A stretch of DNA of 37,268 nt from Candidatus Udaeobacter sp. (GTDB lineage Bacteria > Verrucomicrobiota > Verrucomicrobiia > Chthoniobacterales > UBA10450), in assembly GCA_036264275.1 (NCBI GenBank), contig DATARG010000164.1:1-37268 (forward strand), in the 5' to 3' direction. The position numbers were made by a program, and so were the translations under genes. Under the pieces are notes generated by a model. The model saw only the letters and a program-made list of their open reading frames with translations, had not been told where the DNA came from and made no database searches. Positions within the stretch are counted from its first letter, which is position 1; each line of letters starts with the position of its first letter. Of this stretch, positions 1-37,268 are shown one piece after another.

Positions 1-534
1 AGGGATACCGAGACCGTTCCACCCAAAGCCGGAGAAAACCCAGCCGCGCAACCATTCAAGCGCAGTCCACGCTGCCGCGACGATGAAAGCGAGCCGCAGG
101 TTACTCGTCGATTTTGTCCACGGCGATTGCGCCGCGGGCGCTGCGCTTCGGGCATGAACGAGCATCTGGTCCCATTTGCTTGCCAGTGGTATTTGCTTTT
201 TGCCTGCTCGTGGCCGTGCTAGGTCACAAAACCACGCCCAGATCGCGAAATATATCGCCATGTAAAACTCAAGGACAAACCAACCAAGAACGGTCACGGT
301 CGTTAGCCAGGAGAATACGATCCAGAAAAATGTCAGGCCGGCGACATAACCAAGAAGCAGATTTCGAAGCGACCGGTGACGTGACTTTGCACCCGAAAAC
401 CAAATTGCGGCGATAAGCGGGGTCAACGCGATCCAGCAGAACCAAGTCAGGTTAAATGGCGCGAAGCAAAACGCGTAAAGAACCCCGCTGCAGATTGCAG
501 CCAGCCACGGCCACATTGTCACTAATTTTTTCAT
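1..534 (-). CDS. lnt: apolipoprotein N-acyltransferase, N-terminal 178 codons (gene continues past the left edge)
   Basis: Absent from the ORF track because no stop lies in the window. Reverse-strand ATG at 534. Hand translation MKKLVTMWPWLAAICSGVLYAFCFAPFNLTWFCWIALTPLIAAIWF...AAAWTALEWLRGWVFSGFGWNGLGI gives a polytopic membrane N-terminus with Lnt-type FxPFNL and EWLRGW..GFxW segments. Confidence 0.7.
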   Translation of the reverse strand, partial: MKKLVTMWPWLAAICSGVLYAFCFAPFNLTWFCWIALTPLIAAIWFSGAKSRHRSLRNLLLGYVAGLTFFWIVFSWLTTVTVLGWFVLEFYMAIYFAIWAWFCDLARPRAGKKQIPLASKWDQMLVHARSAAPAAQSPWTKSTSNLRLAFIVAAAWTALEWLRGWVFSGFGWNGLGIP

Positions 535-658
535 CGACGTAGCAGAAGAATGATGCAAAGACGCGTGCGGACTCCAAAAGCTGCCGTGAAACTAACAAGG
601 CGCTCGCGGTGAATTTCGCACGGAGTGCTTTGGAGTGCGATGCGCCCTAGCATCGCTT

Positions 659-2815
659 TCATTTTGCCACTGCGTCGGGTTCCGCTCGGAGCCGCGACTC
701 GGCGTCCTTTCGCAGCCAATTCCAAAGATCGTCCAACTGTCTTTCAACTTCTGCTTTGATTCGGTCGAGGTCTGGGCTGGTGAATCTTTCGCTTCCGGGC
801 GGGCGGCGCGCAAAAAGGTAATATTTTATTTTCGGTTCCGTGCCTGACGGGCGCACCGCGATACGTGTGCCGTCTTCCAACTCAAGCATCAACATTTTCG
901 TCTTTGGAATCAAATCGCCTTCGACATCTCTGATTTCGTCCGTCTCGAAATTCTTAATGTTCGCCACTTTTGTGTGGAGTATCGCGGGGACCGGATTGGT
1001 CGCGTATGATTTCATCAAACTGTCGATCTTGTTTGCTCCTTCTGCGCCCTCAAAAACAAGCGAACTAGATTTCTCTGCGAAGTAACCGAACTGCGAATAA
1101 ATTTCGTCGAGCAACTGATCGACGGTTTGTCCACGCAATTTCGCGTATGCAGCCACTTCGCAAAACATGATTACTGCGCCGTTGCCATCCTTATCGCGAA
1201 CAAAGTCAGCGCCGCTGTAACCGTAGCTTTCTTCACCGCCGAACACGTAAAACGAAGAGTGTGTAAGGCGAAGCCGCCGCGTTTCGTTCTCAGCGAGATC
1301 CGCATAACTCTGTCGAAGTTGTTCGGGAATCGCGCGCTCGTAATTTGCGAGCTTCGCACCTATGTACTTAAAACCAGTCAAGGTTTCCACGCAGCGCACG
1401 CCGTAATGATCGGCAATCGCGTTTTGCAGATCGGTAGTGACGAAAGTTTTGATTATCACAGCGCGCGCTGCGTTTTGCTTCTTCAGGACGCCTTTGTCGA
1501 ACAGCGTCTTGATTCTATACCATGCCAGCAGCGAACCAATTTGGTTTCCAGTCAGCAATTTCATCTTGCCATCCCTGCTTCGAACCGCCACTCCCATGCG
1601 ATCGCAGTCCGGATCAGTCGCAGCGACGAGGTCGGCCTGTTCTTTTTCAGCAAGGTTGATCGCCATTGTTAGCGCTTCCCCGTATTCCGGGTTGGGCGAC
1701 TTCACCGTTGGAAAACGGCCATCGAAACAATCCTGCTCAGGCACGACTTGGAAATTGAGGCCGAGTCGAGTCAGCATCGGTTTGATGATTACCCTGCCGG
1801 TTCCGTGCAACGGCGTGTAAACGATCCGCAGCGATTTCGCCTCACGAATCACGCGAGGATCGAGGATCAATGTTTCGAGCCGGCGCATGTAAGCCTGGTC
1901 GATATCCTTTCCGATAACCGTGACCTTTCCTTGTTGCTCTTTAGGAAGTGGCGTAAAGGATTCGGTCGCGATCGCATTTACTTTGGTGATGATTCCGCTG
2001 GCGGCTGGTTCGATCACCTGCGCGCCATCATCGAAATAGGCTTTGTAGCCATTGTCGTGCGGCGGATTATGGCTCGCGGTGATTACGATCCCTGCGCTCG
2101 CGTGGAGATGGCGAACGGCAAACGAAAGCTCCGGTACGGACCGCGGACCATCGAACACGAAGGCATCGCAACCATTTTCGGCTGCGACTCTTGCCGCTAA
2201 CTCGGCGAATTCTTTCGAGAAAAATCGTGGGTCATGCGCAATCACGATTTTTGGCTTCGTCGAAATCCTTTCGCGCCGGTTGCAGTCCTGCAAGTAAGCA
2301 ACAAGTCCACGCGTTGCGCGATTGATGTTAAAGAAATTCATCGCATTCGTACCGACGCACGGGAATTCCGGTCGTTCGCCTTCGCGCGCGTTCCCGCGTT
2401 CTGCGGCGGTCACAATTTTACCGATGGTCCGCCCGCGCAGCCCACCCGTACCGAACGCGAGTGTCTGATAGAAACGATCGTTTACTTCCTGCCAGTCCAA
2501 ATTCCAGACTAGCTCCCTGACGGAGTTGAAATAGACATCCGTCGACGCGCCTGCCAACAGGTTGCGAATGTTCTTGGCCGACGATTCCATCAAGTATCCG
2601 TCACCGACCGCACGCTCGATTTGCGAATTTAGCGCTTCTACACTTGCCGGCATTGCTGCCAACTGTTCCGCCATGGCCGAGCTTTGCAAGCGTTCTATGA
2701 ATCCCGCGGATGCCGAGATAAGATCAAACAGTTCAGGCGAGTTGTTATGACTCAACGCTGCCTTGCTGTCAGCGCGATGATATGGCAGAAGATCAAGAGG
2801 TGAATCCGAAGACAT
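659..2815 (-). CDS. alpha-D-phosphohexomutase family protein (phosphoglucomutase/phosphomannomutase-like)
   Basis: 718-aa ORF with phosphoserine loop TASHNPPHDNGYK, metal loop DPDCDR and sugar loop GGEESYG. The ATG at 2815 overlaps the divergent TPR gene start by 34 nt; an alternative ATG lies at 2674. Confidence 0.88.
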   Translation of the reverse strand: MSSDSPLDLLPYHRADSKAALSHNNSPELFDLISASAGFIERLQSSAMAEQLAAMPASVEALNSQIERAVGDGYLMESSAKNIRNLLAGASTDVYFNSVRELVWNLDWQEVNDRFYQTLAFGTGGLRGRTIGKIVTAAERGNAREGERPEFPCVGTNAMNFFNINRATRGLVAYLQDCNRRERISTKPKIVIAHDPRFFSKEFAELAARVAAENGCDAFVFDGPRSVPELSFAVRHLHASAGIVITASHNPPHDNGYKAYFDDGAQVIEPAASGIITKVNAIATESFTPLPKEQQGKVTVIGKDIDQAYMRRLETLILDPRVIREAKSLRIVYTPLHGTGRVIIKPMLTRLGLNFQVVPEQDCFDGRFPTVKSPNPEYGEALTMAINLAEKEQADLVAATDPDCDRMGVAVRSRDGKMKLLTGNQIGSLLAWYRIKTLFDKGVLKKQNAARAVIIKTFVTTDLQNAIADHYGVRCVETLTGFKYIGAKLANYERAIPEQLRQSYADLAENETRRLRLTHSSFYVFGGEESYGYSGADFVRDKDGNGAVIMFCEVAAYAKLRGQTVDQLLDEIYSQFGYFAEKSSSLVFEGAEGANKIDSLMKSYATNPVPAILHTKVANIKNFETDEIRDVEGDLIPKTKMLMLELEDGTRIAVRPSGTEPKIKYYLFARRPPGSERFTSPDLDRIKAEVERQLDDLWNWLRKDAESRLRAEPDAVAK

Positions 2816-4833
2816 TCTTCGGCGAACTAAGGCGGCGCAACGTTTACAAAGTGGCGATCGCCTATGCCATGGCCGGCTGGGCGCTCTCTCAAGGAATCGC
2901 CCAGGTTTTTCCAGTGTTCGACGTTCCGAATTGGATCATCCGTTTGATCGTGTTGCTGATCATCATTGGATTACCGATTGCGCTTGTCCTGGCCTGGATG
3001 TTTGAGATCACGCCGCATGGAATCAAGCGCACTGAAACGGCCGACGCGATGCCGGCAACCTCGCGGCAAAATAAGCGCGCATGGATTTATGTGTTCGTCA
3101 TCGGCGGTCTTGCATCCATGGGCCTATTTTGTCTGGGCCGTTATACCGCGCCAAGCCTTTCGCCTCTACCCGCCAAGTCGATCGCGGTTCTCCCCTTCGA
3201 AAACCTGAGCGAAGACAAAGCGAACGCCTATTTCGCCGACGGCATCCAGGTGGAGATCCTGACGCGGCTGGCCAAAATCGCGGACTTGAAAGTGATCTCG
3301 CGCACTTCGACGCAGCAGTATCAGAGCAAACCGGCTGATCTTACCAAGATCGCGAAGCAGCTTGGCGTCGCGAACATTGTTGAAGGTAGCGTCCAAAAAA
3401 CAGCGGATCAGGTACGGGTCAATGTTCAGTTAGTCAATGTGCAAACGGACTCTGAGCTCTGGGCGGAAACCTACGATCGAAAGTTGACTGACATCTTTAG
3501 CGTGGAGAGTGACATCGCCAAACGAATCGCAGGATCCTTGCAAGCGAAGCTGAGCGGCCATGAGGAGCAAGCGTTGGCTGCCGCGCCGACGAACAATCCG
3601 AAAGCTTACGACGCGTATTTACGTGGGTTGCATTTTGAAGCTCTCAGCAACTACATGAGCGATGCGCTATTCAAAGCCATCGATTTTTATGGGCTGGCGG
3701 TCCAACTTGACCCAAATTTTGCGCTCGCTTGGGCGCGACTGTCAGGTGCGCATGCGCTTGTGTACTTTCTGCGCAACGATACTACTGCCGCTCGCCGCGA
3801 TGCAGCTAAAACAGCTTTGGACCATGCGCTGAAACTGCAGCCAGACTCACCCGAAACCCTGCTATTTTTGGGTTATTATCAATACTGGGTCTTGCGCGAT
3901 TATGGTCTGGCCAAAAGCACTTTCGAGCGTGTCAGCAAGATGTTGCCAGGCCGGAGCGAAGTTTTGTACGCCCTCGGCGCAGTTGCTGGACGCGAAGGAA
4001 ATTGGGATCAAAGCATTGCTTACTGGGAGCGCGCCCTGGCGCTCGATCCTCGGAATCCGGCGTTATTGGCTGAAGTGGCAGTTGCTTACGCGATGGTTCG
4101 ACAGTTCCCGGCCGCGCTAAAGCTCTACGACCAGGCACTGGATATCCTCCCTAACGAGCCGTCTACGATGGCGTTAAAGGCCAGCATCTACCAGGCGGAA
4201 GGTAACCTGCAAGAGGCTGCCAACGCGCTGATCCAAGTAAACGCAGAAACGCAATCCAACACGGCTGTTCGAATCAAGTTTACCCAATTGAGACTTGAAC
4301 GAGATTTCGCTGAGAGCAATCAACTCGTGCAGGTGCGACAGGCTAAACTGCGATTTACCGCCGGCATTGACAAGGGTGTCAAGGAGGTGGGGATCGCATT
4401 GTACCAACATCTGACTGGTGACACCGCTCATGCAAAAGTGACTGCTGAACAGGCGCGGAACACACTCCAGCCACTTGGCAAGGACCAACCGGACAACGCT
4501 TTCATCGCGGCCGCGCTGGCGGTAGCTGATGCCATACTTGGCGAAAAGGCGTCCGCCATCGACGAAGCGCAACGTGCAGTTGCGCTTTTGCCCAGTAGCA
4601 AAGATCGAGTGTCCGGGCCAGGCTTTGAAGAGAACCTGGCGCTAGTCGACATGATGATTGGCAAGAATAGTCGTGCGATATCAATTCTTACACAGTTGTT
4701 ACAAACGCCGTATGGCGGCTGGCTCTATAGCCCGTGCCCCATCACGCCAGCTCTGTTAAGGCTCGATCCAATCTGGGATCCTTTGCGCGCCAATCCGGCC
4801 TTTCGAAAACTCTACGACCAAAAGCAGCCTTGA
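2782..4833 (+). CDS. membrane-anchored TPR-repeat protein with TolB-N-like domain
   Basis: 683-aa ORF. N-terminal RRRNVYKVAIAYAMAGWAL plus TM helices, then SIAVLPFENLSEDKANAYFADGIQVEILTRL (TolB-N/CsgG-like module), then repeated TPR-like A..Y..AL.LDP segments. Confidence 0.7.
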   Translation: MAEDQEVNPKTFFGELRRRNVYKVAIAYAMAGWALSQGIAQVFPVFDVPNWIIRLIVLLIIIGLPIALVLAWMFEITPHGIKRTETADAMPATSRQNKRAWIYVFVIGGLASMGLFCLGRYTAPSLSPLPAKSIAVLPFENLSEDKANAYFADGIQVEILTRLAKIADLKVISRTSTQQYQSKPADLTKIAKQLGVANIVEGSVQKTADQVRVNVQLVNVQTDSELWAETYDRKLTDIFSVESDIAKRIAGSLQAKLSGHEEQALAAAPTNNPKAYDAYLRGLHFEALSNYMSDALFKAIDFYGLAVQLDPNFALAWARLSGAHALVYFLRNDTTAARRDAAKTALDHALKLQPDSPETLLFLGYYQYWVLRDYGLAKSTFERVSKMLPGRSEVLYALGAVAGREGNWDQSIAYWERALALDPRNPALLAEVAVAYAMVRQFPAALKLYDQALDILPNEPSTMALKASIYQAEGNLQEAANALIQVNAETQSNTAVRIKFTQLRLERDFAESNQLVQVRQAKLRFTAGIDKGVKEVGIALYQHLTGDTAHAKVTAEQARNTLQPLGKDQPDNAFIAAALAVADAILGEKASAIDEAQRAVALLPSSKDRVSGPGFEENLALVDMMIGKNSRAISILTQLLQTPYGGWLYSPCPITPALLRLDPIWDPLRANPAFRKLYDQKQP

Positions 4834-4915
4834 ACTCGCGTGTTTCTTCAATCGAATCCACAGATAGCTTACGATTCATTGCCTTGATCGTTAGTCTAGA
4901 CACCAGCGATCTACT

Positions 4916-5854
4916 TCAGGTTGCACAGGGCACGTTGTCAGACTGAATTGCCAATCGACATATCAGTGCTGCCGCGGCAATATCCTCCACCGCCATTCCT
5001 AACGACTTAAAGATTGTTGTTTCATTTGCTCGCGTCGGGACCTTACCGGCGAGCGCTTCGCCGAGTTCTGCATAGATTTTCGCGCGGGAAAGAATCACGT
5101 CGCCCGATTCTTTCATCGCTCCTTCTCGTGAATCAACGAAGACAACACTGGCCATCGCTTCATCGTCAAGCTCGCGCCAGTCCGGCCGGCATGCTCCGAC
5201 TGCATTTACATGACAACCGGGTTTCAGCCAACTTCCACGAAGCACAGGCGTGTTAGAGCTAGTCACAGTCACAATCACATCAGCGTCCCGCGCTGCTTTT
5301 TCAGCGGGCATTGCCGTGGCGCCAATTTCCTGTGCGAACTGGCTTGCGTGCTCAGGCGTGGGACTCCAGACGCGAATTTCTTCAAATCGCCTAACAAGAC
5401 GCAGGGCTTCTGCATGGCTACGCGCTTGCACGCCGCTTCCGAGAATGGCGAGAACTTTCGCAGCAGGCGATGCGAGCAGTTTCGTCGCTACGGCAGATAC
5501 AGCCGCGGTCCGCATCTCGGTAATTAACCGACCGTCCATTATCGCGAGCGACGTTCCTGTTTGTGGATCGACAAGAAAAATCGTCGCCATGTGTGTCGGG
5601 ATATCGCGCTCGACGTTTGATGGGTAGAACGTTACTGCCTTCAATCCGAGCCCATCTGGAGTATGTGCCGGCATTAAACCGAGGAATCCAGTCGCCGCGC
5701 CAACATCGATTTTGATGACCGACCGCACCGGCTGAGTTACTTTGCCAGCAGAGAAATCGATCAGAGCTTTCTCCATCGCGGGAATCAGCTCGGTCATTCG
5801 GAGATGTTCTCGAACTTGTTCTTCGTTGAGGAAAAGCGGCTGATCAGTTTTCAT
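4916..5854 (-). CDS. ornithine cyclodeaminase / mu-crystallin family protein
   Basis: 312-aa ORF of typical family length, with a Rossmann loop ILGSGVQARSHAEAL and family-like N-terminus LNEEQVREHLRMTELIPAMEKAL. Confidence 0.8.
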   Translation of the reverse strand: MKTDQPLFLNEEQVREHLRMTELIPAMEKALIDFSAGKVTQPVRSVIKIDVGAATGFLGLMPAHTPDGLGLKAVTFYPSNVERDIPTHMATIFLVDPQTGTSLAIMDGRLITEMRTAAVSAVATKLLASPAAKVLAILGSGVQARSHAEALRLVRRFEEIRVWSPTPEHASQFAQEIGATAMPAEKAARDADVIVTVTSSNTPVLRGSWLKPGCHVNAVGACRPDWRELDDEAMASVVFVDSREGAMKESGDVILSRAKIYAELGEALAGKVPTRANETTIFKSLGMAVEDIAAAALICRLAIQSDNVPCAT

Positions 5855-5868
5855 GACGAGTCCGCAGC

Positions 5869-6726
5869 TTAAGATTTCGTCGCGATCGCGTAGAGAACAT
5901 TTGTTTCCACGGCTGAAATCTCTTCGTCGCGAATAAAGGCTAGGTTAGCTTCTTTGACCTTTTCTCGCTCTGCTGGGCTTAACTGTTCGATTGTTCCGCG
6001 ATAGCCAGAACCTAAAACGATTGTCCACCAATCCTCACCCGACCCAATGGGGTGAAAACGATCTTCACGAGTGATTGTTGGTGATGCGATTCCGGCTTGA
6101 TCAAAAACGCTGCGAAGGCTTGCCGGGCTATCAATTCGATCCCACGGATTAAAGCCTTTGTGTAGATCAGGTCGTATATTCCTTATCAAGCGCCAGAATG
6201 CATCGCTCGCCGGCTTGCAGAAGTTTGATGCCCATGTAGTCACGGCCAGTTTGCCGCCCGGTCGAACCCGACTCCAGAGCTCGCTCACAGCCTTTGCCAT
6301 ATCCGGCACAAAGAAAATTCCGAACACGCATATGACGCCATCAAAACTTGCCGCAGGAAACCTTAGCGAAAGCATATCGCCGATTTCGAATTCGATGTTG
6401 TCCAGACGCCTTTTAACTCCTTTCGTTCGCGCCAATTCCAAAAGCTGCTCTGCAAGGTCAATTCCTATAACTTTGCCGGTTTGTCCGACTACCTCTGCAG
6501 CTGGCAAGGCAGAAGCTCCCGTGCCACAACAAACATCGAGCACTCGCGAACCACTTGGGAGTGAGGCCAGCTCGATCGTTCGACGTCCGAAATAGTCCCA
6601 GAAACTGAGTGGCGATGCATCGAAACAATCGGCCGCTGCGTTGTAGGTAAAGGCAGCGCGATCTTGCGCATCCTCCGGTATGTTTGCTTTCATTCTAATT
6701 TGGGTGGTATTCGATTGAAAACGCAT
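5869..6726 (-). CDS. class I SAM-dependent methyltransferase
   Basis: 285-aa ORF with motif I VLDVCCGTGASAL and post-I IGIDLAE. Its ATG shares the palindrome GCATGC with the divergent FAD gene ATG. Alternative ATG at 6693. Confidence 0.8.
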   Translation of the reverse strand: MRFQSNTTQIRMKANIPEDAQDRAAFTYNAAADCFDASPLSFWDYFGRRTIELASLPSGSRVLDVCCGTGASALPAAEVVGQTGKVIGIDLAEQLLELARTKGVKRRLDNIEFEIGDMLSLRFPAASFDGVICVFGIFFVPDMAKAVSELWSRVRPGGKLAVTTWASNFCKPASDAFWRLIRNIRPDLHKGFNPWDRIDSPASLRSVFDQAGIASPTITREDRFHPIGSGEDWWTIVLGSGYRGTIEQLSPAEREKVKEANLAFIRDEEISAVETNVLYAIATKS

Positions 6727-7960
6727 GCCTGAAAAACTGCAAACGCGCTGTCTGATCGCCGGCGGCGGGCCCGCAGGAATGATGGCTGGCTACCTGTTCG
6801 CCCGAGCGGGCATTCCCGTGATCGTTTTGGAAAAACACGCCGATTTCTTTCGCGATTTTCGCGGTGACACGATTCACCCGTCCACGCTCGAATTGATGTA
6901 CGAGCTGGGGTTCCTGGGCGAATTTCTTAAACAGCCGCATCAGGAAGCTCGAGAACTGCGCGCTGTCATCAACGGTCAGACCGTGCCGATCGCCGATCTC
7001 ACGAAGTTGCCTACGCGCTGCAAATTCATCGCGTTTATGCCACAGTGGGATTTTCTCAATTTCCTTTCTACGCGAGCAAAAGAATTTCGCGGTTTCCAAC
7101 TGCTGATGCAGCATGAAGTAATCGATCTCACGTTCGATGAACAGCGCGTCACCGGCGTGCGCGTGAAAACTCCAGGAGGTGAACTGGAAATCCATGCGGA
7201 CCTGATCATCGGCGCGGATGGACGGCATTCCATTGTTCAATCGCGCGCTGGACTCGAGCGACAAGAGTTCGGCGCTCCGATCGACGTTCTCTGGATGCGC
7301 GTCTCGAAGAAACAAGACGATCCAAAGCAATCGTTCGGTTTTTTTCAGCAAGGGAAACTCCTCGTATTGCTTGATCGGGGCGATTACTGGCAGTGCGGAC
7401 TCGTTATTCCCAAGGGCGGCTTCGATGAAATCAAAACGCGCGGGTTAGAACAATTTCAAAAAGACGTCGCGAGTTTCGCCGGGTTTCTGCGTGACCGTGT
7501 GTCAGAGCTTGATGACTGGTCCAAAATCAAATTGCTGACCGTGCAAATTAATCGCTTGCGCGATTGGTGCCGCGACGGGCTGCTTTGTATCGGCGATTCT
7601 GCGCATGCGATGTCACCGGCAGGCGGCGTGGGCATCAATCTCGCCATTCAGGATGCCGTCGCGACTGCTAATTTGCTCGCCGAAAAACTGCGAACTGGTC
7701 CGGTTTCCGTGAAAGATCTGCGCAAGGTACAGGCACGCCGAGAATGGCCGACGCGACTCATTCAGGCAATGCAGGTTTTCATTCATCGGCGCGTCGTGAC
7801 TGGCCGAACATCAGATCCAAAAGGGTCGTTGCCTTTTGTGTTTCGTTTAGTGAAATGGTTTCCAGTTCTGCGACAAATTCCAGCGCGCTTCATCGGCATC
7901 GGACCACGCCCAGAGCATTTTCGCGGTCCGACCGCTCGACAAAACGTTGGCGTGTCGTGA
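6725..7960 (+). CDS. FAD-dependent monooxygenase/oxidoreductase (UbiH/PHBH-like)
   Basis: 411-aa ORF with dinucleotide fold IAGGGPAGMMAG...VLEK and the FAD fingerprint GDSAHAMSPAGGVGINLAIQDA. Confidence 0.85.
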   Translation: MPEKLQTRCLIAGGGPAGMMAGYLFARAGIPVIVLEKHADFFRDFRGDTIHPSTLELMYELGFLGEFLKQPHQEARELRAVINGQTVPIADLTKLPTRCKFIAFMPQWDFLNFLSTRAKEFRGFQLLMQHEVIDLTFDEQRVTGVRVKTPGGELEIHADLIIGADGRHSIVQSRAGLERQEFGAPIDVLWMRVSKKQDDPKQSFGFFQQGKLLVLLDRGDYWQCGLVIPKGGFDEIKTRGLEQFQKDVASFAGFLRDRVSELDDWSKIKLLTVQINRLRDWCRDGLLCIGDSAHAMSPAGGVGINLAIQDAVATANLLAEKLRTGPVSVKDLRKVQARREWPTRLIQAMQVFIHRRVVTGRTSDPKGSLPFVFRLVKWFPVLRQIPARFIGIGPRPEHFRGPTARQNVGVS

Positions 7961-8708
7961 AGCTGCTGGGGTCGTACGGCGTACCAAATATGAAAGATTG
8001 AAACCTGAATCGTCTTCTATCGTCGTGTCTCCAGAAGTTCCATTCCCTTCCACTGATCCCCGAGTTTCACGCGTGCTCAGTGCTGTGGAATTCTTGCTCG
8101 GTGCTTTCATCGTAATTGGTCACAACGTTTTCCGCATTGTCCCAAACGAAGTGATCATTCTTTCCGTACTCGGTTTGGTGTCGATTCGGCTGCGCGATAG
8201 GAGCTGGTCGTCAATGGGTTTGAAACGACCGGCCTCATGGAGGCGGGTCATTCTAATTGCGCTTGTCGCTGCGGCCTTGCGCATCTTGCTCGGACAATTC
8301 GTAATCGAGCCTGTGACCGGCATTTTTTGGCCGAAACCGGTCGCGCCCGCATTGGCAAACGAGATCACCGGGAACATCAAGATCGCATTAGTTGCTTTAT
8401 TGGTGGTGTGGACGTTTGCCGCTTTTGGCGAGGAAATCGCGTACCGGGGATATCTCCTGACGCGTGCAGCTGACATTGGAAAACGATCCGCAGTGGCTTA
8501 TTGGATTGGGATTGTGCTCGTTTCGATCTTGTTTGGTTACGGGCATTATTACAAAGGTGCGTCTGGTATGATCGATTCCGGCGTTGCAGGATTGATCCTG
8601 GGAGCAGCTTACATGGTGGCCGGTCGCAACCTGTGGCCCTGCATTTTGGCTCACGGATTCATTGACACATTCGCAGTTATCGACGCCTTTTTCGGATGGT
8701 CGAGCTAG
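7947..8708 (+). CDS. CPBP family intramembrane glutamic endopeptidase (CAAX protease-like)
   Basis: Polytopic ORF with motifs EEIAYRGYL, FGYGHYY and HGFID. The track start is TTG 7947. In-frame TTG 7998 or GTG 8025 are equally possible, so the start is uncertain. Confidence 0.72.
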   Translation: MACREAAGVVRRTKYERLKPESSSIVVSPEVPFPSTDPRVSRVLSAVEFLLGAFIVIGHNVFRIVPNEVIILSVLGLVSIRLRDRSWSSMGLKRPASWRRVILIALVAAALRILLGQFVIEPVTGIFWPKPVAPALANEITGNIKIALVALLVVWTFAAFGEEIAYRGYLLTRAADIGKRSAVAYWIGIVLVSILFGYGHYYKGASGMIDSGVAGLILGAAYMVAGRNLWPCILAHGFIDTFAVIDAFFGWSS

Positions 8709-9652
8709 TTGGATCACTCAACCTGGAAAAGATCCGCGCAGCGCATGAACGGATTCGCCCATACATTCATCGCACACCCATCCTGACGAATTCATGGCTG
8801 AACGACGCGTGCAGTGCGTCATTGTTCTTTAAGTGCGAAAATTTTCAGAAGATCGGTGCCTTCAAGGCACGAGGAGCAACCAATGCCGTTTTTGCGCTTG
8901 ATGACGAAACTGCGCGATTCGGCGTGGCAACGCATTCTTCCGGTAACCATGGCGCTGCGGTTGCGCGCGCGGCGAAATTGCGGGACATTGCGGCGCACAT
9001 CGTGATGCCCTCAAATTCGGCGAAGGTGAAGATCCGCGCAGTGGAGAGCTATGGGGCGCAGGTTGTCTTTTGCGAACCAACAGAGCAGTCGCGGGAGATC
9101 AGATGCGCAGAGGTGATCGACCGAACTGGCGCGACGTTGATTCACTCATTCGAAAATGAGCACGTGATAGCGGGGCAGGGGACAGCGGCGATGGAGTTGC
9201 TGGAAGATATTGCCGATCTTGATGTGATCATGTGCCCCGTGGGCGGTGGCGGTTTGCTTTCGGGTACAGCGATCGCCGCGAAATCGATGCGGCCACAGAT
9301 AAAAGTGATCGCGGTTGAGCCTGAGAATGCTGATGATGCGGCGCAATCTTTTCGTGCAGGCCGACGGCTCGTCACTGAAAAGAAGTTCACCATCGCCGAT
9401 GGTCTGCGCACGAACGTTGGCGAACCAAACTTTGCGATCATTCAGCAATATGTGGACGACATTGTGACCGTAAGCGAGGAAGGAATCGTTTCAGCAATGC
9501 GCGCGATTTGGGAGACTATGAAGATCGTTATTGAACCGTCCGCTGCAGTGCCATATGCGACGATTCAAGAATCGAAGATGGATGTTAGTAATCAAAGTGT
9601 CGGTATCATTCTGACGGGCGGCAACGTAGATCTGGATGCGCTCCCTTGGTAA
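8696..9652 (+). CDS. PLP-dependent threonine/serine dehydratase or serine racemase-like enzyme (fold type II)
   Basis: 318-aa ORF with PLP-lysine motif FKCENFQKIGAFKARGA and glycine loop PVGGGGLLSG. Confidence 0.85.
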   Translation: MVELVGSLNLEKIRAAHERIRPYIHRTPILTNSWLNDACSASLFFKCENFQKIGAFKARGATNAVFALDDETARFGVATHSSGNHGAAVARAAKLRDIAAHIVMPSNSAKVKIRAVESYGAQVVFCEPTEQSREIRCAEVIDRTGATLIHSFENEHVIAGQGTAAMELLEDIADLDVIMCPVGGGGLLSGTAIAAKSMRPQIKVIAVEPENADDAAQSFRAGRRLVTEKKFTIADGLRTNVGEPNFAIIQQYVDDIVTVSEEGIVSAMRAIWETMKIVIEPSAAVPYATIQESKMDVSNQSVGIILTGGNVDLDALPW

Positions 9653-9771
9653 CGGAACGCCTGGCGCGACGCAGGCGCATTCAATGGGGCACAGCGCATC
9701 TCACGGCATGGGTTCAATGGGCCACGGGGTGGCCGTTTCCGGTAGGCAATTCACATTCAAGCCACCGCACG

Positions 9772-9797
9772 GCCGGAACGAAAATCCGGCGCGTTTT
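9772..9797 (+). terminator. possible intrinsic terminator between convergent genes
   Basis: GCCGGA-acgaaaa-TCCGGC hairpin (9772-9790) followed by GCGTTTT. It lies downstream of the dehydratase gene and its T-run touches the stop of the convergent PHP-GT4 gene. The stem is short (6 bp). Confidence 0.3.
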
Positions 9798-12199
9798 CAA
9801 AAATCAGTCGACGCCCAGAATTTTGCGAAAGCTCGGGGCCAGCTTCTGTCTGTAACACTGGCGCGAGCAGACTTGGCCATGCGTTCGCGCAGCGCTCGAT
9901 TAGTGACGAGTGTTCCGATCGCGCGTTTAAAGTCTTCGACGTCATGTGCTCTGGTGATCAGACCGTTTGCCTTGTCCACAACCAATTCTTTGGGACCACC
10001 AGAATCGGAAACCACAACTGGCAATCCGGATGCCTGTGCTTCGAGAATTACGTTGCCAAACGTGTCGGTGGTGCTGGGAAAAACAAAAATATCCGCCGAC
10101 GCATATGCGGCAGCTAATTCCTTCCCTTTTAGGTAACCGGTAAAAAACGCCTGGGGCAAAGACTTCGCGAGCGCTTCGGAATACGGGCCATGACCGACGA
10201 CAAAAAGTTGAACAGGAGCGCCTTCCTTGCGCAGACGGCGATAAGCGTCAGCCAAAAGGTCGAGATCTTTTTCTCGTGAAATGCGGCCGACATAGAGCAG
10301 GCGAACCTCGCCGTTCGATGCGCCGAATTTTTCAAAAAACGCGGGATTGCGTCGAGCGGGGTGGAACAGTTCGGTGTCGAGGCCGCGCGGCAAGATGTTC
10401 AGTTTTGCTGGGTCGAATCCCCGTTTAATCCAGCTTTGCCTGTACTCTTCGGAATTCACGAAAACAGTATCGAGCTGCCCATAGAACCAGTGCATGTAAC
10501 GCCATGTGACGCTTTCAAGAAAACTGTCCTCAGTCAGGATCCGAATGTATTGTGGGAAATCGGTGTGATAGATGCCACTGGTTTGGAGGTTGAGCATTTT
10601 GGCCGCGAGCAACGCGGTCAAACCAACCGGGCCGGGCGTGCTGATGATGATCTCGGTGAACCGTTCCCGCTGGACATAATCAAGCATTTGTAGAATTGGG
10701 GGGAAACTCAGTTTTTGCAGTTCGTATTCAGGCAACTCAAACTCGCCAATTGGGGGAAAGTTTTTGATGGGGATATCGGAAAGTTGAAGCTTCTTCCTTG
10801 AAGCTACGACGACCAATTCCTTTCCGGCAGCGGCTCCGGCGCCAGTCATCTTGCGGATGGTAGTGGCTACGCCGTTCACATCCTCCAATGTATCGGTGAA
10901 CCAGGCGCGTTTAAGATTTTGTAACGCAATCGGAACTTCGCCGGTCAACTCCTGGAAAAGGTTCCGCAGCCATTTCCGAGAAGGCGCCTGACTGTGAAAG
11001 CCATAGATATATGGGGTCAGGATCACAAGGATTGGAGCAATCGCGCTGAGAGCCTGCATGCTCTCCACCATGTTTCCGTTACTGATTTGTTGGATGAATT
11101 TGTTGAAGAACCGAAACGCCAGCTGCTCGGCGACCATGTTCGCCATAAAAAATGTCCGCCGCTCCGGTTCGCTCACCTTGTCTAGTTGCGTGGCTAGTCT
11201 TGCCTTCACCTCCGGTCGTGCGAAATAACCGGACAGCTCTTTCCACAGCGAGACGTTTGCGGGCTTTGCGAAATCAAAAATCTTTCCTGACAAAACACCC
11301 TGGACGATGAATTCGGTTTTCTCCTTCAGCGTGAACTCGGTTGGGTCACGGCCCTCCATGAAACGTGAGAACATTTTCTCTAGCAACACCCCACCGGGGC
11401 CGAGCTTTTCTTGGAAACGGTCCTGGATAAAGCACGCGACGGTGTTGTAAAAACCATGCGATAAAATCAGCGGCGTTCCGCCCTGGCCGCATGGTGTGCA
11501 GTCACCATTCCGAACGAATTTTAAGAATCGTTCCGCGGATTTGGTGGCGGGCGTTTCTGTAAAAGCCGAGGCCGCGAACTGTCCTCCGTGATCGTCCGAG
11601 CCGGCCACCAGTATTTTTCTCCATGGCTCCGCATGTGTGGGCGCGACACCGTGACGAGCGGCAAATAAGTCAATCTTCTCCGGCGTTAATTGATTAAAAA
11701 GAGTTTGAGCCAGATCGCTCAGAAGCGCGTCACGCAAACCATTGACGCCTTCGAAATGTCTGAACAGAAGAATTAGCTGCTCGAGGTGCATTGCCTCGAG
11801 TTTGCCGTTCACACTGTATAACGGATGCGCGACAGCGTGAGCGATTTGCCCGCGCTGGAGGTACCGCTGTAGATCAAAAATGTTTTCGCGGACGCTTTCG
11901 ATATCGCGATGTTGCCGTTCTGAAATCCCCCACACTAAAATGTGCAGCTTGCAGGCGTCGTGCGGAAAATATGTGGTGACCTGTTCGCTAATGAAGGTTC
12001 GGGGCAGGTGCGCAATTTCCAGACAACCATCGATCGAATCGTGATCGGTGATGGTAACGTAATCCATCCCACGTTTGCGCAGTTGGTAATACAACTTCTT
12101 TGGATCGGAATAGCTGTCGGGAAAATCGAAGCGGCGGAAGAGCCATTCTTCCGAGCGCGCACTGTGGCGCGAGTGGATATGTAAATCGCATCTGCTCAC
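9797..12199 (-). CDS. PHP-domain phosphoesterase fused to a GT4 (group 1) glycosyltransferase
   Basis: 800-aa ORF. The N-terminus has PHP metal ligands CDLHIHSRHS, TITDHDS, AHPLY and GSDDHG. The C-terminal ~360 aa is GT-B/GT4-like (FVFPSTTDTFGNVILEAQASGLPVVVSDSGGPKELV). About 220 aa of unassigned linker lies between them. Confidence 0.85.
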   Translation of the reverse strand: MSRCDLHIHSRHSARSEEWLFRRFDFPDSYSDPKKLYYQLRKRGMDYVTITDHDSIDGCLEIAHLPRTFISEQVTTYFPHDACKLHILVWGISERQHRDIESVRENIFDLQRYLQRGQIAHAVAHPLYSVNGKLEAMHLEQLILLFRHFEGVNGLRDALLSDLAQTLFNQLTPEKIDLFAARHGVAPTHAEPWRKILVAGSDDHGGQFAASAFTETPATKSAERFLKFVRNGDCTPCGQGGTPLILSHGFYNTVACFIQDRFQEKLGPGGVLLEKMFSRFMEGRDPTEFTLKEKTEFIVQGVLSGKIFDFAKPANVSLWKELSGYFARPEVKARLATQLDKVSEPERRTFFMANMVAEQLAFRFFNKFIQQISNGNMVESMQALSAIAPILVILTPYIYGFHSQAPSRKWLRNLFQELTGEVPIALQNLKRAWFTDTLEDVNGVATTIRKMTGAGAAAGKELVVVASRKKLQLSDIPIKNFPPIGEFELPEYELQKLSFPPILQMLDYVQRERFTEIIISTPGPVGLTALLAAKMLNLQTSGIYHTDFPQYIRILTEDSFLESVTWRYMHWFYGQLDTVFVNSEEYRQSWIKRGFDPAKLNILPRGLDTELFHPARRNPAFFEKFGASNGEVRLLYVGRISREKDLDLLADAYRRLRKEGAPVQLFVVGHGPYSEALAKSLPQAFFTGYLKGKELAAAYASADIFVFPSTTDTFGNVILEAQASGLPVVVSDSGGPKELVVDKANGLITRAHDVEDFKRAIGTLVTNRALRERMAKSARASVTDRSWPRAFAKFWASTDF

Positions 12200-12200
12200 A

Positions 12201-13010
12201 TTACGCTCCTCCCTTTAACCGTTGTTCAGCGATCCAATCCTGATACGTCGTAGCGGTTCGCGCATCTTTCGTTGCCGAAATGAAGCCGAGAATCTGTTTC
12301 CAAATAATCGGCTGGGAATAATCGGGCGGATGAATGCTAATCCGCAAGAGCGGTTTGTTCTGCAGTAAGCGGAACAGGGCCGCATTCCAACTTCGGCTGA
12401 GCACGCGCCGCCAATTATTTTGGACACTGTAAACGAGCGTTCTCGCTGGAAATGTCGAGTCCGAGCGGAGATCGCATATCGTGCGCAGGCGGGTCGTGTA
12501 TTCCAATTCTGCATCGCGAACGGCTTGCTCTGCTTCGTTTCCCAATAACCACGCTGGCGCGATGAAACCGCGTGGCTTGAGTCCGAGCGCACGGAATTCA
12601 TCTCGCGCTCTGGTGATGCGCCGCAGAGATTCCTCATAGCTCAAATCGTAGAATTCGCCTTCGTTTTGGGTGTAAAACCTGGTCAGAAATTTATCCCGCA
12701 AAGTTTCTTCTTTTTGAGACGGGCGTTGATGAAAATAGCCGTGGATCACGATTTCGTGGCCGTCGGCTTCCAGATCCCGAAGCCATGTCACGAATTCGCG
12801 GTGCGCCGCGAAGCACCCTTCATGGTGATAATCCGGCACCACAAGAACTGAACAAACACGCACGCCATGCGCGCTCAATTCTGAAATGATCGTGCTTGCG
12901 ATTTGCTGAGTGCGAGGAGCAACGTCGTGCAAAGACACGACGACGGAATCCGCAGCGGCCTCTGCAGTCGCCACGAGCGGAAGGAACTCTGTTGCCGCTA
13001 TCGTATCCAT
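12201..13010 (-). CDS. DUF2334 family protein (polysaccharide deacetylase-like fold)
   Basis: 269-aa ORF with VVVSLHDVAPRT...VLVVPDYHH...IHGYFH...EGEF...GFIAPAW, which matches my recollection of the DUF2334 pattern. Its stop lies 1 nt before the PHP-GT4 start, consistent with an operon. Confidence 0.7.
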   Translation of the reverse strand: MDTIAATEFLPLVATAEAAADSVVVSLHDVAPRTQQIASTIISELSAHGVRVCSVLVVPDYHHEGCFAAHREFVTWLRDLEADGHEIVIHGYFHQRPSQKEETLRDKFLTRFYTQNEGEFYDLSYEESLRRITRARDEFRALGLKPRGFIAPAWLLGNEAEQAVRDAELEYTTRLRTICDLRSDSTFPARTLVYSVQNNWRRVLSRSWNAALFRLLQNKPLLRISIHPPDYSQPIIWKQILGFISATKDARTATTYQDWIAEQRLKGGA

Positions 13011-13205
13011 CTTTCAAATTTTCCGTCTTCGAGCAGCGTTGAACAAGGCAAAAGGCACACGACTCTATTATCGGCCGGCATGGCGCTGCGCCGTCCGACC
13101 CACCAGGCGCCTCGCCGGATAGTAATCGTATGCCGCCGTGATCAGGGTTCCGAATATTTCACTGATGCCGTATTCGGTTTTATCGAACCCCGCTCTCAAT
13201 GCGTC

Positions 13206-13616
13206 CTACCCGCCGCCCATATTTACGATTTTCCGAAACGCTGGTTCCGACAGAGGCATGACTGATAAACGCGATTGACGTACTAATGGAATCTCTTTCA
13301 AGCGCGAATTGCCCTTGATCTCGCGAAGTGTAACCGGCCGAGCCAGTGGTCTGACCGCAGCAAGATCGACAGTCGACCAGTCGCCTTCTTTTGTTGTAGC
13401 ATCGGGATAAGCGGTTCGCACTACCTTGGCGATCCCAACCACAGCTTTTTCCTCGCCGCTGTGATAGAACAGAACCTCATCGGTTTTTTGCATTTTCCGG
13501 AGATTATTTCGAGCAGCAAAATTGCGGACGCCTGTCCAGCTAGTCTCGCCGTCGGCAACGAAATCAGACCACGAATATGAAGATGGCTCCTGTTTCACCA
13601 GCCAAAAGTTTTTCAT
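13206..13616 (-). CDS. EVE (PUA-like) domain protein
   Basis: 136-aa ORF with the typical stand-alone EVE opening MKNFWLVKQEPSSYSWSDF...W.GVRNFAARNNLRKM..GD.VLFYHS. Confidence 0.78.
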   Translation of the reverse strand: MKNFWLVKQEPSSYSWSDFVADGETSWTGVRNFAARNNLRKMQKTDEVLFYHSGEEKAVVGIAKVVRTAYPDATTKEGDWSTVDLAAVRPLARPVTLREIKGNSRLKEIPLVRQSRLSVMPLSEPAFRKIVNMGGG

Positions 13617-13785
13617 TGGCTAAAGGATAATCAGAAAATGTCTCGGCGGAAATCTAACTGGTCGCTGTAGTGTGCCCTGTCCTCCGCGCATTCCTTCGGC
13701 CGAATAATTCGTCTAATCCGCAAGAGACAGCAGGCGCTATCGTTAGGGGTTCGACTTTTTGGCTGCTTTGTTTCACAATCGATAA

Positions 13786-14439
13786 ATGCCGCGAGTGCCG
13801 TTCATCACGTTCGAGGGATCAGAAGGAAGCGGGAAATCCACACAAGCCGACAGACTTGCGGCGCGTCTTCAGCGACACGGCCTTCCTTATATCCTGACGC
13901 GTGAACCTGGCGGAACGCCGATCGGGGAAAATATTCGCGAGCTTTTGCAGTTTGCTCCCCATAACTCGAACATGACGTCAGAGTGCGAGCTACTTCTGTT
14001 TGAAGCTAGTCGCAGCCAGCTTGTTCGCGAAGTAATCAGACCCGCCCTTGAACGTAGTATGTGCGTGATTGCCGATAGGTTCTTTGATTCCACCACCATT
14101 TATCAGGGAGCGGCACGCAAATTGGATCGCGAGATCATCGATCGGTTGAATGCGTTCGCCGTCGGCGATTGCGTCCCGAATATCACATTCGTGCTCGATG
14201 TCGATGCTGCGACTGCTGAAGCGCGAATGCAGCATGAGCCGCGCAGGGCGGATCGAATGGAACAACAGCCAGCCGAATTTTATGAGCGCGTTCGGCAAGG
14301 ATATCGCGAGCTCGCTGCGCACGAGCCAAAGCGCATCATATTGATCGATGGTTCGCGCAATCCAGACGAAATTGAACGAGAGATCTGGGAAAAATTGTTT
14401 TCACGTTTTTCTTTGCTGGCAGAGACATCGGACAGTTGA
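13786..14439 (+). CDS. tmk: thymidylate kinase
   Basis: 217-aa ORF with P-loop ITFEGSEGSGKSTQ, a DRF motif (IADRFFDST) and a lid region. Confidence 0.9.
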   Translation: MPRVPFITFEGSEGSGKSTQADRLAARLQRHGLPYILTREPGGTPIGENIRELLQFAPHNSNMTSECELLLFEASRSQLVREVIRPALERSMCVIADRFFDSTTIYQGAARKLDREIIDRLNAFAVGDCVPNITFVLDVDAATAEARMQHEPRRADRMEQQPAEFYERVRQGYRELAAHEPKRIILIDGSRNPDEIEREIWEKLFSRFSLLAETSDS

Positions 14440-14440
14440 A

Positions 14441-15412
14441 ATGGCTTTCGCGCGTACGACTGCACTCGAATTCTTGCGCCGGGCGCATGAGCAGAAACGA
14501 CTTGCGCATGCGTATCTGATCACCGGAGTGCCGGGAAGCGGCAAGGAATCGCTCGCAGCGGAGCTGGCGAATTTGGTCAATGGCACCGCAATCGAAGATG
14601 TTTTTTCGGCCAAAGCTCGAGAGGTTTTCATTGCTCGTCCCGAATCGAAATCGCGCCGCATTGTCACTGCGCAGATCCGTGCATTGGAGCACGCGCTTCA
14701 AATGCGAACAGCGGACGGCCGCCGCAAAGTAGTGATCATTCCCGACGCAGACCGGCTCCAGACCGAAGCAGCGAACGCATTTCTCAAAACACTTGAAGAA
14801 CCGCCGAAAGATTCGCTCTTGCTGCTCTTAAGCGCTCTGCCCGAGGCTTTGCCGGAAACGATTCTCTCGCGATGCATTGCCATTCCACTTGCGTCAGACG
14901 GCGAGTCTCAGACCAAGAAAGAAGAAGAGAAACTCGTGAAACTGCTGCAACAAGCATCCCGCCAAAGTACCTGGAGTATTCAATTTGCGTATCGACTTGC
15001 TCAGGAGTTTCAACAACTACTCCGAACAATACGTGAGGAGGTGAAGCACCAAAGCGATGACGCACTAAAACGGGAGCAAATGCGTTACAAGGATGCAACC
15101 GACGGCACCTGGCTGGAAGAACGAGAGGAATATTACAAGGCGCTGACAGAAAGTCTTTACCTCCAACGGCGCGCTGCGCTGGTTGAAACGTTGTTTGCCT
15201 GGTGGACGGACGTTCTTCGTGCGAGGAACCAGGTCGCACAAAGGGACCTCGCAGCCGCCAAACAGGAAACAGCTGCGCTCGCACATCGCTTTAACACAGC
15301 CGAAATCTTACGCCGGATCCGTTGGCTCGAAGAATTGCGCGATCATCTCAATCGAAACATTCACGAAAGCCTTGCTATTGAAGTGGCGTTTCTAGCGATC
15401 TTCATTGCGTAG
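14441..15412 (+). CDS. holB: DNA polymerase III subunit delta-prime
   Basis: The track ORF starts at 14348, but the ATG at 14441 (MAFARTTALEFLRRAHEQKRLAHAYLITGVPGSGK) lies 1 nt after the tmk stop. KTLEEPP motif present. The tmk-holB gene order is classical. Confidence 0.8.
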   Translation: MAFARTTALEFLRRAHEQKRLAHAYLITGVPGSGKESLAAELANLVNGTAIEDVFSAKAREVFIARPESKSRRIVTAQIRALEHALQMRTADGRRKVVIIPDADRLQTEAANAFLKTLEEPPKDSLLLLLSALPEALPETILSRCIAIPLASDGESQTKKEEEKLVKLLQQASRQSTWSIQFAYRLAQEFQQLLRTIREEVKHQSDDALKREQMRYKDATDGTWLEEREEYYKALTESLYLQRRAALVETLFAWWTDVLRARNQVAQRDLAAAKQETAALAHRFNTAEILRRIRWLEELRDHLNRNIHESLAIEVAFLAIFIA

Positions 15413-15481
15413 TTGTGCGCATTTCTGGCGGTTCGGGGAAGGTTTTCCAAACCTGTGTTCATCCACCGTCAGGTTGACAAA

Positions 15482-16171
15482 ATGCTGTCTGAACTTATCC
15501 AGTATCCGCGTATGCGATATGTTTACCGATTAATTTTGCTATGCGCCGGCTCTTTGGCTCTGCTGCTTACCGGTTGTGCCACAGGAGGGCATGTAAGCGC
15601 TGGCGGCCCGTACCACGTCACCGCGTATAAGCCGAACGACCCATCCAAGGTGCGCGTCCTGGTTTCGCTCTCGCAGGAGAACGTCTATGTAATGGAGGGC
15701 GACCGCTGCCTGATGGCCGCGGCCATTTCGGTTGGTATGCCCAATAAGCCGACACCGAAAGGCAATTTTCACATCTACTCGAAACAGGAGCACAAGCGTT
15801 CTGGATCTTACGGATTCAGTGTGCAAGGCGATCGAATCGTTCCCTCTACCGGCGGTGGAGCGGGGCGTTACGTCGGATATCCGATGGGATATTGGTGTGA
15901 GTTCGCGCCAGCGTATGGCTTTCACCAGGGTTTCGTCCATCCCACACCACGCACACATGGATGCATTCGCTTGAAGGGTGAAGCGGCGGCGAAATTTTAC
16001 GCACTAGTCCGTATCGGGACGCCGGTGGACATTGCTAGTACTCAACCCGAGGACCAAACAATCGGACCGAAAGTGCAGCGAGTCGACGATTCTAAGACGC
16101 CTGATCCTCCACCCTCTGTTATGGTTTCGGAGGCCGCGTTTGAGAAACCGAGCGGGCCTCTGCTGCAATAG
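15482..16171 (+). CDS. L,D-transpeptidase (YkuD domain) lipoprotein
   Basis: Lipobox LLLTGCA and catalytic HPTPRTHGCIRL. The track start is TTG 15413; ATG 15482 or ATG 15512 are more plausible. Confidence 0.8.
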   Translation: MLSELIQYPRMRYVYRLILLCAGSLALLLTGCATGGHVSAGGPYHVTAYKPNDPSKVRVLVSLSQENVYVMEGDRCLMAAAISVGMPNKPTPKGNFHIYSKQEHKRSGSYGFSVQGDRIVPSTGGGAGRYVGYPMGYWCEFAPAYGFHQGFVHPTPRTHGCIRLKGEAAAKFYALVRIGTPVDIASTQPEDQTIGPKVQRVDDSKTPDPPPSVMVSEAAFEKPSGPLLQ

Positions 16172-16293
16172 CGGAATTGAGTTGTATTGCGGCCACCGCT
16201 GCAGCGTGGCATGTTAGCGAGCGAAACATCTCTGGCTATCGGTCTGGGCGGATGATCTGAGATTCTTCGCTTCCCCAGAATGACAATCCTGCT

Positions 16294-17532
16294 ATGAGCA
16301 CGAACCTGATTTCCAGCGGCACAACTGCCCGCCAGAAAGTGAATTTGCGCACGCCAGATGTCATGGCCGCTGTGCAGCAACAGGTCGAGTCACATTACCG
16401 CAGCGATATCATCGAAAAGGTCCGGCGCGCGGGTGGAATCATTTCGGTTGGAGATACGACAGTGCGCCTGGCGAAACAGTTTGGTTTTTGCTACGGCGTC
16501 GAACGCGCGATCGATCTGGCCTACGCCGCGCGGAAGGTCTTCAAGGATCGCCGCTTGTTCATTGTGGGAGAGATTATTCATAACCCCGAGGTCAATCATC
16601 AGATCGCCTCGTTAGGTATCAAGAATCTCACCGGTAAGAATAAAGAAGCGGACGTCGCCGATCTAGGCCCCGAGGACGTCGTTATCGTGCCGGCGTTTGG
16701 AACCGAATTGTCGATCCAGCAACAGATCAAGGATCGCGGCTGCCAGATTGTTGATACGACTTGCGGGGACGTAATGAGCGTTTGGAAGCGAGTACGCAAA
16801 TACGCAAGTGAATCGGCTACATCCATCATTCATGGAAAGGCGGAGCACGAAGAGACCAAAGCCACGAGTTCGCGCGCTCTCGGCGATGGTAGTGGACACT
16901 ATCTCGTCGTCCTGACGCTGGCGGATACCGATTACGTTTGTGATTACATCCGGCGTGGTGGAGACAGACAAGCGTTCCTGGAAAGATTTAAGGGCGCGCA
17001 TTCGCCCGGCTTTGAGCCTGACTCACACCTACAAACAGTTGGCGTAGCTAATCAAACCACCATGTTGCGCGGGGAAACTGAGGAAGTGCAACGCCGAGTT
17101 CGTCAGGCGATCATTGATCGAGACGGGCCTGAACTTGCTGAGAAAAATTTCCGGTTCTTTGACACGATCTGTGGCGCCACACAGGAGCGCCAGGATGCAT
17201 TGCGCGAATTGCTGGACGTGCGCATGGACCTGTTGCTCGTCGTTGGCGGGTACAACAGCTCGAATACATCGCACCTGGCCGAGATGGGCGAAGAGAAGTT
17301 GCCGACATATTTTGTGCTGAACGCTTCGCGGCTCGTTTCCGCTACCGAGATCAAGCACTACAACTTGCACGAGAAACGGGAGGTCGTTTCACACTTTTGG
17401 TTGCCGAATGAGCCCGCTGTGATCGGCATCACCGCCGGCGACTCCTGCCCGAACAACTTGATCGAAGAAACGCTGATTCGGCTTTTTGAATTACGCGGCA
17501 TCTCACGCCGAGATCTCGAGCTGGCAGCCTGA
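16294..17532 (+). CDS. ispH: 4-hydroxy-3-methylbut-2-enyl diphosphate reductase (long form)
   Basis: 412-aa ORF with FGFCYGVERAI, TTCGDV and DTICGATQERQ cysteine motifs and GGYNSSNTSHL. Confidence 0.9.
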   Translation: MSTNLISSGTTARQKVNLRTPDVMAAVQQQVESHYRSDIIEKVRRAGGIISVGDTTVRLAKQFGFCYGVERAIDLAYAARKVFKDRRLFIVGEIIHNPEVNHQIASLGIKNLTGKNKEADVADLGPEDVVIVPAFGTELSIQQQIKDRGCQIVDTTCGDVMSVWKRVRKYASESATSIIHGKAEHEETKATSSRALGDGSGHYLVVLTLADTDYVCDYIRRGGDRQAFLERFKGAHSPGFEPDSHLQTVGVANQTTMLRGETEEVQRRVRQAIIDRDGPELAEKNFRFFDTICGATQERQDALRELLDVRMDLLLVVGGYNSSNTSHLAEMGEEKLPTYFVLNASRLVSATEIKHYNLHEKREVVSHFWLPNEPAVIGITAGDSCPNNLIEETLIRLFELRGISRRDLELAA

Positions 17533-17704
17533 TCAAAAAATTTCTGCAAGTTAGAGCGATTGAAACTCGCTCGCTTCCCGTTGCGGCTTTACCTTCTATC
17601 TCGCCGATCCCTCGGCTCGATTGACCTCAATGGTCCGCGGGGCGGTTCAACTGAACCGGCCCTATCTGCACGCAAATGGCCCGCGCACCACGAAGTAAGT
17701 TTGT

Positions 17705-18547
17705 ATGGCAAGAGCGATTTGGAAAGGCAGCATCAGCTTTGGGTTAGTCAACATACCGATCGCGCTCTATCCAGCTACGCGTCGCGAGGAACTGAAGTTC
17801 CGTCTTCTGCGCAAGTCCGATCTAAGCCCGGTGAACTACAAACGCGTTGCTGAAAAAGACGGCAAGGAGGTCCCGTGGGAGCAAATCGTTAAGGGCTATG
17901 AGTACGAGAAAGGCAAATACGTCGTACTGCAGGACGACGACTTTCAGCGCGTTGATCTCGAAGCAACTCAGACCGTCGACATCCAGGACTTTGTCGACCT
18001 GGAAGAAATCGATCCAATGTACTTCTATAAGCCGTACTATCTGGAGCCGCAGAAGGGCGGAGACAAAGCCTACGCGCTCCTTAGGGACGCTTTAAAAGAG
18101 ACTAACAAGGTCGGAGTCGCGAAGGTTGTCATCAAAACGCGGCAATATCTGGCGGGTGTTAAGCCAGAGGACGGTGCGCTCGTTCTTGAGTTGATGCATT
18201 TCGCTGATGAACTCGCGGACCCCGAGAAGCTTCATGTCCCAAAGAAACTGGAAGTCGGGAAACGGGAAATGAATATGGCCAAATCACTCATCGGCAGCAT
18301 GGCGTCGAAATGGCAGCCTGAAAAATACAAGGACGATTACCGCGAGGCACTCATGGAGGTGATTGAGGAAAAAGTGGAAGCTGGCGGAAAGGAAATTGAA
18401 GAGAAGCCGAGGAAAGCACCTAAACCGACCAAGGTGATCGACCTAGTAGCGGTTTTGCAAAAGAGCCTCGAGCAAAGTGAAGCGAAAGGAAAAGCCAAAG
18501 GCAAATCACGCGCGAAAACGAAGCAACCTGCAAAGAAAGCGGCGTAA
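17705..18547 (+). CDS. ku: non-homologous end-joining protein Ku
   Basis: 280-aa ORF opening MARAIWKGSISFGLVNIPIALYPA, with YYLEP and a lysine-rich C-terminal tail (KGKAKGKSRAKTKQPAKKAA). Confidence 0.9.
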   Translation: MARAIWKGSISFGLVNIPIALYPATRREELKFRLLRKSDLSPVNYKRVAEKDGKEVPWEQIVKGYEYEKGKYVVLQDDDFQRVDLEATQTVDIQDFVDLEEIDPMYFYKPYYLEPQKGGDKAYALLRDALKETNKVGVAKVVIKTRQYLAGVKPEDGALVLELMHFADELADPEKLHVPKKLEVGKREMNMAKSLIGSMASKWQPEKYKDDYREALMEVIEEKVEAGGKEIEEKPRKAPKPTKVIDLVAVLQKSLEQSEAKGKAKGKSRAKTKQPAKKAA

Positions 18548-18619
18548 CTGTAGCGGCGGTCTATGACCGCCGATCGTCGTGTACAAACCAATTTCGGCGC
18601 TTACGGAGCGCCGCTACAG
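18548..18619. repeat. REP-like double-hairpin element, copy 1
   Basis: CTGTAGCGGCG...CGCCGCTACAG is an 11-bp perfect terminal inverted repeat. It encloses hairpins CGGCGGTC-tat-GACCGCCG and GGCGCT-tacgg-AGCGCC, and starts on the nucleotide after the ku stop. Confidence 0.6.
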
Positions 18620-18672
18620 CAAACCGCGATTTTCTTGACACTTTGTCTCGAAATCATTCAGCCTGAGCGGTC

Positions 18673-19077
18673 ATGAATTCATTAACTCGGTATGCGGTTC
18701 CCTTCTATTCCATTATGCGGTTGGTCGTTGGTCTCATGTATTTTTGTCACGGCGCACAGAAAATCTTTGGATGGTTCGCGCCGCCGGGGCAACATGACGG
18801 TCATTTGCCGCCGCTCATGGTAACGGGCGGCTGGATTGAAGTCGTGGGCGGCCTGCTCATAGCATTTGGATTATTCACCCGTTTAGCCGCTTTCATCGCC
18901 AGCGGTGAAATGGCTGTGGCCTTCTTTATGATGCACGCAAAGGGCAGCATTTTACCGATTATCAACAAAGGCGAATTGGCGGTCGTGTATTGCTTCCTGT
19001 TCTTCTACATCTTCCTTTACGGGCCCGGCGCCTGGAGCCTGGATGTGATGTTGCGTAAAACCAAGCCTGTTAGCTAG
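18673..19077 (+). CDS. DoxX family membrane protein
   Basis: 134-aa ORF with four TM segments and a DoxX-like RLVVGLMYFCHGAQKIFGWF opening. Confidence 0.78.
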   Translation: MNSLTRYAVPFYSIMRLVVGLMYFCHGAQKIFGWFAPPGQHDGHLPPLMVTGGWIEVVGGLLIAFGLFTRLAAFIASGEMAVAFFMMHAKGSILPIINKGELAVVYCFLFFYIFLYGPGAWSLDVMLRKTKPVS

Positions 19078-19107
19078 ATTCTAGAATTCAACGTTTGGCG
19101 CTCCGTA

Positions 19108-19896
19108 ATGAAACACTTTGTAATTTGGCTGTTGTTCGTTGCGAGCTCGGTGCTTGGAGCTGAAGAGGTCAAAGATTTCGGCCGTGACCGGCTTAACAGC
19201 TCGCCTCGACATGGGGAGTGGGTTGATATCAAAACCGGTCAGCGAACAGTTAAAGCGTTCGTTGTTTACCCCGAGAGCAAAGACAAAGCGCCAGCGGTGC
19301 TGGTAATCAGCGAAATTTTCGGCCTGACAGATTGGGTCCGCAGTCTCTGCGATCAATTGGCCGAGAATGGCGTCATTGCCGTGGCGCCAGATCTACTTAC
19401 CGGGCAAAAATTCGAAGACGTCGATGCTGCGCGCAAAGCAATCTCGGCCTTGCCACAAGAGCATGTAAAGGGCGATCTCGACGCAACATCAGATTATGTG
19501 TTGACGAAAATTCCGTCGTGCAACGGTACGCTCGCAGTGTGCGGCTTCTGCTGGGGCGGGGGAGTCACGTTCGCGTACGCGAATGAAAATCCGAAACTGA
19601 AAGCTGCGTATTCATTTTACGGTGTGGCGGCGGATTCGGCAGACAAAGTGAAAAACATTGCGTGCCCAGTCTATGGTTTTTATGCCGAGAACGATGAACG
19701 CGTAGATGCAACCGTTCCGAAGGCCGAAGAGTTAATGAAAGCCGCCGGGAAAAAGTATGAGCCGGTGATTTACAAGGGCGCTGGCCACGGTTTTATGCGC
19801 TCCGGCGAACCAACCAATCCTGCCGTTCGCGAAGCCGACCGAAAAGCCCGCGACGAAACGTGGGTTCGCTGGAAACATTTACTAAAACAATTGTGA
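19108..19896 (+). CDS. dienelactone hydrolase family protein (secreted)
   Basis: 262-aa ORF with a signal peptide, nucleophile motif CGFCWGGG and histidine motif GAGHGF. Confidence 0.85.
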   Translation: MKHFVIWLLFVASSVLGAEEVKDFGRDRLNSSPRHGEWVDIKTGQRTVKAFVVYPESKDKAPAVLVISEIFGLTDWVRSLCDQLAENGVIAVAPDLLTGQKFEDVDAARKAISALPQEHVKGDLDATSDYVLTKIPSCNGTLAVCGFCWGGGVTFAYANENPKLKAAYSFYGVAADSADKVKNIACPVYGFYAENDERVDATVPKAEELMKAAGKKYEPVIYKGAGHGFMRSGEPTNPAVREADRKARDETWVRWKHLLKQL

Positions 19897-19934
19897 CCGA
19901 ATTAGACCCGAAAATTGGGTCGAATTCGTTAGGC
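19897..19934 (+). repeat. truncated attC or attI-type junction forming the left boundary of the array
   Basis: Short hairpin CGAATT-AGACCC-gaaaatt-GGGTC-GAATTCG ending in GTTAGGC (19928-19934). TTAGGC is the exact complement of GCCTAA at attC1. No convincing R'' box is present. Confidence 0.35.
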
Positions 19935-19936
19935 GT

Positions 19937-20389
19937 ATGAAACACGCGCTCCTCCTTCTGGCTCTTGTGCCGACAGTGGGTTTTGCCCGGCGCGCCCGAT
20001 AAACCAGTGAAGACCGCCGGCCAACAGGCTTACGGCGCGCTGAAGAAAGCAGAAGCGCCCTACATTGCGAAGGCACGCGCGACATATCCCGCCGCGAAGA
20101 AGCGCTATCTGGCTGGCCTGCCACCAAGTATCAATTTGAGGTTCGCAAGCGGCTAACGGATTCGGACGGCGGCGCCTTCGAAGAGGTCTTCGTTGAAGTC
20201 GAGGCCGTCAAAGATGGAAAAGTCTACGGTCGCATCGGTAGCGAGTTGGGTGCGGTCCGGTCGTATCGTCAATGGCAGCGCATTTCGTTTCCTGAGTCGG
20301 ATGTTCTCGATTGCACCATTGTTCATCCAGACGGGCATGAGGAAGGCAATTATGTTGGGAAGTTCATCGACACATACAAGCCCGAATAG
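19937..20389 (+). pseudogene. DUF2314-like secreted protein, cassette 1, disrupted by two compensating frameshifts
   Basis: ATG 19937 gives the signal peptide MKHALLLLALVPTVGFA, then TAA at 20000. Protein-like reading continues in another frame (ORF 19965..20156: PGAPDKPVKTAGQQAY...AAKKRYLAGLPP). It returns to the first frame near 20120 (KYQFEVRKRLTDSDGGAFEEVFVEVEAVKDGKVYGRIG...GNYVGKFIDTYKPE, stop 20387-20389). Confidence 0.5.
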
Positions 20390-20511
20390 GCCTAACCAAG
20401 CGCTGGATCGAACCGCTGACCGGCGTGAAAATTGCTTTCGATGACTTCAACGCTGAAATCCGAAGCACAACTAGTTCTTATCACCGGTCGCTCAGCTTGG
20501 TCTCGTTAGCC
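20390..20511 (+). repeat. attC site 1
   Basis: GCCTAAC-CAAGCGCTGGATCGAAC ... GGTCGCTCAGCTTGGTCTC-GTTAGCC, 122 bp. It starts directly after the cassette-1 stop and ends 2 nt before the next ATG. Confidence 0.8.
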
Positions 20512-20513
20512 GT

Positions 20514-20792
20514 ATGAACCGCATTCGGGCTTTACTAGAACAGCTACGCGACGAGCTAAGCGATGGCAACGAGCACCGATTCGCGGGCGATGTTGACGCG
20601 GCGCTCGCTTCCTGTGATGCCACAGTGGCAGCTTTTGTTATGTCGGACGAGCTTTGGGGTGGTGCTGGTTCGATCGCCGACCAAGCATTGTGCGGGAGAT
20701 CACCCGCACGTCGCCAACTCGAGCAGTTGCTCATTGAGCTTGGACGCGAGCAAATGGCGAGAGGCTACAGAAACCCTCGGGCAGAAGTGTAG
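20514..20792 (+). CDS. hypothetical 92-aa cassette protein (possibly truncated)
   Basis: ATG lies 2 nt after attC1. The predicted soluble helical protein contains ELWGGAGSIADQA. After the TAG at 20790 the same frame stays open for 14 more codons to a TAA at 20835. 120 bp of apparently non-coding DNA follow. Confidence 0.55.
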   Translation: MNRIRALLEQLRDELSDGNEHRFAGDVDAALASCDATVAAFVMSDELWGGAGSIADQALCGRSPARRQLEQLLIELGREQMARGYRNPRAEV

Positions 20793-20911
20793 ACATCAGT
20801 CTTTAAAACCAGTCTGGTCAACTCAGCTCAGTAATGTTGGAGCGACGGTTGTGGTGATCTGTGTAATTGTCTTCCCGATTGCCTATCCTGGTATGCGATC
20901 ACACAAAAAAC

Positions 20912-21007
20912 ATCTGACCCATCGATGAAGCCGACGGCCCCATCGCGAAACAACTGCGATATGATCGCCATGACGCCCTGCCGTGGCTTATCCATGTCTC
21001 ATTAGAT
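20912..21007 (+). repeat. attC site 2, degenerate
   Basis: ATCTGAC-CCATCGATGAAGCCGAC ... CCGTGGCTTATCCATGTCTC-ATTAGAT, 96 bp. Inner arms are conserved, but AAC has become GAC and GTT has become ATT, so both conserved triplets are lost. Confidence 0.6.
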
Positions 21008-21061
21008 GATTGATGCGGAGCTGAATCGCTAGTAGAAAGAGCGGATTCACAAAAAACTTTG

Positions 21062-21559
21062 ATGAATGTGGAAACGATCAATGTCTGGGCGCAGCTAATC
21101 GCGTCGATCGGCGTCATCGTTTCCCTCTTTTATGTGGCGGCGCAGGTCCGGCAAAACACGCGCTCTTCACGCGCGGTTGTGGTCGATTCGCTTGCCAGAT
21201 CGATGCATGACCTTGCCATTCAGATGGCGCAAAATGACCAACTTTTGACGACTGCCAGCATGTTGAAAGACTGGAGCAACGCGTCGGAAATGGAGAGAGC
21301 GCGGTATGCATCTTTTATGCTGGGTTATTTCAAGCTATTCGAGAATGGATGGTTCCAGATGCGTCAAGGGACGCTCGAACGCGATCAATGGGAAGGGTAC
21401 GACGCATTCTTGCGCACGGTTTGGATGGTACCAACAGTCAAGACATGGTGGTCCATGAGGCGAACGTTCTTCGCGCCCGGATTTCGGAAGTACGTCGAGA
21501 ACCTCAAAGAAGCGCCCGGTGTCCCTTCACTCACTCAGCTTACGCGAACTGAAAAGTGA
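21062..21559 (+). CDS. uncharacterised N-terminally membrane-anchored protein, cassette 3 (paralogue A)
   Basis: 165 aa from ATG 21062 (the track begins at TTG 21059). One TM helix, WAQLIASIGVIVSLFYVAAQVRQNT, followed by a helical soluble domain. No family recognised. Confidence 0.75.
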   Translation: MNVETINVWAQLIASIGVIVSLFYVAAQVRQNTRSSRAVVVDSLARSMHDLAIQMAQNDQLLTTASMLKDWSNASEMERARYASFMLGYFKLFENGWFQMRQGTLERDQWEGYDAFLRTVWMVPTVKTWWSMRRTFFAPGFRKYVENLKEAPGVPSLTQLTRTEK

Positions 21560-21570
21560 TAACACAGAAC

Positions 21571-21678
21571 ATCTAACCAGGCGATGAAGCCAATCGCGGA
21601 CCGTCCGTAGGCGCAGTTTGTTCTGTTATGAATGTTACTCTCAATTCGCGCTGTGGCTGATCTTGAGTTTCGTTAGGT
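21571..21678 (+). repeat. attC site 3
   Basis: ATCTAAC-CAGGCGATGAAGCCAAT ... CTGTGGCTGATCTTGAGTTTC-GTTAGGT, 108 bp. Confidence 0.85.
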
Positions 21679-21697
21679 CTACAGAACGTTAAGACCG

Positions 21698-22165
21698 ATG
21701 TCGTTCGAACAAATATCCTATCTCGCACAAATTGTTGCCTCGGTGGCCGTGGTGGCTTCTTTGATCTTTGTTGCTTTACAGATCAAACAAAATACGGCCG
21801 CCCTCCAACGGAACGAACACAACTCCACCATGGAACAGTGGACTGTGATCCGCATGGCTATCGCGAAGCATCGCGACATCGCGGAGTTGATGACCTCCGG
21901 CCTTCATGGGGACAACCCGCTGGACGCAGCCGATCAGCTTCGATTGGAACAAATGTTGCAGGAAAACGCCTGGGCGGCCTTTCACATTTGGGACAGAACG
22001 CAGCGCGGAATCTTCCCGAAGGGGACTTTCGAAGAGACCGGTGGCGCACTCTTGGACACTTTGCTCAGAACGCCGGGTGGCGACACCCGGTGGCGCAAAG
22101 CCAAGCATATTGGCTTCCCTCCTGCGTTCGTCTCGGACGTGGACACCGCGCTCGGCAAGACCTAA
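21698..22165 (+). CDS. uncharacterised N-terminally membrane-anchored protein, cassette 4 (paralogue B)
   Basis: 155-aa ORF with TM helix LAQIVASVAVVASLIFVALQIKQNT, 13/26 identical to the cassette-3 anchor. The TAA stop is embedded in the ACCTAAC of attC4. Confidence 0.75.
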   Translation: MSFEQISYLAQIVASVAVVASLIFVALQIKQNTAALQRNEHNSTMEQWTVIRMAIAKHRDIAELMTSGLHGDNPLDAADQLRLEQMLQENAWAAFHIWDRTQRGIFPKGTFEETGGALLDTLLRTPGGDTRWRKAKHIGFPPAFVSDVDTALGKT

Positions 22166-22267
22166 CCAAGCGATGGAGCCAACAGCGAACCGTCCGTGTG
22201 CCCAGCTTTCTCTGTTTATGAACGCCACTTATAACTCGCGCGGTAGCTCATCTTGTTCTCGTTAGGC
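22160..22267 (+). repeat. attC site 4
   Basis: ACCTAAC-CAAGCGATGGAGCCAAC ... GCGGTAGCTCATCTTGTTCTC-GTTAGGC, 108 bp. Roughly three-quarters identical to attC3 by eye, including the central loop. Confidence 0.85.
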
Positions 22268-22293
22268 CTCGCGCGCACACTTCAGGAGACCTC

Positions 22294-22668
22294 ATGTTTG
22301 ACCACGTCAAATTCGGAGTCAGCAACTATGCCGCGAGCAAAGCGTTCTTCCTCAAGGCACTCGAACCTCTCGACGTATCTGTTGTCTCGGAGGGGGCGCC
22401 GACGTACGGCGTCGAGCTTAGCCCAAAGGGCAAGGCTTCATTGTGCCTTTACCAAACCGAGGAGAAGGCGGCGCATCTTCACTTGGCGTTCAGGGCCGAG
22501 AATCGCCAGCAAGTCGAAGCTTTCTATCGCGCGGCTCTGGAGGCGGGTGGCAAAGACAATGGTGCGCCTGGCCTGTGCCCGGAATACCACGCGAATTACT
22601 ATGCAGCTTTCGTCATCGATCCAGACGGGCACAACATCGAAGTGGTTTGCCACGAACCCGAGGCCTAA
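22294..22668 (+). CDS. VOC family (glyoxalase/bleomycin-resistance/dioxygenase fold) protein, cassette 5
   Basis: 124-aa ORF: MFDHVKFGVSN...HLHLAF...AAFVIDPDGHNIEVVCH. An AGGAGA RBS lies 6 nt upstream of the ATG. The TAA stop is embedded in the GCCTAAC of attC5. Confidence 0.8.
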   Translation: MFDHVKFGVSNYAASKAFFLKALEPLDVSVVSEGAPTYGVELSPKGKASLCLYQTEEKAAHLHLAFRAENRQQVEAFYRAALEAGGKDNGAPGLCPEYHANYYAAFVIDPDGHNIEVVCHEPEA

Positions 22669-22785
22669 CCAATCGATGGAGCCAACTCCGAAAGCGTTCG
22701 CGCGTAGGCTTGCCCATTTCATGGCGATACAACTTCAGCGTGTTTTCCACGACCCCGTGCCGTGGCTCATCTGTTCTCGTTAGAC
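22663..22785 (+). repeat. attC site 5 (last site of the array)
   Basis: GCCTAAC-CAATCGATGGAGCCAAC ... CCGTGGCTCATCTGTTCTC-GTTAGAC, 123 bp. Confidence 0.85.
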
Positions 22786-22865
22786 CCATGCAGCGCTTCG
22801 AATACGTGATCGCTGTATAATGGCAATTCTGGCATTCCGAGCACAGCCGAGAAGTCCGATTGCCG

Positions 22866-24274
22866 TTACCACCAATAGATCTGCCCAATCTTTCCATCGC
22901 TGTTTGTTGCGACAGAAAGCCAGTACCAATTTCCTCCAAGGGTCAGCTTGTATCGCCGAATTTCGCCGTCTCGTTTCTGCTCGCGGTCAGAGAAAACAAA
23001 CGAGCCTAACGCGCCATGCTCCGCGAACCATTGCCAGAACGCCTTGCTTGTCGCTGTGTTTAGAAACAGACGCATCGGCGCCCTAAATACCGCTGGTTCG
23101 TAATCGCCCTTCAACAACCCGGACACTATTTGCTTGGCTTTCGCCGTGGTCATCGGATCCGGATCAGATTTCGGTTCTGGCCGCTTCAAAATTGGCAAAC
23201 AGATGCCGGCGATATCGATAGCTAATTCATCGATGATCATGTCGCTATGATTCGTGAGAATGATGATTGTTAGTTTGTCATCGATGAATCGATAGATGAC
23301 TGACGAAAACCCCGGTGTTCCGCCGCTGTGCTGGACCAGACGATGGCCATGATAGCTGTCAACGAACCAGCCGAAGCCATAATTGAATGATGCGTCCGCG
23401 CCATCATTGGTTGCCGTGGCCGTCCAGATTTGATCGAGGCTGGACCTACTCAGCAATTTTTCACCCGAAAGCGCTGCGTCCCATTTCACCATATCCTCAA
23501 CGGTGGAAATAAGACTTCCCGCTGAGAACGCGATTGCTGGGAGGAGAATTGGCCGGTTCTCGAAACGATCGTTTTTCCATTCGTATCCTGAGGCGCGGTT
23601 CGGAACGAGCGGTTTCGGATCGGTGCTGCGTGTCGCCGCCATGCCAAGGGGCTTGAAGATGCGTTCGTCCACAAATTGCCAGTAAGATTTGCCGCTGACC
23701 TTCTCGATGATTATTCCAAGTAAATAATAACCGGTGTTATCGTACGCCCAGGTTTCGCCTGGTTGAAACTCAAGAGGCAATTTGAAAAACATCTTGAGCA
23801 GTTCATCGCGGGCCGGACTTGTTTCAAAGCCAAGGTCAGTTTTGAAAACGTCTAACCAGTGCGGAACGGCAACATGATTTTGAATTCCGGAGGTGTGAGT
23901 GAGCAGATGCCGAATTGTGATGTGCGCCACGCTTGTGGTGCTTCCGGAAAATATTCTGTGATGGGATCTTCAAGATGAAGCTTGCCGTTCTGAACCAGCA
24001 TCATGATCGCAGCGGCGGTAAACTGTTTGGTATTCGAGCCGATTTCATAAACCGTCTCTCTTGTCGCGTTCGCTCTTAACTCGAGATTCGCGAATCCGTA
24101 TCCCTGCGCTTTTGCGATTCGGCCGTCGCGAACAATCGCAAGCGAAAGGCCAGGGATATGCAACTGGCGCATCCGTGCCGAAACGTAATCGTCAATGTTG
24201 TCGGCTTTGGCAGAGATTGCCGCGCAAAAACCAATTAAAAGCGCGACAACGGCTGCACGGGACGCGACGGCCAT
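22866..24274 (-). pseudogene. serine hydrolase (class C beta-lactamase-related), split by one frameshift
   Basis: N-terminal ORF (23852..24370; likely ATG at 24274 with a signal peptide) carries SxxK (YEIGSNTKQF). C-terminal ORF (22866..23930) carries YxN (WAYDNTGYY). The reading frames meet at ...PEAPQAW / AHITIRHLLTHTSG around 23925-23933. Confidence 0.65.
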
Positions 24275-24284
24275 CTGAATCGAA

Positions 24285-26402
24285 TTACTGCCTGGCGCCT
24301 TGCAATTCGTCGGCGAGCGCGCCTGCATCGTAGACCTTTCGGAGCGCCTCAATAATCGCCGCGGAATCAACTGAAACCGCGCGGGCTTGCGTGTCCGTGA
24401 AAATGCAATCGTTCACCAGCGATTGAATGTTGCCGTCGAAAATAATGCCGACGAATTCGTTTGCCTTGTTCACCACCGGACTTCCGCTGTTGCCGCCAAT
24501 AATGTCAGCGTCGGAGACGAAATCGAATTTCGTCGGCAGATTAAGGATCGATTTTTTGTCGAGCCAGTGTTTCGGCAGATCAAATGGCGGCCGATTGTCG
24601 TGTTCGGTCGCTCGCTGATATAAACCGGCAAAATCGGTGAACGCAGGAATTTGTTTTCCGTCCTGCTCGTACCCGCGCACCGTTCCGTAGGAGAGCCGCA
24701 GGGTGAAAGTCGCATCGGGGTAACTGCTCGTGCCTTCAATGGCAAACCGCGCCTTCGCAATGTCTGCGTAGGCCTGTTTTTTGATTTCATCCTGCGCATT
24801 ATAAATCTTTCGCGTTTCTCTCGCTTGAGCATCAATCATGCGAGCGAGATCGATCATCGGATCGCGTGCGGCCTGTAGCGCAGCCGCATCCTTGCGGTAG
24901 AGATCTTTGCGGACAGTTGCGTCCTTGAGCTTTGTGCCAGTTACAAGCTCCACTGCACGCGCATGCGGCGACTTTCCAGTCAGCACTTTCTTCACCAACG
25001 GATTATCTGCGCCGAATGCCGTAGCAAAATCGGTCAGTGAATCCGTCAGTCGCAAGATCTCGTAATCGTCGTAGATCGGTTCGTCGGAAAACAGTTCCAG
25101 TTCCAGCGATTCGCGTGCGCTATCGCGAAACATCGGAATCCGTTCTCCGTTCGGTTTCGCGCGTTCATTGGCTGCTCGCAGAAGCACCCGCGCGTATTTG
25201 AAAAGATTGCCCGCTAATGCTCGCGGGCCGCGGTAGCCAACGCTGACCGGCCGTTCCTGCTCGACGTAATTGTATACTGGCGCGTTCTTCGCGATCTCAT
25301 CCTGAGCGCGTTTGATTCGGTCGTAAGCAGAAACTGTGGATTTGAATTTTGAATCGCGCGCAATCGCCTCCCGCAGTTTTCGTTCGCGCGCTTCTAACTC
25401 CGACCAGATTTGCGGATCAAGCAGTCCAGCCAGATAACCGTCGTAACGTTTCCGATTATTTTGCTCGCCAAACAAGTCCTCGCGCGCTGTGCGTGCGTTC
25501 TCGAATGAACGCCAGCTGTAGGTCGATTCCAGGACTTCGCGACGGTAAAACAAGCTCAGGACATAAGGCATATAGCGGTCGCGCATGTCGGCCATTTCAC
25601 CCAAAGTGAGTTGCCGATCGGTTTTGCCGGGGCTGCCGCTTACGAAGGTAAGTTCGCCGTCACCTGGCCCATTGGAATTGAATTTGAGAAAATGCTCGAT
25701 CTTCGCCGGCTGGCCATTTTCGTACACCCGAAAAAGACAGATATCGAGGTCGTACCGAGGATATTCGAAGTTGTCAGGATCACCGCCGAAAAAGGCCATT
25801 TGCTGCTCCGGCGCGAAGACCAGGCGCACGTCGTCATAACGTTTGTACCGATAAAGATGATAGGCACCGCCCTGGTATAATGTGACTACATCCGATCGCA
25901 ACCCGGTTTTATCTTTGCTTTCCTTTTCAATGGCAGCGATAGCGGCATTGCGCGCGCCGGAAGCCTGATCGCTTGTCATCCCTGGTTTAACCGCGCTGGT
26001 GACGCGCTCGGTTACATCCTCGATGGACATCAATACGTTCAGCTCCAGATCCGTGGACTTGATCTCATCGCCCTGCGTTTTCGCATAGAAACCGTCCCGG
26101 AGATAATTGTGCTCGGCGCTGCCAATCTTCTGCAAGGTGTCGGCGCCGACGTGATGATTTGTAATGACGAGCCCGTTCGGCGAAACGAAGGATCCGCTTC
26201 CGCCGGAGTTGAAGCGCACGCTGGCCTTTTGCAAATGTTCAAGCCACTGCGGCGACGGCTCGAACTGATATTTCTCTTTGAGTTGCTTCAGCGGCGGCGC
26301 GTTGAAAAGCCACATGCCTTCATCGGCAAATGCGGAGGCGGTCACTCCGACAACAAGGAGCAACAATGAGCAACTAAGCTGAAGGCGAAACGGCTTGTAC
26401 AT
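24285..26402 (-). CDS. S46 family peptidase (dipeptidyl-peptidase 7/11-like)
   Basis: Signal peptide from ATG 26402 (the track starts at GTG 26426). Mature N-terminus ADEGMWLF, catalytic His ITNHHVG and Ser GGNSGSPV. Confidence 0.88.
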   Translation of the reverse strand: MYKPFRLQLSCSLLLLVVGVTASAFADEGMWLFNAPPLKQLKEKYQFEPSPQWLEHLQKASVRFNSGGSGSFVSPNGLVITNHHVGADTLQKIGSAEHNYLRDGFYAKTQGDEIKSTDLELNVLMSIEDVTERVTSAVKPGMTSDQASGARNAAIAAIEKESKDKTGLRSDVVTLYQGGAYHLYRYKRYDDVRLVFAPEQQMAFFGGDPDNFEYPRYDLDICLFRVYENGQPAKIEHFLKFNSNGPGDGELTFVSGSPGKTDRQLTLGEMADMRDRYMPYVLSLFYRREVLESTYSWRSFENARTAREDLFGEQNNRKRYDGYLAGLLDPQIWSELEARERKLREAIARDSKFKSTVSAYDRIKRAQDEIAKNAPVYNYVEQERPVSVGYRGPRALAGNLFKYARVLLRAANERAKPNGERIPMFRDSARESLELELFSDEPIYDDYEILRLTDSLTDFATAFGADNPLVKKVLTGKSPHARAVELVTGTKLKDATVRKDLYRKDAAALQAARDPMIDLARMIDAQARETRKIYNAQDEIKKQAYADIAKARFAIEGTSSYPDATFTLRLSYGTVRGYEQDGKQIPAFTDFAGLYQRATEHDNRPPFDLPKHWLDKKSILNLPTKFDFVSDADIIGGNSGSPVVNKANEFVGIIFDGNIQSLVNDCIFTDTQARAVSVDSAAIIEALRKVYDAGALADELQGARQ

Positions 26403-26501
26403 GCGCGAATCATAGAGGGCACGCACAAGTGGGACAACTACCGGCTTCGGTTCTAGGCCAACTTACGAGCGAACCTGTCAGCTTCCCCTACAGGCTTCGC
26501 G

Positions 26502-27278
26502 ATGTACATTTCGGCGATGTTTCGGACCAAGCGTCGCAAAATTAAGCGCCTCGATTTCATTCTAGCCGGCGCGCAAAAATCCGGTACGACAGCGCTGCAC
26601 TATTTTCTGAGCAGACATCCCGACATCTGCATGGGCGATCAGCAGGAAATCCATTTTTTCGATAATGACGCGATGTTCTTTGCTGAACCCAATTATGAGG
26701 AATTGCACAAGCACTATCCGCCGATTGGTTCCTCGACAATCACTGGTGACTGCACACCGAGTTACATGTATCACGAGCCGACAATGCAACGGATTTGGAA
26801 TTACGATCCGAAGATTAAATTGCTGATTCTCCTGCGAAATCCGGTCGAGCGAGCGTTTGCCCATTGGAATATGCAGCGATGCAGAGGCCGCGAGCCTCTG
26901 GACTTTTTCGACGCAATTCGAGAAGAAAAAACGCGCATTGCTGGCGCGCCGCCGGCTGAAGCCCGCCGTTTTGCGTACCTCGAGCGCGGATTTTATGGAC
27001 GCCAGCTCGAACGCATCTTCAAATTTTTCCCGCGCGAGCAAATCAAGGCCGTGAAGTTCGACGACTTCAAAACTCACCAGCGGCAAATGCTGGCCTCGAT
27101 CTTCTTATTCCTTGGCCGCAAACCTGTGCGTTCATTGCGCAACAAAGACAGAAACGTTGTGCCGTACGAACGCGCGATGAACTGGGAGGAGCGCGTTTTC
27201 CTTTACAACCTTTTCGCAGAAGACATCGGCAAAGTAGAGCAACTGCTTGGCTGGGATTGCTCAGATTGGAAATTGTGA
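26502..27278 (+). CDS. sulfotransferase family protein
   Basis: 258-aa ORF with a PAPS 5'-phosphosulfate loop ILAGAQKSGTTAL and a 3'-phosphate motif LLILLRNPVERAFAHW. Confidence 0.82.
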   Translation: MYISAMFRTKRRKIKRLDFILAGAQKSGTTALHYFLSRHPDICMGDQQEIHFFDNDAMFFAEPNYEELHKHYPPIGSSTITGDCTPSYMYHEPTMQRIWNYDPKIKLLILLRNPVERAFAHWNMQRCRGREPLDFFDAIREEKTRIAGAPPAEARRFAYLERGFYGRQLERIFKFFPREQIKAVKFDDFKTHQRQMLASIFLFLGRKPVRSLRNKDRNVVPYERAMNWEERVFLYNLFAEDIGKVEQLLGWDCSDWKL

Positions 27279-27290
27279 TTTCTCCCCAGA

Positions 27291-27345
27291 TTGTAGGGCA
27301 ACCGCAACGGTTGCCGAGTTAGCAGGCGGAGCGCCTCCCTTACAA
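27291..27345. repeat. REP-like double-hairpin element, copy 2
   Basis: TTGTAGGG-CAACCG-caa-CGGTTG-CC...AGGCG-gag-CGCCT-CCCTTACAA. It fills the gap between two convergent stop codons (27278 and 27349). Confidence 0.6.
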
Positions 27346-27348
27346 TTT

Positions 27349-28092
27349 TTAGATCTGCTTGAATCGCGGACGCTGATTTGGATCCGCTGCAAGCAGCGCT
27401 TTCCAGCGCACGATTCGCGCACCTTGGGCTTCAAAAAGCTCGCGCAGTTCTGATGTGAAAAATGAAGAGCCGTCGGCGCGCCGGTTAAATTCCAAAAGAA
27501 GCCGCCCACCAGATTCGAGGAATCTTGAGCGCACATCGTTGATGAAAAATTTCCAGTCGGCTGCTGTCCATTCAAGCCATTCACCGTTTTCGCGCCGCGC
27601 GATTCGGTGGAAGCAGACGCGATGTGCGGTAACGAGATCAAATTTTCTGCCAAGATCGGGCAAAGGCGCCTGCGCATTGATTCGCCCCACCACGCGATTA
27701 ACACCGAACAACTTGGTCGTGCCGCGAAAAAAAGGTTCATCATCCGGATCGAGGCCTAGCCCGTTGTGGCCAAACATCCGGCAGAGATAGAGAAAATATC
27801 CGGGGCCGCAGCCTAAATCCAGAATGTCCAGGGGCCGCGACCGATCAAGCCAGAGATCTTGAATCCGCTTTACATTAACGCCAACCCAGTAGTCTGCGTC
27901 CTCGTAGGCGTTGATCTTTCGCGCGTTCGGTCGATACGGATAATGCTCGCGCAGCCTAACCAACTCCGCTTTATCGATGCGAGCGAGAATCCGTCGAGAG
28001 CTTACTGGGTGCGTCCAGCGGGAAGCGTGCTCCAACAGACTTTCCGTCGCATCGCGGGTAAAGAGTTTTTGAAATTTTTGCGAAAACCGCAC
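27349..28092 (-). CDS. class I SAM-dependent methyltransferase
   Basis: 247-aa ORF with motif I ILDLGCGPGYFLYL and post-I GLDPD. Confidence 0.75.
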   Translation of the reverse strand: MRFSQKFQKLFTRDATESLLEHASRWTHPVSSRRILARIDKAELVRLREHYPYRPNARKINAYEDADYWVGVNVKRIQDLWLDRSRPLDILDLGCGPGYFLYLCRMFGHNGLGLDPDDEPFFRGTTKLFGVNRVVGRINAQAPLPDLGRKFDLVTAHRVCFHRIARRENGEWLEWTAADWKFFINDVRSRFLESGGRLLLEFNRRADGSSFFTSELRELFEAQGARIVRWKALLAADPNQRPRFKQI

Positions 28093-28452
28093 AGCAAACG
28101 ATGCAGAAAAGAGGCGGTTTCCTCAAGGGCGACAGTTTTGCGGCGTCACTCCTTGATTTCGACTCGAACCAGACCGGTCGAACCTGCGCGGGTCATCAAT
28201 CCGCTTGTCCAACCATTGCCGGATAAAAAAATTGCTCGTAATGCCAAAGCATTTCAAGATTCGCGACGGAGGATTTCTTCCATCGAATTTGTTGATAGTT
28301 GATTGTCCTTGGTGGAGCCAAAACTCAGCCATAAACCAGATCTGATATTATTCAGACTGAAACTGACGCCATCGCAGATGAGAACGCCGCCGGTCCCACT
28401 GCCTTCATATGCAATCGATTGAATTGGTGCGGACCGGGTTTCAATCGTCCAT

Positions 28453-29529
28453 CTAGTCTCTTGAAACTAAACCGCTACGATACGCCACGACGTTCCAAGG
28501 CGCTTCCACCGCGAGCGCTGGATCTCGCAGCGTCTGGTAGGCGAAATCCGTCATTTTGGCAATGGCGCTCCGAAGCCGCCGTGTCGTGAACCAGTCTGGC
28601 CGGCGCACTTCAAAGTCGTTAGGCGTAAATTGTTCGGTAACATCAGCAGCAAAAACATCCGCCCACAATTTACCCCACACTCCTCGTGCGAACAGATCGT
28701 TATCGGAACGCAGTTCTTCTTCAATGTGTCGCGCCAACGCGGTACTAAGCCCGCAGTAACCAGTGTCGGTACGATTGTTTTGGCGAAGATACTCGGCGAG
28801 TGCCACTTTGCATTTCTTTGCTTGAAGCCAGGTCATTTCCTTTCCAACGGAGCGTAATACTTCACGGGCCACGCTGACTGTGAACGGCCCGACCGCTTCA
28901 TTGCGTCGCACGGCGCGATCTCGAAACTGTGAGGAGGTTATGCCGATGGTATCGAGAAATTCCGGTATCACGCCGCGGCGAAGAGTTTCCTTGTTGAATG
29001 GGCGAGCAATCAGCTCGGCGCCGTGAGTTTCTGCCAATTCAATCCAACGTGAGAACCTTGAATCTGGAGATTGAGCAAACCCGAATGCGCCCGATTCGAA
29101 CGAATCGGACCGGCGAAAGGCTTTGACCGAGTGGGAATAGCTCGAATTGATCCATTGCGACTGGTTACGCGGAAAGAGGATGAGCTTTGGTTGGAGGTTC
29201 AGCTCGTGGATTCGGTTGAAGAAAGTTTTGGTATTCTGTCGGTTTCTAAAGAGTCCCTCCAAAGCTTCAGACGAAATGATGATGGCCTGCGCAGGAGTTT
29301 CAGCAATTTCTGCGATGGATCTCGCCACCAGCGACTCACGATGTTCTCCTACGTCGAGTCCGGCCAAACCCTCCACCAGCGCGTGATGCGAACCGCGCTT
29401 CGTTTCGCTCTCAGGCACGAAATAACCATCGTTGAGCAATTCGGCGCGGTTCTCCTGCAAAAACCATTGGATCGAAGTGGTACCGGTCTTGTGTGGCCCC
29501 GCGTGGATGTGACAGATCCGCTTTGTCAT
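28453..29529 (-). CDS. hypothetical protein with sulfotransferase-like PAPS loop
   Basis: 358-aa ORF. N-terminal CHIHAGPHKTGTTSIQWFL resembles the 5'-phosphosulfate-binding loop of sulfotransferase-fold proteins. The rest is unassigned. Confidence 0.55.
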   Translation of the reverse strand: MTKRICHIHAGPHKTGTTSIQWFLQENRAELLNDGYFVPESETKRGSHHALVEGLAGLDVGEHRESLVARSIAEIAETPAQAIIISSEALEGLFRNRQNTKTFFNRIHELNLQPKLILFPRNQSQWINSSYSHSVKAFRRSDSFESGAFGFAQSPDSRFSRWIELAETHGAELIARPFNKETLRRGVIPEFLDTIGITSSQFRDRAVRRNEAVGPFTVSVAREVLRSVGKEMTWLQAKKCKVALAEYLRQNNRTDTGYCGLSTALARHIEEELRSDNDLFARGVWGKLWADVFAADVTEQFTPNDFEVRRPDWFTTRRLRSAIAKMTDFAYQTLRDPALAVEAPWNVVAYRSGLVSRD

Positions 29530-29685
29530 GCCTGTAGGGCTTGAGTGTTATTCAGAAGGAAGGCGAAGCAGATCACATTTGCTCACCGACCCAGACAAAG
29601 CAAGCCTAGACATTGTTCACTCGACTCGGATTATCGGCACAAGTGTTGATCAAATCGCGAATATCGTTTATGCGGAAAAACACCA

Positions 29686-30336
29686 ATGCCGGAGTATATT
29701 GACAAACCAGAACCACGCGGACAGACGATAGCCGCGGTTCTCGCCGTGGGCGCTATTTACCTGGCTCTGCCGCGCAACCTCGTTATCGGACCGATCTGGT
29801 TGCTACCGACGGTGATTGTCGTTTTGCTCGTGCCGACTGTAGTGAGCCATCGGGTAGGGAAACAATCACTCAATCGCCTTCTGGGATTCATTATTAACGG
29901 AATAACAACACTGGCGCTGATTGCCTCGGTAATCTTGCTTGTGCGCCTTTTGCCGACGCACCGCGAACCGTCATTGCAGTTGCTCCGTTCCGGCGGCCTG
30001 CTTTGGCTGACGAACGTGATCGTGTTTGCTTTGTGGTACTGGCGCCTGGACGGCGGCGGGCCAACTCTGCGAGAGAAGCAACGCAGGTTCGGCAGCAAAA
30101 GTTTCCTTTTCCCACAGATGCAAATCACGCACGACGAGCGACCCGAATTTGCGTGTGCGCGCTGGCACCCGCGCTTTGTCGATTATCTGTTCGTCGCGTT
30201 CACACAAAGCTCTACATTCGGTCCGACCGACGCGCCGCTGCTCGCGCGCTGGGCGAAGGTTTTGGCAATGATCCAGATCTCCATCTCGCTTAGCATTGTC
30301 GTCTTGCTGATCTCGGCAGCCGTTGGAGCTCTGTAA
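29686..30336 (+). CDS. DUF1345-like integral membrane protein
   Basis: 216-aa ORF with 4-5 TM segments. FLFPQM...VDYLFVAFTQSSTFGPTD matches my recollection of the DUF1345 signature. Confidence 0.6.
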   Translation: MPEYIDKPEPRGQTIAAVLAVGAIYLALPRNLVIGPIWLLPTVIVVLLVPTVVSHRVGKQSLNRLLGFIINGITTLALIASVILLVRLLPTHREPSLQLLRSGGLLWLTNVIVFALWYWRLDGGGPTLREKQRRFGSKSFLFPQMQITHDERPEFACARWHPRFVDYLFVAFTQSSTFGPTDAPLLARWAKVLAMIQISISLSIVVLLISAAVGAL

Positions 30337-30444
30337 TTCGCCGGTTCTCAGACTGTAGCCACGGCGCTGTGTGCCGTTCAGTTTTGTCAGCGCTTCTTTA
30401 ACCGCCCCCAGCACGATGGCTACAGAGAAATTGTAAGCCGTGAC

Positions 30445-30588
30445 CTACTTGCCGACTAAAATCAAGATGCCGGTCAACAACGCCAAAACTCCCATCACGA
30501 TTGCACCGATACCAACGTGAAAGAGCGTAGTGATGCCAACAAGAATCAGGTAGATGGCGAGCAACAGCATTCCAATGTTTTTTGTCAT
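30445..30588 (-). CDS. possible 47-aa two-helix membrane peptide
   Basis: Too short to appear in the ORF track. Reverse-strand ATG 30588 to TAG 30445: MTKNIGMLLLAIYLILVGITTLFHVGIGAIVMGVLALLTGILILVGK. Strongly hydrophobic, non-random composition. No clear RBS seen. Confidence 0.4.
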   Translation of the reverse strand: MTKNIGMLLLAIYLILVGITTLFHVGIGAIVMGVLALLTGILILVGK

Positions 30589-30760
30589 AGCCGGTCTTTG
30601 TGACGCGAAGTGTGCGCCGTTGCACGCTTAAAACGCGCGGGGCTTGAAAATCAATGGACGAATGACGTTTTCCGAGAATGGACGCAGATGAGAGAATTGC
30701 CGTTTAGCAGTTCACGGCGCGCGCCGTTTTATTATTTACGCTGCTAATCGCGACGGGCGT

Positions 30761-32092
30761 TCAAGTTTCATTACGCTTGGACGGAACCAGAATTGCTTCG
30801 CTCATGCCGTGCAAAAACTTCTTATCTGCTGGAGCGATAGTAGCCAGCGCACCGCGTAACTTCACACGATCGCTTTCGACGAAATAATACGGGCACAGCC
30901 GTACGCGTCCTTTCATGGCCTTGAGTTCGCCTGAATTTGAATCCCAATAATTGTGCTCAAATAAACGGCCTTTGTGAAAACGCTGCATAATCGTTGGTGA
31001 CGATTCAGATGTTGCCAAAGCGTGTTCGATTCGCTTTTCCCAATCTGCGTGCGGTAGGTCGCTCCCGAGGGTCACGCCGCGGCTGCCCCAGCCAAGCGGG
31101 GAAAAACCGCTCACTTTCAAGAGAAGATCGCGATCTTTCTGGCTGAACTTTGCAGCCTCCCGCCAGTCATGAATTTCCAAACGTGGAATAACTGCGTGCT
31201 GGGGCAAGGGAGTCGGATCGAGCAGCCAGGAGTAGGGAATTACTTCCTGTAATTTGATGAAGTACTTGTCGCCCAGTTCGCGTCGCCAAAATTCGCGCAG
31301 CGGCTGAAGCCAGAATAACGCGAACCACATTTTCTCCTCAAGATATGGCTTGATCGGCGGCGTGATTGTAATCCGCCCTTCGGCGTTCGCCCGTAGCGCA
31401 TTTTGGACTCCGGGAATATTTGGCAGATCAAACAACTCGAAAAATCTATACAGAGAGCGTCCATCGTGCGGTTCGTAATTTTCTGCCGGCATCACGCGCC
31501 AGGACGGGGTTTGAGGTTTGAGATTTGAGGTTTGATTTAATCGCGCAGCGAGCCACTCCATCTCCGGCCGGTAAGTTGCCGATTCCTCGGAAATGACGAT
31601 GTCGGCGCCATTTGGCACAATTGCGCGAAATCCCTCCAGCATACCGGTCGCGTTGCCTATGATGTCGTTATCGAATGAAGAATACGTCTGGTTTAACCAA
31701 CCGGTTAGGCCAATACCGCCAGGGACGGAATCTATCTCGGCGATGATGTAGCCTTTCTCGGTGAGGATGAGATCTGGCCGGATTACTCGCGGCAAATCGT
31801 CGCGAATTTCCTTCCGCCGCGAAAATTCAATCAACTCTTTCGGTTTACCGGCGTCGAGATAACGCGCGACCCACTCAGGCTGTTTGCCTTTAACACTGAG
31901 CTGATACAGCTGATTGCAAGCCCGCTGAAAAACGAACAGGCGATGCCCGAGCTGCTCGAGGTCGGTGAGAGACTTACTTTCGATCGGAAATGCGTCCGGC
32001 GAGAGCAGCCACTCTTTCTCGGCGAAAAAACCCTCCTTTGGAAAAGCGGCGCGAATCGTGGCGAGCCGGTCCGGCTGTTCCTGCACTTGCAT
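30761..32092 (-). CDS. hypothetical protein (possibly ATP-grasp-like ligase fold)
   Basis: The track ORF starts at TTG 32110; ATG 32092 (MQVQEQ...) is more likely. RPDLILTEKGYIIAEIDSVPGGIG and the C-terminal KVSGFSPLGWGSRGV...VRLCPYYF are reminiscent of ATP-grasp enzymes. The function call is weak. Confidence 0.6.
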   Translation of the reverse strand: MQVQEQPDRLATIRAAFPKEGFFAEKEWLLSPDAFPIESKSLTDLEQLGHRLFVFQRACNQLYQLSVKGKQPEWVARYLDAGKPKELIEFSRRKEIRDDLPRVIRPDLILTEKGYIIAEIDSVPGGIGLTGWLNQTYSSFDNDIIGNATGMLEGFRAIVPNGADIVISEESATYRPEMEWLAARLNQTSNLKPQTPSWRVMPAENYEPHDGRSLYRFFELFDLPNIPGVQNALRANAEGRITITPPIKPYLEEKMWFALFWLQPLREFWRRELGDKYFIKLQEVIPYSWLLDPTPLPQHAVIPRLEIHDWREAAKFSQKDRDLLLKVSGFSPLGWGSRGVTLGSDLPHADWEKRIEHALATSESSPTIMQRFHKGRLFEHNYWDSNSGELKAMKGRVRLCPYYFVESDRVKLRGALATIAPADKKFLHGMSEAILVPSKRNET

Positions 32093-32101
32093 GTTAAAGA
32101 G

Positions 32102-32140
32102 AACGTCCAACGCTCAACGCCGAACGTCCAATGCCGAATC
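32102..32140 (+). repeat. CA-rich simple repeat (QTSN-type module), intergenic copy
   Basis: AACGTCCAACGCTCAACGCCGAACGTCCAATGCCGAATC. The first 30 nt are 26/30 identical to the reverse complement of 34055-34084. Confidence 0.55.
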
Positions 32141-32149
32141 GACGGAATG

Positions 32150-32210
32150 TTGTAGGGCGTCTCTGTGAGACGCCGCTCTTGGGAAGGCGTTTGACACAAA
32201 CGCCCTACAA
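32150..32210. repeat. REP-like double-hairpin element, copy 3
   Basis: TTGTAGG-GCGTCTC-tgt-GAGACGC-C...GGCGTTTG-aca-CAAACGCC-CTACAA. It ends on the nucleotide before the ruvA stop codon (ruvA is on the minus strand). Confidence 0.65.
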
Positions 32211-32828
32211 TCATCTTCCGCTTGCCATTTTCTTCAGCGCCAGCTTCACGAGTTCTTCGGCTGATTTGCCCGCCCCTTCGCCTTTCTGCTGCAAATCGTG
32301 CACCGCCTTATGCGCATCGACTTGTTTGTAGCCGAGCGCGATCAACGCAAGCACTGCTTCATTCGCCTGCTCCTGCTCAGGCGTCGGGGCGTGCGCGGCA
32401 CTGGCTGCTTCCCATGCTGCGGCCACGCCGAGTTTATCTTTCAATTCGAGGACAATTCGCTCAGCTGTCTTTTTTCCAAGGCCGCTAATTTTCGAAATCG
32501 CCGCGACATCGGAGTTCACCACAGCTGCTTTGAAACTGGTCACGCTCAACCCGCTCAAGACCGCGAGCGCCAGCTTCGGCCCGATGCCCGAGACGTTGTT
32601 TACGAGCAATCGGAAAAGATCACGCTCGGCTGCTGTCATGAATCCATAAAGTACGTGCGCATCCTCGCGCACCGCCAAGTGCGTAAGAATACGGATCGGT
32701 TGCCCGACAGAGGGCAGCTTGTCGTAGCTAGACAGCGGAATGAAAACTTCGTAGCCAACACCGGCTACATCCACGATCGCCTGCGTGGGCAGGGCGTTCA
32801 CGAGTTTACCATCAAGGAACGTGATCAT
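32211..32828 (-). CDS. ruvA: Holliday junction branch migration complex subunit RuvA
   Basis: 205-aa ORF: MITFLDGKLV...VDVAGVGYEVFIPLSSY, with HhH motifs (GIGPKLALAVLS, GLGKKTAERIVLELK). Confidence 0.9.
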   Translation of the reverse strand: MITFLDGKLVNALPTQAIVDVAGVGYEVFIPLSSYDKLPSVGQPIRILTHLAVREDAHVLYGFMTAAERDLFRLLVNNVSGIGPKLALAVLSGLSVTSFKAAVVNSDVAAISKISGLGKKTAERIVLELKDKLGVAAAWEAASAAHAPTPEQEQANEAVLALIALGYKQVDAHKAVHDLQQKGEGAGKSAEELVKLALKKMASGR

Positions 32829-32840
32829 GGGTTCGTTAAG

Positions 32841-33010
32841 GCGTTGAAGAGTTGAAGCGTTGAAGCGACGATGCGTTCCTTGTCATTCTGAGAGCAACGA
32901 AGAATCTCTGATATTTCTGGAGACCGTCTGTCACAAAGCCGATAGCCACAGATGTTTCGCTTCGCTCAACATGACAGACGAAAAAGACGCTTCAACGTTT
33001 TATCGCTTCA
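32841..33010. repeat. nested palindromic MITE-like element
   Basis: The outer perfect 10-bp inverted repeat is CGTTGAAGCG (32858-32867) / CGCTTCAACG (32988-32997), set inside GTTGAAG simple repeats. The inner 30-nt arms are TGTCATTCTGAGAGCAACGAAGAATCTCTG (32881-32910) and its 22/30 inverted partner (32947-32976). Confidence 0.55.
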
Positions 33011-33015
33011 GGCAA

Positions 33016-34578
33016 TCACTCTTGTTTCAGCACCAGCGTCAGATCGACGCGTTTGCCTTTCGCGATGTTGAAACCACTGACTGTAAAGAATCGCCAGCTT
33101 GCCGGTGGACTCGCAAAAATTTCGCCCGCCACGGACGTCGGTAGAACGATGAAACTTCGGCCGGGTGCGCTCATGAACTCAACGGCGCGGCGCCTGTTCA
33201 GCGGGGTGAGAAAATCTTGAACACGGGAACGAAAATACCAGACCAGACTTGGTTCCTGGAATTCGACGGCAGCAAATTGCATCTTCGGCTGCAATGATGT
33301 GCGAGACACTTGAAAGAGCTGATAGGCGGGAAAAAAGCGCGCAACCATTGGCGGGATCACGAGTGCAATTCCGATCCAAACGCATGCGACAGTGATGGCA
33401 ATCATTGCAAATGAGGAGCGCCGTGTTTCAGCCATAGCTGGTTGCCAGTACCGCGCAAGCAGAAGCGCAAGCAGCGGAAAAGCAGGCAGCGTGTAGTGCG
33501 GTAACTTCGTGCTGACCAGGGTAAAGATGAGAAAGATGATCGCGATCCCAGTTAGCAGATAAGTGTCGATCAGCATTCCTCTGTAGCCGGTCTTGCTGAC
33601 TCCGCTTTCTTCTCTTCGCCATAGCTTGCGAATTAGCCATGGCAACTTGATCGACCACGGAAAGAAACTGATGAACACGGTGACAAAATAAAACGGCAAT
33701 AATAGCGCGTACATACCGAAGGAGCTCGCGCCGTGACCTTCCAATGTTGAAAATGAACGGCTGACAACGTGTCGTCCGATTCCGATCGCGAAAAATTCGC
33801 CGCGTGTTTGAATCAGCGCTGGAATTCCCCAGACCGCGATGATGGCAAGCATCAGCATAACACCAATCGCAAACTTGAAGAGTCGTACCAGTAGCCAATC
33901 TCGCGTGTAGATAATTACCACAGCGACAGTCAATAGCGGTGTCCATGCGATTGGGCCTTTAGCAAGAAAGCCGAAGGCAAGCGAGATGTAGAAAGTCAGC
34001 CACCAAATCGACGTTTGATGTTCGATGTTTGATGTTTGATCTACTTTTTCTGATTTGAGCGTTGGGCGTTGAGCGTTGGGCGTTCGGCCTCGAATCAGTT
34101 CATATCCAGCCCAATTCGCCAACGTCACGAACAACACGAGCCACATGTCGGCGACAGCGGCCTTGGCGTGAACGAACGTCTGGAGCGAAAGCGTAAAGAT
34201 AATTGCAGCCCAACACCCGGGCTTTTCTCCTCCGATTCGGCGACCCCATCCCAGGATCACAAGCGCTGTTCCCGCTGCGGCGATTGCCGACGGGAATCGC
34301 GCCGCAAAATCGTTTTCACCAAAAATGTGATAGCTGGCGACCTGTGCCCAATAGGTGAGAGGAGGCTTATCGAGTCGAAGTTGATTATTAAAATACGGAA
34401 CGACGTAGTTCGCGCGCTCGATCATTTCGCGTGACGCTTCGGCAAAGCGCGGCTCATCGCGATCGATCAGGGGCAAGCTCCATGTACCAAGAATGTGAAA
34501 GACGACGCAGCCAAAAAATAAAATCGCATACTTTGTCGTCGTCGAGTTTATCCTGCTCATGCTCCTACTCGTGCTCAT
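33016..34578 (-). CDS. ArnT/PMT-like glycosyltransferase (GT39/GT83 family), polytopic membrane protein
   Basis: First-loop motif PLIDRDEPRFAEASREM, then YFNNQLRLDKPPLTYW and about 12 TM segments. The track start is 34683; ATG 34578 or 34560 are more likely given the divergent PAP2 gene at 34652. Confidence 0.82.
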   Translation of the reverse strand: MSTSRSMSRINSTTTKYAILFFGCVVFHILGTWSLPLIDRDEPRFAEASREMIERANYVVPYFNNQLRLDKPPLTYWAQVASYHIFGENDFAARFPSAIAAAGTALVILGWGRRIGGEKPGCWAAIIFTLSLQTFVHAKAAVADMWLVLFVTLANWAGYELIRGRTPNAQRPTLKSEKVDQTSNIEHQTSIWWLTFYISLAFGFLAKGPIAWTPLLTVAVVIIYTRDWLLVRLFKFAIGVMLMLAIIAVWGIPALIQTRGEFFAIGIGRHVVSRSFSTLEGHGASSFGMYALLLPFYFVTVFISFFPWSIKLPWLIRKLWRREESGVSKTGYRGMLIDTYLLTGIAIIFLIFTLVSTKLPHYTLPAFPLLALLLARYWQPAMAETRRSSFAMIAITVACVWIGIALVIPPMVARFFPAYQLFQVSRTSLQPKMQFAAVEFQEPSLVWYFRSRVQDFLTPLNRRRAVEFMSAPGRSFIVLPTSVAGEIFASPPASWRFFTVSGFNIAKGKRVDLTLVLKQE

Positions 34579-34651
34579 GCTCGGTTCTGGTCGATTAGGA
34601 GCAAGAGAATAAGCAAGAGTAAGAGTTGAAACCGTTAACGGGAACTCATTT

Positions 34652-35293
34652 GTGAAGCTCAGCACAGCTCTGTATTGGCTCATCGGGATCGCAACCGCGG
34701 CGACCGCGATCGCGGTGTCATTTCATTTCGATGACACCGTGCGCGACTTCATGATGCAGCATCAAAACCCTGCGATGCGCAGCTTCATGCGCTACGTCAG
34801 CTTATGGGGAGATTGGCCGTTGCATACGGCAATAGGATTGATTCTCCTCGGTTTCGCGTGGCGCCGCGGCAGCCGGGAATGGACACGAATTTTCCTCGCC
34901 ATGTTGCTGGCCATGATGCTGGCAGGCGTAACAGGGACCGTGATTAAGCGCAGCGTTCCCCGAGCGCGCCCGTCAGTGCACACCGAAACGCGTTGGGGTG
35001 GTCAGCGCTTTAACTCGAAGTTTCACTCTTTTCCATCCGGACATGCCGGCGCCTCGACGGCATTCTTTGGTGTTTTGCTTTTCGCGCGTCGACGCGTCGG
35101 CCTTGCATGCCTCTCAATCCCGATTCTGATCGGGTTCTCGCGGATGTACGTCGGCGCGCATTATCTCTCCGATGTTGTGTGCGCCGCTGTATTGGGATTT
35201 TTGTGCGCTCTACTCGTCAAGAGCCTGCTGTTAATCGAGCAGCAAACGTCAAATACGGAAGATCGAACATTGGACCCGCGGAGGCGCAGATGA
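34652..35293 (+). CDS. PAP2 superfamily phosphatase
   Basis: GTG start. All three acid-phosphatase motifs are present: KRSVPRARP, PSGH and SRMYVGAHYLSD. Confidence 0.85.
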   Translation: MKLSTALYWLIGIATAATAIAVSFHFDDTVRDFMMQHQNPAMRSFMRYVSLWGDWPLHTAIGLILLGFAWRRGSREWTRIFLAMLLAMMLAGVTGTVIKRSVPRARPSVHTETRWGGQRFNSKFHSFPSGHAGASTAFFGVLLFARRRVGLACLSIPILIGFSRMYVGAHYLSDVVCAAVLGFLCALLVKSLLLIEQQTSNTEDRTLDPRRRR

Positions 35294-35565
35294 TTTAGAG
35301 CTGCGCTTTGGGTCTGAAGTAAAGGCGTGATTTTAACGATGCGCATCAGTTGGACCCCGTTAAGTAATGCGCACGACTCTGTAATCGCACCCGCCCCTGC
35401 GCGAGTTCGCACACCACCCCGGTCGCATCTTCGAAGCACAAACGCCGACTCAACTGCTGGCAATTTTTAGGGGCTGGTTCCGGGATTTAATGGATGCTTA
35501 AGTGCGAGCGCTTGCTGGGCACGCGCTCTGTTAACGGTGTCGGTGTTGGATTGTTAGGGTTCGTA

Positions 35566-36024
35566 TCAGGGACTAAAATTCGCCGTCTCCGTAATGGGTC
35601 CACCCATTGTGATTGAAGCTGGATCATTCATGCCAGTATAGGAGCCCGTGCCGCTGCCCACCCAGTCGAGAAAAGTGAAGCCCCGATTCGGTCTTGCCTT
35701 TATGGTCACACGCGCTCCAGCGTTATGCCACCCGCTGGCCGGTGTCACTGTGCCGCCAGGTTCCGCACTCATCGTCAGGAAGTACTGCGTCTGAAATGTT
35801 GCCGTGTAAGTCTTGTTGGTCGTCGGAATGACAACGTGCGAGATCGTTCCGTGATCACTCCATTTCGACCACAGATACTGCACACCTGAGCCACCGCTTT
35901 GAGGTGAAGTGGTGGCAATGGTGTGACTCGAACCGGCTGCCCAAGTGAACTGTTGCTGGGAGCTGTAGGTCGTGCCGTCAACGGAGAAGGTGCGGCCAAC
36001 GGGGTTTGTTCCCACATTTACCAA
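35566..36024 (-). CDS. InlB B-repeat-like domain protein, probably a C-terminal gene fragment
   Basis: 152-aa ORF with a TTG start and no signal peptide. YFLTMSAEPGGTVTPASGWHNAGARVTIKARPNRGFTFLDWVGSG fits the divergent InlB B-repeat pattern. Upstream protein-like sequence (GTTATPSPTATPTS) lies in another frame. Confidence 0.5.
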   Translation of the reverse strand: MVNVGTNPVGRTFSVDGTTYSSQQQFTWAAGSSHTIATTSPQSGGSGVQYLWSKWSDHGTISHVVIPTTNKTYTATFQTQYFLTMSAEPGGTVTPASGWHNAGARVTIKARPNRGFTFLDWVGSGTGSYTGMNDPASITMGGPITETANFSP

Positions 36025-36204
36025 CGCTTGTTGGTGTTGCTGTAGGTGAAGGCGTTGCCGTTGTGCCGACTACGAACTGCGATTGGCCTGGGATGCCGTT
36101 GGCGAAGACAGTCCCCAGCTGGTCCTCGTTCGCTGAAGCTTCGGAGGGCGCACCTTGTTCTGCAACAAATCGCAAATCACCAATCAACAATCGAAAATGC
36201 AATG

Positions 36205-36289
36205 CGGAGGGGGTGAGATTCGAACTCACGAGACCTTTCGGCCTTCCGGTTTTCAAGACCGGCGCGATCAACCGCTCTGCCACCCCTCC
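36205..36289 (-). tRNA. tRNA-Ser (anticodon UGA)
   Basis: Reverse strand: GGAGGGGTGGCAGAGCGGTTGATCGCGCCGGTCTTGAAAACCGGAAGGCCGAAAGGTCTCGTGAGTTCGAATCTCACCCCCTCCG. 7-bp acceptor stem, anticodon loop CTTGAAA, long variable arm, T arm GTGAG-TTCGAAT-CTCAC, discriminator G, no encoded CCA. Close to E. coli tRNA-Ser(UGA) as I recall it. Confidence 0.92.
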
Positions 36290-36398
36290 GGAAACTGGTG
36301 ATCAGTGAATAGTGATGAGCAATCGGCGCGCAAGTATAGCAGGAACTCAAAGATTTGCTCGACAGAGGAATATGTTCAGGTGAACTTGCCTCGTGCTC

Positions 36399-37268
36399 GT
36401 GAACAAGAAGTTCAAGCCGGTGATCTTGGAAACGCCGCAGAGTAAGCAGGCGATTCCGGGGCGCGGCGCGTCCTGGAGCCCGGCGAACCGATTTGAAAAA
36501 CTGCATATCGATTTAACCGACCCGGATGTAGTCGACGCTGCCTGCGAGACGGAAGAAAGACCACGCCGTCCGACTCAATATTTTCGCGATGGCACTAGAA
36601 CAATCATCACCCGCAATACGAGTCCGGATGTTGGTTTCGAAACAAGTTTAAATCCATATCGCGGTTGCGAGCATGGGTGCATCTATTGTTACGCGCGACC
36701 GACGCATGAGTATCTCGGGTTTTCCGCAGGTCTTGATTTCGAGAGCAAGATAATGGTCAAAACCAATGCTCCAGAGTTGTTGCGCGCCGAACTCGAATCA
36801 CCGCGATGGCAACCGCAGACGCTCGTTTTGAGCGGTGTGACCGATCCATATCAACCGGTAGAACGAAAATTGCAGATCACGCGTGGCTGCTTGGAGGTCC
36901 TGGCAAAATTTCGCAACCCGGTAGCCATCATCACGAAGAACCATCTGGTCACTCGCGATATCGATATTTTGCGCGAGCTCGCGGCGGACAATGCTGCGGC
37001 AGTCAATATTTCAGTGACATCTCTCGATCCAACGTTGCAACGAGTGCTCGAACCGCGAACATCCTCGCCGCCGGGTCGCCTCCATGCCATCGAACAACTT
37101 CGTGCAGCAAAAATCCCGGTTGGTGTGATGGTCGCGCCAATCATTCCCGGTTTCAATGATCATGAGGTTCCGAAGATCCTGGACGCTTCCGCAAAAGCCG
37201 GTGCGCAGTTCGCCGGTTACACAATTGTGCGTCTGCCATGGGCGGTTGCACCTTTGTTCGAGCATTGG
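36399..37268 (+). CDS. PA0069-type radical SAM protein (SplB/COG1533-like), N-terminal 290 codons, continues past the right edge
   Basis: Absent from the ORF track because no stop lies in the window. GTG 36399 (or GTG 36393). Hand translation ...IPGRGASWSPANRFEKLHI...SLNPYRGCEHGCIYCYARPTHEYLG...VLSGVTDPYQP... includes the CxxxCxxC cluster. Confidence 0.8.
   Translation, partial: MNKKFKPVILETPQSKQAIPGRGASWSPANRFEKLHIDLTDPDVVDAACETEERPRRPTQYFRDGTRTIITRNTSPDVGFETSLNPYRGCEHGCIYCYARPTHEYLGFSAGLDFESKIMVKTNAPELLRAELESPRWQPQTLVLSGVTDPYQPVERKLQITRGCLEVLAKFRNPVAIITKNHLVTRDIDILRELAADNAAAVNISVTSLDPTLQRVLEPRTSSPPGRLHAIEQLRAAKIPVGVMVAPIIPGFNDHEVPKILDASAKAGAQFAGYTIVRLPWAVAPLFEHW

Follow-up and report, generated by a model that had tools for sequence, protein, structure and literature searches.

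Positions 19897-22785 of the window, by which we mean the whole stretch of 37,268 nucleotides analyzed here, constitute a genuine integron cassette array that lacks an integrase gene (a CALIN), and of this identity we are practically certain. The array is chromosomal, consists of an attI site and five gene cassettes with co-oriented ORFs, and belongs to Candidatus Udaeobacter (Chthoniobacterales, Verrucomicrobiota), which accords with an earlier guess of a non-proteobacterial soil lineage. For a CALIN, two or more attC sites have to lie less than 4 kb from one another, with no intI or intI pseudogene within 4-10 kb; the window holds five sites spaced 503-659 nt apart, and neither gene nor pseudogene was found within that range. 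A complete integron would have intI beside attI and the array, whereas here attI is present with a dienelactone hydrolase (DLH) gene at the position of intI. The original prediction of a CALIN was borne out by canonical attC architecture, by the occurrence of the same attC family next to integrases scoring above the curated TIGR02249 cut-off, by compensatory changes in the L box, by the G|TT recombination signature, by the absence of an integrase from the window, by the finding that the sites are not dispersed repeats, and by the modularity of cassette 4. As a joint statement weighted towards identity, it is very probable that the locus is a CALIN in Candidatus Udaeobacter that has lost intI and is now decaying.

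Architecture of the attC sites

The five attC sites lie where they had first been placed, at 20390-20511 (attC1), 20912-21007 (attC2), 21571-21678 (attC3), 22160-22267 (attC4), and 22663-22785 (attC5). A start of RYYYAAC and an end of GTTRRRY had been claimed for all of them, which holds for four of the five but not for site 2, where ATCTGAC and ATTAGAT carry one deviation per box; the R' of this site is intact (GTTAGAT) in the near-identical strain contigs L001 and L167. A pair table confirmed the proposed L''/L' pairing with one bulged base and an unpaired spacer of 5 versus 8 nt, and RNAalifold recovered the same two helices independently. In the window sites the bulged base is a top-strand G (bottom-strand C); across the family it is C, G, or A, and is thus not fixed. 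Description of the sites as imperfect palindromes was apt for the R and L boxes but overstated for the center, since only those boxes pair reliably. Likewise, folding of the bottom strands, which had been suggested as a check, gave no gain in whole-site minimum free energy relative to shuffled sequence (z of -2.2 to +1.2 for the five sites); whole-site folding is uninformative here because the site centers are unstructured. With lengths of 96-123 nt, conserved ends, and a variable center, the sites lie within the size range of attC (roughly 55-140 nt).

Each site stands 3' of a promoterless ORF in a series of co-oriented units, as expected of attC. The ORFs start 2, 2, 54, 19, and 26 nt behind R', and two TAA stops fall within the CTAAC of R'' (22163-22165 and 22666-22668), both as originally described. 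The cassette-circle test also held on re-examination, with exact complementarity at four of the five window junctions and cassette 2 as the only failure, versus exact complementarity between a site's own R'' and R' in 0 of the 5 sites. None of the sites has the T-run of a terminator, and a search of the window against Rfam, which holds no attC family, returned only tRNA at gathering thresholds.

Link of the attC family to integron integrases

A covariance model (R1) derived solely from the five attC sites of the window scores them at 98.4, 87.9, 106, 114.8, and 87.4 bits for attC1 to attC5, respectively (range 87-115), and finds nothing above 9 bits elsewhere in the 37 kb on either strand. It had been foreseen that the palindromes could turn out to be generic REPs unrelated to ORF ends, and no copy outside the array exists within the 37-kb window. 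In 335 kb of soil contigs around IntI homologues R1 matches 117 sites, which are co-oriented with and downstream of intI in 33 loci and divergent in 5. In 1.18 Mb of DLH-neighborhood loci from related genomes there are four matches besides the same-strain contig L001, two of which adjoin the intI gene of locus L050. The protein encoded by that gene (L050 9089-10159) is identified as an integron integrase by its TIGR02249 score of 446 bits, for which the cut-off is 265, and aligns with VchIntIA (PDB 2A3V) over its full length (E 1.8e-82). When R1 was applied to the R100 integron, the aadA1 attC was the only significant match, in register box for box at 24 bits. At another locus, L060, four TCTCGTTAGRT right halves follow one another, with left halves that are too diverged for the model.

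Across the family (108 distinct members), 92.9% of L-box cells are paired, the L-box pairs 19-333 and 26-325 covary, and 9 of 15 pairs have changed on both sides, a value reached by 0 of 500 shuffles; the attC structure is under selection across the family. The recombination signature extends to these relatives, with the R' of one site complementary to the R'' of the next at 74 of 85 junctions against 22.5 of 85 under permutation, and with R'/R'' complementarity within the same site in 40 of 125 cases. The most frequent site lengths in the family are 96 and 123-124 nt. An interpretation of the palindromes as ordinary REPs, MITEs, or terminators unrelated to integrons could draw on the weak folding z-scores and on the MITE-like and REP-like palindromes that relatives carry in the same spacer. 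It is countered by the confinement of the sites to the array within the 37 kb, by their roughly 90-fold higher frequency next to intI genes, by the covariation and circle signature of the family, and by the missing T-run, and we assign it next to no probability. Dispersed repeats in particular were rejected on the distribution of R1 matches in the window and in the related genomes.

Gene cassettes

All cassettes lie on the forward strand. Cassette 1 (19929-20505) carries a gene for a DUF2314-like secreted protein with two frameshifts, followed by attC1, and three-frame translation identifies it as a frameshifted pseudogene; the similarity of the repaired product to DUF2314 is weak and below the Pfam cut-off (E 0.016, 15.8 bits versus 22). 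One frameshift is common to L001 and absent in L166, and the other frameshift is set by the length of a GC tract that varies among strains. Cassette 2 (20506-21001) consists of a 92-aa ORF (20514-20792) followed by attC2, in which both R boxes are degenerate. Cassettes 3 (21002-21672) and 4 (21673-22261) encode predicted membrane proteins of 165 aa (21062-21559, followed by attC3) and 155 aa (21698-22165, with its TAA within R'', followed by attC4), respectively, and have an N-terminal helix in common. Cassettes 2-4 gave no match in Pfam or PADLOC. Cassette 4 has 2598 homologues, and copies of it were found in three other contexts at 82-91% nucleotide and 84-90% protein identity, with attC sites of the same family on both sides in L162 and L163, where homology at the nucleotide level ends at the cassette borders, and on one side in L164. 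Cassette 5 (22262-22779) encodes a glyoxalase/VOC-family protein (22294-22668; PF00903, E 4.3e-10), again with its TAA within R'', followed by attC5. A stub of a sixth cassette (22780-22826) opens with an ATG placed 2 nt behind R' and continues as an ORF of 10 codons, after which the sequence breaks off; R1 found no attC behind it, downstream to the end of the window.

An attI site beside a core gene

The original prediction had found no attI to be visible, which was wrong, as positions 19897-19934 (forward strand) align with a conserved site that follows intI. This attI-like site has the form CCGAATTAGAC-palindrome-GGTCGAATTC-GTTAGGC, with its R box at 19928-19934 and the crossover between G19928 and T19929. 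The alignment comprises 13 complete integrons, where the site lies just downstream of intI, and the related locus L019. In 1.2 Mb there are only 3 occurrences of the motif, and the box is present no more than 220 nt after intI in 60 of 75 intI loci. Compared with the clade consensus, the window attI lacks 2 nt of AATTCTCGTTAG and its L box is altered (GTCTAA to GTCGAA), and both changes are common to all four strain-level contigs. Where complete integrons have intI, the window attI is directly preceded by the stop codon of a conserved core gene, the DLH gene (19108-19896, forward strand; PF01738, E 1.2e-44). CALINs are also known to arise when an integrase encoded elsewhere inserts cassettes at a secondary GTT site other than attI (PMC4889954). 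Such a site would have nothing but GTT in common with the clade attI, yet the alignment to that attI extends over the length of the 38 nt preceding the first crossover, including the direct-repeat box, palindrome, and L box; this alignment contradicts insertion at a secondary site, which we consider highly improbable for the window.

The junction itself is not unique to the window. L019 has the same succession of DLH stop codon, 5 nt, and attI, which is intact there and followed by entirely different cassettes, and in both loci the first cassette has an R'' that fits the TTRRRY behind the attI crossover. The two DLH genes are ~72% identical at the nucleotide level with no extra similarity at the 3' end. 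We rejected recent recombination as the source of the shared junction, given that the two genes resemble each other no more closely at their 3' ends than elsewhere. The occurrence of this junction with different cassettes in the fairly distant species of L019 fits continued activity in trans better than pure decay.

Rearrangement could also have separated attI and the array from a cognate intI that is still in the genome and have moved them beside DLH. Such splitting is a listed route to CALINs (Cury et al., PMC4889954) and would account for the retained attI, but the breakpoint would have to lie no more than 5 nt from the left edge of attI, at the same point in two distant species, which speaks for a single old event and against a recent rearrangement; moreover, no IS or transposase adjoins the array in the window. 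We therefore hold this origin to be improbable, if less so than insertion at a secondary site.

The more serious competitor is a live platform served in trans, in which the DLH-adjacent attI would be a conserved docking site without intI, the integrase would be encoded elsewhere in the genome, and the DLH operon would act as promoter. The junction shared with L019, followed by entirely different cassettes, speaks for this possibility, since cassette turnover after formation of an intI-less junction would explain a common junction with no common cassette. So do the fit between the post-crossover TTRRRY and the first-cassette R'' in both loci, as recombination by IntI would yield, and the integrases of that clade known from other members of the taxonomic order, with L050 as an example. 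Against it stand the deletion and changed L box of the window attI in all four strain-level contigs, strain variation in the form of frameshifts and a 967-bp deletion off the G|TT borders, and closer relatives without the site. On balance we regard such a platform as possible but rather unlikely. If it existed, a housekeeping operon and not an integron promoter would drive cassette expression, and the docking site would have been retained in some Candidatus Udaeobacter lineages.

Origin and present state of the array

The account towards which we lean, with moderate confidence, is one of intI loss followed by decay. Each unit consists of a promoterless ORF and an attC whose bottom strand can fold into a 7-bp R box, an unpaired spacer of 5 versus 8 nt, an 8-bp L box containing a single extrahelical base, and a tip that varies. 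A folded bottom-strand mechanism with extrahelical bases is expected because the L050 integrase matches VchIntIA over its full length. The cassettes most probably entered singly through an integron integrase of the Chthoniobacterales/soil-metagenome clade, which cuts at G|TT. Most complete integrons of this clade have intI pointing towards attI and the cassette array, and in the ancestor of the window array intI would have been lost with attI left in place. The one trace that suggests this loss is the attI remnant; no intI remnant or pseudogene was found in the window. As had been noted from the letters, no integrase is encoded nearby, and a tblastn search with an IntI of the clade, at E values up to 10, gave no match in the 19 kb upstream or 14 kb downstream.

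No Pc had been seen earlier, and a sigma-70 scan likewise produced no candidate; sites in the sigma-70 and terminator scans were no more numerous than in shuffled sequence, and no promoter was found. Transcription of the cassettes, if any, would come from read-through out of the co-oriented DLH operon, and the DLH gene is the likely source of such read-through.

With no integrase in cis and a damaged attI, the array would be decaying, and signs of decay are the frameshifts in cassette 1, the mutations in both R boxes of attC2, the truncation of the sixth cassette, and the strain deletion that ignores cassette borders. Cassette-level reshuffling, for which a comparison of genomes had been suggested, was not found among near-identical strains; these differ only by indels, with frameshifts, and by one illegitimate deletion of 967 bp that follows neither G|TT nor cassette borders, and no differences in cassette excision were detected among them. 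The cassettes may nevertheless still be open to excision by an integrase supplied in trans.

Relation to known integrons

The locus is a further CALIN of known type and adds neither a new mechanism nor a resistance gene. CALINs are common, with 279 recorded in 2016 (Cury et al. 2016, PMC4889954) and 2961 in RefSeq (PMC9024848), and integrons have already been reported in Verrucomicrobia (PMC4889954). Like the CALINs delineated by IntegronFinder (Cury et al. 2016, PMC4889954; Neron et al. 2022, PMC9024848), the window array is chromosomal and has five cassettes, a number typical of CALINs; they are mostly of unknown function and include no resistance genes. In CALINs generally attI is not normally assessable, being unknown for most integrons, whereas in the window it is recognizable and retained.

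The chromosomal integrons of Treponema (Wu et al. 2013, PMC3607928) have intI directed towards attI and the cassettes, an "atypical" or inverted-integrase layout also seen in the complete integrons related to the window, and in T. phagedenis attC is kept at a syntenic locus after loss of intI (PMC3607928). Phylum and attC family differ, and the window junction abuts a core gene and occurs in no more than two related species of our sample. The aadA1 attC (In2, R100) has the same layout, with a 7-nt R'', a 5-nt spacer, a 9-nt L'' including the extra base, a tip, an 8-nt L', a spacer, and an R' of GTTRRRY; in contrast to the window sites it measures 60 rather than 96-123 nt, its 3' spacer is 6 rather than 8 nt, and its extra top-strand base is C rather than G (a bottom-strand G in aadA1). 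Because the R1 score is only 24 bits, the window attC belongs to a different family. For comparison with the VchIntIA-VCR synaptic complex (PDB 2A3V), the L050 integrase is alike over its full length; its clade is known here from sequence, and the window encodes no integrase.

We found no description of an integron for Candidatus Udaeobacter in the literature searched. This little-studied lineage is among the most abundant of soil bacteria, and we know of no hosts for most soil cassettes. Integron cassettes are present in soil in very large numbers (PMC8618304). In combination with the loci related to it, the locus provides an attC family (lengths of 96 and about 123 nt), an attI that is conserved, and a matching integrase clade for Chthoniobacterales; these may serve to trace such soil cassettes to their host lineage and to separate CALINs that carry attI from insertions at secondary sites.

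Genomic neighborhood

The gene order p16294-Ku-DoxX-DLH-...-S46 is kept in many of 80 related loci, none of which comes from the genome of the window, and the DLH neighborhood recurs in roughly 580 genomes. Comparison with sister genomes, one of the checks put forward at the outset, revealed that attC sites of this family are absent within 10 kb on each side in 76 of 80 related species representatives, with syntenic flanks. Judged by this comparison, the array is an accessory insertion in a conserved DLH-S46 neighborhood. At 22827-22853 lies a putative remnant of a MITE-like palindrome arm, which matches positions 8418-8444 of L007 at 24 of 27 nt; the match is weak (E 0.08) but consistent in position, as the L007 segment begins 11 nt after the L007 DLH stop. 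Because a MITE-like palindrome fills the post-DLH spacer in relatives, this remnant would mark the right edge of the inserted segment. REP-like palindromes, too, occur alongside MITE-like ones in the post-DLH spacer of relatives.

Architecture of the attC sites

Downstream of the dienelactone hydrolase gene (DLH, 19108-19896; PF01738, E 1.2e-44) lie five ORFs in one orientation, each followed by a 96-123-nt element of the form RYYYAAC...GTTRRRY; these elements, attC1 to attC5, occupy 20390-20511, 20912-21007, 21571-21678, 22160-22267 and 22663-22785, the exact coordinates of the original prediction. From 5' to 3' each comprises R'' (7 nt), a spacer (5 nt), L'' (GATGGAGCC, 9 nt), a variable centre, L' (GGCTCATC, 8 nt), a spacer (8 nt) and R' (7 nt); L'' pairs with L', with one base left unpaired. 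The same two helices (R and L) are found by RNAalifold when run unguided. Two stop codons fall within R'', and the ORFs start 2-54 nt past R'. Whole-site folding of the bottom strand gives no better energies than shuffled sequence does (z -2.2 to +1.2), and reliable pairing is confined to the boxes, to the exclusion of the site centres.

The attC assignment rests on tests with R1, a covariance model trained on the five window sites only and standing in for IntegronFinder's own model. Within the window the five sites receive R1 scores of 87-115 bits and the next best match, on either strand, 9 bits, so the sites are not dispersed repeats. Applied to In2 of plasmid R100, R1 returned the aadA1 attC as its sole significant match, a site that aligns box for box with those of the window and carries its bulge at the same position.

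Over 1.18 Mb of related genomes, and leaving aside L001, a contig of the same strain, R1 matched two sites in L050 and one each in L019 and L066. Both L050 sites lie directly 3' of a 356-aa ORF encoding an integron integrase (TIGR02249, 446 bits against a cut-off of 265; VchIntIA, PDB 2A3V, E 1.8e-82), and a metagenome scan with this protein as query yielded 80 soil contigs bearing relatives at 61-89% identity. These 335 kb contain 117 R1 sites in 38 loci, co-oriented with and downstream of the integrase gene (intI) in 33 and divergent and upstream in 5; site lengths in the integrase-bearing contigs peak at 96 and 123-124 nt. Standard pairs make up 92.9% of pair cells among the family sites of the soil contigs, with changes on both sides in 9/15 pairs and two L-box pairs that swap freely (AU 57 / CG 40; CG 46 / GC 26 / UA 25). 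The observed pairing values were reached by 0/500 shuffles, and sliding the partners abolishes pairing. A co-oriented intI layout is known in Treponema, where T. phagedenis keeps attC after intI loss (PMC3607928), and such a layout has been termed the 'inverted integrase group' (PMC3575428).

Recombination signature and absence of an integrase

If cassettes are cut between G and TT, complementarity across their junctions is what one expects to see. In every array collected, R' of site k and R'' of site k+1 are exactly complementary at their two variable positions in 74/85 junctions; permutation gives 22.5/85, and R'' against R' within a single site 40/125. The cassette-circle test of the original prediction was correct, with 4/5 junctions in the window exact.

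The integrase (IntI) of the clade has no match in the window by tblastn up to E 10, which concurs with the earlier reading that 19 kb upstream and 14 kb downstream hold no integrase; the locus therefore belongs to the integrase-less arrays (CALINs) as defined by Cury et al. (PMC4889954). We regard it as almost certainly a genuine cassette array without an integrase. CALINs are common, 279 having been counted in Cury 2016 (PMC4889954) and 2961 in RefSeq 2022 (PMC9024848), and integrons were already noted in Verrucomicrobia (PMC4889954); our literature search found no description of integrons in Udaeobacter. Useful extras of this locus beyond the known CALIN type are a recognisable attI remnant and a matching integrase clade.

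The attI remnant

No attI had been seen at first, yet GTTAGGC at 19928 was used in the circle test; we place attI in the 38 nt from the DLH stop to the first crossover (19897-19934, CCGAATTAGACCCGAAAATTGGGTCGAATTCGTTAGGC). This stretch aligns along its length with a site of the clade's complete integrons that lies at most about 110 nt 3' of the intI match and reads CCGAATTAGAC, short palindrome, GTCYAATTCTC, GTTAGRY. A box (A/T)T(C/A)T(C/T)GTTAGRY occurs within 220 nt after intI in 60/75 intI loci with enough sequence, against 10 occurrences in 2.35 Mb of control sequence. The order of direct-repeat box, inverted L box and R box presumably parallels that of attI1, with its simple site and accessory repeat. 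The window copy has a 2-nt deletion (AAT--TCGTTAG) and GTCGAA for GTCTAA, both common to all strain-level contigs. At L050 10106-10161, in a complete integron, the intI stop TAG lies within the attI R box GTTAGGC and the attI palindrome codes for the IntI C-terminus; cassette insertion at G|TT would restore the stop.

Cassette content

Cassette 1 encodes a DUF2314-like protein with a signal peptide, its gene disrupted by two frameshifts, and cassette 2 a 92-aa ORF without known family; cassettes 3 and 4 encode predicted membrane proteins with a common N-terminal helix, and cassette 5 a glyoxalase/VOC protein. Beyond attC5 a sixth cassette is left as a 10-codon stub; the sequence after it weakly matches one arm of a MITE-like palindrome, which in relatives occupies this spacer.

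The cassette 4 family has 2598 homologues, and copies with 82-91% nucleotide identity (84-90% protein) occupy three unrelated gene contexts. R1 matches flank the copy on both sides in the loci L162 and L163, and upstream only in L164. Nucleotide homology of L162 and L163 to the window ends at the cassette borders, so cassette 4 has moved as a module.

Related arrangements were observed elsewhere. At L162 8468-9005 the attC of the cassette-4 homologue is reduced to R'' plus CAA and followed by a second ORF, the next full attC being at 8872-9005, a two-gene cassette from loss of an internal attC. In L066, from another Chthoniobacterales genome, a lone family attC precedes a VOC/glyoxalase gene without its own attC, 28% identical to cassette 5 (4596-5152, minus strand); flanked by an oxidoreductase gene and fabG, the pair looks like a lone cassette remnant. 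L060 (4806-6769, minus strand) carries four right halves TCTCGTTAGRT, each after an L'-like GCTGATC, between small co-oriented ORFs; its left halves are unrecognisable, and it is probably a cassette array, diverged or decayed, which R1 misses, adjoined by a distant cassette-3 homologue (3961-4308).

Chromosomal neighbourhood

Relatives of the DLH belong to Candidatus Udaeobacter and other Chthoniobacterales MAGs, among which the gene order p16294-Ku-DoxX-DLH-(variable)-S46 peptidase-p26502 is conserved. Family attC are absent within 10 kb either side of DLH in 76/80 species representatives and, given the conserved flanks, the array is thus an accessory insertion of ~2.9 kb in a core neighbourhood. 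In inspected relatives a convergent S46 or beta-lactamase-family gene follows DLH after 42-582 bp, and in most of them the spacer contains other repeats. In two relatives, L002 (10800-11350) and L012 (10790-11350), the DLH-S46 spacer has a 151-aa ORF between inverted GTAGGGACG...CGTCCCTAC palindromes; the ORF weakly matches IS200-like Y1 transposases (20.2 bits, cut-off 23), and ORF and palindromes together look like a transposase of the REP-associated type and its REPs. In many relatives (L003, L007, L010, L027, L074) the same spacer is filled by a MITE-like palindrome (GTCATTCCGAGCGGAGTCGAGGAATCTCT ... AGAGATGTCTCGACTTCGCTCGACATGAC), so the region 3' of DLH is a hot spot for insertions of several kinds.

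The window's own convergent PF00144 beta-lactamase-family gene (22866-24370, minus strand) is split into two overlapping ORFs, 22866-23930 and 23852-24370, in different frames; the same halves share one frame in L005. The split gene is either a frameshift pseudogene or an assembly error. A Ku homologue (PF02735, 17705-18547, plus strand) three genes upstream of the array and a tRNA gene (36205-36289, minus strand) have no apparent link to it.

History and strain-level variation

L019, a Udaeobacter-like MAG whose DLH is ~72% identical to the window's in nucleotides, has the same junction of DLH stop, 5 nt and attI, here with the attI intact; its two cassettes are not those of the window, and each passes the circle test. 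Similarity between the two DLH genes does not rise towards their 3' ends, and the site is missing from closer relatives of either species; the shared junction fits one old event followed by many losses. Were that the case, cassette content would have changed after the integrase was lost from the junction, a turnover that would need an integrase in trans. That the array is acted on in trans is the main rival on current activity, and one we consider unlikely. Four contigs 98-99.6% identical to the window carry the same locus (L001, L166, L167 and L168), and no integrase-type event is found among their differences. L167 (1478/1479), 98-99% identical to the window, lacks window positions 19966-20932, a 967-bp deletion that spans attC1 and cassette 2 and takes with it most of cassette 1 and the beginning of attC2; since its end points, in cassette 1 and attC2, are not at G|TT, it is an illegitimate rather than an integrase event.

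We lean towards an account of intI loss and decay: an integrase of the clade would have built the array at the window attI, intI would later have been lost, expression may now come by read-through from the co-oriented DLH operon, and the array may be decaying in this lineage. No promoter or terminator stands out. In L166 the order of cassettes is that of the window from cassette 1 to the beginning of cassette 4, and one of the two cassette-1 frameshifts is missing. At the GC tract near 19988 (a short repeat at about 19985-19995) L168 has 2 nt and L001 4 nt more than the window, and tract length decides whether the signal peptide is in frame with the DUF2314-like body; either slippage-type on/off variation or simple decay could explain this.

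Follow-up and report, generated by a model that had tools for sequence, protein, structure and literature searches.

Divergent members of a large unannotated membrane-protein family in two adjacent integron cassettes of Candidatus Udaeobacter

Two consecutive open reading frames on a contig of the Verrucomicrobial soil lineage Candidatus Udaeobacter, hereafter referred to as ORF A and ORF B, each form an integron gene cassette of their own in an integrase-less array. Profile searches assign their products, A and B, to a single, very large and unannotated family whose members are small proteins spanning the membrane once, and comparison with their orthologues indicates that the two belong to separate, anciently diverged subfamilies under purifying selection. 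An attC array without an integrase is called a CALIN in the definition used by IntegronFinder (PMC4889954). The best explanation for the data as a whole, which we consider moderately probable, is that ORF A and ORF B are cassettes of ancient subfamilies carried in an inserted CALIN, that the membrane helix of their products serves as an interface, and that the proteins have an accessory role.

The cassette array and its insertion site

The stretch of DNA analyzed here (the window) is 37,268 nucleotides long. Its IspH is 95-96% identical to IspH of Candidatus Udaeobacter MAGs, and DNA near-identical to the window was found only in soil metagenomes. The reading frames at positions 21062-22165 belong to cassettes 3 and 4 in an array of five, with the following features.

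19928..19934 (+): GTTAGGC core, left edge of the array, directly after a dienelactone-hydrolase gene (pattern search and sequence)
19929..20509 (+): cassette 1, with attC1 at 20389-20509 (97.1 bits)
20510..21005 (+): cassette 2, with an ORF at 20514-20792 (92 aa) and attC2 at 20911-21005 (72.3 bits)
21062-21559 (+): ORF A, 165 aa, ATG start, cassette 3
about 21570-21680 (+): attC3, R'' CTAAC ... R' GTTAGGT; covariance model 83.3 bits, E 5e-19
21698-22165 (+): ORF B, 155 aa, cassette 4
about 22159-22269 (+): attC4; covariance model 94.9 bits, E 7e-22
22294..22783 (+): cassette 5, with an ORF at 22294-22668 and attC5 at 22662-22783 (80.6 bits); right end of the array

The attC sites were located with a covariance model. 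Behind both ORF A and ORF B stands a repeat that opens with CTAAC and closes with GTTAG. Fourteen elements of this kind from the window and related loci were aligned, a consensus structure was derived, and the model was built from it. The RNAalifold consensus consists of R''/R' and L''/L' stems with 18 pairs; compensatory changes are seen in 7 of these. It was this alignment-based structure that was informative, whereas minimum free energy folding of single attC bottom strands was not (z-scores from -2 to +1.7). Across the window the model detected five sites and no more, each on the + strand and scoring 72-97 bits, with those of cassettes 3 and 4 at 21570-21676 and 22159-22265; the presence of the R' core GTTRRRY together with paired arms identifies them as attC sites. 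At 19928..19934 the model revealed no full attC, and the left edge consists of the core only.

Cassette starts are spaced by about 0.5-0.66 kb. Both reading frames of the initial annotation were found in the sequence, at 165 and 155 aa, and ORF A, ORF B and the ORF of cassette 5 each end at or just upstream of their own attC, the TAA stop of ORF B falling within the R'' box of attC4. The product of cassette 5 is a protein of the glyoxalase/bleomycin-resistance fold (Pfam PF00903, E 4e-10). The 92-aa ORF of cassette 2 has no family match. Three-frame translation showed the coding region of cassette 1 to be a remnant with two frameshifts, in which a signal peptide is followed by two further frames. 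An arrangement of ORF A and ORF B as an operon was considered and rejected: each has its own attC, and their order differs elsewhere.

The 37-kb window was screened by its 30 largest ORFs, none of which matched a tyrosine recombinase or integrase. On this basis the array is classified as a CALIN, although the genome may encode an integrase elsewhere. The ORFs screened are housekeeping genes (for example phosphoglucomutase, thymidylate kinase, DNA polymerase III delta', IspH, Ku and RuvA). As in described CALINs and sedentary chromosomal integrons (PMC4889954), a promoterless single ORF is joined to an attC of R''-L''...L'-R' organization, all cassettes have one orientation, there is no integrase nearby, and the array varies between related genomes. 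The differences are that the host is a Verrucomicrobial soil lineage and not one of the better-studied proteobacterial hosts, and that several cassettes per array are filled by the same protein superfamily. The cassette arrangement is otherwise ordinary, integron cassettes in general mostly coding for products whose function is unknown.

The array stands between the dienelactone-hydrolase gene and a beta-lactamase-fold gene. Seven related genomes have only 140-185 nt between the end of the dienelactone-hydrolase gene (near 19880 in the window) and the downstream genes, compared to 3-4.4 kb in the window, and synteny with the relatives breaks at about 19875-19893. Any attC within 8 kb was present at only 2 of 31 syntenic loci. 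Given this short junction and the scarcity of attC sites at syntenic loci, the array is a lineage-specific insertion, missing at this locus in species-level relatives. In other arrays the same cassettes stand in different orders. This variation and the missing array in relatives are indirect signs that the cassettes may be excised and inserted by IntI. Soil metatranscriptome contigs contain variants at 85-95% identity that cover most of the length of ORF A and the first 120 nt of ORF B. This is consistent with transcription of the orthologues in soil, with the proviso that these contigs represent variants and not the exact locus, and that DNA carry-over is possible.

Homology, family membership and selection

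BLASTP aligned A and B over their first 33 residues only (48% identity, E 7e-9). The anchor strings compared in the initial annotation were reproduced; its count of 13 identical residues, though, applies to 25 aligned residues and not to 26. Alignment of the two family profiles with hhalign extended the similarity to residues 1-147 of A and 1-150 of B with a probability of 98.5% (E 3e-15), and narrow family profiles still aligned after removal of the anchor (E 7e-5). For a non-circular test, 88 superfamily members, each less than 35% identical to A or B, supplied a profile restricted to the C-terminal domain. This domain-only profile matched both proteins end to end, A with 110 bits (E 5e-36) and B with 58 bits (E 8e-20), which excludes chance hydrophobic similarity as the source of the likeness of the anchors. 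By these profile comparisons the homology of A and B spans both proteins in full, with 22-23% identity in a MAFFT alignment. The significance of the pairwise similarity, which the initial annotation had put forward for checking, was thus upheld, as was its view of the proteins as divergent paralogues from an uncharacterised family with a membrane anchor, each carried by one integron cassette.

A profile of both families matched 11,271 clusters at 50% identity (E<=1e-3), 3,927 of them at E<=1e-10. The matches are mostly full-length (150-180 aa), and the members are proteins of about 155-175 aa with a single transmembrane helix. All are named 'hypothetical protein' in the source databases and carry no precomputed Pfam domain. 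They come mostly from Chthoniobacterales/Udaeobacter, and also from Alpha- and Gammaproteobacteria, Gemmatimonadota, Binatia and Acidobacteriota. Weak homologues are present on Microvirga lotononidis NZ_CP141050.1 and Sulfitobacter sp. SK012 NZ_CP025807.1. For A and B themselves, scans against Pfam, NCBIfam, PADLOC and PHROGs produced nothing significant, in agreement, as far as Pfam is concerned, with the initial annotation, which recognised no Pfam or COG family. Profiles of 25 and of 101 sequences, searched against the sequences of the PDB, returned nothing below E 0.3. When 101 diverse members were scanned against Pfam, the sole signal was DUF6082 (PF19560), in 4 of 101 at E<=0.01 with a best E of 1.3e-6. 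DUF6082 matched neither A nor B even at E<=10, and it was absent from 20 further members scanned singly, which were B-like or the richest in Ala, Arg, Gly and Pro. This marginal signal is the only one from a curated family among the members scanned; DUF6082 is itself uncharacterised, and a literature search on it found nothing.

Relatives of A number 505 and those of B 2,602 in 90%-identity clusters. Since the profile of the B subfamily ('HNSTMxQW ... HIWDR') was too variable, loci related to B were sought with the B sequence alone. The orthologues are 78-95% identical for A (78-94% in species-representative genomes) and 64-91% identical for B, so that each protein is far closer to its own orthologues than to the other, and the two are not the closest relatives that recent tandem duplicates should be. 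Nei-Gojobori dN/dS ratios have medians of 0.083 for A (91 pairs) and 0.154 for B (2,838 pairs), with no A or B pair above 1.

All A loci at >=78% identity lie in attC arrays, and in most of them an attC directly flanks the gene. Among the more distant A-family loci (L017-L083) attC sites were seen only in L054 and L064, where they do not flank the gene. For B, attC sites are present at 42 of 80 loci and flanking at 36 of 80; the unflanked loci hold mostly more divergent copies, all proteobacterial ones included. At the 100 loci lacking attC, synteny is conserved with genes for an M28-type peptidase, a phosphoribosyltransferase, an alpha/beta hydrolase and DNA ligase; further neighbours are an isocitrate/isopropylmalate-type dehydrogenase, an aconitase-family protein and a dihydroxy-acid dehydratase. 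Because attC sites accompany the close orthologues and housekeeping synteny the others, the family is primarily chromosomal, with defined subclades recruited into cassettes; cassette association may be understated in these counts, as the attC model was trained on Verrucomicrobial sites and could miss those of other phyla. An association of homologues with cassettes, put forward for checking at the outset, was confirmed for the close relatives, in many soil MAGs, and the contrary proposition, that homologues are core genes never associated with cassettes, describes many members of the family and not all.

Tandem paralogues recur throughout the family. At 27 of about 167 loci two or more superfamily members lie within 4 kb, in most cases next to each other and in the same orientation. 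The alphaproteobacterial MAG locus L076 has eight consecutive copies, overlapping pairs occur in Verrucomicrobiae (L072-L074), and at L062/L140, L114 and L137 orthologues of B stand beside members of other subfamilies without any attC. Tandem paralogy is thus a trait of the family that recurs outside integrons.

Predicted structure and the membrane helix

In A, a predicted transmembrane helix (about residues 8-27) is followed by a Q28-V-R-Q-N-T33 collar and an all-helical domain; B has the same layout. AlphaFold2 with a 101-sequence alignment gave an all-helical model with a pLDDT of 93.9 and a pTM of 0.83, in which a 55-residue helix, comprising the transmembrane segment and a stalk, is followed by five shorter helices. 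Foldseek searches of the PDB with models of pLDDT 75 and 94 found no neighbour (best E about 2-3, TM<=0.42). In BFVD the best match was an unnamed phage protein (E 0.12, TM 0.39), which was taken as not significant. The structural comparison suggested in the initial annotation therefore yielded a confident model (pLDDT 94) without a PDB or BFVD neighbour, and assigned no characterised family. The layout resembles that of LemA-type bitopic proteins, in which an N-terminal transmembrane helix is likewise joined to a helical bundle, here a domain of about 130 aa, but there was neither a Pfam LemA match nor a Foldseek match in the PDB (best E about 2, TM<=0.42).

Lys and Arg residues average 0.08 on the N-terminal side of the transmembrane helix and 2.63 on its C-terminal side, a pattern seen in 100 of 101 sequences. 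From this asymmetry, the positive-inside rule predicts an N-out/C-in topology with a cytoplasmic domain.

The best-conserved part of the family comprises the membrane helix and collar, with E/Q/D11, G/A14, V18, S/T21, L22, Y/F24, Q28, R30, Q31, N32 and T33. Conservation in residues 8-33 follows an alpha-helical period (moment at 100 degrees 0.337, compared to 0.130 +/- 0.065 for permuted values; p = 0.002). On the conserved face (positions 11, 14, 18, 21, 25, 28 and 32) A and B are identical at 7 of 7 positions, compared to 6 of 19 at the others. The soluble domain conserves mainly aromatic residues and Gly/Pro (F90, E94, Q99, G103, W110, P124, W129, W130, F137 and F141), and no obvious set of catalytic-type residues was found among these positions. 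The superfamily signature of E/Q/D11, S/T21, L22, Q28, N32, T33, G103, W110, W130 and F141 is complete in A and, with the exception of F at position 110, in B.

These conservation patterns, together with one monomer model, suggest that the transmembrane helix is a functional helix-helix interface and not a passive anchor. The conserved face (E/Q11, G/A14, V18, S21, L/V25, Q28 and N32) and the R30-Q-N-T33 collar would form this interface, which might be used for self-association, for association of paralogues or for binding to a conserved partner in the membrane. The cytoplasmic domain, with its five helices and variable sequence, would then be a module for binding or regulation on the inner side of the membrane.

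Origin of the pair and candidate roles

The initial annotation had proposed that one cassette was duplicated in place and that its protein then underwent rapid divergence driven by diversifying selection, as might arise from contact with phages or competitors. The observation behind this proposal is correct in that the attC sites are more alike than the proteins: attC3 (about 107-108 nt) and attC4 (about 106-107 nt) are 75% identical (83 of 110 columns), compared to 53-66% for other pairs in the array and about 23% for the proteins. In addition, the ~108-nt attC subtype stands behind 11 of 42 superfamily cassettes and 14 of 187 others in the fetched arrays, counts that are phylogenetically non-independent; its greater frequency behind superfamily cassettes may reflect an older shared history. 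As a sign of local duplication, however, the similarity fails, since attC4 shares 81% identity with the attC of an A orthologue in L012, more than it shares with attC3. The attC at L105:812-918, behind an unrelated cassette, is 83% identical to attC3 or attC4. The same subtype follows A or B orthologues elsewhere as well as other unrelated cassettes, and A and B orthologues elsewhere bear quite different attC types too, of about 122 nt. Nor do the proteins fit the proposal: each has orthologues in dozens of species, at 64-95% identity over both proteins, as expected of separate old subfamilies. The low dN/dS medians argue against diversifying selection, and on contig CAVTMK010000002 the order is reversed, with B, another cassette and then A. 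Duplication in place is largely refuted by these data, and we regard it as very improbable.

An association of A and B in a hetero-oligomer, for which their adjacency would be functional and not a chance outcome of cassette shuffling, draws on the frequency of neighbouring, often adjacent or overlapping superfamily members inside and outside integrons, and on the sharing of all seven conserved transmembrane-face residues. The adjacency of A and B is, however, not conserved. A copy of B lies within 4 kb at only 2 of 14 A-orthologue loci, in one case in the reversed order with the intervening cassette described above and in the other (L014) as a frameshifted copy. Moreover, the neighbours of B orthologues come from several different subfamilies, and each gene, having its own attC, is able to move alone. 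We consider a functional pairing of this kind rather unlikely.

Tandem arrays of divergent paralogues are typical of immunity genes, and the eight copies in L076 invite the reading that A and B are new small anti-phage, abortive-infection or toxin-immunity factors whose paralogue arrays diversify specificity; the conserved polar stripe on the transmembrane helix could then line a pore. Integron cassettes are, besides, reported to be rich in defence genes, and the defence cassettes of sedentary chromosomal integrons are, like ORF A and ORF B, small cassette-borne genes (bioRxiv 10.1101/2024.07.02.601686). In contrast to these, A and B have no PADLOC match (no family of PADLOC-DB 2.0 at E<=10), their homologues are mostly chromosomal in housekeeping contexts, and selection on them is strongly purifying. 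A tblastn search of 50,697 phages gave no match to A or B, and among 72,556 plasmids there was none to B and there were 3 weak matches to A. The non-cassette members lie beside genes such as those for M28-type peptidase, phosphoribosyltransferase, DNA ligase and dehydratases, with no toxins, nucleases or known defence genes among them. The role in defence or competition suggested at the outset thus found no support in these searches, and we judge it unlikely; an accessory membrane-associated physiological role is favoured over phage defence.

A bolder version of the interface model would have the superfamily represent an undescribed class of small proteins with one membrane span, in which the polar face (E/Q11-S21-Q28-N32) assembles homo- or hetero-oligomers of a channel-like or membrane-signalling kind, with certain variants mobilised as accessory genes by the integrons of soil Verrucomicrobia. 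This we regard as improbable; if it were true, paralogue arrays and the presence of several cassettes per array would constitute a combinatorial toolkit.

The preferred reading remains that of ancient-subfamily cassettes in an inserted CALIN, with a membrane-helix interface and an accessory role. While no long-standing question is opened by it, the superfamily merits curation and simple functional study. What is noteworthy is the protein family. It exceeds 11,000 clusters at 50% identity and is almost free of curated annotation; its helical fold, although predicted with confidence, is without a structural neighbour. Conservation is higher in the membrane helix than in the soluble domain, and integron cassettes have taken up defined subclades of the family in a bacterial lineage that ranks among the most abundant in soil.

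The cassette array and its flanks

Comparison of window positions 19880-24300 with seven loci from other genomes (L169, L170, L172, L173, L177, L181 and L185) revealed that, set against species-level relatives, the window carries the entire array as an insertion. In these relatives the dienelactone-hydrolase gene, which lies at the left edge of the array, is followed by an S46 peptidase gene, with about 140 nt between the two. L170 differs in that the hydrolase gene is followed, after about 185 nt, by the beta-lactamase-fold gene. Two reading regions of the window, the first in the array and the second adjoining it, are broken:

19929-20392, coding region of cassette 1: a piece with a signal-peptide start, MKHALLLLALVPTVGFARRAR, ending at a stop codon, and two more pieces in different frames
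22866-24370, minus strand, beta-lactamase-fold gene, interrupted by a frameshift at around 23850-23930

The final piece of the cassette 1 region terminates with ...HPDGHEEGNYVGKFIDTYKPE and a stop codon, and this cassette appears to be a pseudogene. The 172-aa N-terminal piece of the split beta-lactamase-fold gene contains an S-N-T-K motif, while the 354-aa rest matches the Pfam Beta-lactamase profile starting from profile position 93.

In two soil metatranscriptome runs, a variant of the glyoxalase cassette (window 22276-22400) was several-fold deeper than a variant of A, the 165-aa ORF of cassette 3, with contig depths of about 22 and 3.5, respectively.

Recombination sites and possible host range of A and B cassettes

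The attC sites located 3′ of A orthologues were compared in L006, L007, L011, L012, L014, L016 and L022 (at about 4508-4635). Behind orthologues whose proteins are 92-94% identical, attC type and length clearly vary (107 nt versus 121-125 nt), and in L005, L009 and L013 the site is cut off past the R'' box. The linkage between gene and attC therefore seems unstable for A orthologues.

Cassette-borne orthologues of A or B (B being the 155-aa ORF of cassette 4), with 88-93% protein identity, were found in MAGs assigned to other phyla, where they are accompanied by Verrucomicrobia-type attC sites:

L088, Terriglobales MAG
L090, Gammaproteobacteria MAG, 171-kb contig
L004, Gemmatimonadaceae MAG

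These cassettes reflect either inter-phylum cassette transfer or mis-binning.

Superfamily members sharing a locus

At L076:2635-7110 (Alphaproteobacteria MAG JAGOBA010000013) eight superfamily paralogues, all beginning with MTLEE[VI]YY[VI]SQIVAV, follow in succession with overlapping stop and start codons. This array is operon-like, and no attC was found at it.

A third cassette-borne subfamily, with the motif ...LGLQIRQSNRNQRSLMQQGR..., repeatedly shares arrays with A or B orthologues. It occurs in this way at:

L015:5853-6392
L087:3087-3839
L125:4647-5186
L130:4617-5186
L157:2287-2841

Thus, one array can contain three different members of the superfamily.
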